A stretch of DNA of 64,000 nucleotides from Brevundimonas sp. (GTDB lineage: Bacteria > Pseudomonadota > Alphaproteobacteria > Caulobacterales > Caulobacteraceae): positions 684 to 64,683 of the forward strand of contig NZ_JBOHLI010000007.1 of assembly GCF_050729455.1 (NCBI RefSeq), read 5' to 3'. Shown piece after piece: positions 1 through 64,000 of the stretch (the first letter of the stretch is position 1; the number at the start of each line of letters is the position of its first letter). The position numbers were made by a program, and so were the translations under genes. The notes below the pieces were generated by a model. That model ran no database searches. It saw only the letters and a list, made by a program, of their open reading frames with translations, and was not told the DNA's origin.

Positions 1-859
1 CGCGTGCGGCCTCGAGGAAGCGACGATAGGGCAACAGCAGGGCCCCCGCCGCATAGTTGGCCAGCCCGACCCGGCAGACATCGCGCGCAGCGGGAATGTC
101 GAAGGCGGCGCGGTCCAGCTCGTGCTCGATCAGGTCGTGGAAGCGCAGCAAGACCAGCTGATGCGCCATCAGGAAGGACCGCGTCGCGCCGGGCAGGCTG
201 GCGTCGACATAGAGGATGCGCGCCGCCGGATCGAAGCGCCGCATGGCGCCGCGCCCTTCGCCGGTGGCCAGACGGACCCCGCACAGGTCGTTCAGCGCCG
301 CCTCCAGATCGCGCTCGGGGTGGCCGCCCGCGCCCAGACCCAGCTGCTCCGCTAGCGCCTCCGCCGCCTGATCCAGCGCGTCGATGTAGTTGTCACGATA
401 GTGGAAGAAGTCGCGCACGGCTTCATAGGGCAGGGCGGGGGAGCCTTGCGCCCGCTCGTCCCGGCCCAGGGTCTCGTTCAGGGTCTTCAGTCGCTCGTCC
501 AGGCGGCGATAGTCCTGATGCAGGGCCAGGAACTGACGCGCCAGCCGGGGGGTGTTGGTCACCGCCTGCTTCAGCTCGACGGGCGAGGGGGCCTCGGCGT
601 GACCGGCGACGTCGGTGACGGCCTCGCGCAGGTCGGCGATCAGTCGGGCGTCGCCGTCCAGATCGAACAGGCTGGCGTCCACGTCGAAGGCCCGCGTCAG
701 GGCGATCAGAACCCGCGCCGTCGCCGGGCGTTGATTGGTCTCGATCTGCGACAGGTAGCTGGGCGACAGGGTCAGCCGCCCGGCGCAGGCTTCCAGCGTC
801 CAGCCGCGCGCCTCGCGCAGCTTGCGCACCTTGGCCCCGAGATAGAGTTTTTCCGCCAT
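1..859 (-). CDS. pccR: XRE-family HTH regulator of the short-chain fatty acyl-CoA (ScfR/PccR) type; 3' end runs off the window
   Basis: Absent from the ORF track because it is open at the window edge. Hand translation from ATG (complement of 857-859) reads [61 protein letters not shown] (Cro/C1 HTH), then ...[17 protein letters not shown]...FLMAHQL..., with no stop down to position 1. Divergent from pccB. Confidence 0.75.
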
Positions 860-865
860 CGCAAC

Positions 866-944
866 TTTGCAAAACAGTCCATCGACCTTGGCAGGCTTAC
901 GCACTTACGCCCCTTTTGCAAAGTTGCGATTGCCTTTTTGCAAT
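866..944. promoter_or_regulatory. Candidate PccR operator / divergent promoter region with three TTTGCAA(A/T) boxes
   Basis: TTTGCAAA at 866-873 and 915-922, TTTGCAAT at 937-944, in the 131-nt pccR-pccB intergenic region. As I recall it, the published ScfR/PccR operator is built on TTTGCAAA repeats. Confidence 0.5.
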
Positions 945-990
945 GGAGCGTCTTGTTGATCCTCAAAGATTGCAGGGAGTCGCCCAAACC

Positions 991-2526
<1,536 letters not shown>

Positions 2527-2537
2527 AGGGGGAGATC

Positions 2538-3308
2538 GTGAAAGTTGTTTCAATTCAGCAGTATATATACTTGGGTACCAACATTTGGTATCTGCAAAGT
2601 CTTTCTCCGCGCCAGGGTGTTGGCACTCCCGGCGGGGTAAGAAAAAACGTCAACTCGCTCCTAGAATCTCTTGAGAAATTTGGCCTCCCAGTTAGCCGGC
2701 GCGCCGCCAGAGATTTAGAGAAATACTGTAATGAAAATCTCGTGGAAGAGAATGAGGATGTTTCTTCGCTTATAGGACAAGAAAGAGCGGACGAGATAAA
2801 GAAACTGGCTAGCAGATTGCGTCCAACAATAAATGCGGAATCGCTGGGGCTTTTTGCCTATTTGACTACCGAAAAGAGATTCTCGACGGAGAATCTTATG
2901 ACCGACCCTTGGAAGCTTTTTGCGGAGGGCATCAAGGGAAGGATCGACGATGTTCCGGTTAGGGATATTGAAGACGCCGCAAAATGTATTGTATTTGAAA
3001 GAGCGACGGCTGCGGCTTTTCACTTGCTTCGTGCGACAGAAGCGGTGCTAAAGCAGTTTTATTGCCACCATATTCGTCGAAATAGAGGTCAACTGATGTG
3101 GGGCCCGATGATTTCCGGGCTGCGGGCAAAGCGAAATCCACCAGATTCAGCCCTCCTCGATCATCTGGATAGTATCAGGCGCAATTTTAGAAACCCGACG
3201 CAGCATCCAGAAAAAATATACGATATGGTTGAGGCTCAAGACTTATTCGGGGTTTGCATAGATGTTCTGAATCGAATGTCTTCTGATCTTCCAGACCGTT
3301 CTCAATAG
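2538..3308 (+). CDS. AT-rich hypothetical protein with a C-terminal HEPN-like (R-x4-H) motif
   Basis: Single clean 256-codon ORF, GTG start 6 nt after GGGGGAG. Hand count is 26/60 G+C for 2761-2820 against 39/60 for 2401-2460. Helix-like AAAFHLLRATEAVLKQF, then LDSIRRNFRNPTQHPE (RNPTQH at 3189-3206). The exact start is uncertain. Confidence 0.7.
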   Translation: MKVVSIQQYIYLGTNIWYLQSLSPRQGVGTPGGVRKNVNSLLESLEKFGLPVSRRAARDLEKYCNENLVEENEDVSSLIGQERADEIKKLASRLRPTINAESLGLFAYLTTEKRFSTENLMTDPWKLFAEGIKGRIDDVPVRDIEDAAKCIVFERATAAAFHLLRATEAVLKQFYCHHIRRNRGQLMWGPMISGLRAKRNPPDSALLDHLDSIRRNFRNPTQHPEKIYDMVEAQDLFGVCIDVLNRMSSDLPDRSQ

Positions 3309-3346
3309 ATAAAACGTCCTTAAATGACGATTGAAGGCTTAGCCTG

Positions 3347-5335
<1,989 letters not shown>

Positions 5336-6718
5336 ATGACGACCTTTCCCACGCCGAGCCCGCTGGAGTGGCGGGAACAGGCCGAGAAGGCGCTGAAGGG
5401 GCGGGCGATCGAAAGCCTGCTGCACCTCGACGCCGACGGCCTGATCATCCGGCCGCTCTATGCCGACGCAACCGGGGTGCAGGCGCTTCGCGCGCCGCGC
5501 ACCACGGACGCCGAGGGGCGGGCGTGGGACCTGCGCACCCTGGTCGAGGGCGATGAGGCGGCGGCGATCAACGCCGCCGTCCTGACCGACCTTGAAAACG
5601 GCGCCGCCTCGGTGGTGCTGAAGGGCGCGTTCACGACCGACGAGGCGTTGCTGGCCGCCGCGCTCGACGGCGTGGCTCTGGAACTGGCGCCAGTGGCGCT
5701 GGACGCGGGCTTTGACGGGGTGAAAGCCGCCGAGGCCCTGTCGGCTGTGGCCAAGGGTTCGCCCCGCGCCCAGCTGCAATTCCATCTCGACCCGATTTCG
5801 GCCTATGCCGAGGCGGCTGAAGGCGACATCGACGCCGCCGTGACCGAGGCCGCCGAGGAGGCCGCGCGTCTGGCTCCGACCTATCCCGAGGCCAAACTCT
5901 TCCTCGCCTCGGGCCGCGTGGTGCACGAGGCGGGCGGCTCGGCGGGGCAGGAACTGGCCTTCGCCGCCGCCAGCGCCACAGCCTACGTCAAGGCCGCCGT
6001 TCTGGCGGGCCTGAGCACCGAACAGGCCTTGAAGGGCGTGGTGCTGGGCGTCTCGGTCGACGCCGAATATTTCGACGCCCTGGCCAAGGTGCGGGCCATG
6101 CGCCTGATCTGGGCCAGCGTCAGCAAGGCCTTTGGGCATGAGACCCCGGCCGTCATCGAGGCCCGTTCGTCGCGGCGGATGCTGTCGGCGCGCGATCCCT
6201 GGCCGAACCTGCTGCGTCTGACCGCCGCCGGTTTCGCCGGGGCCGTGGGCGGCGCCGACGTGGTGGTGCTGGACGGCTTCACCCGCGCCGAGGGCCGTCC
6301 TGACGCCTTCGCCCGCCGTCAGGCCCGCAACACCCAGCTGGTGCTGATGGAAGAAGCCAATCTGGGCCGGGTCGATGATCCCGCCGCCGGGTCCTGGTTC
6401 CTGGACAGCCGCACCCGCGATCTGGCCGAGGCCGGCTGGAAGGAGTTCCAGTCGATCGAAGCCGAAGGCGGCGTGGTCGACGCCCTGAAGCACCACCTGA
6501 TCCAGCCGCGCGTCGAACGCGCGCGCGGTCAGCTGGAGGCGGCGCTGAAGGACGGCGCCCGCCACATGGTCGGCGTCACCAAATACGTCGATCCCGATCC
6601 GCGCCCGGCCCCGGTCGAGGCCGCCGATCCCGTCGATGCGCCCGTGCGCCACGGCGCCCTGACCCCGGTGCGCTTCGCCGCGCCCTTTGAAATCGCGTCC
6701 GAGGAGGCGAGCCAATGA
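5336..6718 (+). CDS. mutA: Methylmalonyl-CoA mutase small (beta) subunit
   Basis: Starts immediately after the pccA TAA and overlaps the next gene by ATGA. Mutase-like TIM-barrel region ([14 protein letters not shown]...) without a B12-binding HxD domain. Position directly upstream of the large subunit. Confidence 0.8.
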
Positions 6719-8874
6719 GCTTCCCCGACTTCTCCAAGATCGACCTGGACCTGACCGCGACCGGCGCGGGTCCGACGCGCGATCCCTGGCTGACGCCCGA
6801 GGGCCTGACGGTCGAGACTTCCTATGGTCCCGATGCGCTGGAAGGCCTCGACGCCATCCACGGCCTGCCGGGTTTCGCCCCCTATATGCGCGGGCCGTAC
6901 CCGACCATGTACGCTGGCAATCCGTGGACGATCCGCCAGTACGCGGGCTTCTCGACCGCCGAGGAATCCAACGCCTTCTATCGCCGCAACCTGGCGGCGG
7001 GTCAGAAGGGCCTGTCGATCGCCTTCGACCTGGCCACCCACCGCGGCTATGACAGCGATCACCCGCGGGTGAAGGGCGACGTCGGCATGGCCGGCGTGGC
7101 CATCGACAGCATTCTGGATATGCGGACCCTGTTCGACGGCATCCCGCTGGATCAGATGTCGGTGTCCATGACCATGAACGGCGCCGTCCTGCCGATCCTG
7201 GCCCTCTATGTCGTGGCGGCTGAAGAACAGGGCGTGCCGCACGCGGCCCTGACCGGAACCATTCAGAACGACATTCTGAAGGAGTTCATGGTCCGCAACA
7301 CCTACATCTATCCGCCCGAACCCTCGATGCGGATCATCTCGGACATCTTTGCGTGGACCGCGCAGGAAACGCCGAAGTTCAACTCCATCTCCATCTCCGG
7401 CTATCACATGCAGGAGGCTGGGGCCTCGGCCGAGATCGAGCTGGCCTACACGCTGTCGGACGGTCTGGAGTACATCAAGGCCGGCGTCGATGCCGGCATG
7501 GACGTGGACCGGTTCGCGCCGCGCCTGTCCTTCTTCTGGGCCATCGGCATGAACTACTTCATGGAGGTGGCCAAGATGCGGGCCGGCCGCCTGCTGTGGG
7601 CGGAAAAGGTCGCCGAGAAGTTCTCGCCCAAGGACCAGCGCTCCCTGTCGCTGCGGACCCACTGCCAGACCTCGGGCTGGTCGCTGGCGGCGCAGGACGT
7701 GTTCAACAACGTCTCGCGCACCATGGTCGAGGCCATGGCGGCGGCGGGCGGTCAGACCCAGAGCCTGCACACCAACGCGCTCGACGAAGCCCTGGCCCTG
7801 CCGACCGACTTCTCGGCCCGGATCGCGCGCAACACCCAGATTCTGCTGCAGATGGAGACGGGGCTGACCCGCACCATCGACCCCTGGGGCGGCAGCTTCT
7901 ACGTCGAGCGCCTGACCCACGATCTGGCCAATCGCGCCCGCGCCCTGATGGCCGAGGTCGAGGCGGCGGGCGGCATGGCCAAGGCCATCGAGGCCGGCAT
8001 TCCCAAGCTGCGCATCGAAGAGGCGGCGGCCAAGACCCAGGCCCGCATCGACACCGGCAAGCAGACCGTGGTCGGCGTGAACCGCTATCTGAACGCTGCG
8101 CCCGACGACATTCCGATGCTGAAGGTCGACAACGCCGCTGTTCTGGCCGCCCAGATCGAGAAGCTGAAGAAGCTGCGCGCCGAGCGCGATCAGGCCGCGA
8201 CCGACGCCGCTCTGGAAGCTCTGACGGCCGGGGCGCGCGGAAACGCCAACCTGCTGGAGCTGGCGGTTCAGGCCGCTCGCGCCAAGGCCACGGTGGGCGA
8301 GATTTCCGATGCGCTGGAGGCCGCCTTCGGCCGCCACATCGCCACGGTGAAGACCGTCTCGGGCGTCTATGGCAAGGAGGCGGGCAATGATCCCAAGGTC
8401 GCCCGCGCTCGCGATATGGTCGCGACCTTTGTCGAGAATGACGGCGGTCCGCCGCGCATCCTGATCGCCAAGCTGGGTCAGGACGGTCACGATCGGGGCC
8501 AGAAGGTGGTCGCCACCGGCTACGGCGACCTGGGCCTCGACGTCACGGCCGGCGCCCTGTTTCAGACGCCCGCCGAGGCGGCCAAGGACGCGGTCGAGAA
8601 GAACGTCCACGCGGTCGGCGCCTCGTCGCTGGCGGCCGGACACCTGACGCTGGTCCCGGAACTGCGCGCCGAACTGGCCAAGCTGGGCCGCGAGGACATC
8701 ATGATCGTGGTCGGCGGCGTCATTCCGCCCTCGGACGTGCAACCCCTGCTGGATATGGGCGCGGCCGCGGTCTATCCGCCCGGCTCGGTGATCGCCGACA
8801 CGGCGGCGGACCTGATTGAAAAGCTGAACCTGCGTCTGGGCTATGCCCAGCCCGCGCCCGCGGAGACCAAGTGA
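6715..8874 (+). CDS. mutB: Methylmalonyl-CoA mutase large (alpha) subunit, B12-dependent
   Basis: [60 protein letters not shown] and C-terminal B12 domain [15 protein letters not shown]. Confidence 0.95.
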
Positions 8875-9296
8875 TGATCGGCGCTCTGAACCACGTCGGC
8901 GTCGCCACGCCCTCGATCGCGGACTCAATCAAGCTGTATCGCGACATCCTTGGCGCGACCAAGATCGGCGAACCGTTCGACCTGCCAGCCCAAGGCGTGA
9001 AGGTCTGCTTCATCGACACGCCCACGGCCCAGATCGAACTGATCGAGCCCTATGACGAGACCAGCCCCATCACCGGCTTCCTGGCCAAGAACCCCAAGGG
9101 CGGCCAGCACCACGTCTGCTTCGAGGTCGCCGACATCCACGACGCCATCGCCCAGATGCGCGCCAAGGGCGTGACCATCCTGGGAACCGGCGAGCCGCGC
9201 ATCGGCGCCCACGGCACCCCGGTCGTCTTCCTGCACCCCAAGGAGATGGGAGGCGTCCTGATCGAACTGATGGAAACGCCGAAAGAGGCGCACTGA
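8874..9296 (+). CDS. mce: Methylmalonyl-CoA epimerase (VOC/glyoxalase fold)
   Basis: [15 protein letters not shown]...QIELIEP...GGQHHVCFEV. ATG at 8874 shares the A of the mutB TGA stop; GTG at 8871 is also possible. Confidence 0.9.
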   Translation: MIGALNHVGVATPSIADSIKLYRDILGATKIGEPFDLPAQGVKVCFIDTPTAQIELIEPYDETSPITGFLAKNPKGGQHHVCFEVADIHDAIAQMRAKGVTILGTGEPRIGAHGTPVVFLHPKEMGGVLIELMETPKEAH

Positions 9297-9301
9297 CAGT
9301 C

Positions 9302-9333
9302 AAAAGGCCCGGTCGATGACCGGGCCTTTTTTA
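9302..9333. terminator. Bidirectional Rho-independent terminator between mce and the convergent TonB receptor
   Basis: AAAAGGCCCGGTC-GATG-GACCGGGCCTTTTTT: a perfect GC-rich stem flanked by an A-run and a T-run. Confidence 0.8.
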
Positions 9334-11895
9334 TCAGAACAGAATCTTGCGGAAGCTGACCCGGAAGGTCCGGCCCAGCGGGTCCAGATAGTCGGGCTGA
9401 TAGGCGAGGGGCGTCTCGCCCGTTCCGTCCCGCACGTCCAGCTTCTGATCGAAGATGTTGTCGATGCCGAAGCTGACGCGGGCGCCCTTCAGCCACGGAT
9501 ACCTGGCCACCCAGGTCTGACGCGACGACAGGTCGGCGAACAGGTTCAGGTTGACCGTCGTCAGGTCCGAGAAGGTCAGGTCGTCGTCCGGCGTGGAGCC
9601 CCCGTTGATCCGCGTGGACTCCTTCCAGTTGGCGTTCAGGAAGCCGCCCATGCCGCTCTTGAACAGGCCCATCTGGAACTGGACCTCGTTGCGCGACTGG
9701 CCGCCGCGCGACCCGATGGCGGCGCCGTCCAGCAGGTCCAGAACCGGCAGGCCGTCGCGGATCGTGATCTCATCCTGGATGCGATAGGTGTGATACAGCG
9801 AGACGTTGAAGCGGCCCTGGCCGGGTTGCATGGTCGGGCCGCGCCCGCCGCCCATCTGCATCCGCATACCGCCGCCCGGAGGAGGACCGGCGCCGCCGCC
9901 CGGCGGCGGGCCGCCTTCCATTCGCATCACGACCGGACCGCCGCCAGGGGCAGGGGAGGCGCCGGCTGGACGGGCGCCGCCCGGACCGCCGCCGCCTGGA
10001 CCGCGTTGGCCCATCCGTGCCGCAGCCGCCGGATCAGGCTTGCCGAACGGGGTCGAGAAGTTGAGGCCCCAGCGGATTTCCTGTTGCTCGGCCTTCTGGA
10101 AATTCAGCGGACGGGCGTCGATCGAGATCAGGTTGTCGTCCAGGTCGCGTTCGAAGCGCTCGGGCAGGGCGGCTTCCAGTTCCGGCGTGATGGTCGGGAA
10201 GGCGGCGATGGAGCCCTCGATCTCGGTGCGGCTGTAGTTGGCCGTCAGCCGCAGGTCCTTGTCCTTCAGCGGCGTCAGGTTGAAGCCCAGCTTCAGGATG
10301 CGCTTGGTCTCTTCGGACAGGCCGGAGTTGCCGCCCTCGATGCGGGTGATGTTGACCGACTGCCCGGTGGCGAAGTCATAGACCGGCACGTTTGGGGTCG
10401 AGATGGTCGGGTCGTTCAGCTGCGACATCGACGGGGCGTTCTGCTCGTCCGACCAGCTGGCGGTGAAGCTGACCGGGCTCCACGGCGACCAGTTCAGGCC
10501 AACGGTGTAGGCGCTCAGGCCGCCGAAGTCGGACAGGTCCTGATAGGCCAGGTTCAGGTTGGCCGACAGGTCGCCCAGCACGCCCAGGACCTCGCGGTCG
10601 CGGCTGGCGATGGGCAGGTTGAAATTGCCTGAGGCGCTGGTCCGGTCGCGCGACAGCGAACGTTCGGAGAAGACGCTGGTCTGCAGCTGCCCATCATATC
10701 GCAGGCTCTCGGAATCCAGCGTCTGGGTGTTGAAGCCGACCTTGAAGGTCGAGGTCAGGGCGCCCGCCGGCCCTTCCCAGGCGGTTCCGTTGATGACGCC
10801 CTCAAGGTTGCCGCTGCTGGACACGGATCGGGCGGTGTCGAAGGGCAGGCGCGGCAGTAGGTTCGCATCGCCGAACGGATCGATCGCGCCCGCCGTCACC
10901 CCGGCCTGCAGCGCGTCCTCGTCTAGCCCGCGTCCGGTGCGGGTCTTGGTCTCGGTGCGGTCGTAGCCACCGGTCAGCGTCCAGCGCCAGTCGCCCAGAT
11001 AGCCGTCCACCAGGGCCCCGACCTTGCCCGCCAGGGTGTCGGTGGTGCGCGACAGGGCGTCGGGCGCGTTCAGATGGAGGCCTTCAGCGACGGTGGACGG
11101 CGGCACGACCAGCTGGACGCCCGGCAGGCCCTGATAGGCCAGCCGCGACGTGTCCTCCAGGCTGGCGCTCAGCGTCAGGGCGGTGGTGTCGTCGAGATCG
11201 CGCACCAGAGACCCGGCGACCGACGCCTGTTCCTGCTTGGGCAGGAGGGTCCGGTAGGCGGTCGGGTCGCCGTCGTTACGGCGGATGTCACGCTCGGTCT
11301 CGTAGAGGGGGGTGTCGTTCTGGTACTCGAGATCCAGGGTCGCGCGCTGCTTGCCCGCGATGCGCAGGATGTTGCTTTCCAGATCGCTGACCGTGCGGCC
11401 GCCCTCGCCCGGGCGGCGGGCGCTGGCCTGCATGGTCAGCGAGCGGAAGTTGGCCTTCAGCACGAAGTTCACGACCCGCTGGTCGGCGCTGTAGCCGTAG
11501 GAGAGGGCGGTTTCTTCCGGCAGAATCTCGGTGCGTTCGATGGCTTCGGGCGGGATGCCGCGGATTTCCTGGAAGCCCGAGATGCGTCGTCCGTTGACCA
11601 GATAGACCGGCGCGCCGCCGCGGGAGCTGCGCGTCACCGGCTCCAGCAGGGTCATCAGCTCCTGAATGCTGCTGGCGCCGTAGGCCTTGATCTGTTCCTC
11701 GTCGAGAACCAGCTCGGGTTCGAAATCGCCTATGGCCGCGCCGCGCTTGGCGGTGCTGGCGGTGATTTCGCCCAGGTCGTAGGGCTCTTCCTCGTCCACC
11801 GGCCGCGGGCGAGTCTGCGGGACCGGCGCGGGATCGGTCGCCGCGACCGTGGGATCGAGCGAGGCGAGGGCGAGCATCATCACAACAGGGGACAT
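9334..11895 (-). CDS. TonB-dependent receptor with an internal Gly/Pro/Met-rich low-complexity insertion
   Basis: Plug-type N-terminus (GASSIQELMTLLEPVTRSSRGGAPVYLVNGRRISGFQEIRGIPPEAIERTEILPEE). Beta-barrel ending in the terminal aromatic ...SFRKILF. Confidence 0.9.
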   Translation of the reverse strand: MSPVVMMLALASLDPTVAATDPAPVPQTRPRPVDEEEPYDLGEITASTAKRGAAIGDFEPELVLDEEQIKAYGASSIQELMTLLEPVTRSSRGGAPVYLVNGRRISGFQEIRGIPPEAIERTEILPEETALSYGYSADQRVVNFVLKANFRSLTMQASARRPGEGGRTVSDLESNILRIAGKQRATLDLEYQNDTPLYETERDIRRNDGDPTAYRTLLPKQEQASVAGSLVRDLDDTTALTLSASLEDTSRLAYQGLPGVQLVVPPSTVAEGLHLNAPDALSRTTDTLAGKVGALVDGYLGDWRWTLTGGYDRTETKTRTGRGLDEDALQAGVTAGAIDPFGDANLLPRLPFDTARSVSSSGNLEGVINGTAWEGPAGALTSTFKVGFNTQTLDSESLRYDGQLQTSVFSERSLSRDRTSASGNFNLPIASRDREVLGVLGDLSANLNLAYQDLSDFGGLSAYTVGLNWSPWSPVSFTASWSDEQNAPSMSQLNDPTISTPNVPVYDFATGQSVNITRIEGGNSGLSEETKRILKLGFNLTPLKDKDLRLTANYSRTEIEGSIAAFPTITPELEAALPERFERDLDDNLISIDARPLNFQKAEQQEIRWGLNFSTPFGKPDPAAAARMGQRGPGGGGPGGARPAGASPAPGGGPVVMRMEGGPPPGGGAGPPPGGGMRMQMGGGRGPTMQPGQGRFNVSLYHTYRIQDEITIRDGLPVLDLLDGAAIGSRGGQSRNEVQFQMGLFKSGMGGFLNANWKESTRINGGSTPDDDLTFSDLTTVNLNLFADLSSRQTWVARYPWLKGARVSFGIDNIFDQKLDVRDGTGETPLAYQPDYLDPLGRTFRVSFRKILF

Positions 11896-12060
11896 GCGGA
11901 GTCCTGGGCAAACAAAGGCGCGGGGGCAGTGACGCCGCCCCCTGTTGGCGTCTGTCAGCTCGCTTAGAGACCGATGTGCGCCGAACGATGGCGGTTCAGG
12001 GTCTTCAAGATTAAAGCTCTGTAATGACGCGCAAAGTCACGCGGAACTGACAGCCCCCTT

Positions 12061-12100
12061 CAAACGTGAAAGGGGACGAAGTCCGTCGGACCTCGCCCCC
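12061..12100 (-). terminator. Probable Rho-independent terminator of the ZnuD-like receptor gene
   Basis: 13-bp stem 12072-12084 / 12088-12100. The two plus-strand mismatches become G-U pairs on the minus transcript, and a U-rich tail follows (rc of 12061-12071). Confidence 0.5.
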
Positions 12101-12122
12101 TCTTTTTCGACAGGCGTGATTT

Positions 12123-14180
12123 CTAGAAGCGGGCGCGGACCCCCACCACCAGGTTGCGGCCCCGCTGCGGCGCGACTTCGGCCAGGAAGGAGGCGTGGTT
12201 GAACGCCAGTTCGTCCAGCAGGTTGGTCCCGCGCAGGAAGACCTGCGACTTCACGCCCGCCAGTTCAACGTCATAGGCCACGGTGGCGTTGACCATGTTG
12301 TAGCCCGGCGTCTCGCTTTCGAAGGCGGCGATATCGTTCTGCTTGAAGGTGCGGCTGTACTCGACGTCGCCCGACCACGGCCCGGCGAAGGCCTCGGCGC
12401 GGACGCCGACGCGGGCGGCCGGGATACGGGGCAGGTTTCCACCGTCACCCTTCAGCTCGCCGCGCACATAGTCGCCGAACACCGTGGCCGACAGCCAGGG
12501 GGTCAGCTGCTGGCGCACCTCGCCTTCGATGCCGGTGAAGGTCGCGTCGGCCTGGCTGTAGCGGATCAGGCGGAAGTCCTCGAACTGATCCAGCGTTCGG
12601 GCGAAGATGTAGTCGTCATAGATGTAGTGATAGGCGCTGACCGAGGCGGTGGTGGCGCCTGCCGTCTTGCGCAGGGTCAGTTCCAGGGCGTCGGCCGTTT
12701 CGACGTCGAGGCCCGCGTCGCCCATCTCGAACGTGTTGGTCGCCAGGTGGACGCCGTCGGCATAGAGCTCCTGCGCCGAGGGGGCGCGTTGCGAACGCGA
12801 CAGCGACACCGCGCCGGTCCAGCCGGGCATGAAGTGCCAGACCGCCGAACCCGAGATCGAGAAGGGCTTGTGCTCGGCGTCGGGCAGGCCGACGGCCGAG
12901 GCCTCCTGCCATTCCTGACGCAGGGCGCCCTCGAGGTGCCAGTCGCCCAGTTCGTATTCCTCCATCACGAACAGGCCGGTGTTCTTGGTCGTGCTGGGGG
13001 CCAGGAAGCTCTCTTCGCCGATAGCGGCGAAGTCGCTCTTGCTCAGTTGCAGGCCGATCACCCCCTTGAAGCCGGCGATCTCGCGATGCTGGGCCTCGAT
13101 GCGGCCGTCATAACCCTCGTTGGTGAAGGTGGTCGTGACGACGCCCTCGTCGCGTTCGTCGTGGCGATAGTCGGTATAGCCGGCGCGCAGACGGACGTTC
13201 TCGATGCCGGGCAGGGGATCGCTCAGTTCGCCGCGGACATCGACGCGACGGCTCTTCAGCCGCACCTCGGGGACGCCGTGTTCGCCTTCATGGTCGTGAT
13301 CGTGGTCGTCCCCGCCGTCATGCGCGCCGCAATGCAGCGTGTCGCCGTGGGGGTGGCAGCCCTCGAATTCGTGCTCATGTCCGGCCAGTCCATAGCGGCT
13401 GGTCTGTTCGGTATAGGCCGCGCCCAGATAGCCGCGCGCGCCGATGTAGGAGGCGCCCAGGGTCGCTGTCGAGGTCTCGTTGTAGGAGCCGTCCAGGCGC
13501 GGTTCGTCCCGGTCGGGCACCTTGTAGTCGTCGGTCTTGCGGGCAGCGGCTTCGACGCGGACGGCGAAGTTTCCGGCGCCGACGGTCATGCCGACCACGC
13601 CCGCTTCCTCGTTGTCGACCGAGCCGAGTCGGAACTCGGCCACGCCCTCGCCGCCGTTCGCCGGAACGCGGGTGGGGATCTTCTTGTCCAGCAGGTTGAC
13701 CGCCCCGCCGATGGCGCCGCCGCCGTAGAGCAGGGCCGAGGGGCCGCGCAGGATCTCGATGCCTTCCAGCAGCAGGGGCTCGCCGGAAATGGCGTGGTCG
13801 GGCGAGACTTCGGAGGCGTCCATAAGGCCGGCGCCTTCGCTCAGCACCTTGACGCGCGGGGCGGCCTGACCGCGCACCACCGGACGGCTGGCGCCGCCGC
13901 CAAAGGTGTCGGAGTTGACGCCGGGAATGCCGCTGAGGGTGTCGCCCAGGGTCGACTGGCGGCGATGAACCAGGTCGTCGCCGCTCAGCAGGGCGACGTG
14001 CGAGCCCACGTCGTCGCCGGCGCGGCCCAGCGGCAGGGCGCGCACTACGACCTCCGCGATCTCGGTCGGTTCGTCCTGCTGCGCCGTCTGGATGACGTCG
14101 TCAGCCGCGAAGGCAGAGGTCGAGAGGGCGGCGGCCCCGGCGGCGGTCAGCAGGAAGGTTTGAAGTCGCAAGGCACGCAT
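12123..14180 (-). CDS. TonB-dependent receptor, ZnuD-like (His/Asp-rich, Cys-flanked loop)
   Basis: Signal peptide MRALRLQTFLLTAAGAAALSTSAFA, plug motifs, loop HEHEFEGCHPHGDTLHCGAHDGGDDHDHDHEGEHG, C-terminal ...VGVRARF. Confidence 0.85.
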   Translation of the reverse strand: MRALRLQTFLLTAAGAAALSTSAFAADDVIQTAQQDEPTEIAEVVVRALPLGRAGDDVGSHVALLSGDDLVHRRQSTLGDTLSGIPGVNSDTFGGGASRPVVRGQAAPRVKVLSEGAGLMDASEVSPDHAISGEPLLLEGIEILRGPSALLYGGGAIGGAVNLLDKKIPTRVPANGGEGVAEFRLGSVDNEEAGVVGMTVGAGNFAVRVEAAARKTDDYKVPDRDEPRLDGSYNETSTATLGASYIGARGYLGAAYTEQTSRYGLAGHEHEFEGCHPHGDTLHCGAHDGGDDHDHDHEGEHGVPEVRLKSRRVDVRGELSDPLPGIENVRLRAGYTDYRHDERDEGVVTTTFTNEGYDGRIEAQHREIAGFKGVIGLQLSKSDFAAIGEESFLAPSTTKNTGLFVMEEYELGDWHLEGALRQEWQEASAVGLPDAEHKPFSISGSAVWHFMPGWTGAVSLSRSQRAPSAQELYADGVHLATNTFEMGDAGLDVETADALELTLRKTAGATTASVSAYHYIYDDYIFARTLDQFEDFRLIRYSQADATFTGIEGEVRQQLTPWLSATVFGDYVRGELKGDGGNLPRIPAARVGVRAEAFAGPWSGDVEYSRTFKQNDIAAFESETPGYNMVNATVAYDVELAGVKSQVFLRGTNLLDELAFNHASFLAEVAPQRGRNLVVGVRARF

Positions 14181-14203
14181 CCCCGTTACAATGTCGCGGA
14201 CTT

Positions 14204-14221
14204 GATATGTTATAGTGTATC
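14204..14221. promoter_or_regulatory. Candidate Zur box
   Basis: GATATGTTATAGTGTATC is an imperfect palindrome (12/18 self-complementary by hand) with the ATGTTATA core of Zur operators. It lies 24-41 nt upstream of the ZnuD-like start, in a divergent intergenic region. Confidence 0.45.
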
Positions 14222-14310
14222 ACTACGCAACCGCCTCGCTGCATTTCCTTGCAAGCGGAGCCTTTGGCGCAGAGCGGCGTTCGGACGGGACGCTGTCAGA
14301 GAGGCCGCCC

Positions 14311-15165
14311 GTGAGCCGGTTCGCCGTTGCGTTGATGTCTTGTCTCGGGGTGACCGTGGCCGCCTGTTCGCAAGAGCCGACGCCCACGCCTTCGGCCCCG
14401 GTCGAGGCGCCGGGCAGTCCGCCCGCCGCCGTCGGCTACGCCTGTGAGAGCGGCAAGGTCGTCACCGTGACCTACCCGGATACGGAGACGGCGCGGGTTT
14501 CCTACGACGGGCGTGACTACTTCCTGACCAGTTCGGTCTCGGCCAGCGGCGCCCGCTACGCCGGGCAGGGGCTGGAATGGTGGACCGCCAGCCGCAACGG
14601 GCAAGAGAGCGGAACCCTCAGCCGACTGGGCGCGAACCCCCAGGCCGCCGCGACGGTGATCGAGCGCTGCAGCCGTCCTGTCCCGGTCCTGGCCCCGGCG
14701 CCGGTCGCCCCTTGTGTCGGCGCCGACCTGAAGCTGTCGGTCGAGGGCGGGGATGCGGGCATGGGTAATCGCGTCACCACCCTGGGTCTTCAGAACGTCG
14801 GGACAGGCGTCTGCACCCTGACCGGCTATCCGACCGTGACCCTGGCCAACGCACATGGCGGCGCCCTGACGGCAGTTAAGGCGGTGCAGGAGCCGGGCAA
14901 TTACTTCACGCAAGGAACGGCCCCGACGTCGGTCCTGTTGAAACCACAAGCCAAGGCTTATTTCGATGTGGCCTGGAACGTCGTGCCGCATGAATCCGAG
15001 GGCGAGAAGGCCTGCCCCGAGGTCAAGGCCCTGCGTCTGGCCCCGCCCGGTGACACGGCTCTGGTCAGCCTGCCGCTGGCCCTGACCCCGTGCGGGCGGC
15101 AAATTCGTGTCGGCCCGTTTCGTCCGGTCGTCGACGCTTCGGCCGGACCTGCCCCTGCGGCCTGA
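14311..15165 (+). CDS. Lipoprotein with an MliC-like N-terminal domain and a DUF4232-like C-terminal domain
   Basis: GTG 14311 after GAGAGG gives VSRFAVALMSCLGVTVAAC (lipobox). YACESGKVVTVTYPDTETARVSYDGRDYFLTSSVSASGARYAGQGLEWW resembles MliC. The upstream part of the track ORF overlaps the Zur box and looks non-coding. Confidence 0.7.
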   Translation: MSRFAVALMSCLGVTVAACSQEPTPTPSAPVEAPGSPPAAVGYACESGKVVTVTYPDTETARVSYDGRDYFLTSSVSASGARYAGQGLEWWTASRNGQESGTLSRLGANPQAAATVIERCSRPVPVLAPAPVAPCVGADLKLSVEGGDAGMGNRVTTLGLQNVGTGVCTLTGYPTVTLANAHGGALTAVKAVQEPGNYFTQGTAPTSVLLKPQAKAYFDVAWNVVPHESEGEKACPEVKALRLAPPGDTALVSLPLALTPCGRQIRVGPFRPVVDASAGPAPAA

Positions 15166-15210
15166 AATCAGGGGTTCAAACCTGCCTGAATTCAGCGTAG
15201 CGGAGAAATC

Positions 15211-16413
15211 ATGACCCAGAGCACCAATACGGCCTTCTACGACCGCATCTCCGCCGAACTGGCTGACATCGACGCCCAGGGCCTGACCAAGCCCGAGCGC
15301 GTCATCGCCTCGCGTCAGGGGCCGGTGATCTCAGTGAACGGCCGCGACGTCCTGAACTTCTGCGCCAACAACTACCTCGGCCTGGCCGGCGACGAGCGCG
15401 TCACCCAGGCGGGCATCAAGGCGATGGAGAAGTGGGGCGCGGGCACGGCCTCGGTCCGCTTCATCTGCGGCACTCTGGAGATCCACAAGGAGCTGGAACG
15501 CGCCATCGCCGACTATCTCGGCTTTGAAGACACGATCCTGTTCGCCGCCGCCTTCGACGCCAACGGCGGCATCTTCGAGCCCCTGTTCACCGAGGCCGAC
15601 GCCATCGTCTCGGACAGCCTGAACCACGCCTCGATCATCGACGGCGTGCGCCTGTGCAAGGCCAAGCGCTATCGTTTCGCCACCTCGGACATGGCTGATC
15701 TGGAGGCCCAGCTGAAGCAGGCCCGGGCCGACGGCGCGCGCGAGATCATCATCGCCACCGACGGCGCCTTCTCGATGGACGGCTATGTCGCCAAGCTGAA
15801 GGACATCCGCGCCCTGGCCGACCAGTACGGCGCCCTGATCATGGTCGACGACTGCCACGCCACCGGCTTCATGGGCGACAAGGGGCGCGGCTCCTACGCC
15901 CATTGCGGCGTCGAGGTGGACTTCGTCACCGGCACCTTTGGCAAGGCCCTGGGCGGCGCCATGGGCGGCTTCATCTGCGCCAAGGCTAATGTCGTGGCCC
16001 TGCTGAAGCAGCGCGCGCGGCCCTACCTCTTCTCCAACGCCCTGGCGCCCGCCGTCTGCGGCTCGTCGCTGGAAGCCATCCGCATCGCCGCCGGCGAAGA
16101 GGGCGACGCCCTGCGCGCCCAGCTGTTCGCCAACGCCGCGCGCTTCCGCTCGGCCATGACGGCGGCGGGCTTTACGCTTCAGCCGGGCGAGCACCCGATC
16201 ATCCCGGTCATGCTGGGCGACGCCAAGCTGGCGCAGGACATGGCGGCGCGGATGCTGGAGCTGGGCGTCTATGTCATCGGCTTCTCGTTCCCGGTGGTGC
16301 CGCGCGGCCAGGCCCGCATCCGCACGCAGATGTCGGCGGCGCACACCTTTGAACAGATCGACGCCGCCGTGGCGGCGTTCACCCAGGCGGGCAAGGAACT
16401 GGGCGTCATCTGA
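15211..16413 (+). CDS. kbl: Glycine C-acetyltransferase (2-amino-3-ketobutyrate CoA ligase)
   Basis: PLP alpha-oxoamine synthase family: ...NFCANNYLGLAGDERV...TFGKALGGAMGGF... Confidence 0.93.
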   Translation: MTQSTNTAFYDRISAELADIDAQGLTKPERVIASRQGPVISVNGRDVLNFCANNYLGLAGDERVTQAGIKAMEKWGAGTASVRFICGTLEIHKELERAIADYLGFEDTILFAAAFDANGGIFEPLFTEADAIVSDSLNHASIIDGVRLCKAKRYRFATSDMADLEAQLKQARADGAREIIIATDGAFSMDGYVAKLKDIRALADQYGALIMVDDCHATGFMGDKGRGSYAHCGVEVDFVTGTFGKALGGAMGGFICAKANVVALLKQRARPYLFSNALAPAVCGSSLEAIRIAAGEEGDALRAQLFANAARFRSAMTAAGFTLQPGEHPIIPVMLGDAKLAQDMAARMLELGVYVIGFSFPVVPRGQARIRTQMSAAHTFEQIDAAVAAFTQAGKELGVI

Positions 16414-16427
16414 CGCGGGATCTGGAA

Positions 16428-16727
16428 ATGGAAGCGCATATCGACGGGCGGACAATCAAAACCACCGACGATTTCTATGAGGCTTTTGCCAGGATCGAAG
16501 GGGTGCCGAATTGGTTCGGTCGAAACCTCGACGCCCTGTGGGACACGGTGACAGGTCTGCTGGAAAAGCCGGTCACCCTAGACTGGCGGAATTTCCAAGC
16601 TTCCAGAGATGCAATGGGGCCTGACTTCGAGACGCTCATTGAGCTTCTCCTTCAGGCTCAGGCAGAGACGGCCTCAGCCCCCGACCGTGTAAGATTTGAA
16701 CTGAAGCTCGACGGCCAGCCCGGCTAG
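16428..16727 (+). CDS. Barstar-family ribonuclease inhibitor
   Basis: WFGRNLDALWDTVTGLLEKPVTLDWRNFQASR aligns by eye with Bacillus barstar [32 protein letters not shown]. 99 aa. Confidence 0.88.
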   Translation: MEAHIDGRTIKTTDDFYEAFARIEGVPNWFGRNLDALWDTVTGLLEKPVTLDWRNFQASRDAMGPDFETLIELLLQAQAETASAPDRVRFELKLDGQPG

Positions 16728-16754
16728 GGCTGCGCGAGTGGGAGAAATGAACTG

Positions 16755-17801
16755 ATGACCCAATCCATGAAGGCCCTGGCCAAGACCAAGCCGGGCGTGG
16801 GCCTCGAGATGATCGACGCCCCCATCCCCGTCGCTGGCGACGAGGACGTGCTGATCAAGGTGCACCGCACCGCCGTCTGCGGCACCGACATCCACATCTG
16901 GAACTGGGACGAGTGGTCCCAGAAGAACGTCCCGGTGCCGATGATCACCGGGCATGAGTTCGCCGGCGAGATCGTCGCCATCGGCAAGGACGTGGATCGC
17001 CGTCTCAAGGTCGGCCAGCGCGTCTCGGCCGAGGGTCACGTCATCGACCTGAACTCCGAAGCGGCCCGCGCCGGTCACTTCCACCTGGACCCCGACACGC
17101 GCGGCATCGGCGTGAACCGTCAGGGCGCCTTCGCCGAGTTCGTCGTGGCCCCGGCCTTCAACGTCATCGAGCTGCCCGACGACGTCCCCTATGAGATCGG
17201 CTCGATCCTGGACCCGTTCGGCAACGCCGTGCACACGGCGCAGCAGTTCGACCTGCTGGGCGAGGACGTGCTGGTCACCGGCGCCGGCCCCATCGGCATG
17301 ATGGCCGCCGCCGTGGCGCGCCACGCGGGCGCCCGCACTGTGGTCCTGACCGATATCAACGACTTCCGCCTGGAACTTGCGCAAAAGGTTGCGCCGGGCG
17401 TACGCACGGTCAACACCACCAAGGAAGACCTGCGCGACGTCATGCACGAGCTGGGCCTGAAGGTCGGCTTCGACGTGGCGCTGGAGATGTCGGGTTCGCC
17501 CATCGCCTTCAAGCAGTGCGTCGACACCCTGATCATGGGCGGCGGCATGGCCATGCTGGGCATTCCGTCCAAGCCCATGGAAACCGATTGGGGCACGATC
17601 ATCCTGAAGGCCCTGACCATCAAGGGCGTCTATGGGCGTGAGATGTTCACCACCTGGCGCAAGATGCTGGGCCTGCTGAAGGCCGGTCTAGACCTGACGC
17701 CGCTGATCACTCACCAGATGCCCTATCAGGACTTCGAGGCGGGCTTCGAGGCCATGAAGTCCGGCCAGTCCGGCAAGGTCGTCCTGAACTGGGCCGACTG
17801 A
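16755..17801 (+). CDS. tdh: L-threonine 3-dehydrogenase (zinc MDR family)
   Basis: MKALAKTKPGVGLEMIDAPIPV...AVCGTDIHIWNWDEWSQKNVPVPMITGHEFAGEIV. Confidence 0.93.
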   Translation: MTQSMKALAKTKPGVGLEMIDAPIPVAGDEDVLIKVHRTAVCGTDIHIWNWDEWSQKNVPVPMITGHEFAGEIVAIGKDVDRRLKVGQRVSAEGHVIDLNSEAARAGHFHLDPDTRGIGVNRQGAFAEFVVAPAFNVIELPDDVPYEIGSILDPFGNAVHTAQQFDLLGEDVLVTGAGPIGMMAAAVARHAGARTVVLTDINDFRLELAQKVAPGVRTVNTTKEDLRDVMHELGLKVGFDVALEMSGSPIAFKQCVDTLIMGGGMAMLGIPSKPMETDWGTIILKALTIKGVYGREMFTTWRKMLGLLKAGLDLTPLITHQMPYQDFEAGFEAMKSGQSGKVVLNWAD

Positions 17802-17825
17802 TCGTGTTCTGAGGCGTGAAGCCGA

Positions 17826-17852
17826 GGCCCCCTGACCGCAAGGCAGGGGGCC
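17826..17852. terminator. GC-rich hairpin between convergent tdh and the membrane-protein gene
   Basis: GGCCCCCTG-ACCGCAAGG-CAGGGGGCC; weak T tails on both sides. Confidence 0.5.
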
Positions 17853-17860
17853 TTATGGTA

Positions 17861-18259
17861 TCAGGCCTGGGCCGAGCGCGGGCCGGTGGCGCGGAAGACG
17901 ATGATCGCGAACAACACCATGCCCAGCAGGATCACCAGGCCCGACAGGGCCACCACGGGCTGGGCCAGGGCCAGGGCCGGTTGATACTGGATCAGCACGA
18001 TGGGAAGGCTGGGGACCATCATCACCACGCCCGTCACGGCGACCCAGAAATGCGCCCAGGCCAGCCTGCCCCGTCCGGCCTGCGGCACGATGCGATAGAA
18101 CAGGCCGTAGATCGACATCGACACCCAGCCCAGCAGGTTCAGGTGGGCGTGGGCGCTCTCGGTCGAATGATCATGGGTCGCGCCCATGACGTTGCCCCAG
18201 ATCATGCCGATCAGGGCGGCCACGACGGCAAGGCGCAAGAAGAGGTTCGACAGGGTCAT
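17861..18259 (-). CDS. Small polytopic membrane protein, unknown function
   Basis: About four hydrophobic helices. His-rich motif HDHSTESAHAHLNLLGWVSM is reminiscent of a haem-copper oxidase subunit I helix. Confidence 0.6.
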   Translation of the reverse strand: MTLSNLFLRLAVVAALIGMIWGNVMGATHDHSTESAHAHLNLLGWVSMSIYGLFYRIVPQAGRGRLAWAHFWVAVTGVVMMVPSLPIVLIQYQPALALAQPVVALSGLVILLGMVLFAIIVFRATGPRSAQA

Positions 18260-18457
18260 GCGATCGCTCCAGTTTCGGGCGCTGCTTGCTCCATGGATAA
18301 CACTGGTCGATCATTTTATCCAATCTGTCGTGCCGCAAGGGTCCGCATCAGCGGGCAGGGCGGCATGATCTCTGGTCTCGAACATCGCGAACATGCGGCG
18401 GCCGAGGGTTCCGCTATTCGACTTGACCGCGCGGGCTGGGCGGGGGACGGAGCGGGC

Positions 18458-19279
18458 ATGAACTATCGTCACAGCTTTCACGCCGGAAATTTCGCCGACC
18501 TGGTCAAGCACACCCTGGTGCTCTGGCTGCTGAAGGAGCGGCAGGCCAAAGGGCCGGTCACAGTCATCGACACCCATGCGGGTGCGGGCGTCTATGACCT
18601 GTCGGGCGACGGCGCGCGGTCGCGAGAGGCCGAGGCGGGCGTGGCGCGGCTGATGACCGCCGAGGACCGTCCGCCGCTGATCGAGGCCCTGGCGGCTGAG
18701 GTCGCGGCGCTGAACCCTGACGGCGGCGCGCGCTTCTATCCCGGCTCGCCGCTGTTGATCGCACGGGCGCTGCGTGACGGCGACCGCTACCTGGGGTTCG
18801 AGTTCAACCCGCCGGTCCAGGAAATGCTGGCCGAGGCCCTGGCCGACCAGCCGGCCGCTGAGGGGCATCAGGGCGACGGCTATGTCGAGGCGCTGAAGGC
18901 GGCGCGGACGATCAAGGGGCCGCTGGTCCTGATCGATCCGCCGTTCGAACGGCCCGACGACTATGTGCGCTCGGCCGAGACCGCCGCGGCCATCCTGCGC
19001 CATGACCACACGGCGACAGTGGCGATCTGGACCCCGCTGAAGGACATGGAGACCTTCGACGGCTTCATCCGCCGACTGGAAGAGGCCAGGGTCGGCCGGG
19101 TGCTGGTGGCCGAGGCGCGCCTGCGGCCGCTGAACAATCCGATGAAGATGAACGGCTGCACGATGACGGTGGTCAATCCGCCGCCGGGCGCCGAGGCCGC
19201 GGCGGCGGAGATCTGCGGCTGGGTGGCGACGACGCTGGGCGAAGCGGGCACCAAGGCCGAGGTCTGGACCGCAGGTTAG
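18458..19279 (+). CDS. rlmJ: 23S rRNA (adenine2030-N6)-methyltransferase
   Basis: MNYRHSFHAGNFADLVKHTLVLWLL...IDTHAGAGVYDL...LIDPPFE. The track ORF start at 17816 is an antisense extension. Confidence 0.85.
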   Translation: MNYRHSFHAGNFADLVKHTLVLWLLKERQAKGPVTVIDTHAGAGVYDLSGDGARSREAEAGVARLMTAEDRPPLIEALAAEVAALNPDGGARFYPGSPLLIARALRDGDRYLGFEFNPPVQEMLAEALADQPAAEGHQGDGYVEALKAARTIKGPLVLIDPPFERPDDYVRSAETAAAILRHDHTATVAIWTPLKDMETFDGFIRRLEEARVGRVLVAEARLRPLNNPMKMNGCTMTVVNPPPGAEAAAAEICGWVATTLGEAGTKAEVWTAG

Positions 19280-19593
19280 GCCTCGACCACCTCGCCCGGC
19301 TCATAGAGGTGAGGCTCGAAGGTGGCGATGGCCAGGATCGGTTCCATGGCCGCCACCACGTCGGGATGGCGGGTCATGGCCTTCCATTCCGGGGCGCTGG
19401 ACCAGACGGCGTGATTGGCGACGACCCGCCCGTTCAGGCCGCGATGCAGGGTCGCCGAGACGAAGCCGGGCAGGAGCCGCTGCACCTGCGCCAATGTCGC
19501 CAGATGCTCGATCAGATCGTTCTGACGGCGCGCGTCGCACTTGAAGATATTGATCAGGATGATCGGGGAATCGGCGTGCGCGTCGGCGGTCAT
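19276..19593 (-). CDS. Antibiotic-biosynthesis-monooxygenase (ABM) fold protein
   Basis: 105 aa. IILINIFKCD...GFVSATLHRGLNGRVVANHAVWSS..W.AM pattern typical of ABM domains. Confidence 0.7.
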   Translation of the reverse strand: MTADAHADSPIILINIFKCDARRQNDLIEHLATLAQVQRLLPGFVSATLHRGLNGRVVANHAVWSSAPEWKAMTRHPDVVAAMEPILAIATFEPHLYEPGEVVEA

Positions 19594-19676
19594 GAAGGGC
19601 GGCCTCGTTGCAATCGCCTGACTTCTACCCCAATCCAGAGACAGACGCTTCCTTCTCCCCGCTGGAAAACGCCGAA

Positions 19677-20408
19677 ATGACCCGTATCGCCATTCTGGAA
19701 ACCGGCCACCCGCCCGAGCATCTGCGGGACGCCTTCGACGACTATCCCGCGCGCTTTCGCGCCCTGCTGGGCGAGAACGTGCCGACGGTGCGGTTCGACG
19801 TGCAGTCGGGGCATCTGCCGGAAGATCCGTCGATCTTTACCGGGGCCATCGTCACGGGGTCGGCGGCGGGGGTCTATGACGACCTGCCGTGGATTTCGCC
19901 CCTGGTGGACTGGCTGCGGGCGGCGCGGGGCCAGACGCGGCTGTTGGGCATCTGCTTCGGCCATCAGGTTCTGGCCCACGCGTTCGGCGGCAGGGTCGAG
20001 AAGTCGCACAAGGGCTGGGGCGTCGGCCTGCACCGCTACGACGTGATGTCGCATGAGCCGTGGATGCATCCGCGCGCGCCCTCCATCGCCATTCCGGTGT
20101 CGCATCAGGATCAGGTGGTCGAGGCGCCGAGCGACGCGCGGGTGATCGCCTCCAGCCCCTTCACCCCCTACGCCGGTCTGGCCTGGGGCGAGGAGGCGGT
20201 CAGCTTCCAGTGCCACCCCGAGTTCCAGCCCGCCTACGCCGCCGCCCTGATCGAGGGGCGGCGCGGGCATCGCATCCCGCATGACCTGGCGGACGAGGCC
20301 CTGCTGAGCCTGGAAGGCGCCAATGACCGCGCCGTGCTGACGGCCTGGATCAGGGCCTATCTGCTGCTGACCCCGCCGCCGGTCGAGGCCGACGGCAGCG
20401 GCATCTGA
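19677..20408 (+). CDS. Class I glutamine amidotransferase-like protein
   Basis: MTRIAILETGHPPEHL...LLGICFGHQVLAHAFGG (nucleophile elbow GxCxGxQ)...FQCHPEF. Confidence 0.8.
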   Translation: MTRIAILETGHPPEHLRDAFDDYPARFRALLGENVPTVRFDVQSGHLPEDPSIFTGAIVTGSAAGVYDDLPWISPLVDWLRAARGQTRLLGICFGHQVLAHAFGGRVEKSHKGWGVGLHRYDVMSHEPWMHPRAPSIAIPVSHQDQVVEAPSDARVIASSPFTPYAGLAWGEEAVSFQCHPEFQPAYAAALIEGRRGHRIPHDLADEALLSLEGANDRAVLTAWIRAYLLLTPPPVEADGSGI

Positions 20409-20492
20409 GCGGCGGACTTCACCTCGTTCGTTGAACGCTAAACCTTGCTCAACTTCTGTCGTGCCAATCTGAAACGTCAGTTTGGAAACACC

Positions 20493-22991
<2,499 letters not shown>

Positions 22992-23006
22992 CGTCGGCTC
23001 AGGCCG

Positions 23007-23900
23007 CTACGGCCACTTCACCACCGGCGGCATGGAGCTGAGGATCGACTCGACGTTGCCGCCGGTCTTCAGCCCGAACATGGTGCCGCGGTCGTAGAGC
23101 AGGTTGAACTCGACGTAGCGGCCGCGCCGGATCAGCTGTTCCTCGCGTTCTTCCGGCGTCCAGGCCTCGGTCATACGGCCCGAAACGATCCTTGAATAGA
23201 CCTCGAGGAAGGCCTTGCCGACATCCTGGGTGAAGGCGAAGTCGCGTTCCCAGTCGCCGCTGTCGTGGTGGTCGTAGAAGATGCCGCCGGTGCCGCGCGG
23301 CTCGTTGCGGTGGGGCAGGAAGAAGTATTCGTCGCACCACTGCTTGTACTTGGCGTGCCACGCCGGGTCGTAGGCGTCGCAGGCGCCCTTCATGGCGGCA
23401 TGGAAGGCGAGGGTGTCCGGGTGGTCCTGACGGCGATCCGAGTCCAGCACCGGCGTCAGGTCGCCGCCGCCGCCGAACCAGGTCTTGGTGGTCGAAATCA
23501 GGCGGGTGTTCATGTGCACGGCTGGCACGCGCGGGCTGACCGGGTGGCAGATCAGGCTGATGCCGGTGGCGTAGAAGCGCGGGTCTTCCTCGGCGCCGGG
23601 CACATTCTTCGCATAGTCGGCGGGGAAGGTTCCGTGAACCGTCGAGCAGTGAACGCCGACCTTCTCAAACAGACGCCCGTGCATCATGCCCATGACGCCG
23701 CCGCCGCCTTCCTTGCGGTCCCAGGGCGTGCGCACGAACCGGCCGGCCTCGCCGGGGAAGAGGTCGGCGGGGGCGGCGTCCTCCAGGGCCTCGAAACCGG
23801 CGTGAATCTGATCGCGCAGGGTCTCGAACCAGACGCGGGCGCGCTCGCGATGCTCGACCATCAGGGTGGGGGTCTCTTGGATCATCAGGGCTTCAACCAT
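23007..23900 (-). CDS. hemF: Oxygen-dependent coproporphyrinogen III oxidase
   Basis: ...[31 protein letters not shown]...FGGGGDLTP...[13 protein letters not shown]... Confidence 0.93.
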
Positions 23901-23964
23901 GACGGACGGCCTTTGTGAACAGTGTGCGGTGCGCGCTTCATGCGCCCCGGCTCAAAAGAGGGCC

Positions 23965-23978
23965 TTGATCCAGATCAG
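23965..23978. promoter_or_regulatory. Candidate FNR/FixK-type box
   Basis: TTGATCCAGATCAG against the TTGAT-N4-ATCAA consensus (9/10), 65 nt upstream of the hemF start, in the divergent hemF/dipeptidase spacer. Confidence 0.4.
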
Positions 23979-24040
23979 CCCCGGTTTCCATGCCGCGCCG
24001 CCTGTGCCAGCGTGGCCGTATCAGTATTGAGGGGACCCCC

Positions 24041-25318
24041 ATGATCCGCACCGCCTTGCTCGCCGCCGTTTCGCTCGCCGTCCTGGCGGGACCCGCTTTG
24101 GCTCAATCGCAGGGGAGCGCCGACACCGCGGGGCAGGAGAGGATGCTCCAGATTCTGCATCGCACGCCGCTGATCGACGGCCACAACGACCTGCCCTGGG
24201 CCCTGCGTCAGGGCTTTGGGAATGATCCTTATCGTGTTGATTTGACGACAAATCTTGAGGCGACGACCCGGCTCCACACCGACATTCCTCGCCTGCGCGC
24301 CGGGGGCGTCGGCGGTCAGTTCTGGTCGGTCTATGTCCCCGCCAGCCTGGAGCCGGTCGAGGCGGCCAAGGCCACCTTCGAGCAAATCGACACGGTCAAG
24401 CGCATCGTCGCCGCCCATCCCTCGGTGTTCGAGATCGCTGTGACCGCCGACGACATCACCCGCATCCACAAGGCCGGAAAAATCGCCAGCCTGATCGGCA
24501 TGGAAGGCGGCTATTCCATCGACGATTCGCTGGGCCTGCTGCGCGAGTTCTATGATTCGGGCGCGCGCTACATGACGCTGACCCACTCCAAGACCACGAC
24601 CTGGGCCGACAGCGCCACGGACGCGCCCAAGTGGGGCGGCCTGTCGCCCTTCGGCGAGCAGGTGGTCAAGGAGATGAACCGCCTCGGCATGATGGTCGAC
24701 CTGAGCCACGTCTCCGAGGAGACGATGACCGACGCCATCCGCATCTCGACAGCCCCGGTCATCTTCTCGCACTCGTCGGCGCGGGCCGTCACGGGCCATC
24801 CGCGCAACGTGCCCGACGCCGTTCTGCGGCTGATGCCGGCCAACGGCGGCATCGTCATGGTGACCTTCGTCCCGGGCTTCATCAGCGAGCCGGTGCGGGC
24901 CTGGGGCGCGGCTCGCTCGGCCGAGGATGCCCGTCTCAAGAGCCTGAACCCCGGCGCACCCGACGCGGTGAAGACCGGTCTCGAAGCCTGGACCGCCGCC
25001 AATCCGGCGCCGCGCGCCTCGCTGGACGACGTCGTGGCCCATATCCAGCACGTCCGCGAGGTGGCGGGGATCGACCATGTCGGCCTGGGCGGCGATTTCG
25101 ACGGCGTCGACAGCCTGCCTGAGGGCGTCGAGAGCGTGGAGGCCTATCCGCGCATCCTGGCCGAGCTGATGCGTCGCGGCTGGAGCGAGGCCGACATCCG
25201 CAAGCTGGCGGGCGAGAACCTGCTACGGACCATGCGCGGGGTGGAGCGGGCGGCGACGGCCCGGCGCGGCGAACGGCCGAATCTGGCGCAACTGCCGAAC
25301 GACGGCGCGCCGGAGTAG
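24041..25318 (+). CDS. Membrane (renal-type, M19) dipeptidase, secreted
   Basis: MIRTALLAAVSLAVLAGPALA signal. PLIDGHNDLPWALR...LTHSKTT..ADSA...DLSHVSEETM...SHSSARAV motifs. ATG 24041 after GAGGGGA. Confidence 0.88.
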   Translation: MIRTALLAAVSLAVLAGPALAQSQGSADTAGQERMLQILHRTPLIDGHNDLPWALRQGFGNDPYRVDLTTNLEATTRLHTDIPRLRAGGVGGQFWSVYVPASLEPVEAAKATFEQIDTVKRIVAAHPSVFEIAVTADDITRIHKAGKIASLIGMEGGYSIDDSLGLLREFYDSGARYMTLTHSKTTTWADSATDAPKWGGLSPFGEQVVKEMNRLGMMVDLSHVSEETMTDAIRISTAPVIFSHSSARAVTGHPRNVPDAVLRLMPANGGIVMVTFVPGFISEPVRAWGAARSAEDARLKSLNPGAPDAVKTGLEAWTAANPAPRASLDDVVAHIQHVREVAGIDHVGLGGDFDGVDSLPEGVESVEAYPRILAELMRRGWSEADIRKLAGENLLRTMRGVERAATARRGERPNLAQLPNDGAPE

Positions 25319-25322
25319 GGGG

Positions 25323-25958
25323 TTAGACGGGCTGCGGCGCTGGCGGGGCTTTCAAGCGAACCAGACGGGCGATCTCGAATGCGAGATCCTCGTCTGAGTG
25401 GTCGGGCTTCACTTCGATGAAGTCGACGCCGGCGCGTCGCAGCGCCTCTCGCTTGACCGCGTCGCGCGCAGCGGCCGTGCCTAGGTAGTGGCCGGAGCCC
25501 TGGAACTCCACGGCCGCCAGCGGATGACCGTCTCTGGCGATGACCAGCATATCCACGCGCTTGCTGTTGATGGCGGCGAAGGCCTTGGCGTCGGCCGAGG
25601 TCAGCACCTCGCCGAGCGATACCTGAGCCATCACGCGCCAGCCGGTCTGATGGCCGCGCAGGATGCGTTCGATCTGCAGGAAGGTGCGCGCCTCGTTTTT
25701 CGACATCAGCCGCTTGGGCCGAAACTCGGCGTTCATGACGGTGTCGAGTTGTGCGGCGGGATCGGTTCGGTCGTTGCGGACGTCTGACTTCACGAGTTTC
25801 AACCCGTTGCGCCAGCGCGTGTTTCGTGGCGGCGGGCGCCGCGCCTTGCGGCTACGAGCGCCGACGCCCAGTCCCGCCAGGAACCCGATCAGCGCGACGA
25901 AAGCCAGCAACAACGACAGGTTATCGGCTGACGTCAGTTCTCGCAGGAAGGCTTCCAA
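25323..25958 (-). CDS. Membrane-anchored DUF2726 (restriction-endonuclease-like fold) protein
   Basis: N-terminal TM helix LSLLLAFVALIGFLAGLGV, then VMAQVSLGEVL...AINSKRVDMLVIARDGHPLAAVEFQGSGH...RDAVKREALRRAGVDFIEV. Confidence 0.7.
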   Translation of the reverse strand: MEAFLRELTSADNLSLLLAFVALIGFLAGLGVGARSRKARRPPPRNTRWRNGLKLVKSDVRNDRTDPAAQLDTVMNAEFRPKRLMSKNEARTFLQIERILRGHQTGWRVMAQVSLGEVLTSADAKAFAAINSKRVDMLVIARDGHPLAAVEFQGSGHYLGTAAARDAVKREALRRAGVDFIEVKPDHSDEDLAFEIARLVRLKAPPAPQPV

Positions 25959-26042
25959 GGCAGTTGCTCCGCTCGTTCGGGAAACGGAGTTTGCCGTTCA
26001 GAATTTTGCGCTCGATGAATCGGCGTGGTTAAGCGCCTTGCC

Positions 26043-26501
26043 TCAGGGGCGCACCGGCAACTCCCCCAACTGCCTCAAGCCTTCCCACAGGGCGATGCCG
26101 GCGCTGACCGACAGGTTCAGCGAGCGGGTTTCCGGGCGGATGGGGATGAAGACGCGGGCGTCGGCGGCGGCGTGGACGTAATCGGGGGCGCCGGCGCTCT
26201 CGCGACCGAACAGAAGAATATCGTCAGGCTGAAATTCGAAGGCGGTCAGGGGCGTCGCTCCCCTTGTCGTGAACAGGACCAGCCGTCCGGGCGCGCGGTC
26301 GCGCTGGAAGGCGTCCCAGTCGGGATGGCGGGTCATATGGCTGAGCGGGCCGTAGTCCAGCGCAGCACGCTTCATGGCGCTGTCGTCGAAACGGAAGCCG
26401 ACGGGCTCGATCACGTGCAATTCGACGCCGAAACAGGCGCTCTGACGGATGCAGGCGCCCACATTCTGCGGGATGTCAGGTTGAAAAAGGGCGAGACGCA
26501 T
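26043..26501 (-). CDS. trmL: tRNA (cytidine/uridine34-2'-O)-methyltransferase
   Basis: MRLALFQPDIPQNVGACIRQSACFGVELHVIEP...SLNLSVSAGIALWE (SPOUT). Start set at internal ATG 26501. Confidence 0.88.
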   Translation of the reverse strand: MRLALFQPDIPQNVGACIRQSACFGVELHVIEPVGFRFDDSAMKRAALDYGPLSHMTRHPDWDAFQRDRAPGRLVLFTTRGATPLTAFEFQPDDILLFGRESAGAPDYVHAAADARVFIPIRPETRSLNLSVSAGIALWEGLRQLGELPVRP

Positions 26502-26696
26502 TCTAAGGCCCTCATACGCGCGGGCCGGGGCCTTGTCGCGGTCTTTGTTGCGACTGTTTCGCAAGGTGCGTCAGCGTCTTGCAGGAGCGGCCCGCAAACC
26601 GAGGACCGACCGACATCGCCTCCGTTCCGCTAGACGATCATGCCGACGGCCATCCCACTCCCGGGGCGGACGTTCGGGACTGCAGAGGTGAGACGC

Positions 26697-27257
26697 GTGG
26701 CCGAATCGGTCGTGACTGCTGAAGGGCCTGAGGGCCAACACGGGGGCGGCGACGCCACCCGCCGCGACTTCATCCACATCGCCGCCGGCGCCGCCGCGGT
26801 CGGTGCGGGCGTGATGGTGGCCTGGCCGCTGATCAACCAGATGAACCCCGCCGCCGACACCCTGGCCCTGGCGTCGATCGAATTCGATCTGACCAAGGTT
26901 CAGGAAGGCCAGCAGGTCGTCATCAAATGGCAGGGCAAGCCGGTCTTCGTGCGCTATCGCACCCCGGCCGAGCTGAAGCGCGTCATCGCCGACGACAACT
27001 CTTCGGATCTGAAGGATCCGCAGACGGACGCCGAGCGGACCAAGCCGGGCCATGAGAAGTATCTGGTCGTCATCGGTTCGTGCACCCACCTGGGCTGCGT
27101 CCCGACCTTCGGTTCGGGCGACTACGGCGGCTGGTTCTGCCCCTGCCACGGTTCGCACTATGACGCCTCGGGCCGTATTCGTAAGGGACCGGCGCCGATC
27201 AACCTGGTGGTGCCGAACTACGAATATATGTCCGACACCCGCGTCAAAATCGGCTGA
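26697..27257 (+). CDS. petA: Ubiquinol-cytochrome c reductase Rieske iron-sulfur subunit
   Basis: [18 protein letters not shown] (Tat-like), CTHLGC and CPCHGSHYD Rieske boxes. GTG 26697 after GAGGTGA is preferred; the track start 26640 is possible. Confidence 0.9.
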
Positions 27258-27274
27258 GGACGGACCGAGGAACC

Positions 27275-28573
27275 ATGAGCGATCACGAATCCACCTACGT
27301 CCCGAAGACCGCTTTCGAGCGGTGGATGGACACCCGCCTGCCGATCATCCGCTTCGGCATGGACTACGCCAACCTGCCGACCCCCCGGAACCTGAACTAC
27401 TGGTGGACCTTCGGCGGCATCCTGGCCCTGTGCCTGATGACGCAGATCATCACCGGCATCGTTCTGGCCATGCACTATACGCCGAACACGGCCCTGGCCT
27501 TTGAGTCGGTCGAGCGCATCATGCGCGACGTCAACGGCGGCTGGCTGATCCGCTATGTGCACGCCAACGGCGCGTCGATGTTCTTCATCGCCGTCTACCT
27601 GCACATGCTTCGCGGCCTCTACTACGGCTCCTACAAGGCGCCGCGCGAGATGATCTGGATCGTCGGCTGCCTGATCTTCTTCCTGATGATCGCCACCGCC
27701 TTCCTGGGCTACGTCCTGCCCTGGGGCCAGATGTCCTTCTGGGGCGCTGAGGTCATCACCAACCTGATCGGCGCCATTCCGGTCGTCGGCGAGCCGATCC
27801 TGATCTGGCTGCGCGGCGGCCCGGCCATCGACAACGCCACCCTGAACCGCTTCTTCTCGCTGCACTACCTGCTGCCGTTCGTCATCGCCGGCTGCGTGGT
27901 GCTGCACCTGTGGGCCCTGCACGCCGCCGGTCAGAACAACCCGGTCGGCATCCTGATCCCGAAGGACCGCGAGAAGAAGGACATGCTGCCCTTCCACCCG
28001 TACTTCACGGTCAAGGACGGCTTCGCGATCATCCTGTTCCTGATCCTGTTCTCGGTCTTCGTCTTCTATCAGCCGAACGCCCTGGGCCACGCCGACAACT
28101 ACATCCCGGCCAACCCGCTGCAGACCCCGGCCCACATCGTTCCCGAATGGTATATGCTGCCGTTCTACGCGATCCTGCGCGCCATCCCCGACAAGTTCGG
28201 CGGCGTGGTGGCCATGTTCGGCGCCATCGGCGTGCTGTTCGTCCTGCCGTGGCTGGACACGTCCAAGGTGCGCTCGATGCGCTACCGCCCGACGATGCGC
28301 ACCTGCTTCATCATCTTCCTGTTCGTGTGCTTCGGCCTCGGCTGGTGCGGTGGTCAGCTGCCGGACGCTCCGGTCATCCCGGGTATGCCCAGCTTCACCC
28401 TGTTTGACGGCCAGCTGAACTCCTACCTGTGGCTGACGCGTCTGCTGACGGCCTACTACTTCATCTTCTTCCTGGTGCTGATGCCGTTCCTCGGCCTGCG
28501 CGAGAAGCCGCTGCCGGTCCCGGCGACGATTTCCGAGCCGGTCCTGTCGGGCGACGCCGAGCAGAAGGGCTGA
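27275..28573 (+). CDS. petB: Cytochrome b
   Basis: [30 protein letters not shown]...[12 protein letters not shown]... Confidence 0.95.
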
Positions 28574-28578
28574 ACGCG

Positions 28579-29454
28579 ATGATTTCCAACGAGAAGAAAA
28601 CCGTGTCCTTCCGCAAGATCCTGGTTTCCCTGACGGCCGCTATCGGTCTGGTCGCCTTCGCCGCTCCGGCGATGGCCTCCGGGGGCGCCAAGCACCCGCG
28701 CAGCGGCGGCTTCAGCTTCGAGGGGCCGTTCGGCACCTACGACCAGGGCCAGCTGCAGCGCGGCTACAAGGTCTACAAGGAAGTCTGCGCCTCGTGCCAC
28801 AGCATGAACCTGGTGCACTTCCGCAACCTGGGCGACAAGCACGGGCCGTTCTGGAACCCCGAGTACCCGAACCCGAACGACAACCCCGTCGTGAAGGCTC
28901 TGGCCAAGGAAGTTCAGGTCCCGGACATCGACAGCGAGACGGGCGAGGCGCTGATGCGCGACGCCACCACCGCCGACAAGTTCCCGTCGCCCTATCCGAA
29001 TGCCACGGCCGCCGCCGCGGCCAACGGCGGCGCGGCTCCGCCCGACCTGTCGGTGATGGCCAAGGCCCGCCACGACGGCGCCAACTACATCTACTCGCTG
29101 CTGTCGGGCTATGGGACCCCGCCCGCCGGCCTGAAGATGACCTCGGCCCAGCACTACAACCCTTATATGGCGGGCGACCTGACCCCGTTCTGGGAAGGCG
29201 AGGGACACGTTCCCCCGGGCGGCTTCATCGCCATGCCCGCGCCGCTCCGCGACGGTCAGGTCACCTATGACGACGGCACCAAGGCCAGCGTCGACCAGAT
29301 GGCCAAGGACGTCGCCGCCTTCATCGCCTGGACCTCCGAGCCCAAGGCGACCGAGCGCAAGCAGATGGGCTTTGGCGTGATCATCTTCCTGCTGCTGTTC
29401 GCAGGGATCACCTACGCCAGCTACCGCCGCATCTGGAGGGGCGTCGCCCACTAA
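28579..29454 (+). CDS. petC: Cytochrome c1
   Basis: MISNEKKTVSFRKILVSLTAAIGLVAFAAPAMA signal, CASCHS haem motif, C-terminal TM anchor. The track start 28429 overlaps petB. Confidence 0.92.
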   Translation: MISNEKKTVSFRKILVSLTAAIGLVAFAAPAMASGGAKHPRSGGFSFEGPFGTYDQGQLQRGYKVYKEVCASCHSMNLVHFRNLGDKHGPFWNPEYPNPNDNPVVKALAKEVQVPDIDSETGEALMRDATTADKFPSPYPNATAAAAANGGAAPPDLSVMAKARHDGANYIYSLLSGYGTPPAGLKMTSAQHYNPYMAGDLTPFWEGEGHVPPGGFIAMPAPLRDGQVTYDDGTKASVDQMAKDVAAFIAWTSEPKATERKQMGFGVIIFLLLFAGITYASYRRIWRGVAH

Positions 29455-29479
29455 GGCGATACCCGTTCGAGACGAGATG

Positions 29480-29509
29480 ACCCGCCGGAGCGATCCGGCG
29501 GGTTTTTTC
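29480..29509 (+). terminator. Rho-independent terminator of petABC
   Basis: ACCCGCCGGA-GCGA-TCCGGCGGGT followed by TTTTTC. Confidence 0.85.
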
Positions 29510-29570
29510 ATGTCCGGTTGCCTCGTTTTAAAAAGTGCTTTATATCGCAAAGTTGTAGGGAGATTCACTG

Positions 29571-30146
29571 ATGAAGCCGTTCGTCTGCCTGGCGCTTGCC
29601 GCCGTCCTCGTGACCGCTCCTGTAGCGGCAGATGCCCAGACGCCCTCGCCCAATGGGACTGAGGCCCAGCGCGCGGCCATAGATCGGCTGGCCTTCCTGG
29701 ACGGGGAATGGCGCGGCGAGGCGACCATCCATGGACCCGCCGGTCCCATGACCCTGACCCAGACGGAACGTGTCGGTTCGATGTTGGGCGGCTCGATCAA
29801 GGTCATCGAAGGTCGCGGCTACGCTGCTGACGGCTCGACCCAGTTCAACGCCATGGCCCTGGTGTCGTGGGACGCCCGCGCTGGCCGCTACGGGTTCCGC
29901 TCCTACGCTCAGGGCTATTCGGGCGATTACGCCTTTGAAGTCACCGATGACGGTTTCCGCTGGGAGACGCCGGCCGGGCCGAACGCGAAGATGCAGTACG
30001 TGGCCGTGGTGCGCGATGGGACCTGGCACGAGGTCGGCGTCATTGTCGCCGAGGGCCAGCCGCCGCGCCAGGTGATCGAGATGCGGCTGACCCGGATCGG
30101 CGACACGGATTGGCCGGCGGGCGGGGCGGTCGGTCCGACCCCCTGA
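29571..30146 (+). CDS. Secreted DUF1579-like protein
   Basis: Signal MKPFVCLALAAVLVTAPVAADA. LDGEWRGEAT...G.Y.F.VTDDGFRWE pattern recalled from DUF1579. The family name is tentative. Confidence 0.6.
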   Translation: MKPFVCLALAAVLVTAPVAADAQTPSPNGTEAQRAAIDRLAFLDGEWRGEATIHGPAGPMTLTQTERVGSMLGGSIKVIEGRGYAADGSTQFNAMALVSWDARAGRYGFRSYAQGYSGDYAFEVTDDGFRWETPAGPNAKMQYVAVVRDGTWHEVGVIVAEGQPPRQVIEMRLTRIGDTDWPAGGAVGPTP

Positions 30147-30228
30147 TCGTTCCGAATCCACCGCATCGACTCCGCCGATTTCGACCGATAGGGTCCCGGC
30201 CATTGTTTTGGTTGAGGGGTCTGTTCCC

Positions 30229-31869
30229 ATGCGTCTGATGTCGTCCGCCGCCGTCCTGTTGTTCGCCGCCGCCCTGGCCTCTGGCGCCGCCGCCCAGGCT
30301 CCCGTCTTCGATGCGGCGCGCATTTCCAACGACATCAAGGTTCTGTCCGACGACAGCTTCGAGGGGCGCGGCATCGCCACCCCGGCCGAGCAGAAGGTCA
30401 TCGACTATCTGAGCCGTCAGTATGAGGCGGCCGGCTTCGCCCCCGGCGGCGAGAACGGCGGCTGGACCCAGGCGGTCGGCCTGAACCGCTTCACCGTCTC
30501 CAACGTCAGCGGCCAGATCAAGGTCGGCGACTGGACCCAGGCTCTGGCCCAGGGCCAGCAGGCCACGATCACCACCCGCCTGCCCGGCGAAGGCGTGGAC
30601 CTGCGCGCCAAGCCGCTGGTCTTCGTCGGCTACGGCACCACCGCCCCCGAGCGCGACTGGAACGACTTCAAGACCGACGTGCGCGGCAAGGTCATCGTGG
30701 TCCTGGTCAACGACGCGGACTTTGAAGACCCGTCGCTGAACACCTTCGGCGGCGTGGCCATGACCTACTACGGTCGCTGGACCTACAAGTACGAAGAGGC
30801 GGCGCGTCAGGGCGCGGCAGGCGTTCTGATCGTCCATGAGACCAAGCCCGCCTCCTATGGCTGGACCACGGTGGCCAACTCCTGGTCCGTGCCCCAGTTC
30901 GACATCGTGCGTCAGAATCCTTCGGCCGAGCGGGTGCCGATGGAGGCCTGGATCCAGCGCGACGTGGCCGTCGAGATGTTCCGCCAGGCCGGGCTCGACT
31001 TCGAGCAGGAGAAGATCAAGGCTCGCAGCCGCGACTTCCAGCCGGTCGAACTGGCCGGCGCGACCATCGACGCCAGGTTCGACGTGAAGACCGACCGGAT
31101 CGTCACCCACAACGTCGTGGCCAAGCTGGAAGGCTCGACCCATCCCGACGAGACCATCCTCTACACCGGCCACTGGGACCATATCGGCATGGGCGAGCCG
31201 GACGCCAGCGGCGACCGCATCTTCAACGGCGCCGTGGACAACGCCTCGGGCACGGCGGGCCTGCTGGAGCTGGCGCGTCAGTGGGCGGCGGGGCCGAAGC
31301 CCGAGCGCACCATCGTCATGATCAGCTTCACCGGCGAGGAAAGCGGCCTGCTGGGGTCGGAGTTCTACGCCGCCAATCCGCTCTATCCGCTGGAAACGAC
31401 GGTGGCGGGCTTCAACCTGGACGCCTCCAGCGTGCTGGGCCGGATGAGCAAGCTGGGCGTCACCGGCTACGGCCAGTCCAACCTGGATGAGCGCGTCATC
31501 GCCCTGGCCGCCGCGCAAGGGCGGGGCTTCGAGGGCGACGCGGGCGCGGGCGCGGGCATCTATTTCCGTTCGGACCACTTCCCGCTGGCCAAGCGCGGCG
31601 TGCCGATGGGCTATCTGTCCTCGACCGGCGACTACGTCGACGAACCGATCGCCCCGCGTCAGGCGGCTGCCGCCGAATACCGCGCCAACCGTTATCACCA
31701 GGCCGCCGACGAGTGGGAGCCGAACTGGGACTATCGCGGCATGATTCAGGATCTGGAGGTCGTCTTCCAGGCCGGTCAGGCCCTGGCCAACAGCCGCGAC
31801 TGGCCGCAGTGGAAATCCGGTTCGGAGTTTGGCCCGGCCCGCACGGTCAGCGACGCCCAGCGCAAGTAG
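30229..31869 (+). CDS. Secreted M28-family aminopeptidase with PA domain (paralogue 1)
   Basis: Signal MRLMSSAAVLLFAAALASGAAAQA. HNVVAKLEGS...HWDHIG...FNGAVDNASGTAGLLELAR...FTGEESGLLGSEFY...SDHFPLAKRGVP. Confidence 0.88.
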   Translation: MRLMSSAAVLLFAAALASGAAAQAPVFDAARISNDIKVLSDDSFEGRGIATPAEQKVIDYLSRQYEAAGFAPGGENGGWTQAVGLNRFTVSNVSGQIKVGDWTQALAQGQQATITTRLPGEGVDLRAKPLVFVGYGTTAPERDWNDFKTDVRGKVIVVLVNDADFEDPSLNTFGGVAMTYYGRWTYKYEEAARQGAAGVLIVHETKPASYGWTTVANSWSVPQFDIVRQNPSAERVPMEAWIQRDVAVEMFRQAGLDFEQEKIKARSRDFQPVELAGATIDARFDVKTDRIVTHNVVAKLEGSTHPDETILYTGHWDHIGMGEPDASGDRIFNGAVDNASGTAGLLELARQWAAGPKPERTIVMISFTGEESGLLGSEFYAANPLYPLETTVAGFNLDASSVLGRMSKLGVTGYGQSNLDERVIALAAAQGRGFEGDAGAGAGIYFRSDHFPLAKRGVPMGYLSSTGDYVDEPIAPRQAAAAEYRANRYHQAADEWEPNWDYRGMIQDLEVVFQAGQALANSRDWPQWKSGSEFGPARTVSDAQRK

Positions 31870-31912
31870 GTCGCGGCCGATCCGCCTTCGCGGAATATGA
31901 CAAAAAAGTAAG

Positions 31913-31945
31913 GGGCGACCTCGCAGGAGGTCGCCCTATTACTTT
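31913..31945 (+). terminator. Rho-independent terminator between the two M28 genes
   Basis: GGGCGACCTC-GCAG-GAGGTCGCCC followed by TATTACTTT. Confidence 0.65.
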
Positions 31946-31981
31946 GCGCGAAGGCCCCGTGGGGAGGGCTCGGGAGTTTCC

Positions 31982-33592
31982 ATGCATCGTCGGTTCATCA
32001 GCGGCGTCGCCGCAACCGCTCTTCTGCTCGTCGCCGGTGCGGCGGCGGCTCAGGACTTTTCGGCTCAGCGCCTGTCGGATGAAATCCGCACCATCAGCGC
32101 CGACGACTTCCAGGGCCGCTATCCCGGAACGGACGGCGAGAAGAAGACGCTGGACTGGCTGCAAGCCCAGTATGAGGCCATGGGCATGGCCCCCGGCGGC
32201 CCGAACGGCCAATGGCTGCAGGTCATCGACCTGAAGCGGTTCACGCCTGTCGCTGACGCCGCCAAGGCCAGTTGGACCGGCGCGGACGGTCAGGTCCACG
32301 CCCTGACGCCGGGAAGCGACATCACCCTGCGGGCGGTCAGCAACGACGGCAAGGCGGCCATCACCGGCGCCGGCCTGGTCTTCGCCGGCTACGGCATCCA
32401 TGCGCCCGAACGCGGCTGGGACGACTACGGCGGCCTCGACGTGGCGGGCAAGGTCGTCCTCGTCGTCAGCGGAGAGCCCGACGGCGACCTGTTCAACGGC
32501 CCCTACACGACCAACTACCAGTCCGGCGCCTACAAGGCGGACGAGGCCAAGCGCCGGGGCGCGGTCGGCGTCATCACCGTCGTCAACGTCGCCGCCTCGG
32601 AGGCAGGCTGGACTCGCCAGACCCAGGGCGCAGGCCGCGTCCGCACCATGACGCCGGGTGCGGCTGACCTGGAGTTCTCGGGCGCGATCAACGCCGATAC
32701 GGCCAAAGCCCTGGGGCTGGACATGGCCGCCCTGACGCCGCGCCTCGCGACGGGCGATTTCCGCGCCGTCGACCTGCCCGGCGTGACCCTGTCGGTCGAG
32801 ACGGCCGAGACCATCGACACCCTGCGCACCCACAACCTGCTGGCCAAAATTCCGGGCGCCGAGCGTCCGAACGAGACCATCATCTATTCGGCCCACTGGG
32901 ACCACGTCGGGGTCAACAACCATGCGGCCGGCGACGACAAGATTTTCAACGGCGCCTGGGACAACGCTTCGGGCACCATCGGCGTGCTGGAAATGGCGCG
33001 TCAACTGAAGGCCGCGCCTGCGCCGGACCGCACCATCGTCTTCGCCCACATGGCCGCCGAGGAAATGGGCCTGCTGGGCGCCTACGCCTATGCCGCCGAT
33101 CCGGTCTATCCGCTGGAAACGACCGTGGCTGACATCAATATCGACATGCTGCCCCTCAGCGGCCCGACGCGCGACGTGCCGATCTTCGGCAAGGGCCAGA
33201 ACACGCTGGAAGACGACCTGCAGGCCCTGGCGGCCAAGGAAGGCCGCTATGTCTCCGACGACGGCCAGCCGGAGCAGGGCTTCTACTACCGCTCCGACCA
33301 CTTCCCCTTCGCCCGCGCGGGCGTGCCGGCCCTGATGCCCTGGCACGGCGTGGACTGGGTGGACGGCGGGCGTGAGGCCGGTCTGGCGGCGTGGAAAGCC
33401 AAGTTCGGCGCCGATTACCATAGGCCTAGCGACGAATGGTCCGCCGATTGGGACCTGCGCTCGGCGGTCGAGAACCTGACCCTGCTGTACCAACTGGGTC
33501 TGCAACTGGCGAACAGCGACGAATGGCCGAGCTGGAAACCGACGTCGGAATTCGGCCAGGTCCGCTCGGCTTCGGACAGTGCGCGCCGCTAG
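31982..33592 (+). CDS. Secreted M28-family aminopeptidase with PA domain (paralogue 2)
   Basis: Same architecture and motifs as 30229-31869 (HNLLAKIPGA...HWDHVG...FNGAWDNASGTIGVLEMAR...AAEEMGLLGAYAY...SDHFPFARAGVP). Confidence 0.88.
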   Translation: MHRRFISGVAATALLLVAGAAAAQDFSAQRLSDEIRTISADDFQGRYPGTDGEKKTLDWLQAQYEAMGMAPGGPNGQWLQVIDLKRFTPVADAAKASWTGADGQVHALTPGSDITLRAVSNDGKAAITGAGLVFAGYGIHAPERGWDDYGGLDVAGKVVLVVSGEPDGDLFNGPYTTNYQSGAYKADEAKRRGAVGVITVVNVAASEAGWTRQTQGAGRVRTMTPGAADLEFSGAINADTAKALGLDMAALTPRLATGDFRAVDLPGVTLSVETAETIDTLRTHNLLAKIPGAERPNETIIYSAHWDHVGVNNHAAGDDKIFNGAWDNASGTIGVLEMARQLKAAPAPDRTIVFAHMAAEEMGLLGAYAYAADPVYPLETTVADINIDMLPLSGPTRDVPIFGKGQNTLEDDLQALAAKEGRYVSDDGQPEQGFYYRSDHFPFARAGVPALMPWHGVDWVDGGREAGLAAWKAKFGADYHRPSDEWSADWDLRSAVENLTLLYQLGLQLANSDEWPSWKPTSEFGQVRSASDSARR

Positions 33593-33617
33593 AAGGCGAC
33601 GCGGCCGCTGAAGAACA

Positions 33618-33650
33618 AGGCCCTCCGTCCGTTTCCGGGCGGAGGGCCTT
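33618..33650. terminator. Bidirectional hairpin terminator between convergent genes
   Basis: AAGGCCCTCCG-N11-CGGAGGGCCTT. Confidence 0.65.
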
Positions 33651-33679
33651 CTGCTGAACGCGCGGGAGGAGGGCGCGCG

Positions 33680-34663
33680 TCAGCGTTTCGTGGCGGCGTC
33701 GATCGTGGCGCGGGCCTGTGCGATGGCGGCTTCGGTCGTGATTTCGCCGTCCTGGATCTTCTGGGCCAGCTCCATCAGCGGCGGGCCGGTGACGACGCCG
33801 GTCTGGGCTTCTTCCTCGACATAGACGCCGTTGCCCTTGGCGATGGCGGCGTCCCAGGCGTCGCGGACGGCGGCCCAATAGGCCTGCGTTGCCGCCCAGT
33901 AGTCGTCGCCGGCCTTGGGCGAGTAGCTGGTGGAGCGGTCGTAGGTGTTGACCACGTCTTCCTGAACGATGGCGACGGGCTCGCCGCCGGCCCGGCCGTT
34001 CATCTTCATATTGTCCTGGATGTGGACCCAGCCGTTGGGCGTCAGGGCGTGGCGGTTGCTGCCCAGATAGCGGTCATAGACGGGGTTCAGCACCGCATCG
34101 CGACGCGCCAGCGGCCGCCAGGTCGGCTCGGAGGTCCAGACCTTCATGCCGTTGACGTAGGTCCAGCGTCCCACGCCGCCGTAACGGGGCGAGTCGTCCG
34201 TCTGCCACACCGTCTGGGACCAGGCGCCCGCGCGCTGATCGGCGGAAACCGGAACCAGCGTCCACTGGTTCGGACCGGTGTAGGTCAGGACCGATTCCGG
34301 CTGATAGACCCAGTCCTGACGCCAGTGCTTGATGACGATGGCCTTGCCGTCGTGCTCCATGACCAGGATGTGCTGCAGGCTGATCCGGTCGCCCTTGTCA
34401 TAGACGACGCGCACGATCTCGCTGCCGCCCGACAGCTTGCCCTCCATCGGGTCGTAGTCGGCGTTGAAGCTGACGTTCTCGCGCATGTCGAAGTGGACGC
34501 GGAACTGGCCCGCCTGGGCCAGGATGGACTGGCGGTCACGCTCGAACGGGCTGGCGGGCGTGGCGGCGGCCAAGGCAGGTGTCTGAGCGGGCGTCTGGGC
34601 GGCGGCGATCGCGGCGGGGGCCGCGCCGGCCAGCAGGGCGGCGGCGAAAAGGATGGCGCGCAT
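33680..34663 (-). CDS. Secreted hypothetical protein co-transcribed with the haem-type TonB receptor
   Basis: ATG 34663 after AAGGAA gives MRAILFAAALLAGAAPAAIAAAQ (signal). Trp-rich body (HWRQDWVY...WSQTVWQTDDSPRYGGVGRWTY...). 45 nt downstream of the receptor stop. Confidence 0.7.
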   Translation of the reverse strand: MRAILFAAALLAGAAPAAIAAAQTPAQTPALAAATPASPFERDRQSILAQAGQFRVHFDMRENVSFNADYDPMEGKLSGGSEIVRVVYDKGDRISLQHILVMEHDGKAIVIKHWRQDWVYQPESVLTYTGPNQWTLVPVSADQRAGAWSQTVWQTDDSPRYGGVGRWTYVNGMKVWTSEPTWRPLARRDAVLNPVYDRYLGSNRHALTPNGWVHIQDNMKMNGRAGGEPVAIVQEDVVNTYDRSTSYSPKAGDDYWAATQAYWAAVRDAWDAAIAKGNGVYVEEEAQTGVVTGPPLMELAQKIQDGEITTEAAIAQARATIDAATKR

Positions 34664-34708
34664 CGAGGTTTCCTTGGTGATGTTCGTTTTCATGTTCGGG
34701 CCGGGGTC

Positions 34709-36925
34709 TCAGTAGCGGAGGTTGACGGAGACGCCGAAGTTGCGGCCGGGTTGGGTGAATGCGGGCAGGGTGGCCGGATCGGTCGGCGCAGCGACCGTGC
34801 CGCCGCGCGACAGGCCGCGCACGTCGCTCCACCAGGCGTAGGTCTCGTCGAGGGCGTTGAAGACCCCGGCGCGCAGGGTGGCCTTTTCCGTCACGTTCCA
34901 GAAGGCGGTCAGGTCCAGGATGGCGAACTCTTCGCCCTGCCAGCAGTTGCCGCCGCCGCAGCCGGCGCGGTCCTTCTTGTCCGACCAGGTGACGGTGGCC
35001 GAACCACCCCAGACGCCCGACGGCGCGGCGTAGTTCAGGCCGCCGACGACCTTGACTGGATCAATGCTGGTCAGCTTGCCGCGCGCGCCGTCCGTCTCCT
35101 GATCGCCGTCGGCGAAGGAGGCGGCGACGATGGCCGAGACGCCGTTGTCCCAATGGATATCGCCGCGCGCTTCCAGACCCCAGATCTTCACTTCGGTCAG
35201 GTTGACGTATTGGTAGATCAGCGGGTCGACGCCCGGCACGCCGGTTCCGCGCACCACCACCTGATTGATGAAGTCGTCATAGTCGGTGTGGAAGGCCGTG
35301 GTCGACAGCGACAGGGCGCCGCCGAACGCCTTCAGATTGCGGAAGCGCACGCCCGCCTCGATGCTCTCGCTGGTTTCGGGCGTCAGGTCCGGGTTCGGGA
35401 TGGACTCATAGCCGAACACCGGGTTGGCGAAGAAGTTGTTCACCTGCATCGGCGAGGGCGCCTTGAAGCCCTGTGCATAGTTGGCGAAGACGCCGAAGTG
35501 GTCGTCGGCCCAGAACATCACGCCGATCTTGGGCGACAGGTGGCTGTCGCTCTGGCCCGCCGAAGGGGCGGGGAACAGGGCGTCGGCCTTGGGTGTCAGC
35601 TCATACCAGTCGTAGCGCAGCGCCGGGATGATGCTGAGACGGCCGCCCAGCAGTTCGATCTCGTCCTGAATGAACAGGCCGGCCAGGTCGTATTCCGTCC
35701 TGGGGAAGGGGCGGGCGGGGAAGGGCTCGCCCATCGGCGGGACCGTGCCGTTGCGGATGCCTTCCTGGGTGGTGCGCGACCAGTCGCCGCCGACGGTGAC
35801 GCGGTGCTGTATCGCCTCGCCGCCAAAGGTCTTCGATCCTTGCGCCGCCATGCCCCAGACCGTGTTGTCGAAGGTGACGTCGCGGGTGCGATCGACGGCG
35901 GGCGTGCGGTCCTCATAGGTGAACTGGCGCGTGGTCGCGTCCTGCCAGTAGGCGGCGACCGAGCCGTCATCCAGGCCGAAGACGTCGTCGAAGCGCCAGT
36001 CCAGGCTGACGCGGTCGCGCCGGGTCTCGTCGTGCGCCGTCAGGCCGATGACGGTGGCCGAATAGCTGCTCAGCGCCTCGCCATCCATCTCCTGATCGAA
36101 GTGGTCGTAGGTCAGGCGGACGGCGTGGTTGTCGTTGGCGTCCCAGACCAGCTTGCCCAGGATGGCGTTTGAGGCGATTTCCTGCGGGTTCGGCTGGGTC
36201 CGGGCCGAGCCCGTGCCGCCGACCTCGGCCATGTTCTCGGTCTCATGGGCGTCGCGGCGGGTGTAGGCCAGCAGCCCGGACAACGAGCCGGCGCGGCCCG
36301 CGAGCGCCAGACCCTCGGTCCAGCCGTCGTCGGCCGAGTTGTAGCCGACCCGGGCGCGGGCGCCGAAGCTGCGGCCGCTGTCGATGAAGTCGGCCGGGTC
36401 CTTGGAGGTGAAGCTGACCGCGCCGGCGATGCCGTCCGAGCCATAGAGGGCCGAGGCGGGGCCGCGCAGGATCTCGACCGACTTGACCAGATCCAGGTCG
36501 TTGTAGCCGCCGCGCCCCACGCTCTGGGCGCCGAAGGCGAAGCCGTCGGGCACCCGAACGCCGTCCTGGATGATCAGCACCCGGTTGCCGCCCATGCCGC
36601 GAATGGTGAAGCCCGAGTTGCCGTCGCGGCCCGCGCCCGACAGGGCGGCCGAGAAGCGGGCGGGGCTGGTGGGGACGCTGACGCCCGGCTCGAACCGGAT
36701 CAGGTCCTTGATATCGGTGACCAGATTGTTCTCGATGGTCTCGGCGGTGATGACGCTGACGGTGGCGGGCACATCGTCCACGCGGCGCTGGGTGCGGGTG
36801 CCGACGACAGTGATCGGCGCGACCGGCACGGCCTTCTGCAGATCGACGACTTCCTCGGCCAAGGCAGGGAAGGCGGCGGCTGAAAGGGCGGTCAGCCCGG
36901 CGGAGAACATCAGAAACGAGCGCAT
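34709..36925 (-). CDS. TonB-dependent receptor, haemoglobin/transferrin/lactoferrin (haem-type) family
   Basis: Signal MRSFLMFSAGLTALSAAAFPALA. Plug motifs DIKDLIRFEPGVSV...FTIRGMGGNRVLIIQDGVRVPD. FKAPS and NPDL boxes in the positions of FRAP/NPNL. Terminal ...VSVNLRY. Confidence 0.85.
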   Translation of the reverse strand: MRSFLMFSAGLTALSAAAFPALAEEVVDLQKAVPVAPITVVGTRTQRRVDDVPATVSVITAETIENNLVTDIKDLIRFEPGVSVPTSPARFSAALSGAGRDGNSGFTIRGMGGNRVLIIQDGVRVPDGFAFGAQSVGRGGYNDLDLVKSVEILRGPASALYGSDGIAGAVSFTSKDPADFIDSGRSFGARARVGYNSADDGWTEGLALAGRAGSLSGLLAYTRRDAHETENMAEVGGTGSARTQPNPQEIASNAILGKLVWDANDNHAVRLTYDHFDQEMDGEALSSYSATVIGLTAHDETRRDRVSLDWRFDDVFGLDDGSVAAYWQDATTRQFTYEDRTPAVDRTRDVTFDNTVWGMAAQGSKTFGGEAIQHRVTVGGDWSRTTQEGIRNGTVPPMGEPFPARPFPRTEYDLAGLFIQDEIELLGGRLSIIPALRYDWYELTPKADALFPAPSAGQSDSHLSPKIGVMFWADDHFGVFANYAQGFKAPSPMQVNNFFANPVFGYESIPNPDLTPETSESIEAGVRFRNLKAFGGALSLSTTAFHTDYDDFINQVVVRGTGVPGVDPLIYQYVNLTEVKIWGLEARGDIHWDNGVSAIVAASFADGDQETDGARGKLTSIDPVKVVGGLNYAAPSGVWGGSATVTWSDKKDRAGCGGGNCWQGEEFAILDLTAFWNVTEKATLRAGVFNALDETYAWWSDVRGLSRGGTVAAPTDPATLPAFTQPGRNFGVSVNLRY

Positions 36926-36964
36926 GGTTACAGCCCCGGTTGGAGAGAGTTGCGCAATTACTGC

Positions 36965-36983
36965 GAACGATTATCAGAATCAA
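36965..36983. promoter_or_regulatory. Candidate Fur box
   Basis: The minus strand reads TTGATTCTGATAATCGTTC. The core CTGATAATCGTT matches ATGATAATCATT of the classical Fur consensus at 10/12. It lies 40-58 nt upstream of the receptor start. Confidence 0.45.
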
Positions 36984-37018
36984 CCGCAATTTCGACGTCA
37001 TCTTGAAACCGGCGCCGG

Positions 37019-37291
37019 CTATGAGGCGCGCTGAAGTGCGACGCCGAGGGCGAGGGCTCGCAATGAGCGGGTGCGGATGACAGCCACGGCGCCGCAGCGA
37101 TCGCCCGGTGCGGCTGCTGCGGCGCATGACCCCGAGGGACCGACGGTCAGAAACTCGTCCGGCGACAGCTGGCGGTGGGTGGTCGAGGCCGGGTGGCAGA
37201 CCAGGGACCTGGCGTCGCCGATGTTGACAAGGCGGGTGAACAGCTTGACCGCGTCCTGGAAGCGCCCGCCAGCCTCGCGGCCTCCGTCCAC
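37019..37291 (-). pseudogene. 3' remnant of an O-acetylhomoserine sulfhydrylase (MetY-type PLP enzyme) gene
   Basis: [44 protein letters not shown] matches only the C-terminal end of Cys/Met-metabolism PLP enzymes. The roughly 340 N-terminal codons are absent and the tail appears frame-disrupted. Confidence 0.7.
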
Positions 37292-37311
37292 GCCCCCATT
37301 AGGTCATGGCC

Positions 37312-37346
37312 CATAAAATAACAGGGTCACCCGACGGGCGACCCTG
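37312..37346 (-). terminator. Rho-independent terminator of the 508-aa gene
   Basis: The minus strand reads CAGGGTCGCCCG-T-CGGGTGACCCTG followed by TTATTTTAT. Confidence 0.75.
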
Positions 37347-37404
37347 CAGAAAAAACTTATTCAACAATCAGCTAAGCTAAAGATTGCCGAGCGCGGTATG
37401 CAGA

Positions 37405-38931
37405 TCAGGCAGGGTAGTAACCGATTAGAACGGGGCTGCTGCCGTCGCGATCGTAGGTAAACTCTAGGCTGACGCCTTCACCGCTTCGGATCAAGTTCAG
37501 TCTGTGTGACCAGAGCGGGATCGTGGCCGTGCCATTGTTAAATGGAGCGTTGATCTGAAGAACAACAACTTCTTCGCCGTCCTTGCTGGCCATCACCCGC
37601 ACAATGGCCTCATTGGCATTGATGCGATGCAGTTGGAAATGAACATCGACTGGGGCCAGCATGGGCGTTTGCGAGACTTCAACATCGAAATCGATCGCTT
37701 CGGTACCGACTATTGCCGCGAAGCGGTCAGTGGTAGCCAGCCAAGCCGCACTGCCGTTTGGCCAGTTCGCTTCCAGCACTCCGGTTCGCATGCTCATGGC
37801 GAGGCATTTAATCGTGGGTTTACGCGTCCAGATCGTTCCCGAGCCTATCGCACCGCACCACACACGGTTGGACGTCAGTGTGCCAAGCTCGGTAGAGCGA
37901 ATGATCTCCAGCTGATGCATGATCGTGCCAGCTTCAGCAGTTTCGTGGATCAGGGGTGCCGTCATCTGCAGTTGTTTGGTCAAACGGCCTGTTACCGCAT
38001 AGGAGGCCTTCCCCGTCAGCATAGTGCCGCCACGGATAATGATGCCGTTCTGTGCCGTCATCTGGGTCGGATCAAAGCGCAGGGCGCCGATCACATAAGG
38101 TGTGGGCGCGATACCGGCGGCCTGTTCCGGCTGTTCTGTCTCTTCGCCGGTCATGTCGATGGGCTCTTCCTCGAAGAGCGACAGGTCCAGCGCAGGGGCG
38201 ACACGCTCGGAGACGATGCCGAGGCTGGCGCCTTCAGCGGAAGGGCTGAGGGTTAAGCTTAAACCGTCGTAGGGCAGGCTGTAGCCGGTATCTGAGGCTG
38301 GCATGACGCGATCGTGGCTCAGGCCACGCGCGGTCTTGTCCGATTGAACAGCGGGACCGATAATCTGGCTGCGAATGGCCAGCCCATTATCACGCTGGCG
38401 TTGATAGCTGATGACCAGTTCGAACTCGGACGCCGTTTCGGCGGGTAGCACCTCGACGCGATCAACATGGTCCTCGCGGCGCGTAGTGTTCAGGCTGCTT
38501 ACCGCCCACCATGACGCGGCGTAAAATGCAGGGGTCACAAGGGCGGCCTTGCCGTCTGCGGCTTCGACCATGCAAACGATCTGGGCCGACCATGAGAACA
38601 TGGCCTTGACTTCGCCGGGACCACACCAGGCGCGGATCGGTTCGTATTGCTGGGCGCCAAACGGACGGAAGGACAGGAACGCGACAGGTGCGCCCTGTTT
38701 CATACGCACGGTCGAGGTCGCTATATCTGCTGCCAGACGGCCTTCGCGACGAAGACGGTAGGGAGCGGTCAGGATGGCTTCGCCACGCTGGGCGTTCTCG
38801 CTGACAACGGGTTCGCCGACAGGGATGAAGCCTCTGCTGGCGGCCCGCAAACGATCAATGCCGATTTGCTGGGGAAATGATCTGTGCGCTAGCGGGCTTT
38901 TCGTTAGCGTCTTGAGCAAAGGCGGGTCCAC
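37405..38931 (-). CDS. Hypothetical 508-aa protein, lower GC, internal two-fold repeat; N-terminus probably disrupted
   Basis: Single long ORF. Hand count 33/60 G+C for 37621-37680. Two halves share a (R)(A/V)WCG...C(M/L) pattern (IRAWCGPGE...IVCMVEA and NRVWCGAIG...IKCLAMS). I recognise no family. Confidence 0.65.
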   Translation of the reverse strand: MDPPLLKTLTKSPLAHRSFPQQIGIDRLRAASRGFIPVGEPVVSENAQRGEAILTAPYRLRREGRLAADIATSTVRMKQGAPVAFLSFRPFGAQQYEPIRAWCGPGEVKAMFSWSAQIVCMVEAADGKAALVTPAFYAASWWAVSSLNTTRREDHVDRVEVLPAETASEFELVISYQRQRDNGLAIRSQIIGPAVQSDKTARGLSHDRVMPASDTGYSLPYDGLSLTLSPSAEGASLGIVSERVAPALDLSLFEEEPIDMTGEETEQPEQAAGIAPTPYVIGALRFDPTQMTAQNGIIIRGGTMLTGKASYAVTGRLTKQLQMTAPLIHETAEAGTIMHQLEIIRSTELGTLTSNRVWCGAIGSGTIWTRKPTIKCLAMSMRTGVLEANWPNGSAAWLATTDRFAAIVGTEAIDFDVEVSQTPMLAPVDVHFQLHRINANEAIVRVMASKDGEEVVVLQINAPFNNGTATIPLWSHRLNLIRSGEGVSLEFTYDRDGSSPVLIGYYPA

Positions 38932-38974
38932 CGACCAGCAATGCTAAGATTACCAGCCGATGGACCTTGCGCAT
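38855..38974 (-). other. 39-codon ORF encoding a Sec signal peptide, probably the displaced 5' end of the 508-aa gene
   Basis: MRKVHRLVILALLVGGPAFAQDANEKPASAQIISPANRH-stop. Its ATG shares the A of the ychF TGA (TGATG). It is one nucleotide out of frame with ORF 37405-38931, which it overlaps. Confidence 0.55.
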
Positions 38975-40071
38975 CAGTTGTTGAACAGGAAGTGCATCAC
39001 GTCGCCGTCCTTGACGACATAGGCCTTGCCTTCGGCGCGCATCTTGCCGGCTTCCTTGGCGCCCGCTTCGCCCTTCAGCGCGACATAGTCGTCGAAGGCG
39101 ATGGTCTCGCCGCGGATGAAGCCCTTTTCGAAGTCGGTGTGGATGACGCCGGCGGCTTGCGGGGCGGTGGCACCGACGGGGATGGTCCAGGCGCGGGCTT
39201 CCTTGGGACCGACGGTGAAGTAGGTCTGCAGGCCCAGCAACTTGTAGGCCTCGCGGATCAGGCGGTTCAGGCCGGGCTCTTCCAGACCCAGGGTCTCGAG
39301 GAACTCCTTCTGCTCCTCGTCGTCCAGGACGGCGATTTCCGACTCGATCTGGGCCGAGATGACCACCGAGTTGGCGTGGTCCTCGGCGGCGCGCTTGGCG
39401 ACCAGGTCGGACAGCTCATTGCCCTTGTCGGCCGAGGCTTCTTCCACGTTGGCGACATAGAGGGCGGGCAGGGCGGTCAGCAGCTGCAGCATGTCCCAGG
39501 CCTTCTTGTCCTCCTTGGACACCTCGGCCAGACGTGCGGGCTTGCCGTCGCGCAGCTTCTCGAGCGCGGCGTCGATCAGCTTCAGCGTCAGCTGGGATTC
39601 CTTGTCGCCGCCCTTGGCGCGCTTCTCGACCTGAACGCGACGGCGCTCCAGGCTCTCGAGATCGGCCAGCATCAGTTCGGTCTCGATGATCTCGAGGTCC
39701 GAGATCGGGTCGATGCGGTTCTCGACGTGGGTGATGTCGTCATCGACGAAGCAGCGCGCGACGAAGGCCACGGCGTCGCAGTCGCGGATGTTGGCCAGGA
39801 ACTGGTTGCCCAGACCCTCGCCCTTGGACGCGCCGCGCACCAGACCGGCCACGTCGACGAAGGTGATCCGCGCGGGGATGATTTCCTTCGACCCGGCGAT
39901 CTCCGCCAGGGTGTTCAGGCGGGCTTCCGGCACGGCCACGTCGCCGGTGTTCGGCTCGATGGTGCAGAACGGATAGTTGGCGGCCTGAGCCGCCGCCGTC
40001 TTGGTCAGGGCGTTGAACAGGGTGGACTTGCCGACGTTGGGCAGGCCGACGATCGCGACTTTAAGGGCCAT
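38974..40071 (-). CDS. ychF: Ribosome-binding (redox-regulated) ATPase YchF
   Basis: MALKVAIVGLPNVGKSTLFNALT...ANYPFCTIEPN...C-terminal TGS-like ...VVKDGDVMHFLFN. Confidence 0.95.
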   Translation of the reverse strand: MALKVAIVGLPNVGKSTLFNALTKTAAAQAANYPFCTIEPNTGDVAVPEARLNTLAEIAGSKEIIPARITFVDVAGLVRGASKGEGLGNQFLANIRDCDAVAFVARCFVDDDITHVENRIDPISDLEIIETELMLADLESLERRRVQVEKRAKGGDKESQLTLKLIDAALEKLRDGKPARLAEVSKEDKKAWDMLQLLTALPALYVANVEEASADKGNELSDLVAKRAAEDHANSVVISAQIESEIAVLDDEEQKEFLETLGLEEPGLNRLIREAYKLLGLQTYFTVGPKEARAWTIPVGATAPQAAGVIHTDFEKGFIRGETIAFDDYVALKGEAGAKEAGKMRAEGKAYVVKDGDVMHFLFNN

Positions 40072-40141
40072 GGGATTCCTCGTGAGCGCGAGCCTTTAGC
40101 GGGTTCGAGCCTGTTTGTCAGGTGCGGGGACGAGCAACAGA

Positions 40142-40342
40142 CCCTCTCCTTTTGGGAGAGGGCTTGAGCGCACGAGAGCGAAGCGATCGTTCTTGCGCGA
40201 AAGGGTGAGGGTTCCGCGCTGTAAATCGGCGTGAGCCGTGGCGCGGCGGCTTGCGCCGACGGAGGGCTGCGACCCTCACCCTTTCGCTTGGCGGATCGCC
40301 TTCGGCTCTCCGAAGCTCAAGCCCTCTCCCATCGGGAGAGGG
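40142..40342. repeat. Two inverted copies of a ~71-nt palindromic (REP/BIME-like) unit
   Basis: Left arm 40142-40212 (CCCTCTCCTTTTGGGAGAGGGCTTGAGCG...CGAAAGGGTGAGGGT) and the reverse complement of right arm 40272-40342 (CCCTCTCCCGATGGGAGAGGGCTTGAGCT...CGAAAGGGTGAGGGT) align along their length. Each arm begins with its own hairpin. Confidence 0.8.
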
Positions 40343-40353
40343 AAGGCCGCTGC

Positions 40354-40824
40354 CTACTCCTCCGAATCCACCACCGGCGGCTGCTTCACCGCAGCGTGGA
40401 CGCCGATGGCCGGGGCCTTCTCGAAGGTCAGGGTGAAGGAGGCGACGCCGCCGTCGACCAGAGGATCGCGCAGGCCCATCAGCATGAGGTGCGTGGAGCC
40501 CGGCTTCAGCTCGACCTTCTGACCGGCGGGCAGGGGCAGGCCGTCCTTCAGCTCGCCCATGCTCATGACGCCGTTCTCCATCTTCATCTCGTGGATCTGG
40601 GCGCTTTCGGCCAGGGCCGTCGAGACGCTGAGCAGGCGGTCGTCGGAACCGGCCGTCAGGGTGACGTAGCAGCCGCCGACCTTGGCGCCGTTGGGCGTCG
40701 GGCGGCACCAGGCGTCGGCGACCGTGACGGTTCCGGGCGCGGCGGCGGTCTCGGCCGTCTTTTCAGCGGGCTGGCCGCAGGCGGCGAGGCCGAGGAAGGC
40801 GGTGAGGGCGAGGATGCGTTTCAT
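40354..40824 (-). CDS. Periplasmic copper chaperone PCu(A)C (DUF461) lipoprotein
   Basis: Lipobox LGLAAC. Met/His motifs IHEMKMENGVMSM and THLMLMG. Confidence 0.85.
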   Translation of the reverse strand: MKRILALTAFLGLAACGQPAEKTAETAAAPGTVTVADAWCRPTPNGAKVGGCYVTLTAGSDDRLLSVSTALAESAQIHEMKMENGVMSMGELKDGLPLPAGQKVELKPGSTHLMLMGLRDPLVDGGVASFTLTFEKAPAIGVHAAVKQPPVVDSEE

Positions 40825-40839
40825 GGCGGGTCTTTCTCT

Positions 40840-42216
40840 TCAGGAAACGGCGGGCCGGCGCCGCATGAGGCGTCGCGCGGCGAAATCGAGCAGCAGAACG
40901 GTCACGAGGCTCAGTCCCGTCAGGGGATAAAGGATGCATAGCGGGATGACGATCCCCAGCACGGCCGCCCGCACGCGGGGACCGGGCGGGGCCGTCGGCG
41001 CGCCTAGGCTAACGCCGGGGCGGGCGCGAGACAGGCTGGGCGGGCGGCGTTTCCACCACATCATCAGGCCGCTGACGCCCAGCAGCCAGACGCCGAGGCA
41101 GCCGGCCAGCATGATCAGGCGATTGATCTGTCCGAACTGCGTGCCCTGGTGAGTGTAGATGCCCCACTCGATCGCCTTGGCGCCGGGGCCGAAACGCTCG
41201 AAGCCGATGTCGGCCAGAACAGCGCCCCTCGCGGGGTCGATGTAGAGGGTGCGGCTGTCCTGCACCCGACGGACCTGGGCGGTGACGGTATAGGCCGTGC
41301 CGGGCTGGGCCGGGATCGACACCGTATAGGGACGGGGCAGGTCATGGGCCGCCGCCGCCGCGACCACGCCTGTCAGGTCCAGTCGGCCATGAGACGGCGA
41401 CGGCAGGACGACGCCCTCCATGGTCCAGCCGGCCCCGGCGGGATGATCGTGATGCTCGGCTTTTTGCCAGGCGCCGGCGACGGGCGCGGGCGGACGGCCC
41501 CAGCCGCTGGCCTTGACCACGCCCATGACCTGATCGCCCCAGACGGCGGACCAGGGCATCCCCGTCACGGCCAGGAACAGGACGACCCCGCCGACATAGA
41601 GGCCGACCAAGGCGTGCAGGTCGCGCCAGAAGGGGCGGCGGCGCGCATCGGTTTCCCGAGGGATCAGCACCGCGCCCTGACGCCGTCGCGGCCACCACAG
41701 GTGAAGCCCGGTGGCGCACAGGACGATGGTCCAGCCGGCGACGATCTCGATCAGGATGTTCAGGGTCGTGCCGGTCGTCCCGCCGAGCAGGCTGAGGGAG
41801 TGCAGCTTCTTGATGGTCTCGGTGACGCCGCCATCGTCGATGACGCCGGTCACGCGGGCCGTATGCGGATCGACGAAGACCATCTTCTGGGCGCCGTCGG
41901 GCCGGTCGACGCGCACCTTCACCGCCTGATCGGGGGCGGCGGGCAGCAGGAGGTTGGCCGCGCGTCCGCCGCCGGCCTTGGCCGCGCTGGCGATCCAGGC
42001 CTCGGGCGCGGCTCGGGCGGCGGAGGGCGCGATCTGGATCATGCGTCGGTGGGCGAGCTGATCGATCTCGTCCTTGAACAGATAGAGGCCGCCGGTCAGG
42101 GCCAGCAGCATCAGGAAGGGCATGACGATCACGCCGGCATAGAAATGCCAGCGCCAGACGGCGCGGTAGGCGCCGGACATCACGTCCGGCGCCTTTCCCT
42201 TGATTGCTGCAGGCAT
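40840..42216 (-). CDS. PepSY-associated transmembrane protein
   Basis: MPAAIKGKAPDVMSGAYRAVWRWHFYAGVIVMPFLMLLALTGGLYLF...IEWGIYTHQGTQFG. ATG 42216 shares the A of the upstream receptor TGA. The track start 42462 overlaps the receptor. Confidence 0.85.
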   Translation of the reverse strand: MPAAIKGKAPDVMSGAYRAVWRWHFYAGVIVMPFLMLLALTGGLYLFKDEIDQLAHRRMIQIAPSAARAAPEAWIASAAKAGGGRAANLLLPAAPDQAVKVRVDRPDGAQKMVFVDPHTARVTGVIDDGGVTETIKKLHSLSLLGGTTGTTLNILIEIVAGWTIVLCATGLHLWWPRRRQGAVLIPRETDARRRPFWRDLHALVGLYVGGVVLFLAVTGMPWSAVWGDQVMGVVKASGWGRPPAPVAGAWQKAEHHDHPAGAGWTMEGVVLPSPSHGRLDLTGVVAAAAAHDLPRPYTVSIPAQPGTAYTVTAQVRRVQDSRTLYIDPARGAVLADIGFERFGPGAKAIEWGIYTHQGTQFGQINRLIMLAGCLGVWLLGVSGLMMWWKRRPPSLSRARPGVSLGAPTAPPGPRVRAAVLGIVIPLCILYPLTGLSLVTVLLLDFAARRLMRRRPAVS

Positions 42217-44276
42217 CAGTAGGCCAGCCGCAGGCCGACGAAGACGGAGCGTCCCTCGCCGGGGAAGAAGCTGGCGGTGGAAGCGGTGGCGATCGTCGCG
42301 GCCGAGAACTCCCCGACGTAGCGTTCGTTCGTCAGATTGCGCGCATCGACATAGACCGAGGTGTTCGTTCCGATGTTGAACCCGCCTGCCAGGCCCAGAA
42401 CGGCATAGTCCGGGGCCTTCGTCGTGTTGGCGTAGTCGACGTAGGGGCTGCTGATCCGCCATTCGACCGAGGGGGTGACGAAGACGCCCGACGGATGGCG
42501 CCAGGTCAGCTCGGTCCGGTACTGATGCTCAGGCACGACCGGCAGGCGATTGTCGCCCCAGCGCGCGTCGCCGTCGAAGCGGAAGTCGCTCCAGTTGTAG
42601 GTCTGGCGCAGCATCAGCGAGCCGTCCGCCAACTCGATCGGCAGGGTCCAGTCCAGCCCGGCCTCGATGCCTTGGTGGATCGTCCAGTCGGCGTTGAAGG
42701 TCGCCGCCGGAATGTCCGGCCCGACGATGAAGTTGAGGATCTCGCCGTCGATCTGGCTGCGATAGGCCGTCAGGTCCCAGGCGAAGGGGCCATGCCGCCC
42801 GCGCGTGCCGATCTCGGCGGTCCAGGCGTCCTGAACCTGAACGGGGGTGAAGCCGGTCAGCGGCGCCTGCACCAGAGCGCCATAGGTCGGAGGTTCGACC
42901 GAGCGGGTGACGTTGGCGAAGACCTGAGCCCCGCTCTGGGCCTCCCACAGCAGGCCCAGACGCGGCGAGAACCAGTCGTAGTCGATGCTGTCGTCATTGG
43001 CCGGGTTCAGCCGGTCGGCATAGTCGCGCGTGGCCCGGCCCCATGACCCGCCCGCGACCAACGCCAGCCGGTCGGTGACGAACAACCGCCCCTCGGCGAA
43101 GACGTCGAGGCCCGAGGCCTGCTGTCGGGCGTCCGCCGTCCTGGCCCCCGGCAAGCCGCTCAGGTTGAGGTAGCGCAGGGCCTCGACCTCTCCGTCCCGC
43201 CACGAAAGGCCGTAGAAGGCGTCGGCGCGCAGGCCCGCGACCTGACCGGTCCAGTCAATGCGGCCAAAGGCGCCGCGCGTGGCGCTGTCCTGATCCATGA
43301 CCTGAAAGATCGGGTGATAGAGGGACTTCTCCCAGCCCCAGACGGCGCCCTCGAACAGGGTGGCCTCGTTGAAGCGCCAGCGGGTCTGCAGCGTCAGCCG
43401 CTTCACCGTCAGGTCGCGGGCCTGATCGCCGGACAGAGCCGAGGCGGAGGCCATGCGTGGGGTCTCCAGCGCCTGTTTCAGCGTCAGCGAGCCGGGCAGG
43501 TCCTGCTTGATGTCCGCCGCCTGGGCGATCAGGCGCACCTCGCGATCCTGACCGAATGAGCGCCCGGCGTTGACGGTCAGGCGGCCCTGCGACTGCTGGC
43601 TATGATCGCGCCAACCGTCGCTCTGCATTCCCGTGACAGCGGCATAGACGTCCCAGTCGCCGTGGGTTCGCGCCACGGCGGCGTGGCCGCGCACGGAGCC
43701 GAAACTGCCCCCCTCCAGCTGCCACAGGTTCTCCTGCCGGGCCGTGCGGCCGGTCGGCGTCACCAGATTGATCGCCCCGCCCAGCTGGGCCTCGCCAAAG
43801 CGCAGGGTGTTCGACCCCTTCCACACTTCGATGTAGCGGGCGCTCAGGGCGTCCACGCCCTGAAAGTCGGAAAAGCCGTCGGCGTCGGCGAAGGGCACGC
43901 CGTCCTGAGCCAGCAGGACGCCGCGCTGGTGGAAGCCTTGGGCGATGCCCGAGCCGCGAATGGAGAGGCGGCTTTCCTCGCCGTAGCGCTTTTGGGCCAG
44001 AACGCCGGGGACGTTCCTCAGGGTGTCGGAAAAGCCCTGGGCGAAGCGGTCGGCATAGCTCTCGGCCGAGACGACGGCGACGGCGCCCGGGGTGCGGCTG
44101 AGACGGTCGCGCGCCTCGGCCACGACGGCGGGGTCCTCGGCGTTGCGGCGGCCGGTGACGATGATGCTGTCGACGACGGCGGTCGGGCCGTAAGCTTCGG
44201 AAGCAAGGGCGAAGGTCGGCGCCAGGCAGGCGCCGATGAGCAGCGCGCACGGCGCCGCGGTGGTCTTGAAAGACAT
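42216..44276 (-). CDS. TonB-dependent receptor in a copper-type operon context
   Basis: Signal MSFKTTAAPCALLIGACLAPTFALA. TonB-box-like DSIIVTGRR, plug motifs, terminal ...FVGLRLAY. Confidence 0.88.
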   Translation of the reverse strand: MSFKTTAAPCALLIGACLAPTFALASEAYGPTAVVDSIIVTGRRNAEDPAVVAEARDRLSRTPGAVAVVSAESYADRFAQGFSDTLRNVPGVLAQKRYGEESRLSIRGSGIAQGFHQRGVLLAQDGVPFADADGFSDFQGVDALSARYIEVWKGSNTLRFGEAQLGGAINLVTPTGRTARQENLWQLEGGSFGSVRGHAAVARTHGDWDVYAAVTGMQSDGWRDHSQQSQGRLTVNAGRSFGQDREVRLIAQAADIKQDLPGSLTLKQALETPRMASASALSGDQARDLTVKRLTLQTRWRFNEATLFEGAVWGWEKSLYHPIFQVMDQDSATRGAFGRIDWTGQVAGLRADAFYGLSWRDGEVEALRYLNLSGLPGARTADARQQASGLDVFAEGRLFVTDRLALVAGGSWGRATRDYADRLNPANDDSIDYDWFSPRLGLLWEAQSGAQVFANVTRSVEPPTYGALVQAPLTGFTPVQVQDAWTAEIGTRGRHGPFAWDLTAYRSQIDGEILNFIVGPDIPAATFNADWTIHQGIEAGLDWTLPIELADGSLMLRQTYNWSDFRFDGDARWGDNRLPVVPEHQYRTELTWRHPSGVFVTPSVEWRISSPYVDYANTTKAPDYAVLGLAGGFNIGTNTSVYVDARNLTNERYVGEFSAATIATASTASFFPGEGRSVFVGLRLAY

Positions 44277-44356
44277 GGAAAGCAGTCCTGAAAAACAGAG
44301 GTGCGGTCGCGGGCGTCGTCATTCGACGCGCGCGAGGGGGCAGAGGGGTCTGGTTT

Positions 44357-44743
44357 TCAGGCTTGAGGCGGGGCGGTGGACGGCGGGCGCGGCGGGGCGC
44401 GGGCCGGCGGCGGGGGGCTGACGCGGAAGGGCGTATAGGCGACCGGCGCGACCATGCGGACGGCCGGGGCGGGCGTCGGCGCGGGCGGTTCCGGCAGGGC
44501 GGCCAGCAGGGGCATGACGCAGGCCGCGCACCTGGCCCCGACGTGCGTGTTGACGGGGCCGTCGACGCCGCCGGACTGGATCGTCTGCGGCCCTTCGGCC
44601 GAGCAGATGACGATAGGCTGGCCGGGGACCGAGGCCGCCAGGGCCGCGAACGGCAGCAGGGTTCCGATCACGATGGCGAACGTCGCGGCCAGGAAGGCCA
44701 GCGAGCGCGTCATCGACCAGTTTTCACTTTGGGACCGGGTCAC
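44357..44743 (-). CDS. DUF2946-like small protein (Cys-containing, Pro-rich tail)
   Basis: TM/signal LAFLAATFAIVIGTLLPFAALAA, then ICSAEG...HVGARCAACVMPL. First gene of the receptor operon. Start may be internal ATG 44713. Confidence 0.6.
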   Translation of the reverse strand: MTRSQSENWSMTRSLAFLAATFAIVIGTLLPFAALAASVPGQPIVICSAEGPQTIQSGGVDGPVNTHVGARCAACVMPLLAALPEPPAPTPAPAVRMVAPVAYTPFRVSPPPPARAPPRPPSTAPPQA

Positions 44744-44858
44744 GGCCGCGCTTTAGCCGCTTCGGCCGGGCGTCGCCAGCGTGACCGTGCGCCGCAAGGC
44801 TCGACAGACGCCTGAATCCCGTGCGAGCGTCGCCGTAGGACAACCTCGGGGCAGACTC

Positions 44859-46271
44859 ATGATCCGCGCACTCGGACCCTTCGCCGTCGCCATGCTGCTG
44901 GCCGCGCCCGTCTTGCCTTCACAAGCGATGGCGCAACAGGTGGAGGAGGGGCCGGGCGGTCCCGACCGCGTCTCCCTGACCGTCTATAATCAGAACATCG
45001 CCCTGGTGGAGGACGTGCGGAACCTGAACGTGCCCGCCGGTCGCTCGCGTCAGGAGTTTCCGGGCGTATCCGCCAGCATCCGGCCCGAGACGGTCGGCCT
45101 GTCGGGGCGCGGCCTGTCGGTGGTCGAGCAGAACTTCGACTACGACCTGCTGACGCCCGGCAAGCTGATGGAAAGCGCCGTGGGCGGCGACATCGGCATC
45201 GTTCGCACCAATCCCGGCTCGGGCGCCCAGACCACCGAGCGCGCCCGTGTCCTGGCGGCGAATCAGGGCGTGGTGCTGCAGATCGGAAACCGCATCGAGG
45301 TTCTGCGCGACGACGGCGTGCCGACCCGCGTCATCTTCGACCGGGTGCCCCAGAATCTGCGCCCGCGCCCGACGCTCAGCGTCACTCTGGACGCCCAGGG
45401 CGGCGGCCGCCGCGAGACGACGCTTTCCTATCTGACCACCGGCCTGGCGTGGAAAGCCGACTATGTCGCCCGCTTCGACGAGAAGGCGGGCAAGCTGGAC
45501 CTGACCGGCTGGGTGACGATCACCAACGACTCGGGCGCGACCTTCTCCAACGCCCAGACGCGGGTGGTGGCGGGCGACATCAACCTGCTCAATCAGGGCT
45601 ACAATTCCTACAGCCGCCCGACGCGCGGCAACGGCACCCAGACCGGCGGCGAGGGCGCCCTGGCCGACGTCTATGTCTATCCGCTGCCTGAGGCTGTCAC
45701 CGTCGCCAACAACCAGACCAAGCAGGTCGGCTTGATCGACGCGGCGGGCGTGCCCGCAAGCAAGCGCTATCTGAACGTCTTCAACGGCTTCTCCACCGCC
45801 GAGGAACCGATCGCGGCCGAGGTGGGCGTCATCTTCGCCAACGGCTCGGGCAGCGCCGCCCGCGCCCTGCCGGCGGGCGTCATGCGCGTCTATGTGAAGG
45901 ACGAGGCGGGGGAGCCGCGCTTCATCGGCGAGGATCAGGTCGATCACTCGCCCGCCGGGTCCGAGATCGTGGTCACGACCGGCGACGCCTTTGACGTGAC
46001 GGTGCAGCCGCGTCTGGTCTCGTCCGAGCGGGTGTCGAAGCGACTCGTGGACTATTTCCGTACCCGCTATGCGATGGAATACACCGTCCGCAACGCCCGG
46101 CCCGAGCCGGTGACGGTCGAGGTGCGCCAACGCGGTCTGGGCCGGGACACCGAACTGAGCGAGCAGAGCATCGAGGGCGAGATGCGCGACGCCCGCACCG
46201 TCGTCTGGCGCGTGCCTGTGCCCGCCAACGGCGAGACCAAGCTGACCGCGACCATCACCACGGGCGGCTGA
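44859..46271 (+). CDS. Secreted DUF4139-family protein (paralogue 1)
   Basis: Signal MIRALGPFAVAMLLAAPVLPSQAMA. VSLTVYNQNIALVEDVR...TLSYLTTGLAWKADYVARFDEKAGKLDLTGWVTITNDSGATFSNAQTRVVAGDINL. Confidence 0.82.
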   Translation: MIRALGPFAVAMLLAAPVLPSQAMAQQVEEGPGGPDRVSLTVYNQNIALVEDVRNLNVPAGRSRQEFPGVSASIRPETVGLSGRGLSVVEQNFDYDLLTPGKLMESAVGGDIGIVRTNPGSGAQTTERARVLAANQGVVLQIGNRIEVLRDDGVPTRVIFDRVPQNLRPRPTLSVTLDAQGGGRRETTLSYLTTGLAWKADYVARFDEKAGKLDLTGWVTITNDSGATFSNAQTRVVAGDINLLNQGYNSYSRPTRGNGTQTGGEGALADVYVYPLPEAVTVANNQTKQVGLIDAAGVPASKRYLNVFNGFSTAEEPIAAEVGVIFANGSGSAARALPAGVMRVYVKDEAGEPRFIGEDQVDHSPAGSEIVVTTGDAFDVTVQPRLVSSERVSKRLVDYFRTRYAMEYTVRNARPEPVTVEVRQRGLGRDTELSEQSIEGEMRDARTVVWRVPVPANGETKLTATITTGG

Positions 46272-46275
46272 TCCC

Positions 46276-47880
46276 ATGCGCCGCCTGTTGGCGATCACCA
46301 CGGCCCTCAGCCTCGTCGCGCCCACCGCCTGGGCGCAGTCCGAGAGCGTTTCCGCGCGCCCTAACACGGCGACCGTGGTCATCTATCGCGACCAGCCGGT
46401 CGATACCGTGCAACTGATGGAGCAGTCGCGTCAGTCGTGGAACCGGCTGGACCGCGAGGGTCTGGCCCTTATCGTCGAGACGCGCACGGTCGACCTGCCA
46501 GCGGGCGAGGGGATCATCCGCTTTCGCGGCCTGGCCACCGGCGTGGTGCCGCAGAGCGCGGTGCTGGAGGGCCTGCCCGCCCATGTGGTCGAGCGCAACG
46601 CCGACTTCGACCTGCTGTCGCCCGCCAGCCTGATGGAGAAGTCGGTGGGCGAGGTGGTGCGCGTCGTCCGCACCAACCCGGCGACCGGCGAACAGGTCGA
46701 GAAAGCCGCTGTCATCCGCGCGGGGGCGCGAGGCACGGTGCTGGAGATCGACGGCCGGTTCGAGGCTCTGGACTGCTCGGGCCAGACCGAGCGCGTCATC
46801 TTCGACCGCGTGCCCGAGGGGCTGGGCGATCAGCCGGTGCTGTCGGTCCGCACGCGGGCCGGGCGGGCCGGGCGCCACACCGTCACCCTGGCCTATCTGG
46901 CGACGGGGCTGCAGTGGTCGGCCGACTATGTGGCGCGGCTGGATCCGTCGGACGGGACGCTGGACCTGACCGGCTGGCTGACCCTGGCCAATTTCGGCGG
47001 CACGGGCTTCCCCGACGCTCCGGTTCAGGTGGTCGCGGGGACGCTGAGGAAGGAGGCGGGCACCGTGCCGGTCGAGCCGCTGGTCCGCTATCAGCAAAAC
47101 GGCTGCTGGCCGCAGGGGACGACGACCTTCGGCTCCGAAGAGCATGAGACCTATGGAGGGCCGCCCCCACCGCCGCCTCCGCCTCCGCCTCCGCCGCCCG
47201 CCCCCATGGCCATGGCGCGCTCCGAGGTTCAGGACATTGTCGTCACCGGCAGCCGCATCGCCCGGCAGGGCGAGCTGGGCGACTACAAGATCTACACCCT
47301 GCCGGGACCGACGACGGTCGCCGCGCGTCAGACCAAGCAGGTGCGCTTCCTGGAGCGCGAGGGCGTGGCCTATGAGCGGGTCTATCGGGCGAACGTGCTC
47401 GATCAGGACGATGAGTCGCGGCCGACGGTGATCGTTCTCAAGCTGAAGAATGAGGAAGCCGCCGGTCTCGGCGTCGCCCTGCCGGGCGGTTCGGTGGCGG
47501 TGATGCAGCCGGACGGATCGGGCGGCGTCATGTTGGCCGGTCAGGACCGGTTTGTGGACAAGGGCGTCGGCCTGTCGGTGCGTCTCGGCTTTGGCGAATC
47601 GCCGGACGTTCGGGTGCAGACGCGGCTGGTGAAGTCGGGCCGCACGACGCGCGGCGCGGTGACGACGGAACGCACCGAGATCGAGACCACGGTCACCAAC
47701 GCCCGGTCGGAGCCCGTGACGGTGGAACTGGGCGCCAGCGCCGCCATGCAGCGTGGCTTCCGCATCCGCAGCCAGTCGGCGCGCAGTCGCATCGACGACA
47801 CGGGCTACCCGGTCTGGACCCTGACGGTCCCAGCGAACGGGGCGACGACCTTGAACGCGGTGTGGACGACGACGGATTGA
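46276..47880 (+). CDS. Secreted DUF4139-family protein (paralogue 2) with a poly-proline / TonB-box-like insertion
   Basis: Signal MRRLLAITTALSLVAPTAWA. TLAYLATGLQWSADYVARLDPSDGTLDLTGWLTLANFGG. 13 consecutive Pro codons at 47161-47199, then DIVVTGSRI at 47233-47259. Confidence 0.82.
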   Translation: MRRLLAITTALSLVAPTAWAQSESVSARPNTATVVIYRDQPVDTVQLMEQSRQSWNRLDREGLALIVETRTVDLPAGEGIIRFRGLATGVVPQSAVLEGLPAHVVERNADFDLLSPASLMEKSVGEVVRVVRTNPATGEQVEKAAVIRAGARGTVLEIDGRFEALDCSGQTERVIFDRVPEGLGDQPVLSVRTRAGRAGRHTVTLAYLATGLQWSADYVARLDPSDGTLDLTGWLTLANFGGTGFPDAPVQVVAGTLRKEAGTVPVEPLVRYQQNGCWPQGTTTFGSEEHETYGGPPPPPPPPPPPPPAPMAMARSEVQDIVVTGSRIARQGELGDYKIYTLPGPTTVAARQTKQVRFLEREGVAYERVYRANVLDQDDESRPTVIVLKLKNEEAAGLGVALPGGSVAVMQPDGSGGVMLAGQDRFVDKGVGLSVRLGFGESPDVRVQTRLVKSGRTTRGAVTTERTEIETTVTNARSEPVTVELGASAAMQRGFRIRSQSARSRIDDTGYPVWTLTVPANGATTLNAVWTTTD

Positions 47881-48024
47881 AGCGGCTTCTTTCCTCCCCA
47901 TTCCATGGGGAGGTGGCGCGGAGCCGAAGGCGACGTAAGGAGGGGGCGACTCGACGGCGGACGTTTGCGCTGCCCTCCACCGCTACGCGGTCCCCCTCCC
48001 CACAAGTGGTTAGGAAAGCAGGAG
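47881..48024. repeat. Palindromic intergenic repeat, same family as 40142-40342
   Basis: Hairpin CCTCCCC-ATTCCAT-GGGGAGG (47893-47913). The 13-mer GAGCCGAAGGCGA (47921-47933) is identical to the reverse complement of 40296-40308. Long-range pairing AGGAGGGGG / CCCCCTCC. Confidence 0.7.
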
Positions 48025-48630
48025 TTACTCCCCCCGCGCCGCCTGCCTGGGGCTGAATTTCGGCGCCGGGGCCAGGCGCATGACCTCGCCCTGATAGCGT
48101 TCGTCGTCGCCGGAAACCGCGAAGGGCAGGGCGTCGGCGCAGGCCTGCAGCATGGCGTCCAGCCAGGGCTTGTCGGCCTTGTGGAAATCGCCCAGGACGT
48201 GGGCGTGGACCAACTGCGGCTCGCCAGGGTGGCCGATGCCCATACGGGCGCGGCGGAAGTCGGCGCCGATATGGCTGATCAGGCTGCGGACGCCGTTCTG
48301 GCCCGCGGCGCCGCCGCCGGTCTTCATGCGGAAACGACCGGGGGCCAGGTCGATCTCGTCGTGGAACACGATGATCTCGCTGGGTTTGATCTTGTAGAAG
48401 CGCGCCGCCTCGCCGACGGCTCGACCGCTGTCGTTCATATAGGTCTGGGGCTTCATCAGCAGGACCTTGGTCCCCTCGACCTCGCCTTCGCTGACGACGG
48501 ACTGGAACTTGGCCCGCGCGGGGCCGAAGCGCCAGCGGCTGGCGATCTCGTCTACGGCCATGAAACCGATGTTGTGGCGGTTCTTTTCGTATTTGGCGCC
48601 CGGATTGCCGAGCCCTGCGATGATGATCAT
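48025..48630 (-). CDS. pth: Peptidyl-tRNA hydrolase
   Basis: MIIIAGLGNPGAKYEKNRHNIGFMAVDEIA... Confidence 0.95.
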   Translation of the reverse strand: MIIIAGLGNPGAKYEKNRHNIGFMAVDEIASRWRFGPARAKFQSVVSEGEVEGTKVLLMKPQTYMNDSGRAVGEAARFYKIKPSEIIVFHDEIDLAPGRFRMKTGGGAAGQNGVRSLISHIGADFRRARMGIGHPGEPQLVHAHVLGDFHKADKPWLDAMLQACADALPFAVSGDDERYQGEVMRLAPAPKFSPRQAARGE

Positions 48631-48654
48631 GCGGCTCTCATGCCCTGTGCCTCG

Positions 48655-48693
48655 GGCAAAGAAAAGCCCCGCGCCGGCGAACCGGGCGGGGCT
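48655..48693 (-). terminator. Rho-independent terminator/attenuator between rplY and pth
   Basis: The minus strand reads AGCCCCGCCCGG-TTCG-CCGGCGCGGGGCT followed by TTTCTTTG. Confidence 0.6.
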
Positions 48694-48759
48694 GAAATCT
48701 TGGCGTCTTCCCTCAAGTAGCTTCGCGCCGAGCGCGAAGCGATAGGGAAAGAATGCCTC

Positions 48760-49368
48760 TTAGGCTTCGGCTTCAGCGGTGGTGTCACCGGCGTCCGACT
48801 GCGAGGCAGCCGAGTTCTTGATCGTGGCGATCACGAAGTCGCGGTCGGTGATGGTCGCCGAGGCGCCCTTCGGCAGGGCGATGTCCGACATGCGGATGGT
48901 TTCGCCGATTTCGCGGCCCTTCAGGTCCACGACCAGCTCTTCGGGGATCTGGTCGGCGGCGACCAGGATCTCGACCGAGTGACGGACGACTTCCAGCATG
49001 CCGCCGGCGCGCGTGAAGGGGGCTTCGTCAGCGTTCTTGAAGTGAACGGCGATCTCGATCTTGATCGGAGCCTTGGCGTCGACGCGCATCAGGTCGAAGT
49101 GCAGCGGACGGTCCGAAACCGGGTCGAACTGAACGGTCTTGGCGATGACCGGCTGGGTCTCTTCGCCGTACTTCAGGGTCACCAGGTGGCCCAGCAGCTT
49201 GCCGGTGTAGAGGGACTTGCGGAAGTCCTTCTCGTTCACCGAGATCGCGACGGGGGCCTTGTCGCCGCCGTACAGGATGCCAGGCACGGCGCCCGAGCGA
49301 CGAACAGCACGTGCGCTGCCGGTGCCCACGCCTTCACGGACGTCAACGTTCAGAATGATCTCGGCCAT
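48760..49368 (-). CDS. rplY: 50S ribosomal protein L25 / general stress protein Ctc
   Basis: MAEIILNVDVREGVGTGSARAVRRSGAVPGILYGG... Confidence 0.93.
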   Translation of the reverse strand: MAEIILNVDVREGVGTGSARAVRRSGAVPGILYGGDKAPVAISVNEKDFRKSLYTGKLLGHLVTLKYGEETQPVIAKTVQFDPVSDRPLHFDLMRVDAKAPIKIEIAVHFKNADEAPFTRAGGMLEVVRHSVEILVAADQIPEELVVDLKGREIGETIRMSDIALPKGASATITDRDFVIATIKNSAASQSDAGDTTAEAEA

Positions 49369-49513
49369 CGGGCTCGCCTCAATAACAACAGTAACGCCGC
49401 GCCAACCAGGGCCCGCGCAGCGGGGTCATGAACCCTCGAATTCAAGAGCGCGGGCTATTACACGGATCAGGGGGAGGACGCAACCGCCCCGGTCGTTTCA
49501 GCCCGCCTCGGCG

Positions 49514-50548
49514 TCAGTTCATGCCGCTTCCCGGAGTGGGATTGGTCTCGGCGATGGCCACGACCGGCGTCGCCGGGGGCGCTATGGGCCCGGTGTACTG
49601 GGCCGTGCAGGTCGCCAGATCGCGCACGATGTGACGGCCGGCGCAGAACATGTCCTCATAGCTGGGACGCGACGCCGCCAGGCACTGGAACAGCATCAGC
49701 CTGGACATATTGGTGCAGAACTCGTTGTTCGATTCGGTCGACAGGGCGTCGGTGTTCGTCTTGGCGTCCTCGCCAGCGGCGCCCAGGGCGGCCAGGGCCG
49801 CGATGGCCAACGAGTTGACGACGGCGGGGGTGAAGGGCGCGCCGCGCTGCGCCGGCGTCAGATTCAGTCCCGAGCCGCTGTGGGCGGCGGCGAACAGGCG
49901 GGCGCTTTCCTCGGCCGAGGGCAGTTGCGCCACCGACCGGGTCTTGGCCCCTTCCAGTCGACCTGCGCGGTCGGCCACGGGCTGGACGGCCCAGCGGCGA
50001 CGCGGGTCGCGGCGTTCCTGAATCGTATAGGCGTCGCCTTCCACCGCCTCGGCGATGGCGGTCAGGGCCTCGATGTCCTTGCCCATGGTCGAGACGATCA
50101 GTCCGGCCGCGGCCTCGGCGCCGGGCAGGGTGGCGGCGTAGGCCGGGTCGGCGATGATGCTGGCGATCATGCGCTGACGCTGGGCCGGGTCCGCGCCGAA
50201 CTGGCGCACGCCGGCGACATACTCGGGCGATTGCAGGGCCAGGATCGAGCCGTAGGCGATCATGCCCCGCGACAGCTGCGCCGCATCGGAAGCGGACCCG
50301 GTCCGCAGGGCCGCCTGGATCGATTCCGCGTCGGGGAAGCCGGCCTTGATGGAGCCGACCTGGCGCACATAGGCCACATAGACCGACGCCGCATGGGCCA
50401 CGCTTTCGTTCAGGCTGACCGCCGGGGGCGGCGAGACGACCGGGGGCGGCGCGGGCGGCGCCGGTTCCGGCGTCGAACAGCCGGCCAGAACGGCGGCGGC
50501 GGCGATGGCGGTGACGGACAGGCCGCGGCGCATTGAGGCCAGGGACAT
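49514..50548 (-). CDS. Hypothetical lipoprotein
   Basis: Lipobox AVLAGC, then a Pro-rich linker. Cys-containing C-terminus (FCTNMSRLMLFQCL...FCAGRHIVRDLATC). I recognise no family. Confidence 0.65.
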   Translation of the reverse strand: MSLASMRRGLSVTAIAAAAVLAGCSTPEPAPPAPPPVVSPPPAVSLNESVAHAASVYVAYVRQVGSIKAGFPDAESIQAALRTGSASDAAQLSRGMIAYGSILALQSPEYVAGVRQFGADPAQRQRMIASIIADPAYAATLPGAEAAAGLIVSTMGKDIEALTAIAEAVEGDAYTIQERRDPRRRWAVQPVADRAGRLEGAKTRSVAQLPSAEESARLFAAAHSGSGLNLTPAQRGAPFTPAVVNSLAIAALAALGAAGEDAKTNTDALSTESNNEFCTNMSRLMLFQCLAASRPSYEDMFCAGRHIVRDLATCTAQYTGPIAPPATPVVAIAETNPTPGSGMN

Positions 50549-50642
50549 CGGCGAGCTTCCCTCGTATCGGACGCGGGACGCACTGAAGCGCGTCCCTGGA
50601 ACTGAAGCGACTTATATCGCCGAGGGAATGGTTATTCGAAGA

Positions 50643-51578
50643 TTAATCGAACAGCTTCGAGACCGATTCCTCATTGGCGATGCGGCGGATAGCTTCGCCG
50701 ATCAGAGGGGCCACGGAAACCGCGCGGATCTTCCCGCACTTCAAAACTTCGTCAGGCTGCTCGATGGAATCGGTGATGACCAGTTCCTTCAGCGGGCCGT
50801 TGGCGACGCGCTGGACCGCCGGACCCGACAGGACGCCGTGGCTGATATAGGCCGAGACCTCGGTGGCACCGCGGTCGATCAGGGCCTGGGCGGCGTTCAC
50901 CAGGGTGCCGCCCGAATCGACGATGTCGTCGAACAGGATGCAGCGGCGCCCTTCAACGTCGCCGATGATGTTCATGACCTCGCTCTCGCCCGCCTTGGGG
51001 CGGCGCTTGTCGACGATGGCCAGGTCCGCATCCAGCCGCTTGGCCAGCGAACGGGCGCGCACCACGCCGCCGACGTCGGGCGAGACGATCATCAGGTCGT
51101 CGCCGCGCGGATAGTGGTCCTTGATGTCCTGGGCCAGGACCGGCGTGGCCACCAGATTGTCGGTGGGAATGTCGAAGAAGCCCTGAATCTGGCCGGCGTG
51201 CAGGTCCATGGTCAGGACCCGGTCGGCGCCCGCGCGGGTGATCAGGTTGGCGACCAGCTTGGCCGAGATGGGGGTGCGGCCGCCGGTCTTCCGGTCCTGA
51301 CGGGCGTAGCCGAAGTAGGGCATGACGGCCGTGATCCGCTTGGCCGAGGCGCGCACCAGCGCATCGGTCATGATCAGTAGCTCCATCAGGTTGTCGTTGG
51401 CCGGATAGGAGGTCGACTGGATGATGAAGACGTCCTCGCCGCGGACGTTCTCCTCGATGACGGCGAAAACCTCGTTGTCGGCGAATCGTTTCACCTGGGC
51501 CTTGGTCAGCGGCATGTCGAGGTGGGTGGCGATGGCCTGGGACAGAGTCCGGTTCGAATTGCCAGAGAGCAGCTTCAT
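50643..51578 (-). CDS. prs: Ribose-phosphate pyrophosphokinase
   Basis: [38 protein letters not shown]...[14 protein letters not shown]...[11 protein letters not shown]. Confidence 0.95.
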
Positions 51579-51782
51579 TACCGGTCATCCTTTTGCCGTC
51601 ATCGCTGCGCCAATGAGCGCAGTCGTTTCTGGACGCGCTCTTTAGCAGCGGATCGCCTCGCATCAACCCGTCATGACGGATTTCGCTGCATTGGCATGGT
51701 CGCCGTCGCTGCTATAGAGATCGCAACACGACAGCGGCGCACCGGGGGTGCGCTGTGACCAAGGCATCTTGAGAGGTCGCCC

Positions 51783-52634
51783 TTGCCCGCTTCGAAGTCC
51801 CGTTCCGGCCTGATCCTGATGACGGTCGCCGTCGCCGCCCTGACGGTTTCCGCCTGCTCGGGGACCAAGCCGCGTCAGCGACTGGCCTATGAGGAACGCC
51901 CGGTCGAGCTGCTCTACAACACGGGCTATCAGCGCCTGCAGTCCAAGCGCTGGACCGACGCCGTCGACTATTTCCAGGAAGTGGAGCGTCAGCACCCCTA
52001 TTCGGAATGGTCGCGTCGCGCGATCCTGATGCAGGTCTACGCCTACTATCAGAACAATAACTATCAGGACGCCATCGCGGCGGCCGACCGCTTCATCGCC
52101 CTGTTCCCCGGCAATCCGTCGGCGGCCTACGCCTTCTACATGCGCGCCATCTGCAACTTCGAGCAGATCGTCGATGTGGGCCGGGACCAGGCCTTTGCCG
52201 AGGCCGCCCTGGTCGGCCTGCGCGACGTGGCGCGTCGCTATCCCAATACGCCTTACGCCACCGACGCCCGCGTCAAGATCGACATGGTCAACGACCAGCT
52301 GGCCGGCAAGGAAATGGCCGTGGGCCGCTTCTATCAGCGCGCCAACCAGCCGCTGGCCGCGATCAACCGCTACAAGGCCGTGATCAACAACGAAGCCTTC
52401 CAGCGCAGCTCGCACACGCCTGAGGCCCTCTATCGTCTGGTCGAGGTCAACGTGTCGCTGGGTCTGAACGAGGAGGCGACGCGCAACGCCGCCGTCCTGG
52501 GCCACAACTATCCGGGCAGCCCCTGGTACGCCGAGGCCTACGCCCTGCTGACCGAGCGCGGCCAGCGCCCGGACGTCCAGCCGGAAGCCAAGCGCGAAAG
52601 CTGGCTGCAGCGTATCATCCCCGGCGGGGCCTGA
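51783..52634 (+). CDS. bamD: Outer-membrane protein assembly factor BamD
   Basis: Lipobox TVSAC, TPR-like repeats, YPNTPYATDARVKIDMVNDQLAGKEMAVGRFY. TTG start; ATG 51819 is an alternative. Confidence 0.88.
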   Translation: MPASKSRSGLILMTVAVAALTVSACSGTKPRQRLAYEERPVELLYNTGYQRLQSKRWTDAVDYFQEVERQHPYSEWSRRAILMQVYAYYQNNNYQDAIAAADRFIALFPGNPSAAYAFYMRAICNFEQIVDVGRDQAFAEAALVGLRDVARRYPNTPYATDARVKIDMVNDQLAGKEMAVGRFYQRANQPLAAINRYKAVINNEAFQRSSHTPEALYRLVEVNVSLGLNEEATRNAAVLGHNYPGSPWYAEAYALLTERGQRPDVQPEAKRESWLQRIIPGGA

Positions 52635-52663
52635 TCTGAGGGGGAACTGCGGAAAGACGCTGC

Positions 52664-52678
52664 GTTCCCTTTCTGTTT
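52664..52678 (+). promoter_or_regulatory. Candidate alphaproteobacterial SOS (LexA) box
   Basis: GTTCCCTTTCTGTTT against the direct-repeat consensus GTTC-N7-GTTC (7/8), 40-54 nt upstream of the recN ATG. Confidence 0.4.
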
Positions 52679-52717
52679 CCGGCTACAGTGGGCTGTAAAG
52701 TCGAATCAAGCTGGCCC

Positions 52718-54415
52718 ATGCTGACCACACTCTCGATCCGTGACGTCGTTCTCGTCGACGCCCTCGACCTGGAGGTCGGCGAAGGCCTGACCGTGCTGAC
52801 CGGCGAGACCGGGGCCGGCAAGTCCATCATTCTCGACGCCTTGGGCCTGGCCCTCGGCGCGCGCAGCGATGCGGGGCTGGTGCGTTCCGGCGCCAAACAG
52901 GCGATCGCCACCGCCGTCTTCACCGCCCCCGACGACGCCGCTGTCATCGACCTGCTGACCGAGCGCGGTTTCGAGGTCGCGCCGGGCGAAGAGCTGATCC
53001 TGCGCCGCGTCGTCTCGGCTGACGGCCGCAGCCGGGCCTACGTCAACGACCAGCCGGCGGGCGTCACCGCCCTGCGCGAGATCGGCGCCTTGCTGGTCGA
53101 GGTGCACGGCCAGCACGAGACCGTCGGCCTGCTGGACTGGAAGACCCACCGCGCCCTGCTGGACAACTACGGCGGCCTGCAACCCCAGCTGTCGGGCGTC
53201 GCCGCCGCCGCCGACCGGCTGAAGGCCGCGCAGGGACGTCTGGACGAGCTCGAGGCCTCCGCCGCCGAAGCCGCCGCCAAGGCCGAGGAGATCGCGCTCA
53301 ATCTGGCCGACCTCGACGCCCTGGACCCGCAGCCGGACGAAGAGACCGAACTGGCGGGCGAGCGCGCTATCCTGGGGGCCTCGGAAAAGGCCGTGGCCGA
53401 TCTGGCCGACGCCCGCAACCTGCTGGGCGGCGACAAGCTGAGCCAGCGTCTGGCCTCGGCCTTGCGCGCCGTCGAACACGCGCGCCAGCGCGCGGTTCAG
53501 GCGGGGGCCGAGGGCGACAACCTCATCATCGTCAAGCTGGGCCTGGCCGCCGAAGCCGTGGACCGCGCCCTGGTCGAGGCGACCGAGGCCGTCGCCGCCG
53601 TCGACGCCGCCGCCGACGCCTTCGACTTCGAACCGGGCCGCCTGGACAAGGCCGAGGAGCGTCTGTTCGCCCTGCGCGCCGCCGCCCGCAAGCTGAACAC
53701 CACGGTCGACGCCCTGCCGGCGCTGCGGGTGCGTCTGCGCGAGCAACTGCGCCTGATCGAGGACGGGGCCGAGGCCCTGACCAACGCCCGCCGTGACGTG
53801 GCCGTGGCGATCGAGGCCTATGACGTGGCCGCCATGCTGCTGAGCTCGGCGCGTGAAGCGGCGGGGGATCGTCTGGTCGCCGCCGTCATGGCCGAGCTGG
53901 GCCCGCTCAAGCTGGAGCGCGCCCGTTTCCGCGTCACCCTGGATCCCGTCGAGAACCGCCGCGGGCCTCTGGGCGTCGAGACGGTGCGCTTCGAGGTCGC
54001 CACCAACGCCGGCACGCCCTTCGGCCCGCTGGACACCGTGGCCTCGGGCGGCGAACTGGCCCGCTTTGCGCTGGCCATGAAGGCGGCCCTGGCCAGCCGC
54101 GAGGACCAGCGTCAGCCGGTCATGATCTTCGACGAGGTCGATCAGGGCGTCGGCGGCGCCGTGGCCGAGGCCGTCGGCGGTCGCCTGCAACGCCTGTCCA
54201 AGGGCGCCCAGGTCCTGGTCGTCACCCACAGCCCCCAGGTCGCCTCGCGCGGCCACGCCCACTGGAAGGTCCGCAAGGCCGACCACGACGGCCACACCCG
54301 CACCTCCATCGACGTGCTGGACCCGCATCCCCGCCAGGAAGAAATCGCCCGGATGCTGTCCGGCGCCGAGATCACCGACGAGGCGCGGGCGGCGGCGCGG
54401 GTGCTGATCGGGTAG
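52718..54415 (+). CDS. recN: DNA repair protein RecN
   Basis: MLTTLSIRDVVLVDALDLEVGEGLTVLTGETGAGKSIILDALGLALG...SGGELARFALAMK...IFDEVDQGVGG. Confidence 0.95.
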   Translation: MLTTLSIRDVVLVDALDLEVGEGLTVLTGETGAGKSIILDALGLALGARSDAGLVRSGAKQAIATAVFTAPDDAAVIDLLTERGFEVAPGEELILRRVVSADGRSRAYVNDQPAGVTALREIGALLVEVHGQHETVGLLDWKTHRALLDNYGGLQPQLSGVAAAADRLKAAQGRLDELEASAAEAAAKAEEIALNLADLDALDPQPDEETELAGERAILGASEKAVADLADARNLLGGDKLSQRLASALRAVEHARQRAVQAGAEGDNLIIVKLGLAAEAVDRALVEATEAVAAVDAAADAFDFEPGRLDKAEERLFALRAAARKLNTTVDALPALRVRLREQLRLIEDGAEALTNARRDVAVAIEAYDVAAMLLSSAREAAGDRLVAAVMAELGPLKLERARFRVTLDPVENRRGPLGVETVRFEVATNAGTPFGPLDTVASGGELARFALAMKAALASREDQRQPVMIFDEVDQGVGGAVAEAVGGRLQRLSKGAQVLVVTHSPQVASRGHAHWKVRKADHDGHTRTSIDVLDPHPRQEEIARMLSGAEITDEARAAARVLIG

Positions 54416-54422
54416 GCGCGCG

Positions 54423-54728
54423 ATGCGCGACGACGGCACGGAAGGGTTCTGGGGCTGTATCGTCGCCAACCGCCGCAATGGCGTCATCTACACTGGCCAC
54501 ACGGACAACCTCGGGCGACGCGTCCATGAGCATGCCCAGGGCCTGATGCCCCGCTTCACTCGTGCTCACGGCTGCAAGACCCTTGTCTGGGCCGAATGGC
54601 ATGAAACCCGCGAAAGCGCCTTCCGTCGCGAGCGGGCCATCAAGGAGTGGCGACGCTCTTGGAAGCTGCGGCTGATCGAGGAACGCAATCCGACGTGGCA
54701 CGACATGCTGGCGGACTATGTGACGTAG
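54423..54728 (+). CDS. GIY-YIG domain nuclease-family protein
   Basis: 101 aa. GVIYTGHTDNLGRRVHEH...RERAIKEWRRSWKLRLIE is the typical small GIY-YIG (URI) pattern. Confidence 0.85.
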   Translation: MRDDGTEGFWGCIVANRRNGVIYTGHTDNLGRRVHEHAQGLMPRFTRAHGCKTLVWAEWHETRESAFRRERAIKEWRRSWKLRLIEERNPTWHDMLADYVT

Positions 54729-54742
54729 CCCGTTCCCTTACT

Positions 54743-54870
54743 CGCTCATCCCGGCGAAGGCCAGGATCCAGATTGTAAGGCTCGCCGCCTGGTTCAGAAG
54801 GCGCACCTCAGTCCTCAATGCTGACCAACCCGCCATATGATCTGGATCCCGGCCTTCGCCGGGATGAGCG
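54743..54870. repeat. MITE-like element with 31-bp terminal inverted repeats
   Basis: CGCTCATCCCGGCGAAGGCCAGGATCCAGAT (54743-54773) against ATCTGGATCCCGGCCTTCGCCGGGATGAGCG (54840-54870): 30/31 complementary, 66-bp spacer. This is the CCCGGCCTTCGCCGGGATGA motif common in alphaproteobacterial intergenic repeats. Confidence 0.8.
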
Positions 54871-54898
54871 GGGAGGGGGAGTGACGGCTGGGGAGGTG

Positions 54899-55819
54899 TT
54901 ACACCCCCAGGATCCAGCCTTCTTCGCCCTCGATCTGGCCGATCAGGGCTTCGTCCGCGGTCTTCGGCGGCGCAAACGCCTTTTGCAACGTGCCCGCGTC
55001 GTCCATCTGGGCGAAGGCTTCGGCGGCGGTGCGGACCTGGGCCTGGGTCTTGTATTCCTTGACGCCCTCGGCGTTGACCTGACGCTTGGCGTCGAACAGG
55101 GCGGGCCAGACTTCGACCACGACGGCCGACAGGGGCTCGACGTCGGCTTCGGTCAGTTCACGCCAGCCGGTGTTGAAGGGCCAGACGGCGGCCGAGGCGC
55201 CCAGCTTGTCCAGCAGACGGCGCAGCATGGGCACGCCGACCAGGGTCAGGCCGCCGACGGCGCCCGCGCCGTGCATCTGCCAGACGCTCTTGGGCGGCAG
55301 CTTGTCCTTGCGCGCAGCCAGTTCGGTGGCGCGGAACTCGGGGATGTCGGCGCCGGCGCCTTCGGGCGGCTTGGTCGTGGTCAGCCAGCGCTGGGCCTGG
55401 CTGGCGGGCGCGCCCCAGAAGGGCCAGGCCTGGTCCGTCATCAGCCGGTTCATCTTGGCCGCGACCTGATAGCGGTTGTTGGTGTTGTCGGCCTTGTCGA
55501 CGATGTTGACGGCCAGGAACTTGCCCATGGCCTCCCACGGACGACCCTCGAGCTTGAGCCGCTCAGCCGTCCCGGCGGGGAAGCCGAAATCGAAGTCGAA
55601 ACCGACCAGAACGCGGTCGCCGCGCTTGCGGTGCTCAGCCAGCAGGTCGGCGATCAGGGCCTCGCCCTCGGCGCGCGTGGCGACGTTGTGGGTCTCGGTA
55701 TAGAGGCGGAAACGCACGTCGCGCTTGGCCACGCCGACCCACAGGGTCTGCTCGCCCAGCTTCTTGCCTTCGGCGGCGGTCCAGTCGGCGATGATGTAGG
55801 CGTCGAAGAGACGGGCCAC
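54899..55819 (-). CDS. Conserved hypothetical protein (possibly an RNase-H-like DUF429-type N-terminus)
   Basis: Clean 306-codon ORF with normal composition, MARLFDAYIIADWTAAEG...VLVGFDFDFGFPAG. The family assignment is tentative. Confidence 0.6.
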   Translation of the reverse strand: MARLFDAYIIADWTAAEGKKLGEQTLWVGVAKRDVRFRLYTETHNVATRAEGEALIADLLAEHRKRGDRVLVGFDFDFGFPAGTAERLKLEGRPWEAMGKFLAVNIVDKADNTNNRYQVAAKMNRLMTDQAWPFWGAPASQAQRWLTTTKPPEGAGADIPEFRATELAARKDKLPPKSVWQMHGAGAVGGLTLVGVPMLRRLLDKLGASAAVWPFNTGWRELTEADVEPLSAVVVEVWPALFDAKRQVNAEGVKEYKTQAQVRTAAEAFAQMDDAGTLQKAFAPPKTADEALIGQIEGEEGWILGV

Positions 55820-55904
55820 GGCGGGCTCCTGAAAACGCGGTAAACAGTAGAGGCGGGGGTTCTAGCCTTCCGCGGCGAGGCCGGGAAGGGGGCGGGAAGG
55901 GCGA

Positions 55905-56420
55905 TCAGCGCTTCATCAGGGCTTCGACGTGCGACAACCAGCGGCGCCCCAGCCGCAGCGCCTCGGACGGCGAACCGGTGGAGGCCGGAAGGTCGGCGTT
56001 CCACAGGGCCAGTTCGAACTCGGGACTGCGGGTGTCGCTGAACATCAGGCGCAGCACGACCTGCTCGGCCTCGGGCACGACGACGTCCAGATCCTTGCGC
56101 AGAGCGCCGCGCCGGGCGCGGGCCACGACGTGGCCGTCGACGATGATCTCGCCGCCCTCGACCTCGTCAAAGGCGTAGACCAGGCCCTGGGACCCGCGTT
56201 TCCACAGGACCACCACCTGGCCGCCGTCGAAATCCAGCCCGGCGGCGCGGCCCTCGGCGGGGGACAGGGCCTCAGTGTCGGCCTTGACCCCCAGCGTCTT
56301 CATCAGCGCCCGCTTCAGGCGCCGCTCGGGCTCCATCCACCAGGACAGCATCAGGGCGCCCGTCGTCAGGAAGGCGGCGGTCAGGGCGATCAGCAGGATG
56401 ACCCTGAACGCCTCGCTCAT
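55905..56420 (-). CDS. Hypothetical membrane-anchored protein
   Basis: N-terminal TM VILLIALTAAFLTTGALMLSWW. 3 nt downstream of the xthA stop. Confidence 0.6.
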   Translation of the reverse strand: MSEAFRVILLIALTAAFLTTGALMLSWWMEPERRLKRALMKTLGVKADTEALSPAEGRAAGLDFDGGQVVVLWKRGSQGLVYAFDEVEGGEIIVDGHVVARARRGALRKDLDVVVPEAEQVVLRLMFSDTRSPEFELALWNADLPASTGSPSEALRLGRRWLSHVEALMKR

Positions 56421-56423
56421 GCG

Positions 56424-57209
56424 TCAGGCCTCCAGATCGAGGTCGACCACCACGGGAACGTGGTCGCTGGGCTTGTCCATGTCGCGAGCCTCGCGGTGGG
56501 TCTCGATGCCGCGGAAACGGTCGGCGGCCTGGGGGGACAGCAGGGCGTAGTCGATGCGGATGCCGTTGTTCCTCTGCCAGGCGCCGGCCTGATAGTCCCA
56601 GAAGGTGTAGGTTCCCTTGCGCTCGCCGCCCAGGTCGTGGGCGTCCGCCAGGCCCAGCCACTTCATGGCGTTCAGCGCCGCGCGCGTTTCCGGCTGGAAC
56701 AGGGCGTCGTTGATCCAGTCGTCGGGCTTGGCCGCGTCGTCGGGCGTCAGGATGCAGTTGTAGTCGCCGCACAGGGCCAGCGGCTCTTCAAAGGCCAGCA
56801 GGGCCTTGGCGTGGTCGTGCAGGCGCTGGAACCAGGCCAGCTTGTACGGAAACTTCTCAGTCCCGAGCGGATTGCCGTTCGGCAGATAGATCGACGCCAC
56901 GCGCACCGGAACCGGGGCCTCGATCAGGGCCTCCATGTAGCGGGCCTGTTCGTCGCTGTCGTCGCCGGGCAGGCCGCGCCGGATGTCGGACAGGGGAAAC
57001 TTCGACAGGATGGCGACGCCGTTATAGGTTTTCTGACCGTGGGTCTCGACGTTGTAGCCCAGGCTCTCGAAGGCCTCGCGCGGGAATTTCTCATCCACGC
57101 ATTTGATTTCCTGGAAGCAGACGACGTCGGGATTGGCGGATTCCAGCCAGGCCAGCACGGTGGGCAGGCGGGCGTTGACCGAGTTCACGTTCCAGGTGGC
57201 GATGCGCAT
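56424..57209 (-). CDS. xthA: Exodeoxyribonuclease III
   Basis: MRIATWNVNSVNARLPTVLAWLESANPDVVCFQEIK...SDHVPVVVDL. Confidence 0.95.
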   Translation of the reverse strand: MRIATWNVNSVNARLPTVLAWLESANPDVVCFQEIKCVDEKFPREAFESLGYNVETHGQKTYNGVAILSKFPLSDIRRGLPGDDSDEQARYMEALIEAPVPVRVASIYLPNGNPLGTEKFPYKLAWFQRLHDHAKALLAFEEPLALCGDYNCILTPDDAAKPDDWINDALFQPETRAALNAMKWLGLADAHDLGGERKGTYTFWDYQAGAWQRNNGIRIDYALLSPQAADRFRGIETHREARDMDKPSDHVPVVVDLDLEA

Positions 57210-57261
57210 GACGGCAAGGCTAAGGCGCGTCGCGTTCGGCGAAAAGAGGTCGCCTAAACTA

Positions 57262-57304
57262 AAGCGGAAAACAAAGACGCCGCCGGATCGCTCCGGCGGC
57301 GTCT
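57262..57304 (-). terminator. Rho-independent terminator of the Cys-repeat protein gene
   Basis: The minus strand reads AGACGCCGCCGGA-GCGA-TCCGGCGGCGTCT followed by TTGTTTTCC. Confidence 0.8.
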
Positions 57305-57329
57305 CAGTCGATCAATGATCAGATGTCGA

Positions 57330-58301
57330 TCAGGCTTGCGGCGTCGCGGCCGGAGGCGTGGTCGTCAGCTTGCAGCCGCCGCCGATCTGCTGGGCCGTGG
57401 CGCAGGGATAGACCTGCTGGACAGCGCGTTCAGCGTTCAGGCGGATGATGGCGCCGTCCGCGCCGGCGCAGGTCATTTCGACAAAGCGGCCGTTGGCGTT
57501 CTGGCCCATCAGGCGGACCTGCTGGACATCGCAAGCAGCGGCGTCCGAGCCGGCCAGCCAGGACTTGACCGTGGCGGCCTGTTCAGCCGGGGTGGTGAAC
57601 TGGCAGGTGGCGTTCTGGCTGAGGATCTGCAGGCACTCGGTCTTCTCCCAGCCCGAGGCGTTCTTCTGAATCCAGTAGCCGTCCGCGCCGGCGCAGCCGA
57701 TCTCGTAGACGACGACGCCGCCGCTCGACTGACCGCGAACCTTGGCTTCATCCACCGTGCAGGCGACGCCGGCCTGGGTCGCGTAGGCCTTCAGGAAGCC
57801 CATGGTGTCCTGATTGCCCGGCAGAGCGCAGGTCTGGCTGGGCGGCGCTTCGGGATTGGCTGCGCGGGCGTTGGCGGCCTGACTGGCCAGAACCAGGCAG
57901 TCCGCGAACTGCGGCGGGGTGGAGGCGACGACGATATAGCCGGGCGCGCCGGCGCAGGCGGCCTCGTAGATCTTCACCTGTTCGGCGCTGACGCCGAGCA
58001 GCCTGGCGTCCGTCACCTGACAGGGGGTCGTGCCGGCGGCGAAGACCGCTTCCACTTCCGCCTTGATCACCGCCGGATCGACCGGGGCGGGGGCTTGCTG
58101 GCGCTGGCGCTGGCGCTGCTGACGACGGTCGCGGCGGTCGCCATTGGCGCGGTCGGGCGCGGCGCGCTCGTTACCGGCGCGTTCGTTGCCCTGTTGGGCC
58201 GGCGCACCGTACTCCTGGGCCGTGGCGAGCGTCGGGCTCAAGGACATGAGGGTCAGGCCGACGGCGATGCCCAAGGCGCGGCTGAAACGTTTGATGGTCA
58301 C
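57330..58301 (-). CDS. Secreted protein with three Cys-containing internal repeats
   Basis: GTG 58301 after GAGGGAG gives VTIKRFSRALGIAVGLTLMSLSPTLATA (signal). RQ-rich linker RRDRRQQRQRQRQQ. Three repeats of C.V......G.......YE..CAGA.GY....C. Confidence 0.7.
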   Translation of the reverse strand: MTIKRFSRALGIAVGLTLMSLSPTLATAQEYGAPAQQGNERAGNERAAPDRANGDRRDRRQQRQRQRQQAPAPVDPAVIKAEVEAVFAAGTTPCQVTDARLLGVSAEQVKIYEAACAGAPGYIVVASTPPQFADCLVLASQAANARAANPEAPPSQTCALPGNQDTMGFLKAYATQAGVACTVDEAKVRGQSSGGVVVYEIGCAGADGYWIQKNASGWEKTECLQILSQNATCQFTTPAEQAATVKSWLAGSDAAACDVQQVRLMGQNANGRFVEMTCAGADGAIIRLNAERAVQQVYPCATAQQIGGGCKLTTTPPAATPQA

Positions 58302-58426
58302 TGGAAGGGCTCCCTCGGCCTCTACTGGATGCGCGAAGCCTTGGCGGGGTCTTTCAGTCTGGTCAAGCACGGCCGCGCGAGTCGGGTCTGGACCCGAACC
58401 GTTCAATCGGCTTAAACCGGCGAGGG

Positions 58427-59524
58427 TTGCGATTGGAGACGGACTTGGCGGACGGCGCGATAAGCGATGAGGCGGCGACGACCGCGCGCGGCCTGACCTA
58501 TCCGTCGGGGGCGCCGCCCGAGCCGGGTCAGGCGGTCGAGGTCGCGCCGGGCGTGCTGTGGCTGCGTCTGCCGCTGCCGATGAGTCTGAACCATATCAAC
58601 GTCTACGCCCTGGCGGACGGCGACGGCTGGACCCTGGTGGACACGGGGCTGAAGACCGAAGCGTCCAAGGCGGGCTGGGAGGCGGCGCTGGCGGGGCCGC
58701 TGGGCGGCAAGCCGGTCAAGCGCGTCATCTGCACCCATATGCACCCGGACCATATCGGCCTGGCCGGCTGGCTGTGCGCGCGGTTCGACGCGCCGTTGCT
58801 GATGTCGCGGCTGGAATATGTGACGGCCCGGATGCTGATCGCCGACGAGGGGCAGCCAGCGCCGGATTCGGGCGAGATCTTCTATCGCGCGGCGGGTTGG
58901 AACGACGAGCAGATCGCGCGCTGGCGAACCGGCTACGGCGGGTTCGGCAAGGCGGTGTCGGCCATGCCAGCGGCCTATCTGCGGCTGTCAGAGGACGACG
59001 TGGTGCGGATCGGCGACGGCGACTGGCGCGTGGTGATCGGCGAAGGCCATTGCCCCGAACACGTCTGTCTGTGGCGCGAGAGCGACGGCATCATGCTGTC
59101 CGGCGATCAGATCCTGCCGCGCATTTCCTCGAACGTCTCCGTCTGGCCGACCGAGCCCGAGGGCGATCCTCTGGGCGAATGGCTTCGGTCGCTGGAGGCG
59201 CTGAAGGCGCGACTGCCGGGCGACCTGTTCGTCCTGCCGTCGCACGGCGAGCCCTTCTACGGCGTCACCACCCGGCTGGAGGCCCTGATCCGGGGCCACG
59301 AAGTCGCGTTGAAGCGGCTGGAGCGGACGCTGAAGGCGCCGTCACGCGCTGTTGATGTCTTTGCGGCCCTGTTCGCGCGCCCGGTGGGCGACGAGGTGCT
59401 GAGCATGGCGACCGGCGAGGCGATCGCGCATCTGAACTATCTGGCCCGCGAGGGGCGGGCCCGACGCGACCGCGATGAGGCGGGCGTCGATTGGTGGACA
59501 CTGACGGAGGCAGGACAACAATGA
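58427..59524 (+). CDS. MBL-fold metallo-hydrolase
   Basis: NVYALADGDGWTLVDTG...ICTHMHPDHIGLAGWL (HxHxDH). Start (TTG 58427) is uncertain. Confidence 0.8.
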   Translation: MRLETDLADGAISDEAATTARGLTYPSGAPPEPGQAVEVAPGVLWLRLPLPMSLNHINVYALADGDGWTLVDTGLKTEASKAGWEAALAGPLGGKPVKRVICTHMHPDHIGLAGWLCARFDAPLLMSRLEYVTARMLIADEGQPAPDSGEIFYRAAGWNDEQIARWRTGYGGFGKAVSAMPAAYLRLSEDDVVRIGDGDWRVVIGEGHCPEHVCLWRESDGIMLSGDQILPRISSNVSVWPTEPEGDPLGEWLRSLEALKARLPGDLFVLPSHGEPFYGVTTRLEALIRGHEVALKRLERTLKAPSRAVDVFAALFARPVGDEVLSMATGEAIAHLNYLAREGRARRDRDEAGVDWWTLTEAGQQ

Positions 59525-60294
59525 GCGAACACATCAAGGTCGATCTGGACGGCGGCGTCCTGACGGTCGTTTTCGACCGGACGGACAAGAAGAACGCCAT
59601 CACCCAGGCCATGTACACGGCCTTGGCCGAGGCGACCGAGCGAGCCAAGGTCGACGACGCCGTGCGCGTGGTTCTGTTCCGCAGCGAGGGGGACTCGTTT
59701 TCGGCCGGCAACGACATCGCCGACTTCATCGCCATCGGCCAGACGACCGGCGACATGGTCGAGATGGGCGTGTTCCGCTTCCTCAAGGCTCTGGCGGACC
59801 TCGACAAGCCGGCGGTTGCGGCGGTGCGCGGGCGCGCCGTGGGCATCGGCCTGACTCTGTTGCTGCACTGCGACATGGTGGTGGTGGCCGAGGATGCCCT
59901 GCTGTCGGCGCCCTTCATCAACCTGGCCCTGGCGCCCGAGGCGGCCTCGACCCTGTTGCTGCCGGCGGTGATCGGCCACCAACGCGCGTTCGAGATCTTC
60001 GCCCTGGGCGAGGCCATCGACGGCAAGACGGCCCTGGCCTGGGGCATCGCCAATCGCGCGGTTCCGGCCGATCAGGTCGACGCCACGGCGCGCCAACTGG
60101 CCGACAAGCTGGCCCAGCGGGCGCCGAACTCGATCCGCAAGACCAAGGCCCTGATGCGCGACGCCGAGGCCTTGTGGAACCTGATGCAGCGCGAGGCCCA
60201 TGTCTTCGGCTCGCAGATGCGCAGCCCCGAAGCGATGGAGGCCTTCATGGCCTTCAGCCAGAAACGGGTGCCGGATTTCTCGAAAGCCGGCTGA
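59521..60294 (+). CDS. Enoyl-CoA hydratase/isomerase family protein
   Basis: MSEHIKVDLDGGVLTVVFDRTDKKNAIT...FSAGNDIADF...AAVRGRAVGIGLTLLLHCD. ATGA overlap with the upstream stop. Confidence 0.88.
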   Translation: MSEHIKVDLDGGVLTVVFDRTDKKNAITQAMYTALAEATERAKVDDAVRVVLFRSEGDSFSAGNDIADFIAIGQTTGDMVEMGVFRFLKALADLDKPAVAAVRGRAVGIGLTLLLHCDMVVVAEDALLSAPFINLALAPEAASTLLLPAVIGHQRAFEIFALGEAIDGKTALAWGIANRAVPADQVDATARQLADKLAQRAPNSIRKTKALMRDAEALWNLMQREAHVFGSQMRSPEAMEAFMAFSQKRVPDFSKAG

Positions 60295-60345
60295 TTTCTC
60301 GCAAACGCGATTGATTCGAGGGGGCAGGGGGTCTAGGCGCCGCGC

Positions 60346-60870
60346 ATGAACGCCGTCGCCACCCCCGCCAATGTCGCCAACGTCGCTGTCCCCGTTCGCA
60401 TCGTCCGCGAGACGGCGAGCGACGCGACCGCCATCGACGCTCTGGTGCTGGCCGCCTTTGGTCCCGGCCGCTTCGCCAAGACGGCGGAACGTCTGCGCGA
60501 GGCGGCGGAGCTTGCCGTGGGCTTCTGCGCGTTTGAGGGCGAGCGGCTGATCGGTTCGGTGCGGCTGTGGTCGATCACCGTGGGCGAGACGCGCTCCGTC
60601 TTTCTGGGACCGATCGCCGTGGACGCCGCCAGCCGTCGTGGCGGGTTGGGCGCGGAACTGGTGCGGGCCTGTCTCGATGAGGCGAAGGCGATGACGCTGG
60701 ACGGGGTGCTGCTGATCGGCGATCCGCCCTATTTTTCGCGCTTCGGTTTCGTGGCGGCGCCGCAAGCCGTGTTCGCCGGGCCGGTGGATCCGCGCCGGGT
60801 GATGTGGCTGCCGATCAGCGCGGCCGAGCCGGTCGGCGCGGTGCGGCCGGTCAAGGGACGCGTCGCCTAG
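60346..60870 (+). CDS. GNAT-family N-acetyltransferase
   Basis: LGPIAVDAASRRGGLGAELVRACLDEAK (Q/RxxGxG/A acetyl-CoA motif). Confidence 0.8.
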   Translation: MNAVATPANVANVAVPVRIVRETASDATAIDALVLAAFGPGRFAKTAERLREAAELAVGFCAFEGERLIGSVRLWSITVGETRSVFLGPIAVDAASRRGGLGAELVRACLDEAKAMTLDGVLLIGDPPYFSRFGFVAAPQAVFAGPVDPRRVMWLPISAAEPVGAVRPVKGRVA

Positions 60871-60933
60871 TTTGCGCCCGATAGAGGCGCGGCGGCCCTT
60901 TTCCCCGCGCCCGACCCGGCCCATAGTTTCGCC

Positions 60934-61491
60934 ATGACGCGCGAACCGACGACTTCACCTTCCGGCCTGTCCGGCGTCGCCGAGGCCGCCCGCCAGGCGC
61001 CGGGGCGCGGCCTGCCGCCGGTGCATCTGTGGCATCCCGAACATTGCGGCGACATCGACATCCTGATCCGCGCCGATGGCGTGTGGATGCATGAAGGCTC
61101 GCCCATCGGCCGGGCCGAACTGGTGCGGTTGTTCTCGACGGTGCTGCGAAAGGACCCGGACGGCTATCACCTGGTCACGCCCGCGGAAAAGCTGAAGATC
61201 AGGGTCGAAGACCTGCCGTTCCGCGCCGTGACCGTTCGGGCGGCGGATGGCGTGCTGACCTTTACGACCGACGTCGGCGATGATGTCGAAGCGGGCGCCA
61301 ACCATCCCATAATCGTAGAGACGGACGCCGCGACCGGAGAACCGGCGCCGCGCGTCCATGTGCGGGCCGACCTGTGGGCGCGGATCGCGCGGCCGGTCTT
61401 CTATGAGTTGGTCGAGCGGGCCGAGACGGTGGATGGGCGCCTGGTGGTGCGGTCCAGCAGCGAAGTCTTCTCCTTGGGAAGCGTGGAATGA
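60934..61491 (+). CDS. DUF1285 domain protein
   Basis: PPVHLWHPEHCGDIDILIRADGVWMHEGSPIGRAELVRLFSTVLRKD. Conserved upstream of the NUDIX/cca pair in alphaproteobacteria. Confidence 0.75.
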   Translation: MTREPTTSPSGLSGVAEAARQAPGRGLPPVHLWHPEHCGDIDILIRADGVWMHEGSPIGRAELVRLFSTVLRKDPDGYHLVTPAEKLKIRVEDLPFRAVTVRAADGVLTFTTDVGDDVEAGANHPIIVETDAATGEPAPRVHVRADLWARIARPVFYELVERAETVDGRLVVRSSSEVFSLGSVE

Positions 61492-62150
61492 GTTGCAGCA
61501 GTCTGAGGCAAAGGCTCGAGGCTCATCTGGACCCGGTGAGCGACTGGACGCCCGAGCGGACGGCCATTCGGTCGGACTATGATCTGAACCCCGGCACGGA
61601 GCGGCCGGCGCACGAACTGCGTCCCGCCGCCGTCCTGGTGCCGATCATCGCCCACGCCGAGGGGCCGACCGTGCTGATGACGCGGCGCTCGGACAGCTTG
61701 GCCAGCCACACCGGCCAGATCGCCTTTCCCGGCGGGCGGCTGGACCCTGGCGAGACGGCGGGGCAGGCGGCGCTGCGCGAAGCCTTCGAGGAGGTGGCGC
61801 TGGACCCCGGCGTGGTCGAGCTGCTGGGGCTGGGCGATCCCTATGAGACGGTGACGGGGTTTCTGGTCACGCCGGTGGTGGGCTGGCTGACCGCGCCGCC
61901 GCTGGTCACGCCGTCGCCGGCTGAAGTGGCCGAAGTGTTCGAGGCGCCGTGGGATTTCCTGATGGATCCGGCCAATCACCGTCGCGACTTCTATGACCCG
62001 GAAAGCGGCCCGCGCCGCTGGTTCTGGGCCATGCCCTATCGCGAGCGCTACATCTGGGGCGCGACGGCGGGCATTCTGAAGGGCCTGTTCGGGCGTCTGT
62101 ATGGCGACGAGCCGGAACCGCTGGCCGCCGCCGCCGAGGACGCGGCGTGA
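61488..62150 (+). CDS. CoA pyrophosphatase (NUDIX hydrolase)
   Basis: HTGQIAFPGGRLDPGETAGQAALREAFEEVAL (Nudix box preceded by the CoA-type motif). Confidence 0.85.
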   Translation: MSCSSLRQRLEAHLDPVSDWTPERTAIRSDYDLNPGTERPAHELRPAAVLVPIIAHAEGPTVLMTRRSDSLASHTGQIAFPGGRLDPGETAGQAALREAFEEVALDPGVVELLGLGDPYETVTGFLVTPVVGWLTAPPLVTPSPAEVAEVFEAPWDFLMDPANHRRDFYDPESGPRRWFWAMPYRERYIWGATAGILKGLFGRLYGDEPEPLAAAAEDAA

Positions 62151-63352
62151 CGCACCGGCTGGAAGGGCAGGACTGGCTGACGGCCTCGGCCACGCGGGCG
62201 GTGACGGCGGCGCTGGCGGCGGCGGGCGGGCCGGACTGCGCGCGCTTCGTTGGCGGCTGCGTGCGCAACGCCTTGATCGGCGCGCCCATCGACGACATCG
62301 ACATCGCCACGACCCTGACGCCGGATGCCGTGGTCGCGGCGCTGAAGGCGGCCCGGCTGCGGTCGGTCCCGACCGGCATCGAGCACGGCACGGTGACGGC
62401 GATCTCGGAGCATCAGCCGTTCGAGATCACCACCCTGCGCCGCGACGTCTCGACCGATGGGCGGCGCGCCACGGTGGCTTTCACCACCGACTGGGCCGAG
62501 GATGCGGGACGACGCGACTTTCGCCTGAACGCCCTCTACGCCGACGCGGACGGCGTTATTCTGGACCCGACGGGGCAGGGGTTCGACGACGCCATGGCGG
62601 GGCGGATCGTCTTTGTCGGCGAGCCCGAGGGCCGCATCCGCGAGGACTATCTGCGCATCCTGCGCTTCTATCGATTCCATGCCTGGTACGGACGGGGCGC
62701 GCCGGATGCTGCGGCGGTGGCGGCCTGCGCCGCGATGGCCGAGGGCGTCGAGCGGCTGTCGGCCGAGCGGGTGTCCAAGGAGTTGCTGAAGCTGCTGGCC
62801 GCGCCCGATCCGCGCCCGGCGGTGCGGCTGATGGATAGAGCAGGCGTGCTGGGGCGGGTCGTGCCGGAGCCGACCGGCCTGGCGCTGTTCGAGGCGATGA
62901 CGGATTTGAGCGGCGATCCGGTGCAGCGGCTGTCGACCCTGCTGCCCGTTGATCCGGTGCAGGCGGCCGAGGTCGCGCGGCGGCTGCGCCTGTCCAACGC
63001 CCAGTGCGACCGTCTGGTCGAGGCGGTGAGCGGCGAGGCGACGATGGCGCTGACGGAGCCGCAGGCGCGGGCGGCCATATACCGCGACGGGCGACAGGCC
63101 TTCGAGGACCGGGTTCTGCGGGCCTGGGCGGCGGGCGGCGATGCGGACGGCGCGCGGCGACTGCTGGCTTTGGCGCAGGATTGGTCGCGGCCGTCCCTGC
63201 CGGTCGGCGGGCGCGATCTGGCGAAGCTGGGGCTGGCGCCGGGGCCGGAGACGGGGCGGGTGCTGAAGGCCTTCGAGGCAGACTGGATCGCGGACGACTT
63301 CCCCGATCACGGCCACGAGGAGCGGCTCAGGGCGCTTCTGCCGCCAGGGTGA
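62147..63352 (+). CDS. cca: CCA-adding tRNA nucleotidyltransferase / poly(A) polymerase family
   Basis: RFVGGCVRNALIGAPIDDIDIATTLTPD...TLRRD...DFRLNALY. Confidence 0.88.
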   Translation: MTHRLEGQDWLTASATRAVTAALAAAGGPDCARFVGGCVRNALIGAPIDDIDIATTLTPDAVVAALKAARLRSVPTGIEHGTVTAISEHQPFEITTLRRDVSTDGRRATVAFTTDWAEDAGRRDFRLNALYADADGVILDPTGQGFDDAMAGRIVFVGEPEGRIREDYLRILRFYRFHAWYGRGAPDAAAVAACAAMAEGVERLSAERVSKELLKLLAAPDPRPAVRLMDRAGVLGRVVPEPTGLALFEAMTDLSGDPVQRLSTLLPVDPVQAAEVARRLRLSNAQCDRLVEAVSGEATMALTEPQARAAIYRDGRQAFEDRVLRAWAAGGDADGARRLLALAQDWSRPSLPVGGRDLAKLGLAPGPETGRVLKAFEADWIADDFPDHGHEERLRALLPPG

Positions 63353-64000
63353 AGCGGGTGATGACGGGGCGGTGGTCCGAACCGGTCTTGCGGCCCAGTC
63401 TGCGCTCCAGCAGGGCCAGATCGGGCGAGCGCCAGACCTGATCAATGGTCATGCCGACCGCTGACGGCGCGGCCGCGGGCCAGGTGCCGGGCCAGCCGGG
63501 GGCGGGGATCAGGCCGGCCTCGGTCTGAATCTGACGGCCGATGCGGGCGCTGGACACGCTGTTGAAGTCGCCGGCGGCGATGACTGGGCCGGTCATGTCG
63601 CGGCGGATGGCGGCCAGGGCCGTCGCCTGATTGATCTGCCCCCATTGATACTGGAAGGGCCAGGGCCGGGTCAGGTGGGCGCCGATGACGTTGACGGGGC
63701 CGAGCGGCGTCCGGGCCGTGGCGGCGACCGAGACCAGGCCGTCGGCCCGGTCGGCGATGGCGGTCAGCGGATAACGCGAGGCGATGGCCGCGCGCGCCGC
63801 GCCGCTGGGCCGATCCACGCGGGCGGTCAGCACGCGGTGCGGATAACCCGCCAGAACGCGATCCAGCTGGGCCGTCGGCGCGTCGCCCAGTTCGACCAGG
63901 ACCACGATGTCGGCGTTCGCCTCGTCGATGGAGCGGGCGATGGCGTCCACGTCCTCGTTCCAGGCCCACAGATTGGCCGAATAGACGCTCAACGTCGCCG
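63327..64000 (-). CDS. Endonuclease/exonuclease/phosphatase (EEP) family protein; 5' end probably beyond the window
   Basis: DIVVLVELGD...AGDFNS...SDHRPV motifs. The frame stays open to position 64000. Confidence 0.75.
   Translation of the reverse strand, partial: ATLSVYSANLWAWNEDVDAIARSIDEANADIVVLVELGDAPTAQLDRVLAGYPHRVLTARVDRPSGAARAAIASRYPLTAIADRADGLVSVAATARTPLGPVNVIGAHLTRPWPFQYQWGQINQATALAAIRRDMTGPVIAAGDFNSVSSARIGRQIQTEAGLIPAPGWPGTWPAAAPSAVGMTIDQVWRSPDLALLERRLGRKTGSDHRPVITRFTLAAEAP

What the first reader, a model, noticed from the sequence alone, without database searches (positions are those of the whole stretch)
2527..3346. AT-rich solo HEPN-like gene wedged between pccB and pccA
A 771-nt ORF sits on the operon strand, 11 nt after the pccB stop and 38 nt before the pccA start. 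I saw no terminator, flanking direct repeats or mobility gene.

Its composition is foreign. Hand counts give 26/60 G+C for 2761-2820 against 39/60 for 2401-2460.

The C-terminal third reads like a HEPN four-helix unit: DIEDAAKCIVFERATAAAFHLLRATEAVLKQF, then LDSIRRNFRNPTQHPE. RNPTQH is the R-x4-H catalytic signature with the usual polar residue after Arg. The N-terminal ~130 residues match nothing I recognise.

HEPN proteins are typically RNases of toxin-antitoxin, abortive-infection and other defence modules. No MNT or antitoxin partner is adjacent here, and expression would ride on a propionate-inducible housekeeping operon. This is the best candidate in the window for an undescribed single-gene defence or addiction element.
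Basis: partly seen in the sequence, partly recalled or inferred. Interest (0 to 1): 0.7.

Follow-up and report, generated by a model that had tools for sequence, protein, structure and literature searches.

The report
Lone HEPN nuclease gene after pccB
A foreign-looking, stand-alone gene for a predicted HEPN-type RNA-cutting enzyme sits inside the propionate operon of a Brevundimonas genome, in a slot after pccB where relatives carry other phage-defence genes. It belongs to an unnamed, rare but very widespread family that is probably a one-gene anti-phage suicide switch, though this is untested.

Summary
A 771-nt, 256-aa ORF (2538-3308, +) lies 11 nt after pccB and 38 nt before pccA. It has 47% GC (GC3 0.45) against about 66% in the flanks (GC3 about 0.9).

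The HEPN reading holds. A pLDDT-95 model has a C-terminal four-helix domain, and the first 26 PDB fold matches to it are all HEPN-domain proteins. R218-x4-H223 is invariant and sits at the end of helix 3.

The gene belongs to an unnamed family of about 250-aa proteins. I found no hit for it in Pfam, NCBIfam or PADLOC. It occurs in only 111 of 185,579 species genomes, spread over more than 15 phyla and archaea. It is AT-richer than its host in 77 of 81 loci and has no recurrent partner gene.

All ten alphaproteobacterial lineages found carry it directly 3' of pccB. In close Brevundimonas-like relatives the same slot holds an Mrr restriction enzyme, an Abi_alpha gene, other cargo or nothing.

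Best reading: a solo, self-restrained HEPN RNase triggered by phage, co-transcribed with pccBA, carried as cargo of a pccB-3' hotspot (confidence 0.55). Function and mode of arrival are untested. It is a new family of a known kind; interest is moderate.

The parts
2..859 (-). 5' part (287 codons) of a ScfR/PccR-type regulator gene, divergent from pccB. It gives the context for propionate-controlled transcription.
   Evidence: tblastn with the L002 regulator gives 88.5% identity over residues 1-287. The L002 gene carries HTH_3, Peptidase_M78 and ScfRs domains. PccR activates the methylmalonyl-CoA pathway genes in Rhodobacter (PMC10370305).
916..2526 (+). pccB, the propionyl-CoA carboxylase carboxyltransferase subunit. 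Its 3' end is the left border of the cargo slot.
   Evidence: ORF. It is 92-96% identical to pccB of L001, L002 and L171. Homologues carry Carboxyl_trans.
2527..2537 (+). 11-nt left junction AGGGGGAGATC, carrying the ribosome-binding site of the HEPN gene.
   Evidence: Equivalent junctions of 8-23 nt in most pccB-linked relatives (84 nt in L173) share only a purine-rich ribosome-binding site.
2538..3308 (+). Solo HEPN-family gene, 256 aa, GTG start. GC is 0.47 and GC3 is 0.45.
2538..2918 (+). Variable all-helical N-terminal half (residues 1-127), the presumed sensor or regulatory part. It contains invariant E101.
   Evidence: Model helices 6-20, 34-47, 51-56, 58-67, 81-102 and 117-127. Mean pairwise identity is 0.34 against 0.58 for the C-terminal half. 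The window protein has no Pfam hit at E<=10, and relatives give no significant match (best in this half about 0.04, HTH-type).
2919..3305 (+). HEPN domain (residues 128-256): helices 138-152, 156-178, an insert helix 188-196, then 204-216 and 230-249.
   Evidence: The domain model has pLDDT 95.4. The first 26 Foldseek matches in the PDB are all HEPN-domain proteins, TM 0.36-0.68 (0.58-0.68 for the first six), best E 4e-3. Of 40 relatives, 10 hit DUF4145 and 5 hit PF05168 HEPN, weakly.
3006..3041 (+). Helix-2 motif T157-A-A-A-F-H162-L-L-R165-A-T-E168. It supplies the invariant acidic residue, plus an extra invariant His and Arg.
   Evidence: Invariant columns T157, A158, F161, H162, R165 and E168 in 40 sequences. 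The helix-2 acidic residue is a HEPN hallmark (PMC3710099).
3189..3206 (+). R218-N-P-T-Q-H223, the Rx4H catalytic motif at the end of helix 3.
   Evidence: R218, N219, P220, T221, H223 and P224 are invariant. The motif lies just after helix 204-216, the position described for HEPN (PMC3710099).
3309..3346 (+). AT-rich 38-nt right junction, with the pccA ribosome-binding site GAAGG at 3333-3337.
   Evidence: In L002 the equivalent gap is 7 nt.
3347..5335 (+). pccA, the biotin carboxylase / carrier subunit. It forms the right border of the slot here and in L002, and is followed by the methylmalonyl-CoA mutase genes.
   Evidence: It is 85% identical to L002 pccA. pccB and pccA lie 7-75 nt apart in L105-L107.

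Best explanation
The gene encodes a stand-alone HEPN-superfamily endoribonuclease from an unnamed family.

**Shown**
- It has a faster-evolving helical N-terminal half.
- There is no partner gene here or across the family.
- It lies on the operon strand with its own ribosome-binding site, and no terminator-like site separates it from pccB or pccA.
- It occupies a slot directly 3' of pccB that holds other defence-type cargo in close relatives.

**Inferred**
- It is transcribed with pccB and pccA from the PccR-controlled promoter.
- The protein is made in a self-restrained form, probably an oligomer that keeps the two Rx4H motifs of a HEPN dimer apart.
- A phage product recognised by the variable N-terminal half releases the restraint. 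The nuclease then cuts tRNA, rRNA or mRNA and stops translation, so the infected cell dies or stalls. This is abortive infection, as in HepS and RAZR.
- The gene is horizontally acquired cargo. Its alleles turn over among related genomes at the pccB-3' hotspot.
For: **Fold**
- The full-length model has pLDDT 95.2 and the domain model 95.4.
- The first 26 Foldseek PDB matches to the domain are all HEPN proteins: TT1696, ST0689, TM0613, AF0298, HepT, sacsin and Csm6. Probability reaches 1.00 and TM 0.68.

**Motif**
- Nineteen residues are invariant in 40 sequences at 38-65% identity. They include R218, N219, H223 and E168.
- Their placement matches the published HEPN definition.

**Sequence links to the HEPN clan**
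- DUF4145 is hit by 10 of 40 relatives and PF05168 by 5 of 40, best E 1.3e-4.

**Solo status**
- The gaps to the neighbouring genes are 11 and 38 nt here, and 8 and 7 nt in L002.
- The 136 neighbours of 68 other loci hit 166 Pfam families, and no partner recurs.

**Accessory, horizontally moving**
- The family occurs in 111 of 185,579 species genomes, across more than 15 phyla and archaea.
- The gene is AT-richer than its flanks in 77 of 81 loci, by 8.7 points on average.

**Slot contents in close relatives (pccB 89-94% identical)**
- Mrr_N + Mrr_cat lies 11 nt after the pccB stop on the same strand in L094.
- An Abi_alpha gene overlaps the pccB stop in L096.
- A ParA-like gene with a partner ORF fills the slot in L122.
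- L092, L093 and L098 hold ORFs with no Pfam hit.
- L091 and L097 hold only an eroded remnant of the downstream gene.

**Other family members beside defence-type genes**
- Neighbours include Mrr_cat, GmrSD_C, PIN and an N6_N4 methylase.

**Selection**
- pN is 0.20-0.33 against pS of about 0.8.
- The C-terminal half is much more conserved than the N-terminal half.

**Allele turnover**
- The window's copy groups with those of L171 and L172 (99/100 bootstraps).
- Yet its flanks are closest to L002. pccB 4-fold excess identity is 0.67 for L002 against 0.33 for L171, and only L002 shares the downstream pccA-mcm genes.

**Precedent**
- Solo HEPN defence proteins without an antitoxin exist: HepS and RAZR.
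Against: - No activity, toxicity or phage phenotype has been tested for any member of the family.
- No PADLOC hit appears even at E<=10.
- No sequence-level match to any solved HEPN protein was found.
- Foldseek E-values are modest: the best is 4e-3, and most are between 0.02 and 1.
- Most family members sit among housekeeping genes, not in recognisable defence islands. Guilt by association therefore rests mainly on the Brevundimonas slot.
- Oligomeric state and the position of E101 and E168 relative to the motif could not be examined.
- Co-transcription is inferred only from spacing and the absence of consensus signals. The scan does not model Caulobacterales promoters.
Confidence: 0.55

Rival explanations
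1. A self-targeting selfish gene. The family itself, or a trans-acting system that recognises it, inserts single-gene copies just after the stop codon of conserved, transcribed genes. Known landing sites are pccB, purT, tldD, GroEL and aspartate kinase. The HEPN protein would serve its own spread or retention rather than host defence.
For: - All ten alphaproteobacterial lineages found carry it 8-84 nt after pccB, with varying downstream genes.
- L049 and L050 form a separate 100/100 clade that is also after pccB.
- Seven Nitrospirota copies lie after purT.
- One copy sits between tldD and pmbA, 2 nt after the upstream gene.
- Others lie directly after GroEL, aspartate kinase, a carbamoyltransferase and a NiFe-hydrogenase subunit.
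Against: - No repeats, att-like motif, integrase or transposase appear at any junction. Only ribosome-binding-site-like purine runs are shared.
- HEPN domains are RNases, with no precedent for DNA integration.
- The same pccB slot takes unrelated cargo (Mrr, Abi_alpha, ParA-like), so the slot rather than this gene looks like the special feature.
- By a crude ORF count, only about a third of the loci have a close same-strand upstream gene.
- Within lineages the copies form clades (100/100 for the five Brevundimonas-type copies and for the purT group). That fits one arrival per lineage.
Confidence: 0.1
2. A toxin of a toxin-antitoxin or addiction module whose antitoxin is unrecognised. It could be a cis-acting N-terminal domain, a small RNA or overlapping ORF, or a gene elsewhere. 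Its role would be stabilising the locus or stress-induced growth arrest rather than phage defence.
For: - HEPN RNases are the toxins of the abundant HepT-MntA modules, and HepT chains are among the fold matches.
- An N-terminal half fused to the nuclease could act as an in-cis inhibitor.
- Embedding in an important operon would make deletion costly.
Against: - No MNT or any recurrent neighbour exists.
- The intergenic gaps are too short for another gene.
- No Rfam family or tandem-repeat-type antitoxin RNA was found.
- The slot is readily emptied or replaced in relatives, which argues against strong addiction.
Confidence: 0.12
3. A host RNA-processing or regulatory factor tied to propionate metabolism. 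It could be an accessory of propionyl-CoA carboxylase or an RNase that tunes the pccBA-mcm transcript.
For: - The gene is strictly linked to pccB in Alphaproteobacteria and lies on the operon strand under PccR-type control.
- Some HEPN proteins, such as Las1 and Swt1, have RNA-processing roles.
Against: - It is absent from all 80 pccB contigs of the metagenome scan, including the ten closest.
- pccB and pccA lie 7-75 nt apart in other Caulobacterales-like contigs.
- Most family members in other phyla are nowhere near acyl-CoA carboxylase genes.
- Its composition is foreign.
- In half of the pccB-linked cases pccA is not the next gene.
Confidence: 0.05
4. A functionless passenger: a decaying or catalytically dead HEPN relic that persists only because removing it precisely from an operon is unlikely.
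For: - No phenotype is known for any member.
- The AT-rich codon usage (GC3 0.45) is poorly matched to the host.
Against: - The reading frame is intact in every lineage examined.
- Nineteen residues, including the whole catalytic motif, are invariant over 40 sequences from many phyla.
- pN is far below pS.
- The model has pLDDT 95.
Confidence: 0.05

Closest known systems
HepS ('HEPN Solo' abortive-infection protein of the Salmonella Gifsy-1 prophage; PMC13043305)
   Same: A single HEPN protein with a canonical Rx4-6H motif and no partner or inhibitor gene. HepS is constitutively made, self-inhibited as a tetramer, activated by a phage protein and then cuts tRNA. This is the working model adopted here.
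   Different: No detectable sequence similarity: no PDB sequence hit, and HepS is not among the 50 fold matches listed. HepS is prophage-borne. This gene is chromosomal, lies inside a metabolic operon and has no relative in 50,697 phage records. The N-terminal half is unrelated to anything known.
RAZR / PD-T7-4 (zinc-finger + DUF4145 HEPN RNase; PMC13017515)
   Same: A one-gene defence whose divergent HEPN domain (DUF4145) carries a catalytic Arg and His, joined to an N-terminal non-catalytic domain. It is activated by phage proteins and cleaves RNA. DUF4145 is the Pfam model most often touched by relatives of this gene (10 of 40).
   Different: All DUF4145 matches are weak (best E 0.015) and the window protein itself gives none. 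There is no Cys4 zinc ribbon. PADLOC, which has PD-T7-4 models, gives no hit.
Single-protein HEPN Abi families (AbiJ, AbiU2, AbiV, AbiD/F, ApeA; Anantharaman et al. 2013, PMC3710099)
   Same: The architecture is a variable N-terminal domain plus a C-terminal HEPN with Rx4-6H. Distribution is patchy, and some members associate with restriction-type genes.
   Different: No Pfam or PADLOC model of these families matches at E<=10. Most members here are isolated among housekeeping genes rather than in R-M operons.
HepT-MntA (HEPN-MNT) toxin-antitoxin modules
   Same: The HEPN fold; HepT chains are among the fold matches. Both are Rx4-6H RNase toxins.
   Different: No MNT nucleotidyltransferase gene is adjacent here or recurrent anywhere in the family. 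The protein is twice the size of HepT.
Chromosomal defence or cargo hotspots between core genes (a concept from pangenome studies; my own knowledge)
   Same: One inter-core-gene position holds different, compositionally foreign cargo in close relatives: HEPN, Mrr, Abi_alpha, ParA-like, or nothing.
   Different: The cargo here is single genes with no integrase or mobile-element backbone. It sits inside or at the end of an operon and is often translationally tight against pccB.

Membership tests
HEPN superfamily (Pfam clan CL0291; definition of Anantharaman et al. 2013) | [quoted passage not shown] | tested here: met
   Helices 138-152, 156-178, insert 188-196, 204-216 and 230-249. The first 26 PDB fold matches are all HEPN proteins, TM 0.36-0.68 (0.58-0.68 for the first six). 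Definition.
HEPN superfamily (Pfam clan CL0291; definition of Anantharaman et al. 2013) | Rx4-6H motif at the end of helix 3 / start of the loop to helix 4, with a polar residue after Arg | tested here: met
   R218-N-P-T-Q-H223 lies directly after helix 204-216. R218, N219 and H223 are invariant in 40 sequences.
HEPN superfamily (Pfam clan CL0291; definition of Anantharaman et al. 2013) | Conserved acidic residue in helix 2 close to the motif | tested here: inconclusive
   Invariant E168 lies in helix 156-178.
HEPN superfamily (Pfam clan CL0291; definition of Anantharaman et al. 2013) | Significant sequence match to a clan model | tested here: inconclusive
   The window protein gives none at E<=10. 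Among relatives, 10 of 40 hit DUF4145 (best 0.015), 5 of 40 hit PF05168 (best 1.3e-4) and 1 hits Hypoth_Ymh. All are weak.
HEPN superfamily (Pfam clan CL0291; definition of Anantharaman et al. 2013) | Metal-independent endoribonuclease activity from a composite dimer active site | not testable with these tools
   Needs biochemistry or a multimer model.
HEPN-MNT (HepT-MntA) toxin-antitoxin | Adjacent minimal nucleotidyltransferase antitoxin gene | tested here: not met
   The gaps to pccB and pccA are 11 and 38 nt. No recurrent neighbour appears in 68 other loci.
RAZR / DUF4145 proteins | Pfam DUF4145 match, plus an N-terminal Cys4 zinc ribbon for RAZR | tested here: not met
   The window protein has no DUF4145 hit at E<=10. 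No PADLOC hit. The N-terminal half is all-helical and no zinc-ribbon-type family appears among the Pfam hits listed.
Known or candidate defence systems in PADLOC-DB v2.0.0 | Match to any of 5027 models | tested here: not met
   0 families at E<=10.
HepS-like solo HEPN defence | Single HEPN gene without a partner or inhibitor gene | tested here: met
   This is a functional class, not a homology family: no sequence similarity to solved HEPN proteins was found.
HepS-like solo HEPN defence | Protection against phage that depends on the Rx4-6H residues and is triggered by a phage protein | not testable with these tools
   Needs phage challenge with R218A / H223A mutants.
Mobile elements (IS / transposon, integron cassette, integrative island) | Terminal inverted or direct repeats, an attC-like hairpin, target-site duplication, or a transposase / integrase gene | tested here: not met
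   Only chance-level repeats were found. No conserved junction motif appears in 14 loci. The 38-nt and 7-nt right junctions are too short for an attC. No recombinase gene lies between pccB and pccA; an integrase lies about 3.5 kb downstream in L007-L009, and none is among the neighbour families listed.
Propionyl-CoA carboxylase accessory component | Co-occurrence with pccB/pccA across genomes | tested here: not met
   Absent from all 80 pccB contigs, which are 70-94% identical to the window's pccB. Of the 80 genome loci carrying the family, 77 have no pccB nearby.

The most novel reading that the evidence does not exclude
The family could be a new kind of minimal selfish element: a single promoterless gene that lands, by an unknown targeting or capture mechanism, immediately after the stop codon of conserved, actively transcribed genes. 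Observed sites are pccB in at least two well-separated clades, purT, and the tldD|pmbA junction. It would then live off host operon transcription, with the HEPN RNase serving its own retention or spread. Its isolation among housekeeping genes would also explain why defence-island methods have missed it.
Probability: 0.1. Interest if true: 0.85.

Novelty: new member of a known kind. Interest (0 to 1): 0.5.

Why it matters
**Candidate for discovery.** If the prediction holds, this is an undescribed family of one-gene HEPN immune nucleases. It has more than 2000 cluster representatives across Bacteria and Archaea. Current defence catalogues and neighbourhood-based discovery miss it, because its members mostly sit alone among core metabolic genes.

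**Natural comparison set.** The Brevundimonas pccB-3' slot holds HEPN, Mrr, Abi_alpha or nothing in genomes that are otherwise nearly the same. That makes it a compact system for studying how single defence genes are gained, swapped and lost without any visible mobile-element machinery.

**Physiological question.** It also lets one ask whether tying an immune effector to a propionate-regulated operon has consequences for the cell.

**Experimental handle.** The invariant R218, H223, E168, H162 and R165 give immediate mutagenesis targets.

Tried and rejected
**Searches with the window protein that found nothing useful**
- Pfam, NCBIfam and PADLOC gave nothing at E<=10.
- PDB sequence searches with the protein and with two profiles gave only chance-level matches.
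- The full-length fold search against the PDB was swamped by unrelated helical proteins (E>0.3), which is why I made a domain-only model.
- The fold search against viral predicted structures gave nothing.
- tblastn found no match in 50,697 phage records. In 72,556 plasmid records it found two distant matches, one of them in a chromosome mislabelled as a plasmid.
- Only 7 relatives turned up in 2.9 million viral contigs, and I did not annotate them.

**Searches for mobility or regulatory signals**
- Scans for terminators, promoters, flanking repeats and Rfam families found nothing.
- No conserved nucleotide motif is visible at the junctions of 14 loci.

**A recurrent partner gene**
- Rejected: the neighbours are highly diverse.
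- Proteins that seemed to share only the C-terminal part are ordinary full-length family members with diverged N-termini, not alternative fusions.

**Dating the insertion**
- This is inconclusive. The gene's 4-fold sites are fully randomised between genomes whose flanks are not.
- The divergence changes sharply at the gene borders.
- Those two facts fit either allele replacement or at least 2-fold faster silent-site change in a gene free of the host's GC3 constraint.
- The mismatch between the gene's tree and flank relatedness favours some exchange.

**Monophyly of all pccB-linked copies**
- Not resolved: 8/100 bootstraps.

**Look-up of the window's own product**
- The exact-sequence look-up of the NCBI product P0001 found no record.
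Full report
**1. The observation**

The window has an ORF at 2538..3308 on the + strand: 771 nt including the stop, 256 aa, GTG start.
- The pccB stop ends at 2526, and the 11 nt that follow (AGGGGGAGATC) form a ribosome-binding site.
- The ORF's stop ends at 3308.
- After 38 AT-rich nt that contain GAAGG, the pccA ATG is at 3347.
- The gene has GC 0.468 against 0.658 and 0.659 in the flanks. GC3 is 0.45 against 0.89 for pccB and 0.91 for pccA.
- No terminator-like site lies on the + strand between pccB and pccA, and no consensus promoter was found.
- Repeats are chance-level only, and Rfam gives no match.
- Upstream, window 2-859 (-) is the start of a ScfR/PccR-type regulator gene. PccR activates these pathway genes in Rhodobacter (PMC10370305).
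- Downstream of pccA lie the two methylmalonyl-CoA mutase genes.

The organism is a Brevundimonas. NCBI holds the product as 'hypothetical protein [Brevundimonas sp.]', 245 aa. Homologues support the longer GTG-initiated form.

**2. The protein**

The window protein matches nothing in Pfam, NCBIfam, PADLOC or PDB sequences, even at E<=10. It is nevertheless a member of a large, uniform family.
- One search found 343 homologues.
- A second found 2009 cluster representatives at E<=1e-3, 141 of them at E<=1e-30.
- Nearly all are about 250 aa, none carries a precomputed Pfam domain, and every source that names one calls it hypothetical.

In an alignment of 40 members at 38-65% identity, 19 positions are invariant: E101, L120, D143, T157, A158, F161, H162, R165, E168, W188, L195, D211, R214, R218, N219, P220, T221, H223 and P224.

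AlphaFold2 gives an all-helical model with pLDDT 95.2. A model of residues 128-256 alone has pLDDT 95.4. The first 26 Foldseek matches to it in the PDB are all HEPN proteins.
- They include TT1696, ST0689, TM0613, SsR10, AF0298, HepT, sacsin HEPN and Csm6.
- Probabilities reach 1.00, TM runs from 0.36 to 0.68 (0.58-0.68 for the first six), and the best E is 4e-3.

The layout matches the published definition of the domain (PMC3710099).
- R218-x4-H223 sits at the end of helix 3.
- An invariant acidic residue, E168, lies in helix 2.

Weak but recurrent sequence links point the same way. DUF4145 is hit by 10 of 40 members and PF05168 HEPN by 5 of 40, best E 1.3e-4. All 40 members match phrog_32483, a phage-protein family of unknown function, through residues of about 115-251.

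The N-terminal half (residues 1-127) evolves faster, with mean pairwise identity 0.34 against 0.58. It resembles nothing known apart from faint HTH-type hits in a few members.

I file the protein in the HEPN superfamily, but in no described family within it.

**3. Distribution and composition**

The family is rare and scattered.
- It occurs in 111 of 185,579 species genomes. The 80 retrieved span Proteobacteria, Actinomycetota, Chloroflexota, Nitrospirota, Planctomycetota, Acidobacteriota, Bacteroidota, Patescibacteria, methanogens and an Asgard archaeon.
- It is absent from 50,697 phage records and nearly absent from plasmids and viral contigs (7 in 2.9 million).
- In 77 of 81 loci the gene is AT-richer than its flanks. 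The mean difference is 8.7 points, and the slope of gene GC on flank GC is 0.63.

**4. Neighbours**

No partner gene recurs. The 136 nearest neighbours of 68 loci hit 166 Pfam families, and most are housekeeping genes. The gene often lies tight against a conserved gene on the same strand.
- It lies between tldD and pmbA in Eremiobacteraceae, with gaps of 2 and 45 nt.
- It lies after purT in seven Nitrospirota.
- It lies after a KpsF-like gene, a carbamoyltransferase, aspartate kinase, a NiFe-hydrogenase subunit, GroEL and PfkB.
- It lies directly before dnaG in one locus.

Some copies lie beside Mrr_cat, GmrSD_C, PIN, an N6_N4 methylase or DUF222.

**5. The pccB link**

All ten alphaproteobacterial lineages found carry the gene directly after pccB.

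| Copy | Identity to the window's protein |
|---|---|
| L171 | 65% |
| L172 | 64% |
| L002 | 56% |
| L001 | 53% |
| L173/L174 | 48% |
| L006 | 44% |
| L016 | 43% |
| L049 | 40% |
| L050 | 38% |

All of these copies are AT-rich, 39-53% GC in flanks of about 56-73%.

The downstream gene varies.
- It is pccA in the window, L002, L049 and L050.
- It is an LMW-phosphatase-like gene, with its start overlapped or eroded, in L171, L172 and L001.
- It is something else in L006, L016 and L173.

So the constant is the 3' end of pccB, not the pccB-pccA junction.

Most relatives lack the gene.
- None of the 80 pccB contigs from the metagenome scan has it.
- pccB and pccA lie 7-75 nt apart in L105-L107.

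In the ten closest contigs (pccB 89-94% identical) the sequence after the pccB stop differs in nearly every one.

| Contig | Content of the slot after pccB |
|---|---|
| L094 | Mrr_N + Mrr_cat restriction enzyme, 11 nt after the stop, same strand |
| L096 | Abi_alpha gene overlapping the stop |
| L122 | ParA-like ATPase plus a 151-aa ORF |
| L092, L093, L098 | ORFs with no Pfam hit |
| L091, L097 | Only a decayed remnant of the phosphatase-like gene |
| L095, L099 | No compositional anomaly |

This is a cargo hotspot, and two of its other tenants are recognised defence genes.

**6. Age and movement**

The five Brevundimonas-type copies form a 100/100 clade. The purT-linked copies do too. That suggests one arrival per lineage. 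Whether all pccB-linked copies are one clade is unresolved (8/100). L049 and L050 form a distant clade of their own.

Between the window and L002, excess identity at 4-fold sites differs sharply between the gene and its flanks.

| Gene | 4-fold excess identity, window vs L002 |
|---|---|
| pccB | 0.67 |
| pccA | 0.47 |
| mutase small subunit | 0.28 |
| mutase large subunit | 0.49 |
| HEPN gene | -0.02 |

The change occurs at the gene borders. On its own this fits two readings: much older alleles that were swapped in, or at least 2-fold faster silent change in a gene free of the host's GC3 constraint.

A second line favours some exchange.
- The window's flanks are closest to L002: shared downstream pccA-mutase genes (with the regulator upstream), 81-89% nt identity over more than 10 kb, and pccB excess identity 0.67 against 0.33 for L171.
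- Its HEPN gene nevertheless groups with L171 and L172 in 99/100 bootstraps.

The gene is under purifying selection, with pN 0.20-0.33 against a saturated pS of about 0.8. No repeats, att-like motif or recombinase mark the junctions. How it arrives is unexplained. Recombination anchored in the conserved pccB is my inference.

**7. Mechanism**

I commit to a solo HEPN endoribonuclease acting as an abortive-infection effector (confidence 0.55).
- *Shown:* the fold, the motif, solo status, the operon-strand position without visible signals, a foreign and turning-over gene, and a slot shared with defence genes.
- *Inferred:* co-transcription with pccBA under PccR; a self-restrained resting state; activation by a phage product sensed through the variable N-terminal half; and cleavage of tRNA, rRNA or mRNA.

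The precedents are HepS, a partner-less HEPN protein held inactive as a tetramer until a phage tail protein opens it (PMC13043305), and RAZR, a zinc-finger plus DUF4145 HEPN activated by phage ring proteins (PMC13017515).

The rivals and their confidences:
- a self-targeting selfish gene, 0.10;
- a toxin with an unseen or in-cis antitoxin, 0.12;
- a propionate-linked RNA-processing factor, 0.05;
- a functionless passenger, 0.05.

**8. Novelty and verdict**

Solo HEPN defence proteins are a known kind. This is a new, unnamed family of that kind. It is absent from the Pfam, NCBIfam and PADLOC copies searched and is represented in PHROGs only as 'unknown function'.

Three points go beyond the expected:
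- its habit of sitting alone among core genes, which hides it from defence-island searches;
- the strict pccB-3' address in Alphaproteobacteria;
- a small hotspot that exchanges single defence-type genes with no mobile-element machinery in view.

Interest is 0.5: a good experimental candidate, but not a surprise in kind.

Noticed in passing
window 37250-38950: A second patch of lower GC (0.54-0.62 against about 0.67). It contains a 508-aa ORF (37405..38931, -) with no Pfam hit, next to a TonB-dependent receptor gene (34709..36925, -). It may be another accessory gene.
   Followed up: partly
window 2538-2573: NCBI's product for this gene is 245 aa, which implies a TTG start at 2571. Homologues begin MK(V/T)(V/I)S(I/L) at the position of the GTG at 2538, which also has the ribosome-binding site. 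The deposited annotation is probably 11 codons short.
   Followed up: yes
L094:5521-6429 and L096:5506-6426: In two close relatives the slot right after pccB holds a complete Mrr_N + Mrr_cat restriction endonuclease and an Abi_alpha-family gene. Both are on the pccB strand, 11 nt after the pccB stop and overlapping it, respectively.
   Followed up: yes
L091:5510-5620 and L097:5510-5620: Directly after pccB there is only a decayed, 5'-truncated remnant of the LMW-phosphatase-like gene that follows the slot in other relatives. This suggests that repeated insertion and deletion events erode the neighbouring gene.
   Followed up: partly
L023, L029, L030, L035, L038, L041, L047 (around position 7000; L030 at 5050): In seven Nitrospirota species the family member lies within about 35 nt after purT. 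Where checked (L023), an RmlD-like epimerase gene follows it. The copies form a 100/100 clade, a second lineage-specific fixed address.
   Followed up: partly
L050 (CP051228.1, titled Mesoflavibacter sp. ih5): The flanks are 63-64% GC and encode alphaproteobacterial-type pccB and pccA (71% and 51% identical to the window's). That does not fit a Flavobacteriia label, so the taxon label or binning is doubtful.
   Followed up: no
L171:593-2106: pccB upstream of the closest relative (65%) is split into two ORFs (279 and 179 aa) by a frame disruption. This is either an assembly error or a pseudogene.
   Followed up: no
L183 (NZ_AP026896.1): A PLSDB record called 'plasmid pKAM479_3' of Aeromonas caviae is 4.94 Mb, evidently a chromosome filed as a plasmid. 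It encodes a distant (30%) unannotated relative of the gene.
   Followed up: no
window 2637-2738 (residues 34-67): Three of 40 family members give weak HTH_17 hits, two hit DUF3853 and one hits Xre-like-HTH (E 0.04-0.09). The conserved V52, A56 and L60 lie in a three-helix stretch, so the N-terminal half may contain an HTH-like nucleic-acid-binding unit.
   Followed up: no
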